Shown one piece after another: positions 1 through 64,000 of a DNA stretch of 64,000 nucleotides. Under the pieces are notes generated by a model, which was not told the DNA's origin, did not search any database, and was given only the letters and a program-made list of their open reading frames with translations. The stretch spans positions 1-64,000 of the forward strand of contig NIVC01003318.1 in assembly GCA_002269645.1 (NCBI GenBank). The letters are read 5' to 3'. The DNA comes from Macrostomum lignano (Eukaryota). How positions within the stretch are numbered: position 1 is the stretch's first letter; every line of letters starts with the position of its first letter. The translations under genes were made by a program, and so were the position numbers.

Positions 1-1604
1 TTTAAAAAGAGATATAACTGATTCTTATTCTCGAACTGATTCTGATTCGCGTTATGTTCAAGCCACCGCAACCGGAACTTTAGATATGGATAACAATCGA
101 ATTATAAATGTTGCAATTACAACGAATAACTCGGTAGTTGATAAGAACTATGTCGATAATCAGGTTGGTAGTCGTAACGGCAATATCAATATGAATAATT
201 TTAAATTAACAAATTTATTATTTGGAACAGAGGCCACAGACTCGTCAATTTAGGGCAGGTCAACGCTCGAGCTAATGTAACCGACGCCGATATTTTTGCC
301 ACGCCGCTTACATCAAATACTTCAAATCCAGATGTTGTTCTTACAGCATCCGAAAATCCAACGATGCTTTTCGAGTTGGAGATGGAAGCCTTGCGACACA
401 ATGGTCACCAAATACCGGAACCACAACCAATATGGAAATTCAATTTGAATTTTTAGGTTATAATCGAAGAATAAATGAATTAAGAATTACAGGCAGCGCA
501 ACTATTGATATTCCATCGGATGGTCGGTTCGTGCAAAAAATGTTGCTACCGATGCATGGACGGTATTACGAACGTCGGGATCACCAATTCAAGCAACTTC
601 ATTTGCGTTAACTAATTTAACGGTTAATTTTTGGAAATATTATAGCGTTTTATTCCCAACTGGTGGCACCGCTACACAACCTATCGAGGTTCGTCTAATA
701 CAATTATTTGAACACCGAGTTGAAATTCAAGATCTTAATTGGCCAAATGAAATACTATCTGCTACCCGCCGCGAGCGTACGTAGATCAGGTAGCAACTCC
801 AACTTCAAATGGTAGAATGTCTGCCGGTGATAAAAATAAATTGGATAATATTCCGCGATTGATGCCGCATTATTCGAGCCAGTAATTTGTAATTGGACTG
901 GATATCAAAATCCAACAACCGCGGAGATATATATCCAGTTGGTTCTTTAATTGGCGACGCTTCTTATATCGATTATCAAAATGGAGCTAGAATTACTCGT
1001 GAAACTGGTGGAGTAAGTGGGGCATTACAATTCAATTTCACACATTTTCAAAATATATCTGCGTCTTTCTATTCCGAGTCGCTAATTCTACAGGAGATGG
1101 TGCAGATGCGGTTTGGTTTTATGCATATTGTCACGAACGCCAACAAGTGAAGGTGGGACTGGATTAACAACCGACGCCGGATTGATAGTTTTTGCAAGTG
1201 AGTGGCATGATAAATTTGGCGTTGTATGGAGTAATAAAAAATCAGACGGATCAAGCCGCGCGGATGTTAATACTGACGCAGATCAAACGGTAGATTATGC
1301 AAATATTGATAACGGCGATTGGCATTTATTTGAAATTAATATTTTAAATCAAAGGGTTTGGTACCGATTACAGTCATACAATGTTGCTGGTGATTCTTTT
1401 ACCCTCATTGGACAGAACGTTTTCACATATGATAGTGGAACTTGGGGAACTTTAGATAAATCTGGAACCCTTATGGGTTTTGGTGCTCGAACTGGAGGAT
1501 CGGATGCTGCACATTTTATTCGTGGCGCAGCCGTTTGTGGTAGCACATCGTTTGGTTATGTTTTTCCTCTACGCTTATTTGAAAAACCACCCGTACAAAT
1601 CTAA
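1..1604 (+). pseudogene. Fiber/spike-like protein, 5'-incomplete, several frameshifts: shaft repeats + discoidin (F5/8C-like) domain + L-type lectin domain
   Basis: Manual translation across frameshifts gives YSRTDSDSRYV, LDMDNNRIINV..VDKNYVD and MNNFKLTNL shaft repeats (~20-270). Then AFRVGDGSLATQWS..IQFEF (~360-480), ATPTSNGRMSAGDKNKLDNI (~790-850), and GADAVWFY plus GFGARTGGSDAAHFI legume-lectin motifs (1095-1520). Confidence 0.65.
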
Positions 1605-1619
1605 ATATTTATATATAAA

Positions 1620-1947
1620 ATGGCTTTTAGTAGAACTCCATCGATGCGGCAAAATAATGTTATTATTCCTATTCCTAAACAAGAATCAAATATAAAAACA
1701 TTCAAATCTCATACCAAATTTTTATTTAGTACTGTAAATGTTCAGGATAATAAGAAGCTTCAAGAATTAATTAAGTTATTAAAAAATCATATTATACTTC
1801 AAGAGTTTTGGAAAATAGGATTTAAATGGGAGAAAAAAGAAAGAATCACTCCAATACAATACCTATTGAGCTCGGGACAAATCCCAAAGAGCGCGGGGAA
1901 TTCATTTTGGTGCTATTAAAAATAGACGAGAATGTCGGTATCTGAAG
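1620..1947 (+). CDS. Hypothetical Polinton protein, probable frameshift near 1855
   Basis: ORF 1620-1919; an alternative frame PIELGTNPKERGEFILVLLKIDENVGI* continues to ~1947. No recognised motif. Confidence 0.4.
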
Positions 1948-2592
1948 CAGATAAATGGGAACGCGATCATTCAACCAACGTAAAGGTCAGATGTTAGTAA
2001 TGTTGATCGAATAAATTATGATTATGATTTATATACTAAAAAAGTAAGAAGAGTTTCAAACCATATAAGAAATATGGATTTTTTCAATATTGGATTTGGA
2101 AGCTTATCAATGTTATGTGTAATCGTTTTAGGTATTTTACAATCTATTCCAACTCTTAATTTATCTCAATTATTTTTAGGTATTTCAATTGGGTCAATAT
2201 CAGGTTTTGAATTGATCAGGAACTTATCAATACTTTTAGCAATTAAATTATATCTTAAAAAAGAAAGGAAAAATATAAATCTTTAAGAGATGTTGCCAAA
2301 ACAATATAAAAATCAATTATATTTATATGTGCAAAAAATATTGGATGACGGAGAGATAACGATTCATGAATTATCAACCGCGGTTGAATTATATGAAAAA
2401 TATTTAAAAGATAGAAATAGAATTTTAGATGTTGAAACTTTTACCGATATGGAATTAAAAGAGTTGAGACTCGATAAACCCAAAGCTCCACCGATAGAAA
2501 CATTAGGTATTTACGAACCTGAAACTATTGCTACTGGGGCACAAAGCCCGCGGTCAGGAAGTGCTGTAGAACTTAGTTGTTTAGTTTTTTAA
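1933..2592 (+). pseudogene. Membrane-associated accessory protein (hydrophobic hairpin, LDDGEIT..EL motif, C-terminal CLVF), split by an in-frame TAA at 2284-2286
   Basis: ORFs 2074-2286 and 2290-2592 are in the same frame, separated by TAA GAG ATG. Upstream coding-like sequence starts at ATG 1933 with one frameshift. Confidence 0.55.
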
Positions 2593-3059
2593 TGCATATG
2601 TTATATATTCTTCCCAAAGTGGTAACTCTCTTCTGATCCTAGGTTTAAATTTTTTATCAATACATAAAAATTCAATGACTTTTTCATAACATTTCGTTAG
2701 GTATGTTACCTATCCTTATAAACTTTGTATTCTCTCGAATAAGAAAATTGAAATAATATCCAACTAAAATTAAAATCCTTTCGAGTCTTTCGAACTTAAT
2801 CCCTTTCCTTTATTTAAATGGAAAAAGTTATTATATAAATAAACATTATTTCCGGGAATTAAAATTGGATCAGAAATGTCTCTTGTAAGATTTCTTAAAA
2901 TTGTGTTTTTAAAATAGTAATATGAGTTTTCAATCTTTTTTGTTTTTTCAAATTGATATATTTTAGAACATGAATAACACATATGATATATATCTCCGTT
3001 TGCTTTTGCCCTCTGTGCATAGTCACATTACATTTATTACAAACATAAATGTCTTTCAT
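2581..3059 (-). pseudogene. Small zinc-ribbon protein (CNKC...CYSC), frameshifted
   Basis: ATG at 3059 gives MKDIYVCNKCNVTMHRGQK; a frameshift joins ORF 2770-2982 (HMCYSCSK); a further frameshift extends it to ~2581. Confidence 0.5.
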
Positions 3060-3085
3060 TTTTTTGTTATTTTTTTAGATTAAAA

Positions 3086-3415
3086 ATGGAGAGCTGGTTC
3101 AAAACCGATTCTAATGTGATTAATTATCTCACACCCAATATGTTGGAGAATAAAGAATATAATATTGTATGTTTGAGACAGGTTAAATTTATTGGGCTTC
3201 AATCAATATTTTTACAATTAGATGGGCAAAAAATTTTATGTCTAAGCGGAGATGATGTTAAAAATTTTCCTGTTTTAGTTATTAATAAACCTAAAGCGTT
3301 TGTTATGAAATACTGCAACGAGGGTGGATTGCAATTTAAACTAAAACAAACAAATAATAAAAAGAGTGATAGGACTGTAAAATTGGCTGTTTGGGAGGAT
3401 GACGACGAAGACTAA
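3086..3415 (+). CDS. Hypothetical 109-aa beta-rich protein with acidic tail (possible ssDNA-binding protein)
   Basis: Intact ORF ending WEDDDED, close to the polymerase gene. Confidence 0.6.
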   Translation: MESWFKTDSNVINYLTPNMLENKEYNIVCLRQVKFIGLQSIFLQLDGQKILCLSGDDVKNFPVLVINKPKAFVMKYCNEGGLQFKLKQTNNKKSDRTVKLAVWEDDDED

Positions 3416-3430
3416 ATTTTTTATAAGAAA

Positions 3431-3715
3431 ATGGATACGATAAAAATCCTTATCACTAAAGAGCGTGAACTTAATGATATTAATAAAAAAATAAATATAA
3501 TTATATCTCAGAAATATCATGAGTATGGGGACGATATGTTTCCCATCCGATATGAGATAGATAAAAGAAAACGTTTTTTAAGACAAGATATTGTTTATGC
3601 TGAAATAGTAATTGAAATTGAAATAGATAGATTGGTTAGAAAAATAAAAAAACTTAGGAAAAAAATAAAGGATAAAGTTACCCTGCCGACTGTGAGGATA
3701 ATTGGTGCTCAATAA
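3431..3715 (+). CDS. Hypothetical 94-aa basic helical protein
   Basis: Intact ORF directly after 3086-3415, same AT-rich composition. Confidence 0.55.
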   Translation: MDTIKILITKERELNDINKKINIIISQKYHEYGDDMFPIRYEIDKRKRFLRQDIVYAEIVIEIEIDRLVRKIKKLRKKIKDKVTLPTVRIIGAQ

Positions 3716-4036
3716 TATATGAAATTGAAGTTAATGATTTGCTCAAACAATTACATGCTTTAGTTTTTTACAGACCCGATAAGTAATTTTTCTGTTAATC
3801 TCTTCCAGTTATTCAAGACTTTTTCCTTATTTAATTTTTTAAGTTCTTTTGGAAATGTTGAATAATAATTATCTATATCTTTTTCATATTCTAGAAATGT
3901 ATTATATTCACAATCACATTCGATTCACAATCACAATCGTAATAATAATTATTTATTGCCGCTTTGTATTCATTATATTTACTTATTATATCTTCTTTTT
4001 GTTTTTTATCTTTTATCATATTTTTTATCTCTTCTT

Positions 4037-7000
4037 TTAAACCAATGGATATGTTTTAATTTTATCATCTAAATATCTTTTATCATCAAATGGACTTAAT
4101 GTTTTTTTATCTGTCTCGATGACAAACATCTGATGCTTATCTGAATTTAATCGATATTGTGGAGCATGATAATTTTCAATTGTATTAAGGTAATCTAAAA
4201 GTACGTTTTTATAATCATCAAATGTTATCTTTTTTACTGCTGCTCTTGATACCCCTTTTATTTTTTTTACCTCTCCCTCCTGTCCTAAAACCTTAAATGC
4301 ATAGCATTTTGATCTTATTGCTATAAACTCGGTTATGATTTTGCTATTTAATTCATCTTTCATTTTAAGTACAACTTTTTTATTTTGATCTGATTTTAAA
4401 GGATGGTTATCCGGATAGTCGAGGTCCAATGTATCCTTAATTTTTTCCATATCTTTATAGACTTCTGGTGTTTCAACCTTAAATACCAAACTGTCGGTGT
4501 CTGCATATATTGGATAGTTATCTGGCCATGTTTTATTTATAACATCATAATAATATTCATACATTACCAGCTTTGCATAATCTAAAACAACCATTCCAAT
4601 AAATATTGGTTTAAGAAATTTTGTTGTTTTATTTCTCATATGAATGCCCATAAAGTTATCATCAAATTTTATAAAGTCTTTAAAGTTAGGTTTTGAGAAA
4701 TATTTCTTTGCTTTATCAATATCCTTTTCTAAATGGAATTGGGTTCTATCTCTAATATTTTCAACCGTTTTTCCATAAAAAGCATTATTCATTAATTTCC
4801 AATAATCTTTCTCAAAATTTGTTTTTGACATCTGTCTCTGATTTGAATTAAAGTCAATATATTTAGCTAACCAATCTTCCTCAATAAACGATATTGTTCG
4901 ATGTACTTTAGACACTTTTAATCCCTGCTTTTCATAAAATTGTAGAAGCTTATAATGCACTACATAGTTTTTCTTATCATGTAAATTTAATATTAATTTT
5001 TTTGTTGCTAGATGTTTTGCATTATCTACTTTAAGATAATCTTTTTGTGTTTGTGATAAATCATCTTCATTAACTGAACAATGCTCTGGAGCTAAAGGAT
5101 ATTTATATGTTTTTGCTTTTGCTTCCCGAGTATATTGCAAATCCACTTCTACGATACAGCCCCTTCCTTCGGGAATATTTTTGTAATAATCGGGGTCATC
5201 TTCCCATTGGAAATCAGCTATTGGTAATTTTTGTTTCATACAACCACCGTATAAATTGTTTGCATCTAGATATAATACATATGATGATTTTTCTTTTTTA
5301 TTATAATTTGGTAGATACTTATTATTTACTTTAGTATATCTATCTCCTAGTACACCCGAGAATCCGCCGCGAATTCCTCTCTCAATCATTAACAACATAT
5401 CATGATCAGTTAGTAAATCAATCTTAACATCTGTATGTTTCAAACCACAAGCCCATGTTAATCCCGGTGCACTGAAACAATATGCGGGATCAATTTTAAA
5501 ATTCTCATATGTATGATTCCTAAAGTTTTCAAATGCATCAGCTAATAGGAGAACATCTGCTTTAAGATATAGATTATGATAATCTTTAAATGTTTTACAA
5601 TTAAAGTATTTCCATACTTTTTGAGCGTGTTCATAATCCGATTCACTTATATTTGTTGTGATAATGTGGAATAAAACTTTTCTATGGGGGTAATTCGGTA
5701 TGAAAAAATACGTCTTCAGATGTTACATATTCATATGGATAGATGCCCTTACGAGTTAATAGCATTAGTTCTTCCTCGGATAGTTTTTCTTTTTGAAACG
5801 ATTCAATAGTATTGGAAAGTTTTTCTTTACTATTTCTAAATCCCATGGTTTTGGAACTAATGATGAAACAACATTTGCTAAAGATGTTGATAAGAATCTC
5901 AAGGAATCTAGAAAAACTAGATGGGAGTATTTCTTACCATATGTTATTGATATGTAATTTTCTGATGTTTTAGGTAATATATTTATTTCATATTCATCCT
6001 TTCCTAAATGAAGCAATTCTCGAACTAAGAAATGAAAATCATATCCGGAACCATTATGAAAAAATACTGGTATTTCCTTACATCCTTTTCCTTCTTTTGC
6101 ATTACATGATCTACATGCTGCCCCTCGATAATTTCCTGTTAGATGACAATGTTCTCGTATCTTATTTTCTTACTTAAATATCTTTTGCACATAAAACAAT
6201 TTGTTGCATTTTTATAATTGTCTCTATCCTTATTTGTCATATTAATATTTTTTGATAATTTATCATATTGATTTTGAATATATTCAAATACATTTACTAA
6301 TGATTCTGCCATGTGCTTAGCTGCATCATTACCGTGGTAAGTAATCATCCTTGATTTAAATATATGATCAGCTACGGAGTGTACATATATACAATAACTA
6401 TTCGGAAACTGTTGTGCCAATTTTTTTGTGCATTCACCGTCATCAGATACCGTCTGTGATTCTTTTAAGGGAACATTTGTTGCTTCAAAATCAGCATATA
6501 TTACTATTGGTTTTTTAACTGCCATATAATGTTGTTGGAACATTAGGGTTGCATCTTCAGATGCTGGCATTATAGCATTAGTAAATTTGTGATCTAAACA
6601 AAATCGTTGGTGGTTTTTAAGAGCTGTTTCATCCTTTTTAAATGTAAAACAATTTCTACATAGTGGATATCTATTTCTATTTTCTCTTAAAAAAGAACTA
6701 ATATCTTTTATGTATATATAATGTGTTTCATTTTCGCGCTGCATGTACAAAAGATCGATTTGATCTGGTGCTGTTATATCAGTTGCTGGCTTAACAAGAT
6801 AACACCTTTTCTTATACCATTCTGGATCGGTTAAAATTTCTTCTAGATCTTTTGGTTCTTCAATTGTAAACACATTAATATTTAAACCATTCATTTTTTC
6901 AATCTTATATATATCATCTATTGCTACTGGGTATGATATGTTTTTCATTATTATTTCATCCTCATATTGTCTATAATTATATATTTTATTAATGTGTGAT

Positions 7001-7686
7001 TCTACTTGATTGTGATATTTATGAATTAATAAACACCATAATAAACATTTATTATCTTTATTGTCTGGATTTATAATCATAGGTGATTTAAATTTGAGCT
7101 TCATATGTGATCGTCCTTTAAGAATTTCTATAGGTGCAATCTTTACTATTGCTGAATTACAGGATACAAATATAAACCCAGATCCGTTTTCTGTCATCTT
7201 ATCTATCCATTCATCAAACTCAGCTTCTATTTGATCGAATTGATTGTTGTAATTTCCCATTGATAATAATGTTTTATATGATTCTTGTGAAAAGTTATTT
7301 ATTACTTCAATTTCTGAATTTGCATTAAGAATATTTGGTTTTTTAAATTCTGTTTCAACTTCTATTTTATACTTAATTGGCTGTCGTTTGTTATTTGGCC
7401 TTATAGTATAATTGTTTAATATGGTCTTTAATTTATCTTTCATTTGTTTAAAATATTCTTTATAATTTGTATTTATATCTATATCTATATATATTACTTC
7501 AGCTCCATTTTGTCCTTGTGGTTGGGGGTTATTAATATCATTTAATTGTCTTTCTAAACGTATCTCATTTTCTGCCCTAATTCTTGCTTCTATTTCAGCC
7601 CTATCGGCAATTCGTTGTGCATCGATTTGAGCTATTAATTGCGCTCTAAGTTCAGGGTTGTCGATTTGAGCTAAAATTGCTTCCAT
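4037..7686 (-). CDS. polB: Protein-primed family B DNA polymerase (pPolB) with zinc finger and endonuclease-VII-like insertion, interrupted by 3-4 frameshifts
   Basis: Motifs YADFEA (Exo I), EHCHLTGNYRGAACRSCN (EndoVII-like, across a frameshift near 6165), FHNGSGYDFHF (Exo II), RKGIYPYEY, YLKADVLLLAD, YLDANNLYG, KLMNNAFYGK, YADTDS. The pieces 6139-7686, 5765-6016 and 4037-5443 join into one gene. Confidence 0.95.
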
Positions 7687-7769
7687 TTTATAGAATAAAA
7701 TTTATATAATGTTTGAATTATTGATTTTTTAATTTTGTGTTTTTGGTGTCCAGACCCTCCCCCAGGAGC

Positions 7770-8756
7770 CTATTCGAGATCTGCTTTTGGTAATAGCAAT
7801 CCATTGCCCATAACGTTTGAATTTAAGAAAATTCCTGAACCTGCTTTTGGTCTCATTTCGAGATATAATCCGCTTCCGTCGTGTTTTTCAATGATATTAA
7901 AATCTTTTCCTAATTTATTAAAAATTTTCTGAACAGCTGGTCTAAAATTGGATCCAATATTGTCAAAAAATCCTTTAGCTTTCTCACCCGTTTTTTCTAA
8001 AGTTTGACCAAATTCATGTAGTTTATCTGCGACAACTCCACTTCCTTGGGTTGTTCCTTTTAGTACCAAACCATTCCCGTGATTTGTTCCTTGCAAGAGT
8101 AAACCTTTTCCGGCTGCTAACCTAGCTTCTGCATTTCTTTTTTGCTCTGCTGTTGCTGAACTACTATTAATGGTATCAATAAGTTTCTGTTTGAATTGTG
8201 CGTCCTGCGTTATTTGCTGTCTTTGAAATTCGGCCTCTCTTTTAGCTTTTTCGTCCGCAGCTTTTTTGTCATTTACTGCTTTTGCAATTCCAGCTGCTCC
8301 GCCAGCAACTCCTCCAGCTGCTCCAATTCCTGCAAAAATTATTGGGAGCAAAGCTGCAAGGGGCAAGATTCCCCCCTGTTTCGCTCTTAACTCTCCTAGC
8401 TGTTTTACATTATCATGAATTCTTTTTCCGGCTAAACCGACTGCTCCAGCTGCACCAAGTCCTAAAAGAAGCGGTAGAATGGGTAGTAATCCGCCGTCCT
8501 TTTTAGTGTGAGTCTCCATTAAAAATTTCACATCGGAGTCTGTCAACCTATAATTTCTGCCGCGATTCTTAAAGGATATTGGCCTTCCTTCTTGTGCATA
8601 TTTTGCTGCGAGTTTAAATGTATCGATGTCGTAGTCAAACTTTTTACCTAATCGATCCAATCTTTTTAACATTGTGTGGCTATGTTTATTATCATCTAGA
8701 TCTAAAGTATCTACAATTTCTCCTATAAAATATAAGCGGTCGTTATCTGTGTCCAT
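7770..8756 (-). CDS. Adenovirus pX-like core/membrane-active precursor with two GG|hydrophobic segments and GxG-L-x-L repeats
   Basis: KDGG-LLPILPLLLGLGAAG and KQGG-ILPLAALLPIIFAGIGAAGG resemble the adenovirus pX C-terminus (GGFLPxLIPxIAAAIGA). GKGLLL, GNGLVL, GSGLYL, GSGIFL and GNGLLL repeats follow. Confidence 0.75.
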   Translation of the reverse strand: MDTDNDRLYFIGEIVDTLDLDDNKHSHTMLKRLDRLGKKFDYDIDTFKLAAKYAQEGRPISFKNRGRNYRLTDSDVKFLMETHTKKDGGLLPILPLLLGLGAAGAVGLAGKRIHDNVKQLGELRAKQGGILPLAALLPIIFAGIGAAGGVAGGAAGIAKAVNDKKAADEKAKREAEFQRQQITQDAQFKQKLIDTINSSSATAEQKRNAEARLAAGKGLLLQGTNHGNGLVLKGTTQGSGVVADKLHEFGQTLEKTGEKAKGFFDNIGSNFRPAVQKIFNKLGKDFNIIEKHDGSGLYLEMRPKAGSGIFLNSNVMGNGLLLPKADLE

Positions 8757-8766
8757 TTTTATATTG

Positions 8767-9165
8767 TTAAAATTTCTTTAATCCTTTTCCACCTTTAATA
8801 GTATTTAACATTTTATTAAAATCCTGAATATCTTTATTACTTATTGGTGCGCTTTTCGTGGGGGTTTCTGTTGGTTGTGCGGCTTGTGCCAGCTTTAAAT
8901 CTTTTATTGCATTTATTTGTGAGAGGGTGTCGTTAAAATCTCTCAATTTCTTTAGTTCTTCTGCCGCTCTAGCTGCTTCAATTCCTCCTTTTACAGCATT
9001 TGTTATAGAGCCTGCTGCAGAGCCAGCTTGCCCTATAAGCCCCATATTGTCTTTAACAAAATTTGCTGCTGTTCCAACCACATCAAAAAGCCCCTCACCT
9101 CGGTATTCAACTGGGTCTCCTACCTGCAATTCATTCAGATTTTGCATATGTGTAACGTGTGTCAT
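8767..9165 (-). CDS. pVI-like amphipathic-helix precursor (GEG-LFDVVGTAANFVKDN; C-terminal GGKGLKKF)
   Basis: Intact ORF (track 8767-9207; the likelier start is ATG 9165 because the upstream ATG lies in an inverted repeat). Amphipathic helix follows a GxG motif. Confidence 0.65.
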   Translation of the reverse strand: MTHVTHMQNLNELQVGDPVEYRGEGLFDVVGTAANFVKDNMGLIGQAGSAAGSITNAVKGGIEAARAAEELKKLRDFNDTLSQINAIKDLKLAQAAQPTETPTKSAPISNKDIQDFNKMLNTIKGGKGLKKF

Positions 9166-9204
9166 TTTTTGTTCTATTTTTAGTAACAGAAAAAAGATTG
9201 TCTG

Positions 9205-9302
9205 CATTCCATTTAGACCAGATTTTAGACCAAATTTTTGAAAACGAAAACCAAAACGATAGTCTAGTTTTGTTTGGTCTAAAATCTGGTCTAAATGGAA
9301 TG
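9205..9302. repeat. Perfect 30-bp inverted repeat with 38-bp spacer
   Basis: CATTCCATTTAGACCAGATTTTAGACCAAA (9205-9234) and its exact reverse complement (9273-9302). Confidence 0.95.
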
Positions 9303-9387
9303 TTGGGTGGGTAGGTGAGCTGACTATAAATAGCTTCTATTCTTTCCGACCCTTCGCGCCTGCGGCGCGGGCAAGGGGTTATAGAGT

Positions 9388-9655
9388 AGTAGTATAGAAA
9401 AAGACGCTTCTAGATCAGACCTTATTTTAATGGCCGTTTGTAAGGTCTTAAGAGGGGGGACGCGAGGGGGGTGTTAGGGAGTGTTTGGAAGTGTTGGGAA
9501 GTGATTTTTATTGTTAGGGGTGATTATGGGTGATTAGATGTGTTAAGGGTGTTTAGATGTGTTTTTTTATTTACCCCCCGTGTCCCCCCTCTAGACCCTT
9601 AAAACGGTCATTAAAAAAGTGCTCTGGGTCTAGAAGCGTCTTTTTCTATACTACT
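9388..9655. repeat. Terminal module bounded by ~90-bp inverted repeats that begin with the Polinton terminus AGTAGTATAGAAAAAGACGCTTCTAGA
   Basis: 9388-9414 is the exact reverse complement of 9629-9655 (27 bp). Pairing continues imperfectly for about 60 bp more. The spacer is G/T-rich. Confidence 0.9.
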
Positions 9656-10021
9656 AGCGCTAGTGTATTCAGTACACCCCTGTGCGCCAAATAGCACTGC
9701 GCCTCAGTGCAGCCTTGCCAAGTCTCCAAATTTCATCAGCACGTCGACCTGATAGCTGAGGGTGTCTGGCAGTTGAGGCTTGCCTACTGTCGAGGCTTGA
9801 TCGGCGAAACTAGAGAAATTCGCATCAAGGTGTTCATAGTCACCTGGTGCCACCTGTTGAAGGTCTAGAAGCTCCGTCTCGGTGAAGGCCAGTAACCAAC
9901 GAAGTCAGAGCTGATGCAGACACATTTGGTCGACGTGCTGATGAAATTTGGAGACTTGGCAAGGCTGCACTGAGGCGCAGTGCTATTTGGCGCACAGGGG
10001 TGTACTGAATACACTAGCGCT
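9656..10021. repeat. Perfect 94-bp inverted repeat (9656-9749 / 9928-10021) with 178-bp spacer, abutting the Polinton end
   Basis: Arms match exactly by eye; both outer ends are the palindrome AGCGCT. Confidence 0.95.
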
Positions 10022-13000
10022 TATGGGAAAAATCCGACCTTCTGGCAGAATCGTCGAATATCTCGACGGTCCGAAGGGCTGGCGACTTGATTCTTGTTTG
10101 AGAAGGTGCGCAACAAAAAGTTAGCCCGTGTTCTTGAATTTCGTGTGCCTGCGTTGCCCCGTTCCGGCGCAGCAAAAAAAAATTGTCAGGGGGGGGGAAA
10201 TTTTTCCCCCCTCTTGGTAGTTCGACGGGCGGAAAAATGGCTTGGTATTCCTACTGTTAATGACTCGTTCCTAATGCTTACAATATAAAGTGGTATTCAA
10301 GGACTACTTAAGTAGAAGGATGGGAAACTACATTTCTTGGAAAAGTTTAGTAGTCATATGGTTTTATAATGGATCACACATGCGTTTTAAACTTTGAAAA
10401 GTTATCGGCCCCGGGCCGATATTACGAAACAGCTAGCAGTTAGCAGTTAGCAGCAGCTAGTTTAGCCGTGCTATTTAGACGCGTCTGAAAAAGTGGTTTC
10501 ACAACACCATGCTAAAAAGCAACGGCTAGTAAGCCGTGGCTAACGTGGCTAAAAGCATGCTAGCGTGGGTCTCTGCCATAGACATGAGGCGTCACTAAGA
10601 CGATTATTGATTTGTGCCTGCGAGCGACTCGAAAAAAAGTCACGGCAGGAAGTTATGAAGATAGAGGAAATTCATTGACTAACCAGGGTTGAGGCTGGCT
10701 GAAAAACAGCTGCTAGTTTAGCCTTGCTAGTCGACGTCTGCTAGCTTCGTGAAATCAACTCTCCCACCCTCGGCACCCGATCTTACCTGCTAGCCATAGA
10801 CAGCTAGACGCTGCTACTTAGCAGTCACTTTGAGAAACCCAGCCACTGCTTTTAGCAGTTAGCAGTGGCTAAATAGCTGTTAGCAGTGTTTCGTGAAATC
10901 GGTTCCAGAATTAGCTGGGGTAATTGAGGGTGTGTGGGCGATCTCCCTCCCCAGTCCTTACGTCGTAGACTGATCAGCTGTATGCAGCCTTCAGATAAGG
11001 CGCGCAATAGCTGCGGCTAAGCTGTCGGTTGCACATCTGGCCCAACACAGGTGTAAAGTACTATTATTACTATTATTACTATTATTGTTATCGTTACTAT
11101 TATAATATTATTATTTTTTGTGGCAAAAATAAGGCACTGGTCAACAGTTCGAGGACTGCTCACAAGGCTGTAGCCTATGTTGTATTTTGATTTCGAATTA
11201 GAACTCGTTGCTCCATCGCAAGAAATGCTAAATCTAGTGCTGAGCGCCTCACCACGAGTAGGAAAAGCCTGCACTATAAGATTTGAAATATCCGGAACTG
11301 TATTGACTTTAATGGAGACTAACTTGTAGCCGTAGTTAAGAGTGTCTGCGTTTCTGTAGCATTTCACTCTTAGAATGTAGAACCCCGCCGCTGGAGGCAA
11401 ACAGTTCTCTCCGTCAATGGCGAGTCCTGGCGAGTTTGTACCTACAATAGTATGGTTGGTACAAGTTCACCTTCAACAAATTCCAAACCATTTAGACGAT
11501 TAATTTTTTCTATTCACTGGCTATCGTGAGGCTTTTAATTTTGACAAGCTGTAATCGACGTTAGTTAGTGCATGACTGGTGGCATGCCCTGAGTGAACTG
11601 GACTAGAACCGACGTTAGCTGCGCCTGTTCGGTGGGATAATTGTTATCCCTTGCCACAACATACATACGAGCTAACTTAGATTAATCAAATCGAATCCTG
11701 GCGTATAGCGTTGATGCTAACCTTCTTAACAGTTTTGTTGGCCACATTTAGCGAAGTGTAGCTTCGAATAGTGTGACCGGAGCTGACGTTGACGCAGGTG
11801 CCAGAGCTGAGACTCCAGAGACTTCCGATTGGGCATGCAGTGGCCCGACTGTTACCAGTGCAGCTGGATTCCAATTGAATGCAAGAGTTTGTTAAGTAGC
11901 AGTACACTGCACCTCCTATGCAATGTGGCGTGAGTTAAAGCAGCTGAAATGCGCATTGTGGGTTGTAAATTTTAGTGCTTTACCAGATTGGCTGAGCTGT
12001 TGATTTTCTACACATAATTTTCAGTCTAGAGCAACACAGTACTCTAATATTAAAAAACTGCTTCCTGTGAAAATGACAAAACTGCTTCATGAGAGTTGAC
12101 CTCCAAGTCTAAGGATGTAGAGACATGATTTAGAGTAAGGGTTTTAAAGCAAACGTTTACAATGAGGGTCTGTTCGTGTGGCTAATTATTGCTGATATTG
12201 TTGAAGGCTCAGATATTTAAAGACTATTCCCGGATTTAACGGGAAAGAGCTATGTCAGTGTGCAGTGTGCATATGGAACGTGCGGTGCGGATAAATCAAC
12301 ACTTAACTGAATCGGAATAAGTTGAAAAAGCAGCCGATCTGGAAGGAATGCAGTCCTAAATTCTTGCACTGTTAGTTGTATTTGTAATTACATGTAGGGC
12401 TCGTGCTATTTGAGATAGGAATTTGTTGAGACAACTATAAACATTTTTACTGTAAATTTGCTCAAAGGGGATTAAGCAAGCAGCGAATATTTTTTATCTA
12501 AATTAACCCTTTTTTACGATTGCTTTGGAAATAATACAGCTAGAATTAATAGGAGTCTGGGTTTAGGACTTTCTTGGCTTACTTCTCTGTCAGTCGAGTT
12601 CGCAGTCAGAGATTTGCGTGTCTATAATTGGCTTTCAACGCTAGAGACCCGTTCTAAATTAGCATACAGAACAGTATAATACACTATATACCTCGTACAT
12701 GTACGAACGTAGATCAAGCTCAAGTGAGAATTAGCAGCTTCCACTTTAGCACCATCAAATGTACGAGCAAGAGGTCGTACTAAGCTTAAAATACGAAGCA
12801 TTCAAAACTTGCTGTTAGTGAAAAAAATTTACCCTCATAACATTTGCTTACCGAAACTTCGAAGCTCTTATTTGCAAACGTGTGAAAGTGGAGCTGCGTA
12901 ATCGTTAATTTCGGATATCTGAATTCGAACTCATTCATAACGAGGATCGAATTGTTTGATCCCGTGATGATGCGTCTTCTCAGACCTGTTTCGGCACCTT

Positions 13001-13464
13001 TGTGGTTTTGCTTCTTGAACGCTACCGATTCTAAATTATTTACAGAGTTATTCAAGTGAAATTTTCGTATATTTTCGTAATTTCGCAGCGAAAATCACTG
13101 AAAGAAGCGTACGTACCTGCACAGTATACGAGCTAGGTGCTCATGATTTGAGCATCTCCGTTGCCGAAATCAACGCTGATATGCTTCGCTGATCCCAGGT
13201 CATACCTGACAGTTGCATTTATCACATCACCCACAGCAACAACTTCTTTATTAACAGTACACTGTAAACCTTCCAGTCGTTGGTAAGTTTGAACTGCGTT
13301 GGTCATTTGTGTCCGGAATTCGTTAGTGTGTGCTGTAACGTGCACCAGTGACTTGCCGCCTAAGCCAAAGAAAAGTGCAGAGACCTCTTTCTCATATGAG
13401 CCAGCCGGGTGTGAGCCAGTGATTAAATAATACCATGCTTTTTTAGTGAATGCTTACGCAAAAC

Positions 13465-13544
<80 letters not shown>

Positions 13545-14781
13545 GCCGCTGCTTTCTGTATCCGACGTTTAAAATATCTAAATAACCAAATTTCTAACCT
13601 GTAAACACCGGACGCAGTAGAATATATAGGTCGGAATGCCAATTGTCGACAACAGAACGGAAATCGATTCCCATCTGTTGGGCTCGTGGTCCCATAGCAG
13701 CACAGATGCGTCGCTGAATGTGGAGCCAGAGACTTCAACATTGCGTCTTGAACAGCGTAGCCATTGTAGATAGCTTTCGTACCTAAAGGGGCAGAGTGTT
13801 GAATTTAATGAAACTCAAGGTACGAGTATTAAGAGACTTCTCTACAAGCGTTACGGTTGGAACCTTGGTTTTTCAGCATCAGAATCGCAGTGCTATTGCA
13901 TTGATTCAGATTTAGGAGGGTGGAATAAATCAAAATAAAATAAAATACCTACATCACTATTCTACATTTGTACTTTTACAATTCTGAACCAAAGAAGTTG
14001 AAGAAGTCAGACGCCATGTTTACAAATTGGTCAAGTTTGAAAATTTAGGGATGAAAGCCCCAAAATAGTCTCATCAGATCGCGACCAGCAGTCAAATTTT
14101 ATTAAAACCTAGTTAGATCTAACTGACGCCCGCAGAGCTGATTTAAAAAAACAAAAATATTTGGTCATTGATTTCGGGCTTTGCTGCTTTGTTTCTATGA
14201 TTGTCATAGTCATAGTATAGTGGAGAAGCCGGTTTTTTGCTGCAAAATTCCCTAGTTAGATAGAAAATTTTTAGCATGTCTCACGGAGCTGTCGAGTTGC
14301 GAATGAAGCGGAAACGAATTTAATTGGAGGCGTTAACAGGTGTTATGAATAGCCCTTATGCACTTTCGCTATTGCCAGCAAAGCCCGGTCTACACTAAAA
14401 TATACTCAATTTGCGATTGCTGCTTCATTCTACGTGTAGTAGCTAATGTGTTGCCAAACTAGATTTTTTTATCTAACCCTACTAATGAAACATGATTTAT
14501 AAAAATAAAGCGCTTTAACCACAGTCTACTATGCCAGTCTACTATGCCGTTCCAGACGGCTTGGACCGAAATCGTGCCATAGACATTTTTGCGCTCCACG
14601 ACGAGACTGATGGCACGGTTTCGTGCCAAGCCAGCAAAACCGCACCCGACTGACGATTATTTAGTTTATGTTTGCCTGCGAATCTATAATCGAGAGTGCT
14701 CTGTGCAATCATTGATTCCAACTGCCTGAGGCTGACTCGATGCGTAGGTTCCAGGATTGATTCGGAACAACCGAAGTCCAT
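9750..14781 (-). CDS. Exons of a polycystin-1-like (PKD/REJ domain) gene, partial and probably truncated by the Polinton junction
   Basis: PKD-domain exon ISVDFGNG (13133-13345); REJ-like exon PTRGEALSTRFSISC (11017-11400); Cys-rich exon 11686-11907; REJ-like FGPSRYSTILPEGRIFPISASV at ~10090-10005. Exons at 13545-13741 and 14542-14781 are tentative, and exon borders were not fully resolved. Confidence 0.55.
10413..10904. mobile_element. Possible degenerate MITE with short imperfect TIRs and internal TAGCAG repeats
   Basis: CCGATATTACGAAACA (left) vs the reverse complement of TGTTTCGTGAAATCGG (right). No clear TSD. Confidence 0.3.
10911..10979 (+). mobile_element. 3' fragment of the SINE family also found at 45661-45824
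   Basis: TTAGCTGGGGTAATTGAGGGTGTG...CCCCAGTCCTT matches the reverse complement of 45661-45728. Confidence 0.6.
13465..13544. repeat. (CTA)n microsatellite
   Basis: Perfect trinucleotide run. Confidence 0.98.
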
Positions 14782-15686
14782 GAGCTAGAGTTGACCAGCA
14801 ACCCATTTCTGTAGCAAGTCAGTTGTTCCCTAAACGTTTAAAATAAATTGTAACTCTTTTTACGAGCTACATAGATGCCGATAATGAAGTGTAAATCTGA
14901 GTTTACGCATTGTGTTTCCGCAGATTTATACCTGTTGCAGCACCAAAGTCGATCATCAGGGCCGGAACAATTATCGCTAGGTAACTCAGGCCGATTGCAG
15001 AGTGCAGGACCCAGACTTGATCCTGCTTCATCTTGAGAGAGTAAGTAAGAGTTCAGTGCTTTTTATATGGCCAACTTGTTGACAAAGTGAGTCAGCGCTT
15101 GTAAAAGAATTTTCAAGGCAAGTGACAATGACATCTATCTCGTAAGATTGCTATGGAAACCGAAATATCAAACTGCAGCAGTCACAGTCACAAACTATAC
15201 TTTTTGTTTGATGATTGTCAATATATATTTTGTTAAAGTTTCTCAGTTTTAGTTTTTAATTTTCATGCTCCACAGTTGCTCTATCTAAAAAATGGGAGCT
15301 GAAAGTAAAAACATCTACCCAGACTCCTAAAACAATTCTAAAAAGCAACAATGCTACTTATTTTTTGCTTCTACCATGCTGTGAAAACGAGTGAGTTGCA
15401 CGTATAGCTGACTTTTTGCAAAAGTGATTGACAGCTCCCAGCTCAAAAAACGTTTTTTACAACACCAGATTATACACTTTTTCCAAAGCTGAAACAATGT
15501 GGAGTTATCTATCTAATGCTAAACTGCTTTGAGATGCAATCAACTTTCAGACAACGTTTATTCCAGAATTTGTGTTAATTCTTCAAACAGAATAGAAGTA
15601 TTTTCCCATTAATCTTTAGTGTCTTGCAATTGTTCTTTGCACTCAATATGTTTGTACACTTCAGTGCAGTCTTTTTTCTAAACAAA

Positions 15687-17779
15687 TCAGCGAAAGGTAA
15701 GCGGACGAACTTCGTCAATTTTCAGTTGCAGTATCCAGGTTGTCGGAGCGAACTTGCTGCTGCTGGCCAGGTCGATGTTAGCCGCCAGTCGCCAGCCCTT
15801 AGAGATCAGAGCGTCGAGTAGCGCTGCCACAAGTCCCAGGCCTTCGATGGTGACGTCCGGGTTGTCCGCGTGCCACTGCCAGGGCTGGTCAGTGAAGTTG
15901 AACCCGATCACCCAGCCGCTGTTAGACTCGCTGAGCTCGCACTGCTGACTGCGAAACCAGGAGTCGCGAATTTCGTTAGTCAGCTTGTCTTTGAGCTCCT
16001 CGGCGGCGCCCATCACTAGCAGGTGGCTCGACTCGTGGATGGCCACGCTCAGGTGCGGCTGCACCAGGGTGTTGGAGCAGCGACGCAGTACCATCAGGCT
16101 CTTGTCGTATGCGCTGCGATAGATATCGGCCTGTAATAATGAGCATTCGCTGTAGGTTTCTAGCACTAAATTCGATTTATATGAAGGCGACGAACGATCT
16201 AAACGAAGACTATGACTTTATTTGCTAGGATTTCTTAATGACCAATTGCGTTTGCCGAAAGCTTGCTACAAGTGTTTCATTTAATCCAAACAAATATGCC
16301 TTAGCTACTTACATTGAGCACAATAGTCCAGCCCATGCTGCAGATTTCCTTGAGCAGCTCCATTACCAGTTCACAGGCTCTCACAGATGTGTCCTGATTC
16401 CAGGACTGGATGAACCAGGGCGATGATTTCAACTGAATTCGGCTCATTCGATCAGGGACAGCCTCCGAAGACTCGGAGCGCAGACAGCCTGGGGCCCAGT
16501 GCTGACGGCAGATGCTGACGGTCTTGGTGACAACCTCGTCTGGAGCGTCGTACAGACGGATTTGATCGCGCTGATTCAAGCTGACAATCATGAGCTCACC
16601 GTCGGCGCTGCAGCTACATGAAGTTATGCCAGAGGGTTATATGATTTTATCTAGAGATTTAACAGATTCGGGGTTCAACTACCTTCATTTTTCTAAAGTT
16701 TTTGCTTAGTTTTCAAACCTAAGATAGTCAAGGTTCCGATAATTACGAGTATTCAGTACAAGCAACTCTGCTTCTATTGCCTCAGGCGCCCGACGGAAAA
16801 GCCAGCCGACACTGAGCTCTGGATTTCCCTGTTTTTGCTCTTGTGCCGTTCTTAATCAACTTTGTTGCTGATGTGAAACACTTTATTAATTTTTCTTTAC
16901 TGACGGTTGTGAGACTAATGTCTGGTCGAACCTTTCATTTCATTAAAAAAATCACAAACCCCTGCGTCGTCTTGAGGAACGTCAGGCAGTCCATGTTACC
17001 CCGAGCGTGTGTCGCGGCCAGGAACTCGTAGCCGTAGTTGGCCAGAATTTGCACCAGGACGAGCACAATCAACGGGCCCCGTTCGCCGTTCTCTTTATAG
17101 CTGTCCCAGGGCTGGCCGTGAAGCTCAGCCGCGAAGCTCCTAGGCTGGTCGATGGCAACAGCACTGCCCTTCGGCCAGATGTCCTTTAGTTGAGCTGCAA
17201 TCTCGGAGTTCACACCCTCAGGCGCGTTCACCACAAGAAGGCGGCCCCAGTCTTCAAAAGCGACGGTAAGTAGGTTGCCACCGGCTCCACCTTGAATTGC
17301 CGTCTCTATGCGGCGCTCTCGATCGTCATCGACAGCGTTGAACACCCAGGAGCTGCGACAGGTGCCTTGTAGAAAAATTCCACTGGCAACCAGACTGCAA
17401 CCAGCGGTTCAGAAGCGCTGTGAGCAGCTGGTTGACAAGCCTGTAGACGCTCATCAGACGGTCGATCGGTTGGACCTGGCAATTTACATAAACAGATCTT
17501 AAATATACTGTTTTCCTTAACGTTACTGATGAAAATTATTGTTCTCACCTCCGAGTCAAATGGCTCTTTGTCCAGTCGCAGTTCGAAGCCCAACGAGAAC
17601 TTCTTTTCAGACCGAACTCCCGGCGCCCAGCAGTAATACACGGTGTCGCGCACCAGCTTACCAATATCCGTCGGGGCGTGAATCACCTGTAAAATGTCCG
17701 GCTGGCGAAATCCCACCACGAAACTGCTGGTTGGAAAAGCTCGGCCTTTGATGCGAGAATACTCGTTTCCCATGTTCAA
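15687..17779 (-). CDS. Uncharacterised protein with four tandem ~100-aa domains (L-x-x-x-PW/PF ... GW/GY-x-L motif); spliced, with a frameshift near 17405
   Basis: Four homologous segments: LRLDKEPF..GCSLVASG (17779-17350), ELHGQPW..YGYEFLAAT (16935-17345), QLKSSPW..MGWTIVLN (16301-16591), NFTDQPW..KGWRLAAN (15687-16166). GT-AG intron at ~17480-17549. Confidence 0.75.
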
Positions 17780-20247
17780 TTTGTGGATTTGAATCGTAGA
17801 AGAAAAATCGCAATAAAAACGATCAGTTTAATTGTTAAAATGTAGAATTCCAAATTTTGAATGTAGATTTGGCGAGCTGGCACTGCACAGAGAGTCAAAC
17901 TGAGAAGTAGCTTGGCTCAAGAAATCTGTTTAGGACTACTGAACTGCTACCTTTTTATCTGCACCTTCCCGGTTTCCTTAGTTCACCTCCCCCTAGCTGC
18001 CACGCCCTGAATTCTTCTCCAGGCGAGGTCCGCCTCTTTTTCATCGGTCCGATTGCCTGAGCTTTCTGCTTCAGCTCAGGACACGCCCCAATGAGCTTTA
18101 ATAAATCCCTATAGCCACCTCGAGAAAGGTTTTGTTTCGGGTAGAGTCGATGCCGCTTCTAAAAGAGCTGCAACCGATACAGCATAGAAATAGCATGGGA
18201 GCTAAGAATTTCTTCTTTGTTTTCTGCTTGTCGAAGCATGCAAGCGTACCCTCTCGCCTGCCGGGTGTAGCCACTAGACGTAGAATTTGGTGTTTTAAGC
18301 CGGTCCTAAGCCCGGCTTTTGTCTGCGTCGAGACTAGCCACAATAATACGAATATACTGTATTGCCAGGTAGAAAAGTACTCAAAATTGTCCGAATAACT
18401 CCGTCAGTGCACCATGATCAGCTAACGGGTCCTACCCGATTGCAGATTTCTCTCGATATTGTAGATTTAACTTGGTAGCGATATACGCACTTAATTATTT
18501 CGTGAAGAAAAAGACGTACACAAATCAGTTAATTCATCGCTTGACAAGGTTAAAAGAACTGCAGACGTCTATTTTCTCTATTGCACTATTACCACATGCG
18601 TAGAACGTATCTTTGGTTTATGAAACTTTTTCAGTTGAGCTTTCGAACTTTGTCCTATCTTGAAAAATAACGAAAATTAGGGTCACGAACCCGGTTTTAC
18701 GCAATTAGAAAGCTAAACTTTTAGAGATTTTGCGGGGGTTGGGATTGTGCTTTTTAACTGCCGCTTTTAGGTGATTAACCAATGCGGAAAGCCGTTTTTG
18801 CCGAGCCAAACTGGCTCTCCATAGATATTTTTCTAGTCAAGTGAATTGCGCAACGAGAATAAACTGGGCAAAGCAATTAGGGCTGGAAAGAGGTGACAAG
18901 GACTGTGCAGTCGGAGCTCTGCGGAATTCCTGGGCCAGCTGTTGCTAAAGACTCTCACAAGCAGGTCTGTGGGATATCCAGCATTCTTCATTTCTTCTTC
19001 GAGCTACTGGTATTAGGCAGTGAATTGCCGGGCAAAGAATATGGCCGCGATAAAAATTTACGTGACAAGCTTCGGATTTTTCTGTCGGGTTACCCATACA
19101 CATGGCTTGTTACTAGCTCGGTCCAGTTTTAGTACCGCGCTTTTCGACAAAAAAGAGACCATATTTTGAAAGCCCAAGGAACCTGAAACGGGAAGGAATG
19201 GCTTCTTTAAGTTTTCCCACTTGCAGCCAGATATCTACCAGACATATTACCGACATAACCGATGAAAAATGTTGCCCTAGTAGCTAAACCGAGATATATC
19301 CTACAGTAGAGTAACTCTAACTACATACATTCGGTTTGTTCCACATTCGACGAAATCTCGCAATTCATCAAGGAATTTTTCTTGCCCAGTGATAGTTATG
19401 AGATACAGTAGCAGTAGTTTTACAACCAGCACATCGTTAGGGCACCATTAATTTAGAATGACTTTCCTTTTCGTAGGCCGTATTATATAGCCGCTTCTAA
19501 CACGCACCTAGCTTTATATGTATGGGCTACAGCATGCACAAATTCCCAATCTGTGGGCCTGCAAGTCGAAGGAAAATCCCGCGCATATCTCTCCACGCGG
19601 CAGAATATTTTTTCTTTCCCTCAAAGATAGAAACGGCAGCAAGGCCTGCACCTGATGCTGAAACTGACCCAGGCATGCGACGGCACCCCTACTGGGGGGG
19701 GGGGGGGGGGTAACACGCGGACGAGTTGCTGGTTCAATACAATGGGAGGCTGCTAGGCTGTTCAGTCCGCAGCCAGTTTGACCTCCTCTGTCCAGTTCTA
19801 AGACGGCGGGCGCCGCAAGATGAAGTGTCTGCGTGGGAAGCCAAGGCAGCCTAAGGTCGGCCGGCAATACGAGATCCTGCATCTAAGAAATAAGGCCTTT
19901 CAAAGCGGAAGCGCATAAGGAACCAGCAAGCCTGATGTTCTGCACAAAACCGTTTCTAACTCCTCTGCCCAATTAAGCTTCTGATCCTGCTGGCCTTTTG
20001 CATTCGCGCGAAGGCCTGCTGGAGCTAAATCAAAGGCACAAGAAAGTTATTGGTCCTTCAGCTGCAGCCAACAGTTTCCGCTTGGAGAGAGAAAAGTGCA
20101 ACGAGCGGCGGTTCGCCCGTCGTCACTTCCAACCCAAGAGATATCTATTCCACTCGATTGAATATTGGCAAACCGCTGATATCCCATCAAAACCTCATCC
20201 CCTGGTCTTACCTCATATTATAAGACGGGCCGGTTGATATTTGGCCG

Positions 20248-21621
20248 ATGAATGAGAAAGAAATGACCAAGCCCAGCTTCCTTACAGGAGCGATGAAGCC
20301 CACTGACTGGCTACTACCAATTGCGTTAGTCTGGCTAGTGCGGTTTTCCACTGCGCTTACAGACACAGCGATCAACTTTACAATTCCATTCGAGACCTCA
20401 ACAGCTCCGCCAAAGGACAGCATTTGCATCTGCAGTATCAATGTGTCTCAAGGTCGTCGCTGCCTGGACTGCCGACAATATCAACTCGACTCACCGGACC
20501 TTGTGTTTCTGAGCTCTCGCAACATCTTGCTGAGGGCTCCGGTATGCAGTGGAGTCACCAGCATTAGAGCTGAACAGCCGGTGCGAATTCATCAGCTCCG
20601 CCCAGGTCGCCTGTTGCAGATGACGGGCCTGATCAGCATCCGGTTGCGCCAAGTTGACTTGAGATTCAGCTTTCATCCGGACGCATTGAGAGGGCTCAAG
20701 AATCTTACTGACCTGGAGATAATTGGGCCGCACAGCCTTGACAGGCTGGAGGCGCACAGTTTTCAGCACACTCCCAGACTTAGGCGATTGGTGCTCAGAG
20801 ACAACGGCATTAAGTACATCGATCGCTTTGCTTTCTGTGAGGCGGAGAATTTAGAGTACTTGGACCTGAGCAGGAATCGAATAGTTGCGTATTCGTGCGA
20901 CTGGTTCCCGGGCCTGTCTGCTCTGAAGTTTCTTAACGTCACTCTGCTCACTGGCACAGAGGTATTTGCTAGCGTGGGGACTAAGCCACCAAGTTGCCTG
21001 TTCTGCCCGTTGACGGGTCTGGCAATATTGTCTTTTAATGATATAAACTACGCCGGACCAAGCATTCAGCTGCTGAGGCATGCAATTATTAAGCACTACC
21101 GCTTGCAGTTGCTTGAGCCGCTGTTGTACAATGTTACTGGCTTGCGAGATCCTCAAACTTGCGGAGGCCTCGACGGAGAAGCGGCCATCGCCTGGCAGCA
21201 GTGCCAAAGATGGCGTGACGGCAAACCTGTGGTGGCCCAGTACGTGACTATGGGGCCGAGCACAGCTGCCGTTAGCAGCACCGCTAGCCCAGCAGAGGAA
21301 GTCTCCGACTCGAACGGTGTGATTCAAAGCCCGAACGAATACTTCAACAACAGCTCATCTCGACAAATTCCTGACACGAGTTCCGGCGATGGGCTTCAAG
21401 TGTTTTTAAGCAGTCAATTGTTTCTCGTGGTGCTTGTCGTGTGCATCGTCCTTGTGGCCTTGTCGCTGATCATCTGCTGCATAGCCTGCTGCTTTGCCCG
21501 ATCGCGCAGACACCGCGGCGCTCGCTACAGTGTCAAAGCTGCCAACGAAGCCGCCGCTGCCGCCGCTGCCGCCGCTGCAGCTGGCAACGGGAAAGCCGCA
21601 AATGGTAGAGCAAATGCTTGA
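20248..21621 (+). CDS. Intronless type I membrane protein with leucine-rich repeats
   Basis: Signal peptide (MKPTDWLLPIALVWLV), Cys N-cap, LxxLxLxxNxI repeats (LRRLVLRDNGI, LEYLDLSRNRI), TM helix LFLVVLVVCIVLVALSLIICCIAC, short poly-Ala tail. Confidence 0.9.
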   Translation: MNEKEMTKPSFLTGAMKPTDWLLPIALVWLVRFSTALTDTAINFTIPFETSTAPPKDSICICSINVSQGRRCLDCRQYQLDSPDLVFLSSRNILLRAPVCSGVTSIRAEQPVRIHQLRPGRLLQMTGLISIRLRQVDLRFSFHPDALRGLKNLTDLEIIGPHSLDRLEAHSFQHTPRLRRLVLRDNGIKYIDRFAFCEAENLEYLDLSRNRIVAYSCDWFPGLSALKFLNVTLLTGTEVFASVGTKPPSCLFCPLTGLAILSFNDINYAGPSIQLLRHAIIKHYRLQLLEPLLYNVTGLRDPQTCGGLDGEAAIAWQQCQRWRDGKPVVAQYVTMGPSTAAVSSTASPAEEVSDSNGVIQSPNEYFNNSSSRQIPDTSSGDGLQVFLSSQLFLVVLVVCIVLVALSLIICCIACCFARSRRHRGARYSVKAANEAAAAAAAAAAAGNGKAANGRANA

Positions 21622-23384
21622 TTTTTGTTCCCTGGGCAAACTTTTAACTAAGGATTTCATCCTTTACTTTGGTACTAGTTAAGTGTTTTTTCTTTATGAA
21701 GTACGAGTATATTCAAACAAAAAGTTATTGTGCAGATGTTGGTGATTGCAGTTGCTCAACGTAATTTTTCATGATATTTCGTTGAGCCAACTACCGATTG
21801 GCTACTGAGTATAAGCATCTGTACGCCTGCAGGTTGCAATTTGTGTTCTTTCCTAAGTTTTATTCTAGAATATTTGCTTCATCATTTTGTACGGCTCATT
21901 AGCATATTTTGAGAAGTTACGAGCAGTTGGGACAGGTTTTAGCTGGAAGCCATTACTGTTTGGCTGTCTCTGCAAATTAATGTCTTAGTTAGACTACTGT
22001 TTGTGTTTTCGTGAGACGCCTGATAAGCGTTATTGTGGTGTTAGAAAATCCTGAAGCTGGAATCTCCGATTGAATATTCAGTCTATGCGCTAACTTCACT
22101 TCTGATCCATGCTCTACCGAGAGAGTGACTTTGCAAGCCCGCTTACCCCAAAAACTATTTTGACGTTTTCTCATTAAATCTGTGGTCCACACTGAAGCGT
22201 TTTCAAGTTTTAATTTTACTTTTTCTTGCCCGCTTTTCTCCTGACTGCAGACAGTCATTGTTTTAAATTTAGAAGAACAGAGCAAGTTCCAGACAGTCCT
22301 ACAGCCTGGCTAGAAGTTCGCGAACCAAAGGAATGCATAAAAAGCCTCATAGTTAAGCCGCTGTTTTACTGACAAGAAGCAAAGCAGGCAAAATATAGGA
22401 GTGAAATTCTATCAGCCAAAGACGTTGACGAACAGCTGAGGATCCCAGCTTAGCTGGTAAGAAGGCTTGTGATGCCAGGCTGGATTTTATTCCCTTTTCA
22501 CTTTAAGTTAAACTCTTGTCATTTCATTGACGGAGACTTACCTGACGTAACTCTTTACTAATGAATTGAAATGTTTTAAGTGTACATTATCGTCTAATTT
22601 TGATTGCTGAGTGCTTAAACTAGCTTAAGTTGTTTTGAATTTTAACCCGAATGTACAAATGTTCATTCAGTGAATTTTTAGGCTAGCATGCAGACAGTGA
22701 GTTCCAAAGTTTCATTGTAATATTCTTGAGCAACTATTAGCCAGCATCAATTTCCGCGACTAATATCAGAGCTAATAATCATCAATACTACTGAAAGTAC
22801 CCTGCAAAATGCTAATGTTTATTGTGAAAGCAAAATCGTATAAATAATATAGTTTCGATTATACTAAAAATTCAAACAAACAGAACGTTGTAAAGAAACT
22901 TTTAAGTTAAAATCATTGGATGGATTGTACAAAACAGCTGAATAAAACTTACATGAAAGTAAAAGTTTCACAAACTCTGATGGTTATCAATCATGCAAGC
23001 GTGCACTTTACAAGAAGCGGAAATATCTCACGGAACCATCTGACCGAAAAACAACTGTCGCTTTGCGCTGTGTTGCTACGGTGACAAAAATACTGCTGTA
23101 ATCAAATGGCTGCCATAAAAGTACAGAAAAATTACATCTTCAATACGTAACTCTATTTAATGTGCAAACTTGGTCTGTCAATACACTAAAACTTCATTCG
23201 GGGCTTAACTATAGCGAGGCGAAGAAAGATAAGAAACGGGGCCACAAGGAGGTACTAAAGGCAAATACAGATAAGGCTGCTCTATAAGTAGAAAAATCTA
23301 CGCAAACGTCGTAAGTCTTCGATCCTCCCTGAGTGCGACGATATTCTCTAATTATTCAGATTTATTAAAAAAAACTCGAACCAG

Positions 23385-24838
23385 ATGACGCTCGAGCGCT
23401 ACTGGAATGACACCTACCTCGACACCCTGTTAGATCTGCGCATAGATTGTCTGCAGCAACCGCATGGTGCAACATGTGCAACTGCAACAGCTCTCGGCCT
23501 TTTAGCTAGCGTTGCAGTGCCAATCATTGTGGCTGTAGGCTGCTTCGGAAATCTAATCACGGCGCATATACTGCTAATCCGAATGCGTACTAAACGGTTA
23601 GCTGCAGGTCGCCAGTTCCGTGTCAGAGGCTTCACTAGGCAGCACATGTATCTTGGCTGGATATCACTGTCCGATGTGGGAAATCTCGTCAGCTGGGGCA
23701 TTGCTTGGCAGTTTCTAGCCAGAGGACTGCCCTGGATCAGCGGCGGAACGGTTGGCTACATCTTGCCAAACGTGTCAGACGCGGCTTGTCGCTCGTTCCG
23801 GTTTGTTCACAATTTCTTTCACACTCTGTCAGCTAATTGGTTTCTGTTGATGACGGTTGACCGGCTCGCCGCGTTGTACCTGCCGTTGCGAGCTCGTTCG
23901 CTAACTACCCGAGATGCAGGACGAGCTTTATTGGTAGCAGCTGCAACCACTTGGCCATGGTGTGTCCCGTCCCGTCTTCATCGGCTGGCACTACTGGAAG
24001 GGTCGAATCGCATGCCTGGCGGTGCCATCATTCGGTCGAGCTGTGCAGGTGTGAGCTGTTTCTTTTGCTACTTATAGTAGAAACAGTATTCTCGCTAACC
24101 AAAATGTGGGTAAAAATCCGAGCAATACCATAGTACGAGCTATTTCATTAATTGATTACTAGTCGAGTTCATCTCTGATCAGTGCCGTAGACCTATTCCA
24201 GAGACTTTTCAAAAGACTATTCCTGCTGCTTTCTCCCGTTGGCAGGTGTGGACAATAATTAGCAACGCTCTATTTATGCTGCCGCCAACTGTTCAGTTGC
24301 TGCTTATCGCTGTGCTGAACCTGCTGCTTCTAGCGCGGATAAGACATCGAATTCGTCGTGCAGTAGACCCCGATGCTCGACCAACAGACGCGTCATTGAC
24401 GACAAAAACTAGAATTGCCCACTCGCCCCAACTTTGCAAGTAATTCTCCTGTCAGCCATATTCCTCGCATCGAGTTTGCCAACCTGTGTAGTTGCCATGA
24501 TGGTATTGCATAGAACAGTGTTCGCAAACGACGGTAACGCTCAGATGCTCCGTTCGGTGCTCAACATTGGCGACATCGGCCAGATTCTACTGTTGGCTAA
24601 CCAGGCGGCCAACTGGCTTGTTTTGGTCTGGAAAGATCACCGATTTCGGGGTCATCTGTTGGAAATGTTTGGCCGATACAATCGGTCTCAAGTTAGCGCT
24701 GCAATCGGTCAAGGCGTTGCAGAGAATTGCAACCTCAGAGGATGCAGCAGTTCGGCTGCTGGAGTTGGCTCAATCTCGAATAGGCAAACCCGAGTCATAG
24801 TTAGAAAAGTTGCTTCCTCAACGAATTTCTGTTCTTAA
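23385..24838 (+). CDS. Orphan class A GPCR (paralog 1); intron 24049-24245 and about three single-base frameshifts
   Basis: GCFGNLIT (TM1), LSDVGNL (TM2), TVDRLAA (DRY variant). Alignment to the paralog at 28765-30462 restores VFIGWHYWKGRIACLAVPSFG across frameshifts at ~23950-23970; another frameshift lies at ~24430. Confidence 0.8.
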
Positions 24839-24875
24839 TGTTGAGTATCGACTACTTGAAATGCGACGAAAGCTA

Positions 24876-25240
<365 letters not shown>

Positions 25241-26453
25241 TCAGATCGATAAGGTTTAATATAAGCCAGCTAAATATTTTTCTTCAATCTACTATCGCCA
25301 GTGCGTACTGTCACAAGCGGACTCTGAGCTCAATGTGCTATCAATCTCAGTTTTGGCTCCACAAGATAAGCAAGTCTTAAAGACCCGTCCATTTGTAGCA
25401 AATGAAGGCTACAAAGGCTTTTTTCACCGTAATCAATTACAAGCCATCAAATCACACAGCAGAAGAGTATGACTTCGATTGAGGGATGGCGTAGTAGTTG
25501 CTAATGTACATTCTGTTTGGTAACTATGGAATCTCGAGTAAATAGAGAATGGTCTGTCTTCGGTTTTGTATATACATTTTGTACAGTTATAGTTTGGAAT
25601 CGATCAGTACGGAAAGACGAACAGATGGTTTTTTACTTTAAGTACAGTATGGTAAGCTTGTTACATTATGTGCCTGTTGACATAGCTGAATAAAAACTGA
25701 TATCAATCAATATCGCGCGTATCGTCAGAAAGTAAAAAATATATATCCTTGAAGATCGAGTTACGGATTTATTGAATATTTAAACGCCGGCGAACTCAAA
25801 TCGTAAAATAAATATTTGATTTACGGCGTTCTACTAACCAACGCAGAGCAAATTTATGCTATATAGTTAGCGAACTCGCTTTGAAATTTTTTCTCAAGCA
25901 ACTTTAGATCAGTGATTGCTTTGTTTTACTAGGCTAAAAGCTTTTAAGAAGCTCAGCCTTTATTTAGGGTTCCAGGACATTTCGTCAACTGGTATTTTGT
26001 CAACCAGACATTACAGCAACCGGACATTTGGTTCAAGCCAAAATTATTCGTCCGTCATGTTAGCCGTTAACGTTAACATATTTAAGTTTAAGTTCTTATT
26101 TTATGTGTTATCATAGAAAATATTGAAACCATGTGCATGGTGTTCAGGTACCATGCATGGTACGAGTATTGCGACACCATTGAGGAAAATTTACTTCCAA
26201 GAAGTGTTAAACAAATTTGAAATCGCATTACCTACTTCTCAAATTCTCTGGCTGGTGCTTAGAACTGGCTTAGTGGCTCCAGAAAGTAAATAAGAAAAAA
26301 CTCACATTTTACGACAGAACTAATTCAATAAAAACTCTACGAACTGTCTATGGCGAGATCGTGTTTAGGAGCAATCGCTTGTGTAAATTCTAATGAAACA
26401 AACAACCAATAGGACAGGTTCAATATGAACTTCAATAACAAGTTGGCTAATCA

Positions 26454-27216
26454 TCTATATATCATTCTTCTATATATCTAAATCTAAGCTGTCTCTGTCT
26501 GTCTGTCTGTCTGTCTGTGCGATAGATAATAGAAAAAAATGGCTTAACTGATTTCCACCAAACTTGCACCATTCGATCAGAAATTTCTCCATGACGGTAC
26601 ATGGGTCGTGGCTAAGAAATTGCTCAATGCTAAAGGATTAAATATTCGAAAAACTGTATTTCCCTATCTAATTAGTGAATTTTTCTTGCAGTGAGAGCTC
26701 AATACGTCTATGGCCATAGACTAAACTTCAATTCTTGAGCTGATGCTATGAGTTTTAGATAACTATACATAGCTTATTAAATTGTAAAATTTATGAATAT
26801 CTTTGTCTTCAACTTGAATTGTTTGAATCCGGAACTGATTGTTTGAATTAAAGTCGGGGGTTACTAAAGTGCATAATCACTTGAACAGAAATGCCTAAAC
26901 GACAATTGCCTAATGCCTAAACGGCAATTGCTGAGATGTCAAGGCTTAATGGGGAATTGCTAAGATGTCAAGGCTTATGGGGCATTGCTGGGATGTCAAG
27001 GCTTATGGGGAATTTCTAAGATGTCAAGGCTTGTGGGATTGTTGAGATGTCAAGGCTTACTGGGAGCATTGCTAAGATGTTATTGTCAAGGCTTACAGCT
27101 GGTGGAGTCGCTGAGATGCCAAGGCTTACTGGAAGCATCGCATGGGTCTATTCTTTAATATATTAGCAATATTTTCATTTTCCTTTTTGCACTCCCCGAA
27201 CGGGCTGGATTGCTAG
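26454..27216 (+). mobile_element. Non-autonomous Helitron with (GTCT)n near the 5' end and an internal ~27-bp tandem repeat
   Basis: A|TCTATAT start; CCCGAACGGG hairpin followed by CTAG|T end. Tandem unit GAGATGTCAAGGCTTA... at ~26930-27135. Confidence 0.75.
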
Positions 27217-27890
27217 TCTATAGCTAAATCACCTATTGAATCGGTTAATATGAAGACAGGAAGAAGATAAAAAACTAGCAAACTACCAATTGAATTTCGA
27301 AAATTTCAAAAGAAGCCCTTCAGGATACTCGAATGTTTCTCAGTGCCTTCATACTCCCATTATTGTACGTAGTTTCATTATTCTCAAAGCAATCGGCAAC
27401 AGAGCTGGGTTGATTTAGTTCAAACTATTCCAACAGAATGACACAATTACTTCCTCCTATTTACTTTCAATTGCTATGTTATTGTACTCCCTTAATCTAT
27501 TGATAAATTGCTTCAGGACAGAATTTTTCACTGTATCCAAAACCCCTATTAACTCTATCTGTATTATCTCGAAAAATCGGTAAAAATGAGGTCAACACAC
27601 TTAAATAATCAGAAAAACATCAGCCTTCGGCTTCAGCTTCAGCATCAGTGATTTTCTGTTATCACCGAAATTAACAAGCAGGTGTAGGAGTCAATCTTTA
27701 TCTTCGTGTCGTTTTTGTTGGTAGATAAAACACATTGTAACAATTGATCCTAATGGGCAAGCTAGTAGACACAAAAAACTGAATAAAGTACATGCAAAAG
27801 CCTTTTATAAACGCTGGCTTTGGGTAATGTTTATTCTACCAGACTACAGTGTGCCACAAAAATCAATAATACAAGCTATGTTAAATTTGC

Positions 27891-28165
27891 NNNNNNNNNN
27901 NNNNNNNNNNNNNNNNNNNNNNNNNNNNNNNNNNNNNNNNNNNNNNNNNNNNNNNNNNNNNNNNNNNNNNNNNNNNNNNNNNNNNNNNNNNNNNNNNNNN
28001 NNNNNNNNNNNNNNNNNNNNNNNNNNNNNNNNNNNNNNNNNNNNNNNNNNNNNNNNNNNNNNNNNNNNNNNNNNNNNNNNNNNNNNNNNNNNNNNNNNNN
28101 NNNNNNNNNNNNNNNNNNNNNNNNNNNNNNNNNNNNNNNNNNNNNNNNNNNNNNNNNNNNNNNNN
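27891..28165. other. Assembly gap (275 N) whose flanks share an identical 28-bp sequence
   Basis: TCAATAATACAAGCTATGTTAAATTTGC at 27863-27890 and at 28166-28193. Confidence 0.98.
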
Positions 28166-28764
28166 TCAATAATACAAGCTATGTTAAATTTGCTGACAAT
28201 GGAATGCATGTACGAGCGATATATGCTGATGTGTGCGAAAAGCTATTGTTAAAAGAAAGTGTGGAAATAGTATCATTGGAAAAAATAATTTACGTCGAAA
28301 AGGTGCACTGTGACTATTTAATCAAGTAAATACTTGTATTACCATTAAGTAGCGACTAATTTTCTACAGTGCGAAATTATCGTTTAAATTTTAATTTAAC
28401 GAAATCAGCGATTTCAGTAACGATTGTTTGAGGAAAACAACTCCGACACATCTACCTGTAGCTACGAATAAGTTTAGTTATTCCGAATCTAAAATAATGG
28501 TCAGGTAAATATGTTATAAGTTTCGCATTTTTCATTTTCGCAATCACGCAGATGCAATATGTAAGTGTGTGACGACGTAAGTCTAAGTTCAGTGGCGCAA
28601 CCTGGGGGCGCTCTCGGCAGACCCTCGATCTTCACCGAATTTCTGGAGCCGCAATTGCTTATCTGTTTACGTTGGATTACTTCCGATCTTCTTGTAATTA
28701 CTTCTTTTTCAGTGATAGTTGACAGTCTTTGCAGGCTTACAGAGCGTGTCATGGACCGCCATGA

Positions 28765-30462
28765 TTACACTGCATTCTCGCTATTCGCCGGAGCACCAGC
28801 TGGACCGCCGTCCCCGCTCCCGGCTGGACCCCGATGCCTGACGGTCGAGGCCGCAGACTGCAGGCTAGTCCCGCTGCCGTAGACGCTAGTTGGCAGGCGA
28901 GCTTTGACCAGACCGCACGTCAGCGCTCGAACAAATCGCGCCCTGAACAGCTTATTTTCCAAACAAGAATTATCCAGTTGATTGACTGGTTAAACAGAAG
29001 CATGATTTGACCAACATCGCCAAGGTTAAGCACCGTGCGCAGCATGTTCTGGTCGGTGGTTGGGGAGAACACGGTCAGCTGCAGCACAATGTACTGGGCT
29101 ATGCAGGGCGGCATGCCCGACAGAAAGTAGACCAAGGACAGGAACAAGACTACTATTGACGGCCCTATCTCGTCGGATTCTTTATCTTTCTCTCCGCTGT
29201 TGGCCATGCTTTTTCGGTTGCGCAATATTTTTAACACTTTGCGCAACAGAAACAGGTTGACAATGCTGATGGCCAGCAGTTGCACCATCGGAGGTATCAT
29301 GAACAGGGCATTGCGAATTATCGTCCAGATGCGTACACCTTGGCCGAAAAATGGAACTGCCAGACAGGCAATCTTGTTGTCAAGGATGTACCAGCCGGTG
29401 AAGACAGGGACCGGAGCCACTAATATTAGCGATATCAGCAGCACTACTAGTAAGGCCTTCCAGGCGGAACGGTTTGTTAAAGTTCGAAATCTGAAGTCAA
29501 AATTAGACGGTTACTGCACACAGGCCTCTATAGAGATTAGGACAAACGAAATGCTTTGCAAGTCAAAGTGTTTTAGGGAAGCTTGTACATTAATCACTAC
29601 AGTACTTGATGCACGATAGTACACGCAGACGTAGAACTATTCATATAAGTCAATAAAAAACTTAACTATGCAACTTACATTAGAGGCTGTTGGTATATAT
29701 TTATTATTTCATCGACTTAAATATTTTCAAGGGTGCATTGCCAATACGAGGGTCGACCCACAGCTAGTTAGGGGCTATGTTAAGTACACACACACACACA
29801 GGTCGAATGCATATTCAGGTTAATTTAAGCTCGTTATAGTAATTGCATACACTCTGTGTCTCTATGACTGGCCCCTGACGAGTTGACTATTTCGGCAGGT
29901 GCCTGATAAATCCTAATTTAATGTGGCAGCTCTCTTACTTGAACGGATAATGGAGGGTGAGCACACGGTCCAGTGTCATCAGCAAGAACCAGTTCGCCGA
30001 CAGTACGTGGAAGAAGTTGTGCACAAAACGAAACAATCGGCAGGCGAGATCAGACACGTTGACCATGAAGAAACCGACAGTACCGCGGCTGATCCAGGGC
30101 AGGCCTTTGGCAACTATCTGCCAGCCCAGGCCCCAAGAGATGAGATTGCCACTATCTGACACAGCAATCAGTGCCAGGTAAAGATTCTGGCGACATTTAA
30201 GCCTCTGCTCGGACAGCATCACATAAGTTGTCAGCGTGTTGCCAATAACGCCAAAGAAGACAATAACGGGCACAAAGAAGATGCCCAGAGCGCCGAGAAC
30301 AGTGGCGCCGATGCAGAACGGTCGCTTGGTTGGGTCGCCGCTGCGACAGTCGCGAAGCAGATCGTCCAGAGCGTCGAGATAGCCGATGGTGGCAGTGTCT
30401 TGAAGAGAATCGTTCGCCGACATTTTCGATGCTGGAATGAGATGAAGCTCTGCAGGCTCCAT
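28765..30462 (-). CDS. Orphan class A GPCR (paralog 2); intron 29491-29938, frameshift near 28960
   Basis: Exon 1 30462-29939 (GVIGNTLT, VSDSGNL, TLDRVL) splices AA|A to exon 2 (FKFRTLTNRSAWK). Helix 8 continues in another frame (NKLFRARF). Highly similar to paralog 1. Confidence 0.85.
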
Positions 30463-33400
30463 CTATTAAATAATGCTTGAGAGGGCCAGGCTTAGCTAAT
30501 CCTTGTTCAAGCGTTCAGCGTTTCCGTTTTCGGAGCATTTGACTGTGTTTGAGCTCAATGAGAATTGCTAATTAGCTTTTCTCATGTTCAGAAGATTTAA
30601 TCAAATTTTAATCAAAAGTAAAAAGAGTGTGAAATTTGGAATCAAAAGATTTCTTGAATTGGTGTGCAAAAGAGGCTCTGGTTCTTTAAGCATTACTTTG
30701 ATGTTTTTGCTGTGATGAAGCAGTTGGAGGGTTTCGAAGCAGTTTCTTTCTGCTTTCTTTTTCAAAGCAGCTCACTTTTTCAGCTGATCTGTGATTGGCA
30801 TGATTGAAAGCAGTGTCTGTATTCATTGGACTAGTAGCTAATAAGGAGGCTGGCAGACTTCAACTGAAAATATAAATTTTAATTGTCAAATTTACGTGTG
30901 ACTTCATTAGTTAAAAGAGTTTTAATAAGATAATAATGCCAGTGGAGCATCAAAAAGCAAATTGAAAAAATCTGATTAAAATTAACAAACCGTTAACAGT
31001 AAAATCTAATGACAATTATTGCGCTTCACTCTACTTTAAGTAGGATCTGTAAGTCATTTACCGTTTTATAAGACGCATCTTTTTCCACGCATCTTATAAA
31101 CGAAGAACTGAACACACTCTACTTAGAAGTAACAAGCAATATGAATACAGGAATCCAAAATGAATGACATCAGGTTATACTAACGAAAACGTTGCAATCC
31201 AAGTTTTTGCACAAAAAATGTGTATTCACTATATTAACTTCGCACTGCATTAGCGACTGACTTTTTGGTCAGCAAACACTGCAAACAAAACTGCTACAGA
31301 TTCAAAGCTCGTTTTTTATCCAGGATTTTTCGAGCTAGATAGAGTACGGAAAAAAATTAACGAACTCCCCATTAGTTAATTGCAAAATAAACACACAGAG
31401 TTGTCCAAATTATCCGAGTTGAAGGCGTCACCCTAAGTACACTGCCACACTCATCAATAGATGCAAATGCAGCAGTACTATTTAAATATAAATTTACTCT
31501 AACGGAAAGATTTCTGTAAATAAAATCCTGTATTTTAACGTGCATTATTGGAGAATAAGTGTAATCAAGCCTTCTAAAATCTGCGGGAAACATTTTAAAT
31601 TGTATCATTGAATATCAATAAAAACATTTCCCTGGCTACTAAGAGCACTATATTGAAGCAGACAGACAATTGAGCCAAATGGGATTTAAACCTAAAGTCC
31701 CGAATCTTTAGGCTTTCCGGAGTGCAGAAAAACAAAACAAAACAAAAATTATCGGCTGAATTTCACTCGATAAATCAACTTGAGATGGCCAGACACGCTA
31801 TTTGGTTACTTGAACGAAGCGCAGTTTCACTTCTAGGTTAAGAACACAATTAACAGTATTAAGCGCTTATACATTCAACTTGAAAAGTACAGACTCAAGC
31901 ACACAAATTACAAGCACACCTTAACTTAAATAAACCTTCAATTAATACTCCCAAATAAGGATTGCGTTAATATCTTGATTCCTTCCAGGTTCTTACAGTG
32001 CATGGCTTATTATGAAGTCAGTAAGGAAATTGAGGATTTAGTGGGAGGGATCTGTTGACTTAACTAAGGGATCTTGGTCTGTGTAGAACATAGGAACGTG
32101 TCCATACGCTCGTAGGCTCTGACGAAATTCAGAATCACCCACATGTCGTCACACTGCTTTTCGATCGAGGGTTTCGAATTGAGCAGCGGTCGGAAACCGG
32201 GGTCTGGGGTCGGAGAATGTCAAAAAGCTTCGCAGTCCTAAAAATAATCCATGCTCGTACTGCCGCATTAGCGCGCACGCACTAAAACAAATCATTATAT
32301 TAAATCAAATTAAGAGTTCTTAAATATATTCAATGCACTTTATGCATATATACCAATTGGAGTTATTAGTAAAACAAATACTACTGGTTAATAAATTTTG
32401 GTCTACTACATACAATACGAGCTTTCCAAGTCGCAAGCACGGAGAAAAGAAGTCCCACCGAGCAGAACGGTGAGACTTAAATTAAACCTACTCTGTTTCA
32501 GCTTAATTTCGTTTCTTTTTTTAGTTGAGACTCCGGCAATCAATTAGGAAAATTGTTTGCGCGGTCCTGCTTGAACGAAGAAAATCCAGGGTGTAAACTG
32601 TCTTTAATTAGTTGATCAAGTTACAGGGCCCTTTTGTTTCCAAAAAAGCTTTCTCTAATTGTTCTCTTTGTCAGTCATTCGAGGTGAAATCTGATATCAC
32701 ACAGTCTTTCGTTCGAACTGCATTCGGTTTGGCCAGATAACTTTCCTTTGTCAGCTAGAAGCAATTATCAGCAATTATGTAATTTTATACGCAGCGACCG
32801 AACTTCGCATTAGTTGACGTTAGCAACTGCAATTTAGCACAAATGTTTTCCAGAAATGCAGATGCATCAGATGACAGTGTCGTTATTTTTCTCATTTTGA
32901 TGACGAGAAATAGCCTTTTTCTTACTTTGGAATTAGCTATGGTTTAACTCTATCGATGTGACTCATGTTTCCACCGCGAAACCAGGGGCGTTCCATAGCG
33001 GAATGGGCGCCCGCGCCTTCCCGCTGTGTCCCCTCCGGGACAGCCCTGCAGCTAAGTCAGGGGCGTTCCACATTGAGGCCTCTGGTTGCTACGTCGCATC
33101 TGTTTGTCCCTGTTTTAATAGAGCTTTGATGAATCAACAAGACAGATTAAGCACAAGTGAAAAGACCTTCATTTTATGCTGATGCCATTTGCTAAGCTTA
33201 CGAGTATTCTGCGCTTTCTCGTATATTATAAATTTTCGAGAATATATCGAACTGGAGAGCTAAACAGTCATTGTATTTTTGTACGAGTATTTTTGTCTTT
33301 TACTCGAAGTTTTGTCTGTTTGCGGCGCTGTAAACCGAAATAGTGTGGTAATAGAGTCTCTAAGTGAAGCAACGACAAGCTACTACGTGTGCTGAAACTA

Positions 33401-33586
33401 AATTACTACAATAAATTAAATGAGAAGTCGCTAACGTAACTAGACTAAACAACTAAATTACTAAAACTACTGAATTACTAAAGTAAAGACTAATTCTACT
33501 ACACTTAACTAGTTAATATAAAATAGGTTTCTTCTGTTTTGCTAGATTGCATCCGTTGCGGTCAATGCCAACAAAATTCAGAAACA

Positions 33587-34661
33587 TCAGCCACTGGTTG
33601 ATGACCTACTAGACTTGAAGGCCGTGAATTTGATCACTCGCAAGTAAGATGCTCGGAACTCAGCATTTAATAGACCATAAACTATGGCGTTCATGCTGCT
33701 ATTGAAAAATGACATCCACACCGAGTACTTGTGAAACATATTGGACAGGTGGATATCCATCTTTTCAGTGATCACTTGAACCAAATACGGCACCCAGCAG
33801 GCGTTAAACACCAGGAAAGCCGCCATGATCGTAAAAATGGCCCTCCTCTCGTCCCTGCTCAATGTTGTGTCGGCCGATTCACCCAAGTTAGCCTTGATCC
33901 GATAGAGTTTCCAGAAAATTGCTCCGTAAGCAAAGCAGGAAATGCACAGCGGCAGAAACACTCCGAATACAGCCAGCATGAAGGTAGCAGAGAACACATA
34001 CTTCTCGTCGTAGTTGAAGCACGCGAAGGCATCGGCAAGGTAGGTAAAGTTATCCGTAGCTCCTTCTACGCCACTGTAGATAAACCAAATCACCCAAATC
34101 AGTAAAGTTATTAGCAGCGTCGATCGTCCCGTGAAAATTCTGTCATAAAGGTGACGCTTGATAACGAAGCAATATCTGAAAGGGAGATTTTTTGGAGTTT
34201 AGAAAGTCTACAGAGATAAAAGAATATTTTTGAAACAAATTTTCATCTAACCTATTCAGAGCAATCGCACAGAAGTTGCTGTTCGATATGCCAGTGCAAG
34301 CGAATGATACGAAAGCATTAAATATGCATTGCGCATCAGTGAATATGTTCTTATTAGAGATGCGAGCAGAGAGCACACACGGCAGGACATATCCGCTAAC
34401 GAGCAGGTCGGCAGAGGCAATGCTCAGTATAAAATAGTATTGCGGCTTCTGCATTCGTTTTGTTGTCAGAATGCTAATGATCAGCAGCAGGTTTCCAATA
34501 ACGCCAATAGCGATAAAGATCGATAAAACTACGCAGTCGGCAATCTTGTCAGCTAAGACGTCCGGCATTGGACAGGCGAACTCATCTCTGCTGTGCTCGT
34601 CCTCCTCCTCAATGCAGTCCCTTGGCGCCACCGTAGTGGAGGTTTCGTTGTCAGCCTCCAT
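33587..34661 (-). CDS. Melatonin-receptor-like class A GPCR, copy A (intron 34176-34251)
   Basis: Spliced TM3 motif ALNR|Y (NRY) and TM7 NSSMNAIVYGLLNAEFR (NAxxY); both are diagnostic of the melatonin receptor family. Confidence 0.85.
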
Positions 34662-35249
34662 AGCCTGTCGCTCTGATGCCGGATCTTTGGGTCTGCCAAT
34701 CGCGTTATTATTATTTTATATGACTTTAGCACAGCTCAGACACAGTGCTGCTATCCAATAAGACCATAGCTCAGTCGTTGGGGTAGACAAACTCAGACAG
34801 TAAATATGAACCAATGGCAAATATAGTGTTTGATTTGTTTTGCAGAGATGGGAAAGAGATTCTGACAGTGAAAAACAACAGTTTAAACTAATTTACTTAA
34901 GCAAAGCGGATGTACCATATGCATGAACGCGATGCCTTTATTTTCGTGCTTTTACGGGTTTGTCTAAGTTAAATCTACATCCGAAACTTTCCTGCAAGCA
35001 ATAAATCATAGAGCTATACACAATACAGCTAGTTCGTATATACTCGTATTAGGCTTAAGAGTCAAAATGGCTGCTTTCTACAACTTGGGTGAGCTAAACT
35101 ATCAAAAAACTACATACAGAAGCAAGCAGCTACGAGCTAAAACGAATAATGACTATTGTTGCTTTAGTCAAAAAATATGCGGTTTTTGCAGTCCCAAGCT
35201 GCATACAGATTGGTTTCATTCACTGTAGATAATGTCAGTGAATCAAAAC

Positions 35250-36325
35250 TCAGGCTCTTGTCGACGATGGTCTAGCCTTGAAGGCCTTGAATTTGATCAC
35301 TCGCATGTAAGACGCGCGAAAGTCGGCATTTAGCAAACCATAAACTATGGCGTTCATGCTGCTATTGAAAAATGACATCCAGACCGAGTACTTGTGAAAC
35401 ATTTCTGTGAGATCGACTTCCATCTTTTCAGCTATCGCCTGAACCAAATACGGCACCCAGCAGGAGTTAAACACCAGGAAAGCCACCATGATAGTAAAAA
35501 TGGCCCTCCTTTCGTCTCTGCTCAATGTGGTTTCGATTGATTCACCCAGGCTCGTCTTGATCCGATAGAGTTTCCAGAAAATTGCTCCGTAAGCAAAGCA
35601 GGAGATGCACAGTGGCAGAAACACTCCGAATACAGCCAGCATGAAGGTAGCAGAGAACACGCTTTTCTCGTGGAAGTTGAAGCATACGAAGGCGTCAGTA
35701 AGGTAAATGTAGTTACCTGTTGCACCTTTCACAGCACTGTAGATAAACCAAATTACCCAAATCAGTAAAGTTATAAGCAGCGTTGATCGGCCCGTAAAGA
35801 TTCTGTTATAAATGTGACGCTTTATAACAAAGCAGCATCTGCGGGTAAGAAGCTTATGAATCTTAGAAACTCTAGGAATTAGAAAAAATACTGTGAAACA
35901 AATTTTTCACCTAACCTGTTCAGAGCAATCGCACAGAAGTTGCTGTTCGATACGCCAGTGCAAGCAATTGACACAAAAGCATTGAATATGCATTGCGCAT
36001 CAGTGAATATGTTCTTATTAGAGATGCGAGCAGAGAGCACACACGGCAGGACATATCCGCTAACGAGCAGGTCAGCAGAGGCAATGCTCAGTATAAAATA
36101 GTATTGCGGCTTCTGCATTCGTTTTGTTGTCAGAATGCTTATGATCAGCAGCAGGTTTCCAATAACGCCAATAGCGATAAAGATCGATAAAACTACGCAG
36201 TCGGCAATCTTGTCAGCTAAGACGTCCGGCATTGGACAGGCGAACTTATCTCTGCTGTGCTCGTCCTCCTCCTCAATGCAGTCCCTTGGCGCCACCGTAG
36301 TGGAGGTTTCGTTGTCAGCCTCCAT
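35250..36325 (-). CDS. Melatonin-receptor-like class A GPCR, copy B (intron 35839-35915)
   Basis: Tandem paralog with the same intron position; NRC in place of NRY; NAIVYG conserved. Confidence 0.85.
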
Positions 36326-36513
36326 GGTCTGCCGTTCTAATCTCAGAAGTCTGATTTATGTGACGACGGCAGTTTGCGATATTTATATATTCTAAGCACA
36401 ACAAACAGGCCGCAAGCCAATAGGGCCGTAGTTAAGGCGTTGGGGACAGGCACAGCCGTAAATTATCGACCAATGGTAGAATGCGTTGTTCCTATTATTC
36501 CTATCATTCCTAT

Positions 36514-37006
36514 CAACCAACCAACCAACCAACCAACCAACCAACCAACCAACCAACCAACCAACCAACCAACCAACCAACCAACCAACCAACCAACCAA
36601 CCAACCAACCAACCAACCAACCAACCAACCAACCAACCAACCAACCAACCAACTAACCAACCAACCAACCAACCAACCAACCAACCAACCAACCAACCAA
36701 CCAACCAACCAACCAACCAACCAACCAACCAACCAACCAACCAACCAACCAACCAACCAACCAACCAACCAACCAACCAACCAACCAACCAACCAACTAA
36801 CTTAAAAAGCAACAACTAATCAACTAACCAACCAACCAACCAACCAACCAACCAACCAACCAACTAACCAACCAACCAACCAACCAACCAACCAACCAAC
36901 CAACCAACCAACCAACCAACCAACCAACCAACCAACCAACCAACCAACCAACCAACCAACCAACCAACCAACTAACTTAAAAAGCAACAACTAATCAACT
37001 AACCAA
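36514..37006. repeat. (CAAC)n microsatellite with a duplicated interruption
   Basis: About 490 bp; AACTAACTTAAAAAGCAACAACTAATCAACT occurs twice. Confidence 0.97.
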
Positions 37007-37369
37007 ACAATTACATGTAAACAGCCAAAACAAAAAAACAAGCAAGCAAAACGAAAAAGTTTTTAATCGCACATGTAAATTTGATTTCATCCATAACATA
37101 AAGTTCAGTCATTTTTATATAAAAACAAGCTGTTGAATCCCGCGAATTTTGAACCCGCTGCAGAATTCCGATCCCCGGAACTATTTTTGCATGCATTCTT
37201 AAATCTGAATTCATACTCAGACAGAAGATTGTTAATAGTTAACTTAGAATAGAATTATAAGCTAGATAGAATTATTAATTATAATAGTAAATTTGTGTTA
37301 AATTTAGATTTGAGGCAAGCATTGATCTCGTTGGCTTGGGTGCCAGGCGGAATGACAAATAACTCTAGT

Positions 37370-38730
37370 TTGTTTTCTCATCTCTACTTTTTTCTTATCT
37401 CATATATAATCTCGTCTTTTCTCTTCTCCTCTCTCCTCCTTGCTCTCTTATCTCATATATCATCTCGTCTTTTCTCTTCTCCTCTCTCCTCCTTGCTCTC
37501 TTATCCCATATATCATCTCGTCTTTTCTCTTCTCCTCTCTCCTCCTTGCTCTCTTATTTCATCTCTCCTCTCCACTCTTCTCTCTCATCTTTCCTCTATC
37601 TTCTCCTCGCTCTATTATCTCCTCTCTATTCTCTCTCCCCTCCTTTCACTCCCATCTCTCCTCACTTCACTATTCTCTCCTCTTTTCTCTCTACTCTCTT
37701 CTCTCTCTACTCTCTTCTCTCTCTTCCCTTTCCTCTCTTCTCTTTCCTCCCTTTTCTCTCTCCCCTCTCTCCCTCTGCTCCCGCTTCTCTCTCCCTATTC
37801 TCTGGCCTATCTCTCCTCTCCTCTATACTCATCTCTAGGTTGGTCTCTCCTTCCTCTTCTCCTCTTCTTTTTCCTATCTTTTCTCTTCGCTCTCCTATCT
37901 TCTCTCTTCTCTACTCTCTTATCTATCCTCTCTCCTTTCTACTCTCTTATCTATCGTCTCACCTCTCTCCCCCTCTCCCCTCTTCTCCTCTCTTATCTCT
38001 TCTTTCTCATTTCTCCTCTCCTCTCACCTCTCTCTCCTCTTCTCTCCTTTCTTCTCTCCTCTGTTTTCTCTCCCTTTTCTCTTATATCTTCCATTTTCTC
38101 TCTTCTCTCCTTCTCCCTCCCCTCTTTCGCCCTTCTCCCCTCTCCTCTCATTTCTCTCGCCCATCTTCTCTCTTTCTATCATCTCTCCCCTCTTCTTTCC
38201 CGTCTCTCACCTCGCTCAACTCTGCTCTCTTCTCTCTACTCTTTTCTTTTCTCTCCTCTCTCCTTCCTCCTCCTCTCCTCTTCTTTTTCCCATCTTTTCT
38301 CTTCGCTCTCCTATCTTCTCTCTTACTCATTTCTCATCTCTCTCCTCTTATCTCTTATCTCTCCTCACTTCTATCTTCTCTCCCCTTCTATCTTTTCTCG
38401 CTTCGCATTTCTTGCCTCTCCTCTGTTTGCTTATCTCTAATCTTTTGTTCCATCTTCTTTGAGGTAAGACATTCGCCAAAATTTTTGGCTGAAGATTAAA
38501 AGGAGAGAAGAGGGGAAAGAAGAGCTAGGGGAGATAGTTGAGAGAGGAGGGAAGAGTGGAGAGAGGAGGCGAAGAAGTGGGGAGAGAAGAGAGATGGGAA
38601 GGAGTGTGAAGAGGAAAGAGGAGGGGGAAGGAGAGGAGAGAGAGGAAACTGGGATAGAGGAGTGGGGACAGAAAGAGAAAAGAGTTGAGAGAAGAAGGGA
38701 GGGAGGAAGGTAGAGGAGGGGATGGAGAAT
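37370..38730. repeat. CT-rich low-complexity tract (37370-38450) followed by a GA-rich tract (38500-38730)
   Basis: Almost pure pyrimidine then purine strand, with degenerate internal repeats. Confidence 0.9.
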
Positions 38731-39914
38731 TGCGTTGAAGAGGTACTACTAACTTTGCTAAAAGTTTCAAAGGACCCGCGGGGCGAGGCGAGGGCCGGGC
38801 CGGATAGAGGGGCTTAGCGGTATTTTGCCGACTCCTGCTCCAGAGTTTAAGAAATCAATGGGAAACTGTTGGCGCCTATTGAAATCTGTTTGACTGATGT
38901 CAATGATCTTGTCTGTGGTTGAAGGATTCTATTCTGGGTTTGCTGCACTGTAATTATACTTTTACCCAGACGCAATGAAAAAATATTTTGGCCATTATTC
39001 CACAGTTTTGATGTGTACCATAGACATTTGGATTGAAAAAATCCATCGCTCAGTATTTTTGTTAATAAATGCTCTCTTTATTGAATGAATGAACAAAAAG
39101 GAAAAAATCATTGAAACTAAAGTACCAGCTACACGAAAAGAGTTAATAATAAATGTCACAGCTAGTGCAGTTTATCAGTTTGTAGTCGAAATTTGACAAT
39201 GTAAAAATCAATTTGTCACCCAAAGTGAAACATGCACAGTTCTCAAAGCCGCAGTTTCCAAAGATGCTCGACACTTTAGCCTGATGATTTGGCACTGCAA
39301 AAGGAGTTGGTCTATGTTGAATGTTTTCTATGAAAGAGAAATACAGGTGCTCAAGTATAGTTGCCGAACTTACCATTTGAAAGATGCACGTCTTGGTTAA
39401 GTTGGCATGCGACTGATGAGCTTCGCCTGATGAGCTTCTTTGGTACCGCAGTATCCAAGCTGGGATTCTTTGGGACTGTCGGCTGCTCGACTGAATCGAT
39501 TCACCGCTTTCAGGCATCGTTTATAGCCGTCGAGGCGTTGAAGACTGCATGGTCGCGTTTTCTTCCTAGGTAGCGCCGCACGGTTCGTTCAGTCGTCGAC
39601 AGGAAGATTTTTTCAATTAATAAGCGCGGCTGTTTGACGAGATGCACCAGCCATGGTCGTTTGACAAGACAAATAGCTTTTTCTCCCACTACTCGCTTTC
39701 CTGATTTCTTGCAAGACGCAAGCAAAATCAGAACTCATCACAGTGTTGTCTATGGACAATCTAAGCCACACAACTCAGTCGTCTATGGGTAAAACAACTC
39801 TTAAAACAGCCAATTGAAGCATGATAAAAAGTGTGGAATAATGACAGCGACAAAAGTGTGGAATAATGGCCGCAAAAGTGTGGAATAATGACTGAGCGCT
39901 GAGTGAAAGTATAA

Positions 39915-40036
39915 ATACAATGCACTTGTGTAGTATGCAACTTCGTCGAATAATGGCCATAGACACTCGTGCGCTACGCGCACTCGAGTTTTGGCCATTA
40001 TTCAACTCAGTTGCATACTATACAATCTACCATTGC
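39915..40036. repeat. Imperfect long palindrome centred on GTGCGC-TAC-GCGCAC (possible hairpin MITE remnant)
   Basis: Nested pairs TAGTATGCAACT/AGTTGCATACTA and GAATAATGGCCA/TGGCCATTATTC. Confidence 0.8.
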
Positions 40037-41877
40037 ACTTGCACTCGATCTGCAGATCTATGCAAAGCTAGGATTTTTCTCTTTTTCAAACCATGGCAGT
40101 CTTATTGAATGCTGTCTTGCTCATCGTACACTATTAAACTGTTTAACTGTTAGGCCTATAGGATAGGACAGTCAGGCAGCTTAAGAACAGTTTGGTTGAG
40201 AAATTATACTGGGGCGCAAATAAAGTTGAACTTGAACTTATTCCAAAGTAATGTACATTTGCTATGTACATTGAGCCCTATCGCCTGACCCTTAGTCTGG
40301 GGGGAATGAGTTTGGTGAGCCGCACGAACAACAGAAAAAGCAAACTTCACATGCTTACAGTTTCTGTTCTGATTGAGTTACAGAGTTGACACTTTTAACA
40401 GACAGTATTTAGACAGAGATCGAGTAAGTCAATGAAATATTGTCAAGTTTGAAGTCAACCGCATCAAAGTTAGTCATTTTTTAAACTCATTTAAACTCAT
40501 TTTTTCTTACTTTAAACTCATTTTAAACTCATACCCCCTCTGGGCCAGATCAGGAGAGGCAGGCGGAGGCTGGGTGGCTGTTTCGCTGACAAAAACAGCC
40601 TTAATTTAAAAGTGCACAGCGCATGTTGAAACTCGAAATCTTACACGATCACGATTGTGTCAAAATAGTTGAAGATTGTATGTGTTGAATTTGAAGAGGA
40701 TTGGTGAAACTAGAGCGGCGGGCGCTATCGTCGTGTATCATTAGTGAAAAAATCGCGCGTTTTGAGCAGTTTTTTGCACTTTTAGGTAGGAGGAAGACTT
40801 GGATTTAGAAAATTTTAAGGGAGCCTGATGACACTTTCCGTAGTAAGTCTAGGGCGGATGCAAAATTTGGTGTACATGTAGTTTGGTTGAGCGGTTTGGG
40901 AATCCATAGCGAAGTAATTTGTACAGACACACAGATACACAGTTTTGATTTTTATCGTTTAAGATCGAGTTTTTGATTTACAGTATAGTAGAAAGCATTA
41001 TGAACAAAAACTTGAGCAACTTGACCTGAAAATTTTGTTCGTTCGGTTATAAAGAATTCAGACTATATAGCAGCTGACAGTGAATGGAGAGCTAAAAAAC
41101 TGACAATTACTGACTTGTCCAACCGGAATCCATTAATGAACCGAAAAATCACTGATTGTTGCTGCAAGCTACATTATAAATTGCTGCATCTCTATCGATT
41201 ACCGTTGGGATTATAGCTCGGGAAACCATTCCGCTCCCATTTTTACAAAGACTAGCCAAGAGCTAGAATCGGTCCTGTGGACAAAAAATCGTTTCTATTT
41301 CTACATCTAAAACGATGTAGTAAAATGGGATAGGTAAAATTCAATGCAAGTTCTAGTTAATTGTAAGACTTTTGACGCTTTGTGAATCAGATTTGAGCAA
41401 CAAATCGTTTACCCAGTGTTCCCCACAGATACTAAATACCCTAAATAGTATTTAGTATCTGTGGTGTTCCCGTAAAATAATTCTGAGAACGTCGCTGCAG
41501 AAAAACGAATGAATATCCGCTACTACAAACTGCAGTCAATAAAATAGTTCGTATGTGGAGAGTGCATTTCCATTTAGCATTTGGCTGTCTAGTCTATAAA
41601 AGCCTCATCTGCTTAATTGACTGAAGGCCTACGCATCAATAAAGTACTTTCTGTAGACTGCGAGCAAAGCAAATAGATAAGCTCGTATTTTAGTTCTTTT
41701 TATTTTCTACTATGGCTTTATTGGTGACAAAAGACTTTAATAGAATTTCTTGAAGTAGACAGAACCCTGCAACTAAACTAATAAATTAGTTACAATTATA
41801 ATTACTAGTAGAAAGTTCCCATGCAAACATATGATAAGTTTTATAGTAGGAGAATAATCTAACTTAGCATAGCAGTC

Positions 41878-42327
41878 TCAATCGCAGGTGACATTGGCGT
41901 TACGCGCCTGAGGCTGTGACTGCGGACGCTGAGCCATCGCCTCATGCAGCGCTGGCAGCGTCTGCCAGTCAATGAGCAGAGACAGATTGGCACCACCTGG
42001 CCACAGAGCGTCGAGCTGCAGCACCAACCTATTGTACAGCTCGGCCGCGAGCAGCTGGTCAGGCTCGGGATGCAATTCAAACAGCCATTCGTCTGCTGTG
42101 CTTAGCAAAAGCATTGCGGCAGTAGCGCAGTCCAGGCACCCTGAACTAGCATTGTCACAATTCTCGTCAGATGGAAATCCGTCCAGCGATCGGTGAAGAA
42201 GGCAGCGAAATTCTGCGAGTACATCGTCGCACGGACGACTGACGCAGCGCCAACAACGTCTGGACCTGTCGTGACGAGTTGGTAGTACAATCGATAAACT
42301 ATTTATAAGCCAGGGACCACTCAACAC
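41878..42327 (-). pseudogene. Partial paralog of the GIY-YIG-like domain of 42572-43870
   Basis: LAEFRCLLHRSLDG...LYNRLVLQLDALWPGGANLSL aligns with LIEALRRLLWLAFDG...LQNELTLRLGCLWPRGLNSSL. Confidence 0.6.
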
Positions 42328-42638
42328 TCGGGACGGGAAACGACAATATTTGGAGGCCGATCTATCAATAACTTAGTCCTCGAAAAGCATCGCTTGGATT
42401 AGGTTTTTACCACAGCCACTAACCCGCTGACTACAAGGTAGAACATATCGAAGTAATGCTTTTCGAGGACTAAGTTATTAATAGATCGGCCTCCAAATAC
42501 TGTCGCTTCCCGTCCCGAGCATTGAGTAGTCCCTGGCTTATAAATAGTTTATCGATTGTACTACCAACTCGTCACGACAGGTCCAGACGCTGCCGGCGCC
42601 ACGCCAGTCGTCCGTGCGACGATGTACTCGCAGAATTT
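42208..42638. repeat. 183-bp diverged inverted repeat (42208-42390 / 42456-42638) with 65-bp spacer
   Basis: Arms are colinear reverse complements with scattered substitutions and overlap coding sequence of both flanking ORFs. Confidence 0.95.
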
Positions 42639-43870
42639 GTACTCGCGGCAGTCTGCAGCTGGGAATAGTTGCTCATGTCATTACAACCGCTTTCCGGCTT
42701 GCTCATTTCCGACTGTAGAATTCTCGCCAGGGTATTGGCCAGGCAATCCAAGTTTGCTACAGAGTCGTCAAAAAATTCCAGCCCACCGGTCTCCGAGCGC
42801 CACCAGCCACTATGTTGTCGCACGTCTCGTCGGTACTTCAGTCTTTCTTTGGTTTGCGGCTTTGCGGCCAACTCAGCGGCCATGGCATGGAGGCGATGGC
42901 AAGCGTCGTAGTCAGCCTGATGTAACTCGCTGCTACGCTGTCGCAGCTGCTGGCAAAGCCGGCTAAACTCGCGAACAGCCTCATCGCACCGGTACAGGCC
43001 TGACTCGTCCGCCTCAAAGGCAATCCGACGCACGTCGTCAAACTGCAGATCGGCAAGACCCAATCGTCTAGCTTCCATCGCCGTTGCAGCCTCCTCGACA
43101 ACAGCTAAGTGACTTCGACTCGCGCCGTTCTCTGTGGATCGGCACCAGTCAAGCTCCCGTAGCTCCTTCAAACAGACAAGGCTCTGATTCAGACTCGAGT
43201 TCAGACCACGAGGCCATAGGCAACCTAGACGAAGCGTCAGTTCATTCTGCAAAGTCTGTCGCTCCGCCTCAGAGTCGTCAGCTGCCACGAGAGTCAGCTG
43301 CCAGTCGGTCTGACGAGTCAACAGAATCGCTGCACTGACCACTGCATCAGATTCGTCAAGTCGTCTTTGATCGCTACTCGGGCTCTCAAGTCCGTCGAAA
43401 GCCAGCCAGAGGAGACGCCGCAGCGCCTCAATAAGTTGGTTCGCGTCGCGACCGACGTAGGCAAATGCCGGCAGCCGAGCATGACGCAAAGCGAAAACAC
43501 CCGGTCCGTGAAGGCGTCGCTTTGCCTCCGTAGCCGCTTCCGATAGTCCGGCCGAATCAAGAGCCGATCGAATCAACGTGCGCTCCAGATTGGCATCGGC
43601 TATCTTGGCCTCGGACGGACGGCCCCACCAGCCCGAGCGCTGGCGAATCGCCTTGGCGAACGCACGCCTTTCGTCAGTCGGCGTCTGATTTAGCGCTGAC
43701 GTATGTAGCTGCGCCACCCGGACGAGATTGCGCCAATCGTCCTGCTGGAATTGCTGCAAAGGTTTGCCACTTTGGATTCGCTTCTCCAGCTGGTTGTAGA
43801 CCTCCTGAATGCCCGGTTCCAGGGCTGCCGTGCCTGGAACCAATAGGGCCTTGTTCGTTGATTCGTTCAT
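42572..43870 (-). CDS. Intronless 432-aa protein with a central degenerate GIY-YIG-like domain between two helical repeats (RQ-x-SGWW)
   Basis: Intact ORF with host-like codon use. GPGVFAL...AYVGR...LWPRGLN follows GIY-YIG motif order; RQRSGWW and RQHSGWW repeats flank it. Confidence 0.7.
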   Translation of the reverse strand: MNESTNKALLVPGTAALEPGIQEVYNQLEKRIQSGKPLQQFQQDDWRNLVRVAQLHTSALNQTPTDERRAFAKAIRQRSGWWGRPSEAKIADANLERTLIRSALDSAGLSEAATEAKRRLHGPGVFALRHARLPAFAYVGRDANQLIEALRRLLWLAFDGLESPSSDQRRLDESDAVVSAAILLTRQTDWQLTLVAADDSEAERQTLQNELTLRLGCLWPRGLNSSLNQSLVCLKELRELDWCRSTENGASRSHLAVVEEAATAMEARRLGLADLQFDDVRRIAFEADESGLYRCDEAVREFSRLCQQLRQRSSELHQADYDACHRLHAMAAELAAKPQTKERLKYRRDVRQHSGWWRSETGGLEFFDDSVANLDCLANTLARILQSEMSKPESGCNDMSNYSQLQTAASTNSASTSSHGRLAWRRQRLDLS

Positions 43871-45660
43871 AGTCTCCGTAGCTATAAGTAAGTAACGAGT
43901 AAAATTGAAGCTCTAGAGCAAGGCTAAGTGAAATGGAACAGGTCTGAGAAATCTTAATTAATAAACTCTGTGAGTTTGGGCTTTAAAGCCAATTCTCTCT
44001 TTTCATTTAGCGAACCTAATGCTCCTCTTATGCTGGTCTATTGTGCCTTGCTTACTAAAGACTTTTCTCTCCTTCCTTTGCCTCCACTCCTCATCTCTCT
44101 CTCCGACAGCTTTCTCTCCATTATAGTGTCTGCTTTCATCGATTTGCTCTGACGCACAGACGGTTTCTGTCAGCAGCAAGATGTGCGGAATAATATAGTA
44201 CCTGTCTTTCCTATACCAGTCTCCGGCCCAGGTTCTTATAATAGCCGACTGGAAAAACAAGTTAAAGTTAGCATAGAGTATAACAGACTAGTTGGAACAC
44301 TATTATGCACTGGCATGAAAACATTCTTTACTCGGAAGCGCAACGTCGCCCAGTCGCCGTTACTTTAAATATAGCAGAACGAAAACAAAAACTCCAAATA
44401 AAAGTACTCTAAAGACTCAATTTCAACTGTAATGCAAAGTTTTTCCTAAAACTATAATTTATAAATATGCGAATAGATGTATACATAACTGACGGGTCGG
44501 CTCACAAATACGGTTTCATCATTTCATTATGAAGGGTCAACATTTTTATTGCATCAGAGATGCATCGGAGTCAGTTGTTTGTCGATTAGTTGTCAGTAAA
44601 TTTTGTGGTCGATTTGCAGTTTGAGCTAATCTGATTGTGCTTGTCGAGCGCCGTTCGTCACCATTGCCTTTTATTTGTGGAATTATTAGTTATAGTTTAG
44701 TAATTATTATTACTGTGCCTCTGCCAAATTATTGTTTGGCTTTTATTGTAACTAGTGGTAGTCGTTGTTAGTTGTGGTTAGTCGGTCTCGAAAGAGGCCG
44801 TTCGGGTTACAAATTATACTTACCATTGCAACCTAATTTAACCGAATTTAATTTAACCTAATTTAACCTAATATGCTGCTAGATACTGACAAGCAAGTAT
44901 ATTCAAAGCAAAATTTAAACAGCGCTTTCTATTTGAACTTCAGCGTATTTTGGAAGCGACAAGTCAAAGAACAGAACCATCGCAAAAAGATGCTGTGAAA
45001 ATTTAAAAAGGAAAAGAAAAGACTTTATTTGAGGGAATAACCTGGGAAATGACGATTTCATAACTCGTACAAACTTAATGCTCTCATATGGAAGCGCGGT
45101 AGCCGATTAAACGATTTGAAGACACGTTATTGAAAACATACAGTCAAGTTATTATGCCCTGTTGCTGGTCTTTCAATGTTCAAGCGATTAGCACGTAGTG
45201 GCTCTTTTTAGTACTAATAGTAATCTTTCAAGAGTAATCGCTTGGCCACTGTTGGGTCAGGCAATCATGGAATTTTTTTTTAGTTCGGCAGCTCTTTTTG
45301 CTTCAAAGTCGGCGCCCTCTGCTGCAGAAACTGCTTCTGTCAATATTGGCAATTGCCTATCAGCTGTTGAATCATTAATGCACAGATTTCTTTATAAGCT
45401 GTTGGCTGCCTACTGAAAGCTGCAATCTTGAGGCTGCATGCAGAATACCGGAGCAAACTGTTGTTGCGTTTCTCTATTAATAGGAGTTATAAGTAGATGC
45501 ACTTTGATCCAACGCGGCGCAGGGAGGTGCGATAAAAGTCAGCCCTGATAGTCGATATGGTTAGTCGAACGGCCCAGTATTTGAGTTGGGGTTTTACTGT
45601 TTCCTAATGCTCAAAACTTTTTGGTCTATTCAGTAGGTTTAATCAATCAATTTTCGCAGG

Positions 45661-45824
45661 AGGGCTGTTCAGTCCAAGGACTGGGGGGAGGGGGAGTCGC
45701 CACACGCACCCTCAATTACACCAGCTAATGCTGGCACCCATTTTACAATGCTGACACCAGTGGAATCAGGAATCGAACCCTCAACCTTCAAGTCATGAAT
45801 CCGATGCTCTAACCACTAGGTTAC
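45661..45824 (-). mobile_element. tRNA-derived SINE
   Basis: Minus strand has A box TAGTGGTTAGAGC and B box GGTTCGATTCC, followed by a non-tRNA body also seen at 10911. Confidence 0.75.
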
Positions 45825-46707
45825 AACACTAGGAAAAATGCGAAAAGGTGTTAAAAAGCTTTCCAGAGCATTTACCCTGCCCACTGTAAATCATCTTGAT
45901 AGCACTTTCTACGCTGATACCGGGGTAAATGTCATTAATGAAAATAATTAAGTCACCTACGCTTTGGAGCTCTTAGAGCGTTTTTACACGTTCAGGCAGA
46001 AAATACGGCTCGTAGTATTGCGCAGATTGAGCAACCGTTTATCGGAGCTTTCTGCATTCACTGTAGGTTAATACGCAAAGCTCATAAATTCACCTGATTA
46101 TTTGAGGCATAGAAAAGTGTAGTAACTTATATTAAGAAATGACAGAATTTGGTTAAAATTGTCAATAGTTATTATCGAAACATGCGCCGCTCCGATCAAC
46201 ATTTTAAGAACAAATTTAGCTATGGAAAATCAGTATACAGGCATCCGTGCAGCATGGTACACAGAGTCTCCATTGGTTTGTGCTGACTAACGCAGCTCCT
46301 GTCGTCCCATTTAACGGACAGATGCTTCAATTTACGGGGCGAATGGTTGGGATTGCAGGGCTTTCCGAGAAGCTCGATAGCCCAAATAAGTTTGGCCGTC
46401 TCCGCTGAAATTTGATCCTGACAGAAAGAAAATTTATGGCGAAACCAACACGGCGCACTGGAGAAGCTCAGAAGCAGCCATTTGCACTAAAAATACTGAA
46501 ACCTTTGAGTAGAAATCGAGCAGGCTGGAATCAGCACCAACTTGGTAAATTATTTATTTGAATTTCGGCTACTGGCTGCAAGACTTTCAGAAAATTCCGC
46601 GACCATAAATTCATAGTTTAAAAAGCACTCACTTCTATTTCAAGCTTTTTTTGTCAAAAATTTATTGCACTTTGATAATTCTATTCTGACTTAAGACAGG
46701 GTCCTTT

Positions 46708-46927
<220 letters not shown>

Positions 46928-47635
46928 AACTTTAAAGTTCAGTATGTGACACTGTTTATTTATCTTTAAGTACAGAAAAATCGAGCAACGTTGTTCTTCT
47001 AGTAGAGCCATTGGTCACTGAACAAGAACTAACCATTAGCAAGCAGCTCAATGCCTATTTGACTGCTTACTGTCCTTAATCCCTTTGCTGAAGCAGTATT
47101 TTAAATTGTACTTTTTTATATTGGTTTAATAAATTCTGTTAGAATAAAAAATTAGGCAATTCTTCCCTCACATTTTGTTCTAAAAGTATAAATTTGCTTC
47201 CATATTTTACAGATAACTTACGGGCACTTTCCAAAAACTAAAAAATGACATTACCTTCTTTAAAAAAATCGTAACCTATTTTTTAACCCGTAAAAATCGT
47301 TGTGCCTATCCATGAAATAGTTGATTTTGCATCGATTTAAAACCTACATCTATTATCGATTTTATTCAACCTACGACGCAATTTCCTATTCAGTTTAATG
47401 CCATTCCTTTAAATAAAACAATTCGAGGGTCGAATATTTTGGCAAAAATAGTTTTACAGTGAGTTCAAACGCTTTAATTTCCAACGTCCAATCAAAAGCG
47501 ACGAGACAGACATGGCGCAATAGGCTTCGTACCGAGGCTATTATGTGGGTATCTGTATTTATAAGAGTTGCCAGCAGCATCTCAAGAGCGCACTCCAAGT
47601 TAGGCGGAAAATTGAAGGAAAGGAATTTCTTAGAA

Positions 47636-48847
47636 ATGTCACTGAAAGTCGCGAACGACTCTGAGTCGGAATCGTCCGTTTGCGAGGCCTATTGTCAGGC
47701 GAATACAATTTTGTGGAGCGTTCTGCTTCCGCCACTCTTAGCCGTTGGCCTGATAGGCAACTTGCTCATTGTGCTTGTGTTCAGTACTAGTACCAAACGA
47801 CGGCGAAGGAAGCCGGTCCTCTGCATCACCATGGTGACGCTGGCCTGCGCCGATCTGCTCGTGTTCCTGTTCCCCATCACGCGGCACTGGCTGAGACACG
47901 CCAAGCTCTACATCAGCTTTGACGTGCAAACTTTGGGCACAGGTGTCTGCAAGACGCACGAGTTTCTCGTCTACTTCTCGTTGATGTTCAGCATCTGGAT
48001 GGTGGTGCTGGTGTCCGGAGAGAGATTCACCATCATCTGTTTCCCCTTGCGTCGATCGCGACTCCTGACGCCGCGTCGAATCGTCGCTGTGATTGTTGCT
48101 ATCATAACTGTCTCTGCACTGCTCAATGTGCATTTCTTTTGGACTCGCGAATTCGTCTGGAACCACCAACTGAACCGAATGAGCTGTCAGAATGCGCGTT
48201 CGGGTCTGGACGCGTTCATTTCTAAATCGGTTCACCCCTTCGTAGACATGACCTTCACCGCTGGGCTGCCCCTCCTGCTATTGGTCATCTTCACTGGGGC
48301 GATCGCGCACAGACTTTACCAAAGAAGTCGCCAGCTTAAAACTCTGACAGCCGGGCTCAGCAACTGCTCGCCAGCTGGACGGCAGCATCGCCTGCTCACG
48401 CCAACCACGCGAATGGTGCTGCCTGTGCCGCTGTTGTTCATCCCGCTGGCGATGCCCGTGAAGTTCTGGCTAGTTGTGCACCACGGCAAGGGCATTCCGG
48501 GCTCCGTCCAGCCGGGCACGCCCGAGTACCACAGTGTCCGGCTGGGCTGGTCCGGCCTTCTGTTCCTGCAGTTCTGCAACTTCGCCTGCAACTTCTTTAT
48601 TTACAGTCTGATGTCCGCCGACTTTCGCGCCGACTTGGCCAGACTTTTGTGCGGCCGGTGCCGTCGCCGGGTCTGGTGTCGCCGGGGTGAGCAGTCGGCC
48701 TCGACCAGATCGGCGCCGCCAACCGCAGCCGCAGCAGTAGACGCCGCCGATGTCGTTGTGAACGACAGGAAGATGGTGCTAGCAAGCAACTTTGATGACG
48801 CGAGCTCGGTCTACCAGATGCAGCTCCGGTCTTGCAGACGATGTTAA
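47636..48847 (+). CDS. Intronless class A peptide-receptor-like GPCR (FMRFamide-receptor-like)
   Basis: GLIGNLL, LACADLL, SGERFTIICFP, NFACNFFIYSLMSADFR; seven hydrophobic segments. ORF track start is 47459; ATG 47636 is the likelier start. Confidence 0.9.
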   Translation: MSLKVANDSESESSVCEAYCQANTILWSVLLPPLLAVGLIGNLLIVLVFSTSTKRRRRKPVLCITMVTLACADLLVFLFPITRHWLRHAKLYISFDVQTLGTGVCKTHEFLVYFSLMFSIWMVVLVSGERFTIICFPLRRSRLLTPRRIVAVIVAIITVSALLNVHFFWTREFVWNHQLNRMSCQNARSGLDAFISKSVHPFVDMTFTAGLPLLLLVIFTGAIAHRLYQRSRQLKTLTAGLSNCSPAGRQHRLLTPTTRMVLPVPLLFIPLAMPVKFWLVVHHGKGIPGSVQPGTPEYHSVRLGWSGLLFLQFCNFACNFFIYSLMSADFRADLARLLCGRCRRRVWCRRGEQSASTRSAPPTAAAAVDAADVVVNDRKMVLASNFDDASSVYQMQLRSCRRC

Positions 48848-50853
48848 ACTTCAGTAAAAAGAATTGAGAGACATTACGAAAGTCAAATATTTTTTATAAA
48901 TAATATTTACCTGTACAATAAGATTTGTTTTCGTCTAGTCGGATTATGAACTCAAGTATGATTGGATCTTATTTACTGTTACATGTAATGTCTTATACAT
49001 TTGTTGAATTATATTATCCGGAGTTAATCTAAACACCATCAGATCCACAAGCTAATTTTAACATAAATTTTGCCCCATCCTGCACACCTTTCTACGCAGT
49101 AGAGATTAATTACCAGAAAATTCACTAGATATTTGTGTTGCCATATACCAGTGCAAATACGAGCAGCAAATAAATTACAAAAAAAAAATTAATTCCATTC
49201 TGAGTGTGATATTAAAATTTCGTTCCGTAGACACACAAAATTGTTAAAGCATGCAGTTTGGGTGCATGCAGTTCACTGTACTGACTGAATTTATATGCGT
49301 TTCCATGTGCACAACACTGTCGCATGTTTGAATATTAAAGCTCTCCCTCTGATTCATAGAACTCACTCCGTTGTCTTGTTCAGGTGGAAATGTCCCTGCC
49401 GGAGTCTCACGGAGAGCTGCTAAGCTCAACAATTATACAATTATTAATGCTGAATTAGCGTACTTTGTGTTGTCTAATTCACTAATAAAGTGGTATTTCT
49501 CCCGCTATCTAACCTATGCCCCGTTTAACTGAGTCCGGTGAGATGAAGAGAAACTGCTGGATGCCAGTTTTATTCACACTGAATTTGTCTATGGCAAAAC
49601 CAAGGTGTACTCAAGTAGAAGGACGGAAAAGTACGGTTCTTGGAAAATTTTAAAAGGCAGGTTTTACCAAAGAAATACATTACGGAGATTGGACTTGGAG
49701 CTGGTTTTCATTTTTCCAGCAAAAAAATGTTATTGCTTTTGATAGAAGGGAGGCACAATTTTCATCTTTTGATATGCCTTGCCTTTCTTATAGACTTATT
49801 GATATTCATAAAGTTTTTCGTTACGTTTTTTTAAATTTTTCAAGAATTCAGTTTCTCCTTCTACTCGAGTAGCCCTTGAGTGAAACTCCATCCAGCGCCA
49901 GGTATCAAAGGATCGAGATTAGGAGTTAGGGTTAAGTCGTGGCTTAAAGAGAGGATTTAATACCAAAGCTCCAAGCTGGAATACTGATATCCTAGGCTAG
50001 ATAGCTGGCTTTCGAGGTGAATGCTTTTTGCTTTAAACACATCAGGTTCTTTCAGAAACTAACAATATCTAACAATATTCAGTGATTGTACAAGGTCAAA
50101 ATATGGATTTAGTTTATTCTAGCAAGTTGCTTCTCTCTTTGTTGCCTCCCATCGGGGGGCGCAGATCGCTAGTTCAATGACAACAAACTGAAAACTTTCT
50201 AGCTCGCCAAGAACAGTCTCAAGCAAATATTTTAGCACGGATTGCACGCCTAGCGTACTTCTACTTTAGTTGACCACGAAAACAGAAATGTTGTGAGGTT
50301 TACTAAAACTACAACTGCACTCAGGGGTATTGTGAACTTATTCGCATTGAGCTCTCCAACTAATAGTAATCGTAGGTTACGCAATCGGCAGCTTGAGTGT
50401 GGAGCAAAATGCCAGTTGCGAGCGTGCAAACTGATACAAACAATTTTGGCGTCAGTGGTATACTATTTGTTCGATAAAACTTCTGCAAAAGTAATAAAAA
50501 AAGTGTTGCAACCGTACACTATCTATAATCGCTATTATCAGTAGTCATGTTTTGCTGACCAGATATTTCTGTAAAGTTTGATGGCGGTGTATAGAGGCTT
50601 GTTCCCGAGAAATGCTGCGACTGTACGAAAAAGAATATGTACAATGATGGCAGTGTGAAGGAGTGCAAAAGTTGTGCCGCGCGAAAGGGAATGGTTAATC
50701 AGTAATTTCTAAAAGCACTACTTACAGTAATGTTCAGAATGCGTCGTCGTACGCAAATGAAAAATTTGTATAAGCAGTAGCTTTTTATTATTACTCGTAG
50801 AATCAGGGGTTTGTGTGCACTCTGGTACACTTTAAACGACATTGTTATTACCA

Positions 50854-51138
50854 ATTCCGCCGACTCCCCTGAGCAGGCGCACAAGCGCGCGGATACGTAC
50901 GCAGTCATACGCACAGGCACACACTCACACAGGAGTGTACAGCGGCCCTAACTTTATTTATCGTTAGGCATGTACACTTCACTGTGCCTTGGGGCTCGGC
51001 CCTCAATCGCATTAATCCCACGAGCAGAGCCAAGCCGAGATTCCAATTCAGCCCCAAATTAATGTGGACTGCACTTGGAATCGAGCCTGGGCCGCTGGTA
51101 CATCAGAGCGTCGCGCCAGACCACTGAGTCCCTGCCCC
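50854..51138 (-). mobile_element. tRNA-derived SINE (second family), copy 1
   Basis: Reverse-complement homolog of 57456-57739; B box GGCTCGATTCC. Confidence 0.85.
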
Positions 51139-51965
51139 TGATAAACATTAGTTTTATCAGTCTAAGAAATATTCAACAACAACTCTTCTTTCATTTACAA
51201 GAGTTCTGCAGAGTATTTAGATTAGCTGAGCTACCTGTAGTCCTCTAGAGCCTATTATTAGCTGCAAAACGGGTGGAGCCAAGAGTGTATGCATTTTCCA
51301 CCTTGCCTCTCTGCCTTCCAGGTCGCTCCTCCTTTCTAACGCTTACCTCTGATCCTCCCAATACACTCCCTAAGCTCAGCGTTTCTCTCTCCCCTCTGTC
51401 CGTTGTTGCCATGACAACAAAACTGTACCACAAACCCCGCCCTGTGAGCCAGGCAGGATGCTTGACAAGCGCGGATGGGTACTTTTTCCTTTCTATCTTT
51501 GCCCGGCAGTTCAGCTCTTCCCGATCCAGAGAGTGCTTATAGGTCGCAGTTTCACTCTCTCCCCCTCTCTCACCCTCTCCGTCTCTCCGTCTCCCAAATT
51601 CTCGTCCCGCTCATTCCTATTTTTTTCATTCTTTAAGGCTGAGCAAACGCTGATCCGCACAGATACGGGAAAGGTGTGTACACTGTAGTTGGGGCCTCAC
51701 AGTGCCTCTACCCTAGCCCATTGTCACCGCACTTTGAATTCAAAATCCAATATTAAAAAGATAGAAATTAAGGCTCTGAGCGGCATCATCAGCTTAAGTA
51801 CAGGAGAAGCACAGACAGTGGCTAGCTAAAGGTACAGCCACAGTTGGACATTGCTAGGGAGCAGGAATCAAATTACTTAATACGGCCCCGGTCCCGCCCA
51901 GTTTTATTGCTAAGGGGAAGATAATAAAAACAGAGTGAGCACAGCGGAGCATCTGCACAGCGTGC

Positions 51966-54900
51966 ATGAGCTCTGGTAACAACAGGGTGTCACCGGCGAT
52001 GGCAGCTGTGAACCAGGCGTTGGTGCCAGACAATGACAACGAGCTGGTGGCGTCGGCGCGGCCCCAGCCGGGACGTGCGATACCCAACGCGCCGGAGTAC
52101 GGATCGCCCGAGCACTTGAGACGTGTCCCCGAGCCGTTGAAACAGCAGCAGCAGCAGCAGCAGGTCACCCTGTCGGAGAACCTGCCAGTTCAGATGGTGC
52201 GATTCCTGCGCTCAACCGAAGACGGCGGCGCGGACGATCAAGGCGTCGGCGTCAACATTGGGAAGTCGCGAGTTAACCAGGTGGTCACCTTCCAGGAGAT
52301 GATTGAGGTAAAAACACTTTTTTCAAATTAATGTCTTCATGCACAGACAGTTTAATTTTGACGAACGAAAACTATAAAAAGTTGCAATAAAGGCACAATC
52401 CCGCGAACTTTCTGTTAGAGAGCGTCAAAGATGACCGAGTTAAAAGCATAGGTAAAAAATTAAACTCCTCTAAAAACTAAATGAAGAGGCAACCAAACTC
52501 GATGAATGAGAACAGAGGTCAAATTCTGCTACGTCTTGGACGTCACATCGATCGGCCTAGAAGATGATTTGGGGAATCCACCAAAACGCATCTTGCCCTC
52601 CAAGTTGTTTTATATCTGAGGGTCCTGACGTTTTCTTCTGATACAAAACTCTTGTCTTTATTAGAGAAAAAAGATGTGACAGCTGCCTTTATTAAGCTAC
52701 GTTTACATCCATATATTCTCATGGGTCGGTGTTCTGGCTTAGAATGTTTGCTAAGTAAGGCGCAGCAAAACAATACCAGCTCATGACGAACCACACAGGC
52801 AGCGAAAGAAGGCCGAACCAAAGACCTGGACGAACTGATGGGTCCGTCAGTTCCAACGGGCCCAACCGGCGTGATCAAGGTGCGCAAGAACATCCCAATC
52901 GACAAGCGCGACTCCGAAGGCTACAGCATGCTGCACTATGCGGCCAGGAACAACCACAGCGATGTTTGCGAGCTTCTTATCAAACGAGGCGCTGACGTGA
53001 ACGTAGAAGGGCCGGATCAGATGACGCCGCTGCACCTGGCTGCCAAATATCGAAGGTCGCGGTCCAAAGCGGCGATTACTGTGAGTTTGGTGAAGGCCAA
53101 CTGATAAATAGACCATTCTGGATCTTTGCTCTTGTTTTTTATTCATTTTAGAGGTCTATGAATTGCATTGACGCTTTTATCTACCAGGCGATTAAAACAA
53201 TCTACCCAGGAGCTACCACTATCGACCCTCATATATTTATCAACGTTTACTCTCATGTAATTACCAATTTCCTACCCTAGAGTTAACACTGTCTACCCTA
53301 GAGTTAACACTGTCTACCCTAGAGTTACCACTGCACTGTCTACCCTAGAGTTACCACTGCACTGTCTACCCTAGAGTTACCACTGTCTACCCTAGAGTTA
53401 CCACTGCACTGTCTACCCCAGAGTTACCACTGTCTACCCCAGAGTTACCACTGCACTGTCTACCCTAGAGTTACCACTGCACTGTCTACCCTAGAGTTAC
53501 CACTGCACTGTCTACCCTAGAGTTACCACTGCACTGTCTACCCTAGAGTTACCACTGCACTGTCTACCCTAGAGTTACCACTGCACTGTCTACCCTAGAG
53601 TTACCACTGTCTACCCTAGAGTTACCACTGCACTGTCTACCCCAGAGTTACCACTGTCTACCCCAGAGTTACCACTGTCTACCCTAGAGTTACGACTGTC
53701 TATCCTAGAGTTATCACTGACTGTCCACAATAGAGTTACGTTCACCACTGTCTACTCAAGGTTGCTACTTTCCTTGAGTCTCGCCTGCTCCCTGGAACTT
53801 TTATTGACTTCGCAGACTACTTCTGGTGACCTGCTGGTTTTATATAGCTGTCATTGTTATTGTAAATGGTGATTTACAACTACAAGTACAACAAGGACCC
53901 GCCAAAAGCATTAAAGTTTGCAAGATTTGAGCAGCATTTAGATGCACACTAAAGCACTGGCTGTCTAAACAATGAAATGCCAAACCTCCGGAAACCTGGC
54001 CCCAGCAGCAAGCATGTCCACCGTTTGGCATTTTCTATTCCCAATTCCAGCTGTGTGTACCTTGCTGTTTCCATAGCAACCCTCGTGAGGTTTTAGAGCC
54101 TGCAGCAGCAGAAGCTTAATAATATTGCAAACTGTCTCCCCCCTCTCGCTCTCGCTCTCGCCCTCACCCTCGCTCAACTGCCCCTGTCTCTTCTCCATTT
54201 GCTTACTGAGAAAACATTGACATTAGCAGAGAATATTGGCAATAAAAAAATCAGTCTGTTCACGCTAGGAGCGCTGCTACTGAGTAGGACTAGCTATGCC
54301 AACCAGTAGTGAACTTTTTGACAGTAAAGAATATGCACTAATAGGCGCATAAGTGTCTCGTTGAATCCAAACGCAATCGGCCTTTCATTCACCTAGAAAC
54401 TAACAAAGAAGGCGCGGTGTATTTTGTTGCCTTTGATGTCAACTAACTAGCTTGGGATGCTGACTGTGTGGGTAGGGCGTATGATGGAGAGTTAGAGCGA
54501 ACAGATATCTCAAGTCCCAGCCAATCACTACACGGCACACTTGACAAGGTGGAGGGTACAGTGGACATGTGTCAGCCAATCAGCGGTCACTTCAATATTG
54601 TACTACAGAATTGTACGTTCTGTAGGTGGGTGGGTGTCCGAAGTGGAACTTTCTCATTGGCTGGCAGATCTCACTACTTCTCAGTCTCTCCATGGATGCC
54701 CGACAGATCTTGTGTCACTTTTCTCGATTCTAGCTATAACGCGTCACGGGAGATCAATATAACTAGGGAAAGACTACCAAATGACATTAAATTTACTTAA
54801 ATTATTTCGCCTAATAAAATAAATAGAAACTGAAGCAATCTGGAAGTGCAGACGCTGTGACAGCCGCCGCTGACATTGGCACCGCCGGCAAAGGCGGAGC

Positions 54901-57900
54901 TTTTACAAATTTGCCGCCCATTCATAACGTGTCACTGCGAGGCAGAGCTCGCACAGCTGTGAGAAATGCTTGGATGAAATTGAAGCTTTTTTCCTCTCCT
55001 ACTGACCTGTTTTTGAGTCGGATTTCATCTTGGATTTCTTTTCTCTATCTAGATTTGAATTTTCAACAATTAAAAAATGATATCGAGAATTTCAACTAGA
55101 GGCCTTGATATTCGTTGAAAGACCCGATGAGAGACCCGATGATGGATCCCATGATGGACCCGATGATGGAACCAATGAGAGACCCGATGAGAGATCCCAT
55201 GATGGACCCGATGATGGAACCAATGAGAGACCCGATGAGAGATCCCATGATGGACCCGATGATAGAACCAATGAGAGACCCGATGAGAGATCCCATGATG
55301 GACCCGATGATGGAACCAATGAGAGACCCGATGAGAGATCCCATGATGGACCCGATGATGGAACCAATGAGAGACCCGATGAGAGACCCGATGATGGATC
55401 CCATGATGGACCCGATGATGGAACCAATGAGAGACCCGATGAGAGATCCCATGATGGACCCGATGATGGAACCAATGAGAGACCCGATGAGAGATCCCAT
55501 GATGGACCCGATGATGGAACCAATGAGAGACCCGATGAGAGACCGATGAGAGACCCGATGAGAGACCGATGAGAGACCCGATGAGAGACCCGGTGAGAGA
55601 CCCGATGAGAGACCCGATGAGAGACCGATGAGAGACCGATGAGAGAACCGATGAGAGACCGATGAGAGACCCGATGAGAGACCCGATGAGAGACCGATGA
55701 GAGACCGATGAGAGAACCGATGAGAGACCCGATGAGAGACCGATGAGAGACCCGATGAGGGACCCGATGAGAGAACCGATGAGAGACCCGATGAGAGACC
55801 CGATGAGAGACCCGATGAGAGACCGATGAGAGACCCGATGAGAGACCCGATGAGAGACCCGATGAGAGAACCGATGATGCACCCGATGATGGACCCTTGG
55901 GAAATGGACCCGATTACGAGTATGGACCCGATGAGAGACCCGATGACAGACCCGATGAGGGAAATGATGACAGACCCCAGAAAAATACTAAAAGCCAGCA
56001 ATTGGCCTATATACATGAATGGGTTTGGGTCATCGTTATATAAAATTTGTCGGATAAATTTCCACAGTCAATAGAAGGATATTTAGCTCGTAATAAATTT
56101 GTTGCCTTTTCTTGGGTGCTTTTCACTATCTATTCATTCATTCTTCGACTTTTTTACGTATCTATAACAATTTGAAAGTTTTTTTGGACACGAGAAAACT
56201 GTACAAAACTTTAACAGACGTCAATTGACAGGGATGATGAGGTATCTGAATCAAATTTGAATTATCTTGCAGTATAAAAATTAATAACTCTGTTAACTCT
56301 ACATACTAAGGTGTAACTATATTCGATGTGCTTCTCTTAATGTACTGTTGTGAAAACTGTCAATCAACCTTCAAATTTTAATTACTGTGCTTCAACTCTA
56401 AGAAAACGTACAACCTACAGGCAAATGCACAGAAAGAACTTTACTTTAACTATTTTACTTGTTAATTGAAGGTTAAATATTTGGTTCATCATTAAAACAA
56501 AAACTTCACACTCAACAGCGTACGAGACAGGCTGAGGCATCGACCAATGCAAAACTGGTATAAAGTCAATTTACAATTTTATGCTATGTCTACCTGTAAG
56601 CTTTTGTTGTAGTTGTTTGGACGTTTTTTGTTATACCGCGATGACCTTTTGTGACGATCAACTAAAATGTAACCGGCTTTTGACTGGCTCTGCTGCAATG
56701 TATTGATACTAAAATAACTAAATTGATTCTTTATTTAGCCCATCCTAACTATTTGAATCCGTGAGCAGAACAAGGTCCAATGTTCAGCAGTTGAAAAAAA
56801 TACAAGCAATACAAAATACAGTCCAGTTTAGACCTAAAATACCGTTTTATAAAGTTTTTGTTGTTGTTTGTATGATTAACAATTATTGTTGCTTACGAAT
56901 CCCTTGAGTTGTAAACTTTAATGCGTTCGACTTGTGCCCCCGCTTTGCTGATAGGCAAAGTACTTGCAGTTTATCACATATTTTTAATTCTATAGTTTTT
57001 TGTTCACGCAGTCGCTTTGTACAATGTTGAACTGCTGCTTTTTAAAGCTTACAAAGCCTACTCTCCTTACCTTGTCGTTTTAGAAGAATGAAGACGAGTC
57101 GGAGAGTCTTGCGTTGAAGCCGCAGGTAAGCTGAGTCGATGTCTTCTGTTTTGGTTGAACCCGATTTCACTGCTTGATGTCTTTTGTTTCCTCAAAAGTC
57201 GATACGATGCACTTATAATCCATCGTTAATTGACTTGATCTGAACGTGAATTATATTCTTTACCGATTTTCCTTTAAAGTTTTTCCTAGATGTTACTTTA
57301 TGTAATAGCTGTCGTTAATTTACTGATATACAGGCATATGGCAGAGAGACACTAAGATAATAAAGCAGAGCGACCGACAGACTTAAAGACACACAGACAG
57401 ACAGACACTTTAAGATAATAAGACAGAGAGACCGACAGATCCAAACCTAAGACGAGGGCCGTAGTACAGTGGTCCAGCGCGGCGCTCTGGTGTGCCAGCA
57501 GCCCAGGTTCGATTCCAAGTGCAGTCACATTAATTTGAGGCTAAATTGGAATCTTGGCTTGGCTCTTCTCGTGCAATTAACAGCCTTGAGAGCCAACCCC
57601 CCAAGGCACAGTGAGGTGTACATGCCTAACGATTAATCAAGTTAGGGCCGCTGTACACTCCTGTGTGAGTGTGTGCCTGTGCGTATGACTGCGTACGTAT
57701 CCGCGCGCTTGTGTGCCTGCTCAGGGGAGTCGGCAGAATGGGCAGCAATGCCTCTCGCCGGTTATGTGACAATGTCGCTTAAAGTGCACCTGAGTGCACA
57801 CAGCCCCTGTCTCTAATCGAAAAGATTCAAAGACAGACAGACAGACATAAGACACGTAGACAGAAAGACAAGACCGATAGATACAATATATGTGAATGGA

Positions 57901-58887
57901 TGTATAACGCATAACGCATAACGCATATATACATCAACATGTTGCCTGATTACAATGCCCGATGACCTGCTACTACATGTAAAAAGCTTCTTTGCTAGCT
58001 TCTCTTCCACACTATCCATAATATTCAATTACCTTTGCAAACATCTACTGTTCCATTTGCCAGTATTTAGCAGTTTTGGAATCGAACGCCGAATACGATT
58101 CCGATAGCGATGTAAGTGCTCCGATCCCAGTGTAGCGAATTTTTAATAACTCTTTGAGGTCATTCATGCGCTATTTCGAGCCGTAGTGATGCTCATCCTC
58201 CGGCTTCTATGTTTCGTGTGTATTCAAAACACGGAAGTAAAGTAAACAAAAATTCGCCTGACACATGGTAACTGTTACATATAATCACACTGCCTCGAGC
58301 AATTTCGTTTAAATATGCTTATCTTAAATTTGCGGTATTGAAATGAATAAACTATCTATTGTCTTGATATTGCATGGTATCTCTCAACATGATAACACTA
58401 ACGGCTATGGCTACTTTTAGGATATTGCACTCTTAGTTGCAAAGGAACGCGTTAAAAATTAGTGGAAAAGTTTAACAGCATTATGATTAGGTGCACGATA
58501 AAATCCAAAAAATGGTGCTTTTCATGATCAAAAACTGATTTTGCTGTTTAAGCTTCGGTGTCAGCCTTTGATAAAGTCGGTAATAAAGTTAATGCACGGA
58601 TCATTTTTAAGTTAATGTGAAACTTTGCCAAACTGTTGCTGTATCTAGCTGGGCCCTACTTTTCATCGTAGGACGAACGGGACGCGGTCTACATCCTGCT
58701 GAGACATGGAGCCGATTTTACTCAAAAAGATTTCTACGGTTGCACACCTTTGCACTACGCCGCTATGAAGGGCAACCTCGTGGCCAGCAGGTGCCTATTG
58801 CACTTTGAGTCGATGCGACAGAAAGGACGAGTGATCAGCGCCGACAGGGTGGAATGCGTCTACAGCACTCGAGTGCCCATCTGGAGG
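51966..58887 (+). CDS. 5' exons of an ankyrin-repeat protein, TRPA1-like (exons 51966-52307, 52799-53080, 57084-57125, 58672-58887); gene probably continues beyond the window
   Basis: All three junctions are GT-AG phase 0 and keep frame: FQEMIE|AAKEGRTKDL, GYSMLHYAARNN, TPLHLAAKYR, micro-exon KNEDESESLALKPQ, DFYGCTPLHYAAMKGN. The pattern resembles invertebrate TRPA1 N-termini; the channel domain is not in the window. Confidence 0.7.
53272..53710. repeat. Intronic minisatellite, 21/26-bp unit CTACCCTAGAGTTACCACT(GCACT)GT
   Basis: About 18 tandem units of two lengths. Confidence 0.95.
55123..55980. repeat. Intronic minisatellite, 12-bp unit GATGAGAGACCC with a higher-order 48-bp period in the 5' half
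   Basis: Tandem units visible directly; they produce (MRDP)n and (GSLI)n ORFs. Confidence 0.95.
57456..57739 (+). mobile_element. tRNA-derived SINE (second family), copy 2
   Basis: A box TAGTACAGTGG and B box GGTTCGATTCC; body nearly identical to 50854-51138 in inverted orientation. Confidence 0.85.
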
Positions 58888-59369
58888 GTGAGCGCGTTTC
58901 ATATGCGACCAAATCTTCCCATAGTTTTTTCCGGAGTTTCCCCCAGGAACTGTAAAAACTACCTAGCACACCGAGTACAATGACAAAATCTTAGTTGACT
59001 ATAAGGTCTCATCGACCTTTTCCACGGCGTCAAATAAAGCGACGATGAAATGGAACCCGGGGGTAAAGCTTCGGACTACATTCGGGTCCCTCTCTCGGGC
59101 TCCCTCCCTGGCTTCTGGTCGACAGCTCTAAGTAGCGGTTTGGTCGGGTCGGTTGTTAACATCTCAAAATGCCCAAAAGTGAATTGTACTTTCGTTTTTA
59201 CTGCTTGTCGAATAGGTTTTTTCTACTTAGCTTGGACCACACCTGTGACCTTGGACGTCACACGTTTAATGCTTTAGAACGTAGATATCATTGTACGAAC
59301 CACATCCTAATCTTGATAATATTTTGCAGGCGATCTCCTATAGACTTTTTCTAATATGTGACTTGAACA

Positions 59370-62300
59370 TCCTAATACTAAAACTGACGCGATGTTTGTC
59401 TGTGTGTGTGTGTGTTGCAATCTTAATACTAAAGTTGGTGCGTTGTTTGTTTGTTTGTTTGTCTGTTTGTTTGTAGGATATCTCCTCCTAGACTACGTGC
59501 AACTCAGCGTTGAAACTTATATGGGAATACTGCAAATTTTCCGGAATCGGCTTTAGGCTGTTTTAATCTTTCATTTTTTAATTTTAAGATCCCTAAAAAA
59601 GCAGAAATCTGATTTCCTAACCTTCTCTGGACACTTTTTCTGCTCGGAGCTGAAAATTGGCATAAATTTTGAGTGATTACGCCACAACTTTTTCCTATGT
59701 CGCCAGTGCATTTTCTCTCCTGTGGGGGAATGGGCGCGTTCTCATTGGCGGCGTGTGTACAATCGGACCCTGGCTCACTGGCTGACTTTATAGACAATTG
59801 CGCAACTATTTGTGTTCTGTTTTTTAACAGGAAGCCCTGTGTATTTTTTGCACAGTGAAATTCAGTGCATTTTAATGCATAAACTCGCGAGCATCTTTAG
59901 CAGGCAGTGAAGGTACACTCGATATTTCAATGCTTAAAATCAGAAAGTTTCAAACGCTAACTGTTGCTCGATTTTTTAACTTTGAGAGACGAGACTTTTA
60001 TTGCTGGAAAGAGCTTGCAGCGCTGAGTTCGGGGATATAAGTTTTTTGCTTTAAATATGAAAATTAAATTCACAGCATTCAAGAAAAGATTTTCATACTT
60101 TTAGCTTTCTGCAAAGATTGTTCTCATTTTGGAGTTCAATGGGGGTTCGACCGACCCCCCAATAGTTGGTGGGGGGGTTCAATTTCTAGCTGCACTGCGT
60201 ATTGGAAGGGGGGTCGGTTGCTGTGTATTGGAGGGTTGATTTAGATTGCGCAATCTTTGTGTTAACTTTAACTGAGGCTGATACTGACTGCCTGAGAAAT
60301 AAGTTGCGCAATTTAATTGGTTCAATGTTTTTACGGCGCCGTTCAACACGCAGCTGTGTGTAGCTCTAACCCTAACCCTAACCCTAACCAATGAATTCTG
60401 AGAGCTGGGCTGTTTGACGTAGAAATTTCGATTTAGTCCAGTTTCACGGAGAGGATTTCTATTTCGCGGAGAATATTTCGATGGTGTTCAGTTTCACGGA
60501 GAGGATTTCGATAGTGTTCAGTTTCACGGAGACGATTTCTGTTGCGCGGAGAGGTGTTGGAAAATGGGATTCCGCTGATGGAGTTCAGGGAATGGAATTC
60601 CGCTGATTGGAGTTCTTCCCCTTTCTTCTCCGAAGGAGGAGTTGGCCTCGTTAATACTAAAACTGGTGCGTTGTTTGTCTGTGTGTGTGTGTGTTTGTTG
60701 GATAACTCCTCCTAGAATACTTGCAAGTCAGCGTTGAAACTTATATGGGAAAACTGCAAATTTACCGAGGATGGCTTTAGGCTATTTTAATCTTTCATTT
60801 TCAATTTTTAAGATCCCTAAAAAAGCAGAAAATAGCGGTCTTGACCTTTGATAATCTTAATTGTCCCCTCTTTCTGCTTGGAGCTGAAAATTTGCATCAA
60901 TTTTAGTGATTGCGCCATAAAATTTTTCTATCTTGGCAGTGTATTTTCTCTCAAGTGGGGGGATGGTCGCGTTCTCAGTGGCTGCGTGTGTACACTTGAA
61001 CCCTGGCTCACTGACTGACTTTATAGACAATTGCGCAACTATTTGTGTTCTGTTTTTTAACAGGAAGCCCTGTGTATTTTTTGCACGGTGAAATTCAGTG
61101 CATTTTAATGCATAAACTTGCGAGCATCTTTAGCAGGCAGTGAACGTACACTCGATATTTGAATGCTTAAAATCAGAAAGTTTCAAACACTAACTGTTGC
61201 TCGAGTTTTGAACTTAGAGAGGAGAGACTTATATTGCTGGAAAGATCTTGCTGCAATGAGTTCGGGGATATAAGTTTTTTGCTTTAAATATGAAAATTAA
61301 ATTCACAGCATTCAAGAAAAGATTTTCATACTTTTAGCTTTCTGCAAAGATTGTGCTCATTTTGGAGTTCAATGGGGGTTCGACCGACCCCCCAATAGTT
61401 GGTGGGGGGGAGTTCAATTTCTAGCTGCACTGCGTATTGGAAGGGGGGTCGGTTGCTGTGTATTTGAGGGTTGATTTAGATTGCGCAATCTTTTTGTTAA
61501 CTTTAACTGAGGCTGATACTGACTGCCTGAGAAATAAGTTGCGCAATTTAATTGGTTCAATGTTTTTACGGCGCCTTTCAACACGCAGCTGTCAACCCTA
61601 ACCCTAACCCTAACCAATGAATTCTGAGAGCTGGGCTATTTGACGTAGAAATTTCAATTTAGTCCAGTTTCACGGAGAGGATTTCTATTTCGCGGAGAAT
61701 ATTTCGATGGTGTTCAGTTTCACGGAGAGGATTTCGATAGTGTTCAGTTTCACGGAGACGATTTCTGTTGCGCGGAGAGGTGTTGGAAAATGGGATTCCG
61801 CTGATGGAGTTCAGGGAATGGAATTCCGCAGATTGGAGTTCTTCCCCTTTCTTCTCCGAAGGAGGAGTTGGCCTCGTCCTAATACTAAAACTCTAGCGAT
61901 GTTTGTCTGTGTGTGTGTGTGTTGCAAGTGAACTCCTACAATACTTGCAAGTCAGCGTCGAAACTTATATGGGAAAACTGCAAATTTTCCGGAGCAGGCT
62001 TTAGACTATTTTAATTTTTAATTTTCACATTTTAACATCCCTAAAAAAGCAGAAAACTGCTTTTTTAACCCCCAATAACCTTCTTTGGCCACTCTGCCTG
62101 GGGCTGCAGCCAGTTTGTAAAAATAGCCACCCCAACCTCCGCCCGCGGGCCGCTGTGTATTGAGGGGTGGTGGGTGCGAGTGGAAATAAAACCCCCCGCG
62201 TGTTGGGGGGGTTCAGTTAAATTTAATGCTTCCCCCAGAACGGGGGGTTGGGCTTGGGCTGAGTGTACATAGCAGTTGTACAGTGTAAACAGATAGATAG

Positions 62301-63080
62301 GAATCAGGACTGTGTCGAGATTCAATTGGTTTTATTATTGGCGCCTTTTTTCTCCATAGGCATCCCTGTGTATTAGCTTAGCAGTGAAATTCAATGAATT
62401 GCGAGCTTCTCTAGCAAGCAGTCGGGAGATCGGTAAATTTCAAACGCTAACTGTTCCTCGAGTTTTAAACTTTGAGAGGAGAAACTTATATTGCTGGAAA
62501 GATCTTGCAACGCTGAGTTCTGGGATATAAGTTGTTTGCTTTATATATGAAAATAAAAGCTTTTCATTGGGAAAACTATTCCCATACTTTTAACTTTTTG
62601 CAAAAATTGTAATCAGTTTTGCGAGACGTAATAGATAAAGTTGGGGGGAGGGTTCAACTTCTCACTGCTGCTGTGTATTGGAGGGTTGATTTAGATTGAC
62701 TGACTGACTGTGAAATCAGTTGCGCAATGAATTGATTCAATTAGTTCAATATTTTTATCAGTGCCTTTTAACACGAAGCTGTGCGCAGTTCTAACCCTAA
62801 CCCTAACCCTAACCCTAACCAATGAATCCGGAGAGTTGAGTTGTTTGACGGAAAAAAATCGATTGAGTCCAGTTTAGCGGAGACGATTTCAATGTTTTAA
62901 TTTTGACGGAGAGGATTTCTGTTTCGTGGAGAGGATTTCGATGGTGTTCAGTTTCACGGAGAGGATTTCGATGATGTCCAGTTTCACGGAGAGGATTTCG
63001 AAGGAGTCCAGTTTCACGAAGAGGATTTCGATGGTTTTGAGTTGCACGGACAGGATTTCTGCTTCGCGGAGAAGATCTTG
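59370..63080 (+). mobile_element. Head-to-tail array of three ~1.25-kb non-autonomous Helitron-like units (59370-60650, 60651-61876, 61877-~63080)
   Basis: Units start (TCC)TAATACTAAAACT plus a TG microsatellite. The first two end with hairpin CTTCTCC-GAA-GGAGGAG and CTCG; junction CTCG|TCC at 61876/61877. Each unit holds (TAACCC)n and a 30-bp subrepeat. Confidence 0.7.
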
Positions 63081-63099
63081 ATAGATTTGGCATCTTCAA

Positions 63100-64000
63100 T
63101 CAGTCAGAGAAGAGAGTAAAGAGAAGAATGAAAAGAGAAGAGAGATGAGATGATAGAAAACAGAGTAGAAATGAGTAGAGAAATTAGACATGACAGATGG
63201 GAGAGAAGAGGGGAGTAAGGCGGGAACGAAGGAGAGAGAAGAGAAGAGGAGAGAGGAGATGAAGAGAGAGGATATGAGAGAGGAGATATGAGATAGCAGA
63301 GAGGAGACAGGAGAGAGAAGAAAGGAGGGATAAGAGCGTACAGAGGCAATAGAAGAGAGGAAAGAGAGAAGAGAGGTGAGAGGTGAGAGGAGAGAGATGA
63401 AAGATCAGAGATCAGAGATTTAAGAGAAGAAAGTAGTGAGGAGAAAGAAGAGGGTAAAGATGAGAGTGCAGAGAGGAGAGAAACGAGAGGAGACAGGTGG
63501 TAGAAAGGAGTGTAAAAACAGCAGATAAGAAAGGGGAGGGTGAGAGTGAGAGCATATAGGAAAGTGTAAAAGGGGAGCAGAGGAGAGAGAATAGATAAGT
63601 GAGTAGAGAAGAGATATGAGAGAGGAAAGACGAGGGGAGAGAGGAGACAGGAGAGAGTAAATTTGAAAGACCTGGGAGAAGAGATAAATAAGATAGTACA
63701 GATGAGAGGAGAGAGAGAGGAGAGATGAGAGATGCAATGCGAAAAGAGATGAGTGAGAAAATAAGAGAGAGAAGAGATTAGAAATTAAAGAAGAGATGAG
63801 GGGAGATGAGAGGAGAGAAGAGAGAATGGAGAGGAGAGAAAAGAGAGGAGAGGAGACAGGCGATGCAGTAGAAAGGAGGGAAGAAAAATGGGAGATAAGA
63901 AAGGAGAGGTTGAGAGCGTATAAGAGATACGAGAAATGAGAGCAGAGAGAAGAGAGAAAAGGGAAGAGAGAAAGTAGAGCGGAGACGATAGATAAGTGAT
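63100..64000. repeat. GA-rich low-complexity tract
   Basis: Nearly pure purine strand, similar in style to the complement of 37370-38450. Confidence 0.9.

Follow-up and report, generated by a model that had tools for sequence, protein, structure and literature searches.

A family-wide fold-back module in the terminal inverted repeats of a Macrostomum lignano Polinton

Both ends of a Polinton/Maverick family in Macrostomum lignano carry, within the terminal inverted repeat (TIR), an inverted copy of the element's own tip, and this fold-back module is real, family-wide and evolutionarily maintained. We characterized it in a window of 64,000 nucleotides (C3318:1-64000, contig NIVC01003318.1); the contig begins inside a Polinton, so that the left end of this copy lies outside the window. 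As read from the sequences, the module has a fixed place in the TIR, the element integrates at its outer tip, neither flipped nor free copies were found, and the two arms co-vary and bear conversion tracts. On balance, we lean towards the interpretation that the module is a terminal stem-loop of the TIR at both ends, with arms that change together, which would fold on single-stranded replication intermediates and supply a local duplex end and a repair template without the far end. The features of the window's copy are:

1 to 9655, no strand: right part of the integrated Polinton/Maverick, matching the two-ended copy C4439 at 97% over 9744 bp
4037 to 7686, minus strand: gene for the protein-primed DNA polymerase (pPolB), split over at least three frames here, with polymerase motifs in 4037-5722
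9205 to 9302, no strand: 98-bp hairpin outside the TIR, a 30-bp perfect inverted repeat around a 38-bp spacer
9348 to 9655, no strand: TIR of 308 bp, the same at both family ends (313-bp inverted match between the ends of C4439)
9350 to 9377, no strand: GC hairpin at the inner TIR border, with a core at 9355-9369 that extends in the predicted fold, common to both end types
9385 to 9387, plus strand: an additional AGT unit adjoining the inner arm on its inner side, retained with 79 of the 80 exact inner arms
9388 to 9469, plus strand: inner inverted arm of 82 bp, co-evolving with the outer arm and with a patch of its own at arm positions 28-45
9470 to 9573, plus strand: loop of 104 nt, predicted to be mostly unpaired, C-free on the strand ending at the tip
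9574 to 9655, minus strand: outer arm of 82 bp, beginning at the AGTAGT tip, with 9629-9655 perfectly paired with the inner arm
9656 to 9661, plus strand: probable 6-bp target duplication, inferred, as the left end is not assembled

The window's copy belongs to a multi-copy family of about 17.6 kb, and C4439 carries the TIR at both ends of 17.6 kb. In gene content, TIR and target duplication, the sequences describe an ordinary Polinton. The window copy encodes a protein-primed PolB, with profile matches to PF03175 (E 4.6e-7) and PF02945 on 5765-6169, and the sister copy C870 encodes a retroviral-type integrase (PF00665, E 6.5e-7, 30 bits, just below the 32.6 cut-off). PHROG transposase matches were also found in the sister copy, together with a packaging ATPase (Pox_A32, E 4.8e-7) and a weak match to a maturation protease (Peptidase_C5, E 0.1). 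A 491-aa protein is a capsid-like candidate: its features match viral clusters at 0.97-0.98 with a low recognition score, and some of these clusters hold capsid families on 10-24% of their members; a PDB search with this protein gave no match. Among viral contigs we found one distant polymerase match, without a visible end, and nothing matching the capsid candidate. The family has (AGT)2 TIR ends and 6-bp target duplications, which are found at the outer tip of 9 of the 11 paired ends, or in 9 of 13 two-ended copies when C4439 and C2221, which have none, are included; their absence from these two copies is probably due to collapse or recombination. The window's copy is probably inserted in a very high-copy palindromic host repeat (9656-10226). 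We dropped the idea of a MITE of 354 bp, bearing its own duplication, at 9662-10015, because that stretch belongs to the larger high-copy palindromic repeat. A matching flank stands at an end of the opposite type at C2221:16827, a candidate for the missing left end; the C2221 TIR is not among the 12 closest. Host frames in the window (20248-21621, 29935-30462, 34143-34661, 47543-48847 and 55096-56016) encode a leucine-rich-repeat protein, three rhodopsin-family receptor pieces and a glycine-rich repeat protein.

To place the inner border of the TIR, we compared 30 fetched loci: 12 continue into the window's end, 2 do likewise after a different short segment, 14 match 9348-9655 only and then diverge, and 2 carry an insert in the stretch. 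The 14 loci that match 9348-9655 only define a TIR of 308 bp. Several TIRs of the window's kind (type A) are followed by other internal sequences (L013, L016, L024, L026, L030, L045, L077 and L108), which suggests accessory cassettes or derivatives at these ends. The module, 9388-9655, makes up most of the TIR and is not a separate element. The preliminary description, made from the sequence alone, was right that the feature exists and assigned it to this one end; it is instead a fixed part of the TIR, present at both ends. Several of its observations hold as made: 9388-9414 and the terminal 27 bp (9629-9655) are exact reverse complements of each other, pairing continues imperfectly beyond (83.5% over 9387-9469 versus 9574-9656), a GC hairpin lies just inside, no duplication flanks the module, and the spacer, said to be nearly free of C, has none at all on the plus strand (47 T, 37 G, 20 A, 0 C over 9470-9573). 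The length of the loop varies between lineages while its orientation is constant (module length 247-308), and in 83 of 83 ends it is always the same one of the two strands that is nearly free of G. The canonical G-quadruplex pattern is absent from the loop.

A local mini panhandle had been suggested for this end, and the predicted fold agrees with it: the 308-nt end has z = -14.8 on the plus strand and -13.6 on the minus strand, none of 100 shuffles folds as well, and the predicted mean pairing probability of the last 27 bases is 0.98. Misassembly and a one-off error are ruled out by collinear copies and by contigs of independent runs. At least 40 collinear matches are 98-100% identical (all 40 scored, out of 212 candidates), and short-read contigs of four runs (at most 3 samples, from 3 studies) cover every bin of the region; in two runs a contig runs over 9380-9469 without a difference, and among the pieces listed none spans the whole stretch. 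The inner copy is present family-wide, and the earlier view of an evolved structure rather than a fresh error is borne out by these copies and by arms that co-vary across 18 lineages.

For the comparison of arms we extracted 86 ends and used 83, with L048, L056 and L103 dropped as truncated; the TIR identity of these ends to the window goes down to 69%. The 83 ends are non-independent: some elements contribute both of their ends, some contigs are probably allelic, and one place is represented twice. We therefore grouped the ends into lineages by the loop alone, which gave 18 at 90% and 11 at 85%, and drew a single TIR from each. Across the 18 lineages, the distance at arm positions 7-27 was 0.096 to the end's own inner arm versus 0.249 to other inner arms. 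The permutation test reached its floor (p=0.0002) in 20 of 20 draws, and the result holds with 11 lineages; L028 and L083 were out of register in this test, a bias that runs against co-variation. Co-variation is weaker at positions 46-80 (0.14 versus 0.19), and at positions 28-45 the outer arms are nearer to other outer arms (0.18) than to their own inner arm (0.26). A mismatch patch, an inner-specific hexamer, is found in 79 of 83 inner arms and in none of the 83 outer arms. Alternative states common to both arms occur at positions 8-10, 12-16, 19-21, 23 and 24, so that changes preserve pairs, a pattern that does not by itself separate selection from conversion. Conversion tracts are directly visible: in L034 and L035 the two arms are identical up to position ~54, as they are in L049 apart from a 1-nt gap, and tracts run from position 5 to 80 in L113 and over ~70 bp in C925. 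In a young lineage of 53 ends, position 10 is G/G in 30, T/G in 17, T/T in 4, G/T in 1 and misregistered in 1, and position 23 is C/C in 44, C/A in 7 and A/A in 2. These states fit occasional copying in both directions and not a rebuilding in every cycle. That the tip has to be rebuilt from the inner arm was likewise rejected, since the arms are identical over positions 1-27 in only 39 of 83 ends.

The fold-back recurs with other terminal sequences. Type-B ends (C3469, C506, C925; L153-L160, L179-L181) belong to elements with the same body as type A (proteins 87-99% identical), a different polymerase, which has no match to that of type A, and a different TIR tip. The terminal sequence of type B is not related to that of type A, yet it too folds back, over ~250 nt, and the GC hairpin that follows is the same. 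The last ~9 nt of a type-B end are unpaired, the stem begins ~10 nt inside, and arm positions ~10-34 are kept; permutation tests on these ends were inflated by register shifts, and we do not rely on them. Polymerase replacement has been described for nematode Polintons (PMC10748475), and C2322 seems to join a type-A end with the polymerase of type B. In a second family, C2232 (polymerase 52% identical, 591-bp TIR, 6-bp duplication), the module measures 100 nt, and 23 of the 26 ends that could be read (30 fetched) have a perfect terminal stem of 25 bp, in which positions 15 and 23 show paired changes. The preliminary description had also proposed two potential origins 268 bp apart. This is weakened, as none of the 27 readable type-B ends (of 30 fetched) has AGTAGT in the inner arm, nor does the inner arm of L113. 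Because the fold is conserved and the second AGTAGT is not, we favour a structural role over a second origin.

We propose that strand displacement by the protein-primed polymerase would expose a single strand, and that the exposed end could snap back locally, holding the tip in duplex. This duplex end may serve initiation, and may also template the repair of a shortened 3' end. Copying on the fold-back, either of the nascent strand on its own 5' arm or of a trimmed 3' end on the inner arm, would homogenise the arms, and selection would keep the structure.

The main rival to this proposal is neutral template switching: the module would be an old snap-back duplication of the tip, kept alike by the polymerase and without any role. 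We consider this unlikely, though it deserves serious weight. Template switching homogenises inverted arms without selection (PMC8604942), and co-variation alone is therefore no proof of use. Also in line with this rival, the spacer of the neighbouring 98-bp hairpin at 9205-9302 is a real micro-inversion, in the same orientation in 21 and inverted in 6 of 27 copies (1 deleted copy dropped). This hairpin lies in an optional segment of ~152 bp (9196-9347) upstream of the first gene, for which skip joints occur in contigs and which has a TATA-like word at ~9326-9333. Moreover, the fold-back is dispensable for Polintons in general, as in five other Polintons of the same genome (C114, C393, C754, C173 and C566) we found no inner tip copy above shuffled controls; in the C2285 stretch no TIR pair was found, and C2466 was left out of this comparison. 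The 8-mer atop the GC hairpin (9358-9365) recurs near the ends of the otherwise unrelated C114, C393, C173 and C2466, an observation made without a chance control, and is possibly a shared protein-binding word. Integration, too, is independent of the fold-back: C1500:203854-219354 (L223, L224) is a 15.5-kb near-perfect palindrome with arms of ~7.4 kb, a 977-aa orphan frame and no recognisable Polinton genes, and it integrated, with a 6-bp duplication, having only the outer 125 bp of the Polinton at both ends. We regard it as a candidate snap-back parasite of the window's family. Against a neutral by-product stand the recurrence of the fold-back with three unrelated terminal sequences, the mismatch patch, which conversion is able to erase and which nonetheless persists in 79 of 83 ends, and a loop that is inverted in 0 of 83 ends although template switching inverts spacers too.

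Alternatively, the inner arm could be a second, inverted binding site for a protein (polymerase/terminal protein or integrase) in double-stranded DNA, with folding incidental. Subterminal binding repeats are common in DNA transposons, and the retention of arm positions ~10-34 in type B, where the tip is not kept, could be that of a binding site. We nevertheless find this quite improbable: there are 19 different outer 27-mers while most full-length pPolB matches are 96-99% identical, and the pairing reaches 80 bp and includes nested stems around a loop predicted to be unpaired.

Very doubtful, in our view, is the idea that the repeat extrudes as a hairpin or cruciform while integrated, its base coinciding with the virus-host junction, and thereby shows where the element is to be cut free. 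It would suit a stem that begins at base 1 in type A and in the C2232 family, and a type-A pPolB that carries an endonuclease VII-like domain (PF02945, E 1.9e-7). However, a similar motif is present in the polymerases of C114, C393 and C754, all without a fold-back, and was not found in type-B frames, the type-B stem begins ~10 nt inside, and no excision product was seen. A link between this domain and the fold-back was accordingly rejected, as the two do not correlate across Polintons. The domain lies within the polymerase at L213:1882-5634 and at 5765-6169 of the window. HNH and VSR domains in Polinton polymerases have been described (PMC10748475), and our literature search found no paper combining an endonuclease VII-like domain with a Polinton polymerase.

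To the autonomous options raised in the preliminary description, a 268-bp mini-replicon or copy-back satellite and a parvovirus-like flip/flop end, we give almost no credence despite AGTAGT at both module ends in type A: in integrated, assembled DNA, all 80 exact matches to the inner-arm pattern stand in TIR context, none as a free-standing module with its own duplication; 79 of these keep the inner flank (the sole exception, C22:11415, still has the inner arm between GC hairpin and outer arm); all 83 loops have the same orientation, while flips are detectable in this material, as the neighbouring hairpin shows in 6 of 27 copies; and no strand-change joint is listed in the contigs of four runs, which drop rare forms. 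For assembled copies, a nested non-autonomous insertion, a free module and a flipped module are thus ruled out.

A bolder reading, which we hold to be rather unlikely, is that this is an animal Polinton lineage whose self-folding ends act as the trigger of the life cycle: a hairpin based at the virus-host junction would form in a gap of a few hundred bases, free or present the end, and prime replication locally. The standard model of Polinton replication has the two far ends anneal (PMC4046053; bioRxiv 10.64898/2026.07.28.741278), and the 17-kb single-stranded loop of that model would be unneeded if this reading were true. The ends described here also amount to a set of mutants made by nature, in which one fold is built from three unrelated end sequences, changes come in pairs, conversion has left tracts and some relatives lack the fold; with it, the question of how Polintons start replication and maintain their ends becomes testable at small scale.

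Among known systems, parvovirus terminal hairpins have an imperfect stem with a fixed mismatch patch and undergo flip/flop. The terminal stem of the window's family likewise is imperfect with a fixed patch; unlike in parvoviruses, 0 of 83 ends are flipped, and no Rep/HUH gene is present among the frames scanned. Animal Polintons (PMC8097293) share the (AGT)2 end motif, 6-bp duplications, a length of ~17 kb and the core genes, and the 308-bp TIR falls in their reported range of 46-1447 bp; in the text available of that paper, the word hairpin does not occur and no inner inverted tip copy is described. In the titles and abstract openings listed by our literature searches on Polintons and protein-primed ends, we found no wide-loop inverted tip copy in pPolB Polintons. 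Terminal palindromes have been reported in endogenous virophages and PLV subtype 4 of Halocafeteria seosinensis (bioRxiv 10.64898/2026.07.28.741278), where a fold-back also occupies the extreme end of the TIR, next to the duplication, and a replication role of the hairpin is proposed. As far as the preprint's available text goes, those palindromes are tight (52 nt in subtype 5; screen gaps of at most 10) and occur mostly in elements without pPolB, whereas the ends in the window's genome have pPolB, loops of 50-140 nt, imperfect stems and measured co-variation. With a 104-nt loop and a pPolB, the window's element falls outside the near-gapless, pPolB-free type. Palindrome screens limited to short gaps, as in that preprint, would miss such ends, which may therefore be commoner than recorded. 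Internal palindromes are also known in some casposon TIRs (PMC4046053). A precedent for the repair proposed here is Streptomyces, in which truncated telomeres are repaired on a fold-back (PMC5449611); there, too, the linear ends are protein-primed and the folded 3' strand templates the lost terminal bases. The Streptomyces system is bacterial, with an internal origin, end patching by Tap/Tpg and several short palindromes, and we do not claim homology. In the panhandle origin of adenovirus and PRD1 (PMC4046053), a single strand similarly regains a duplex end through pairing of inverted repeats; there the two ends of the genome pair with each other, whereas in the window's Polinton each end could pair locally.
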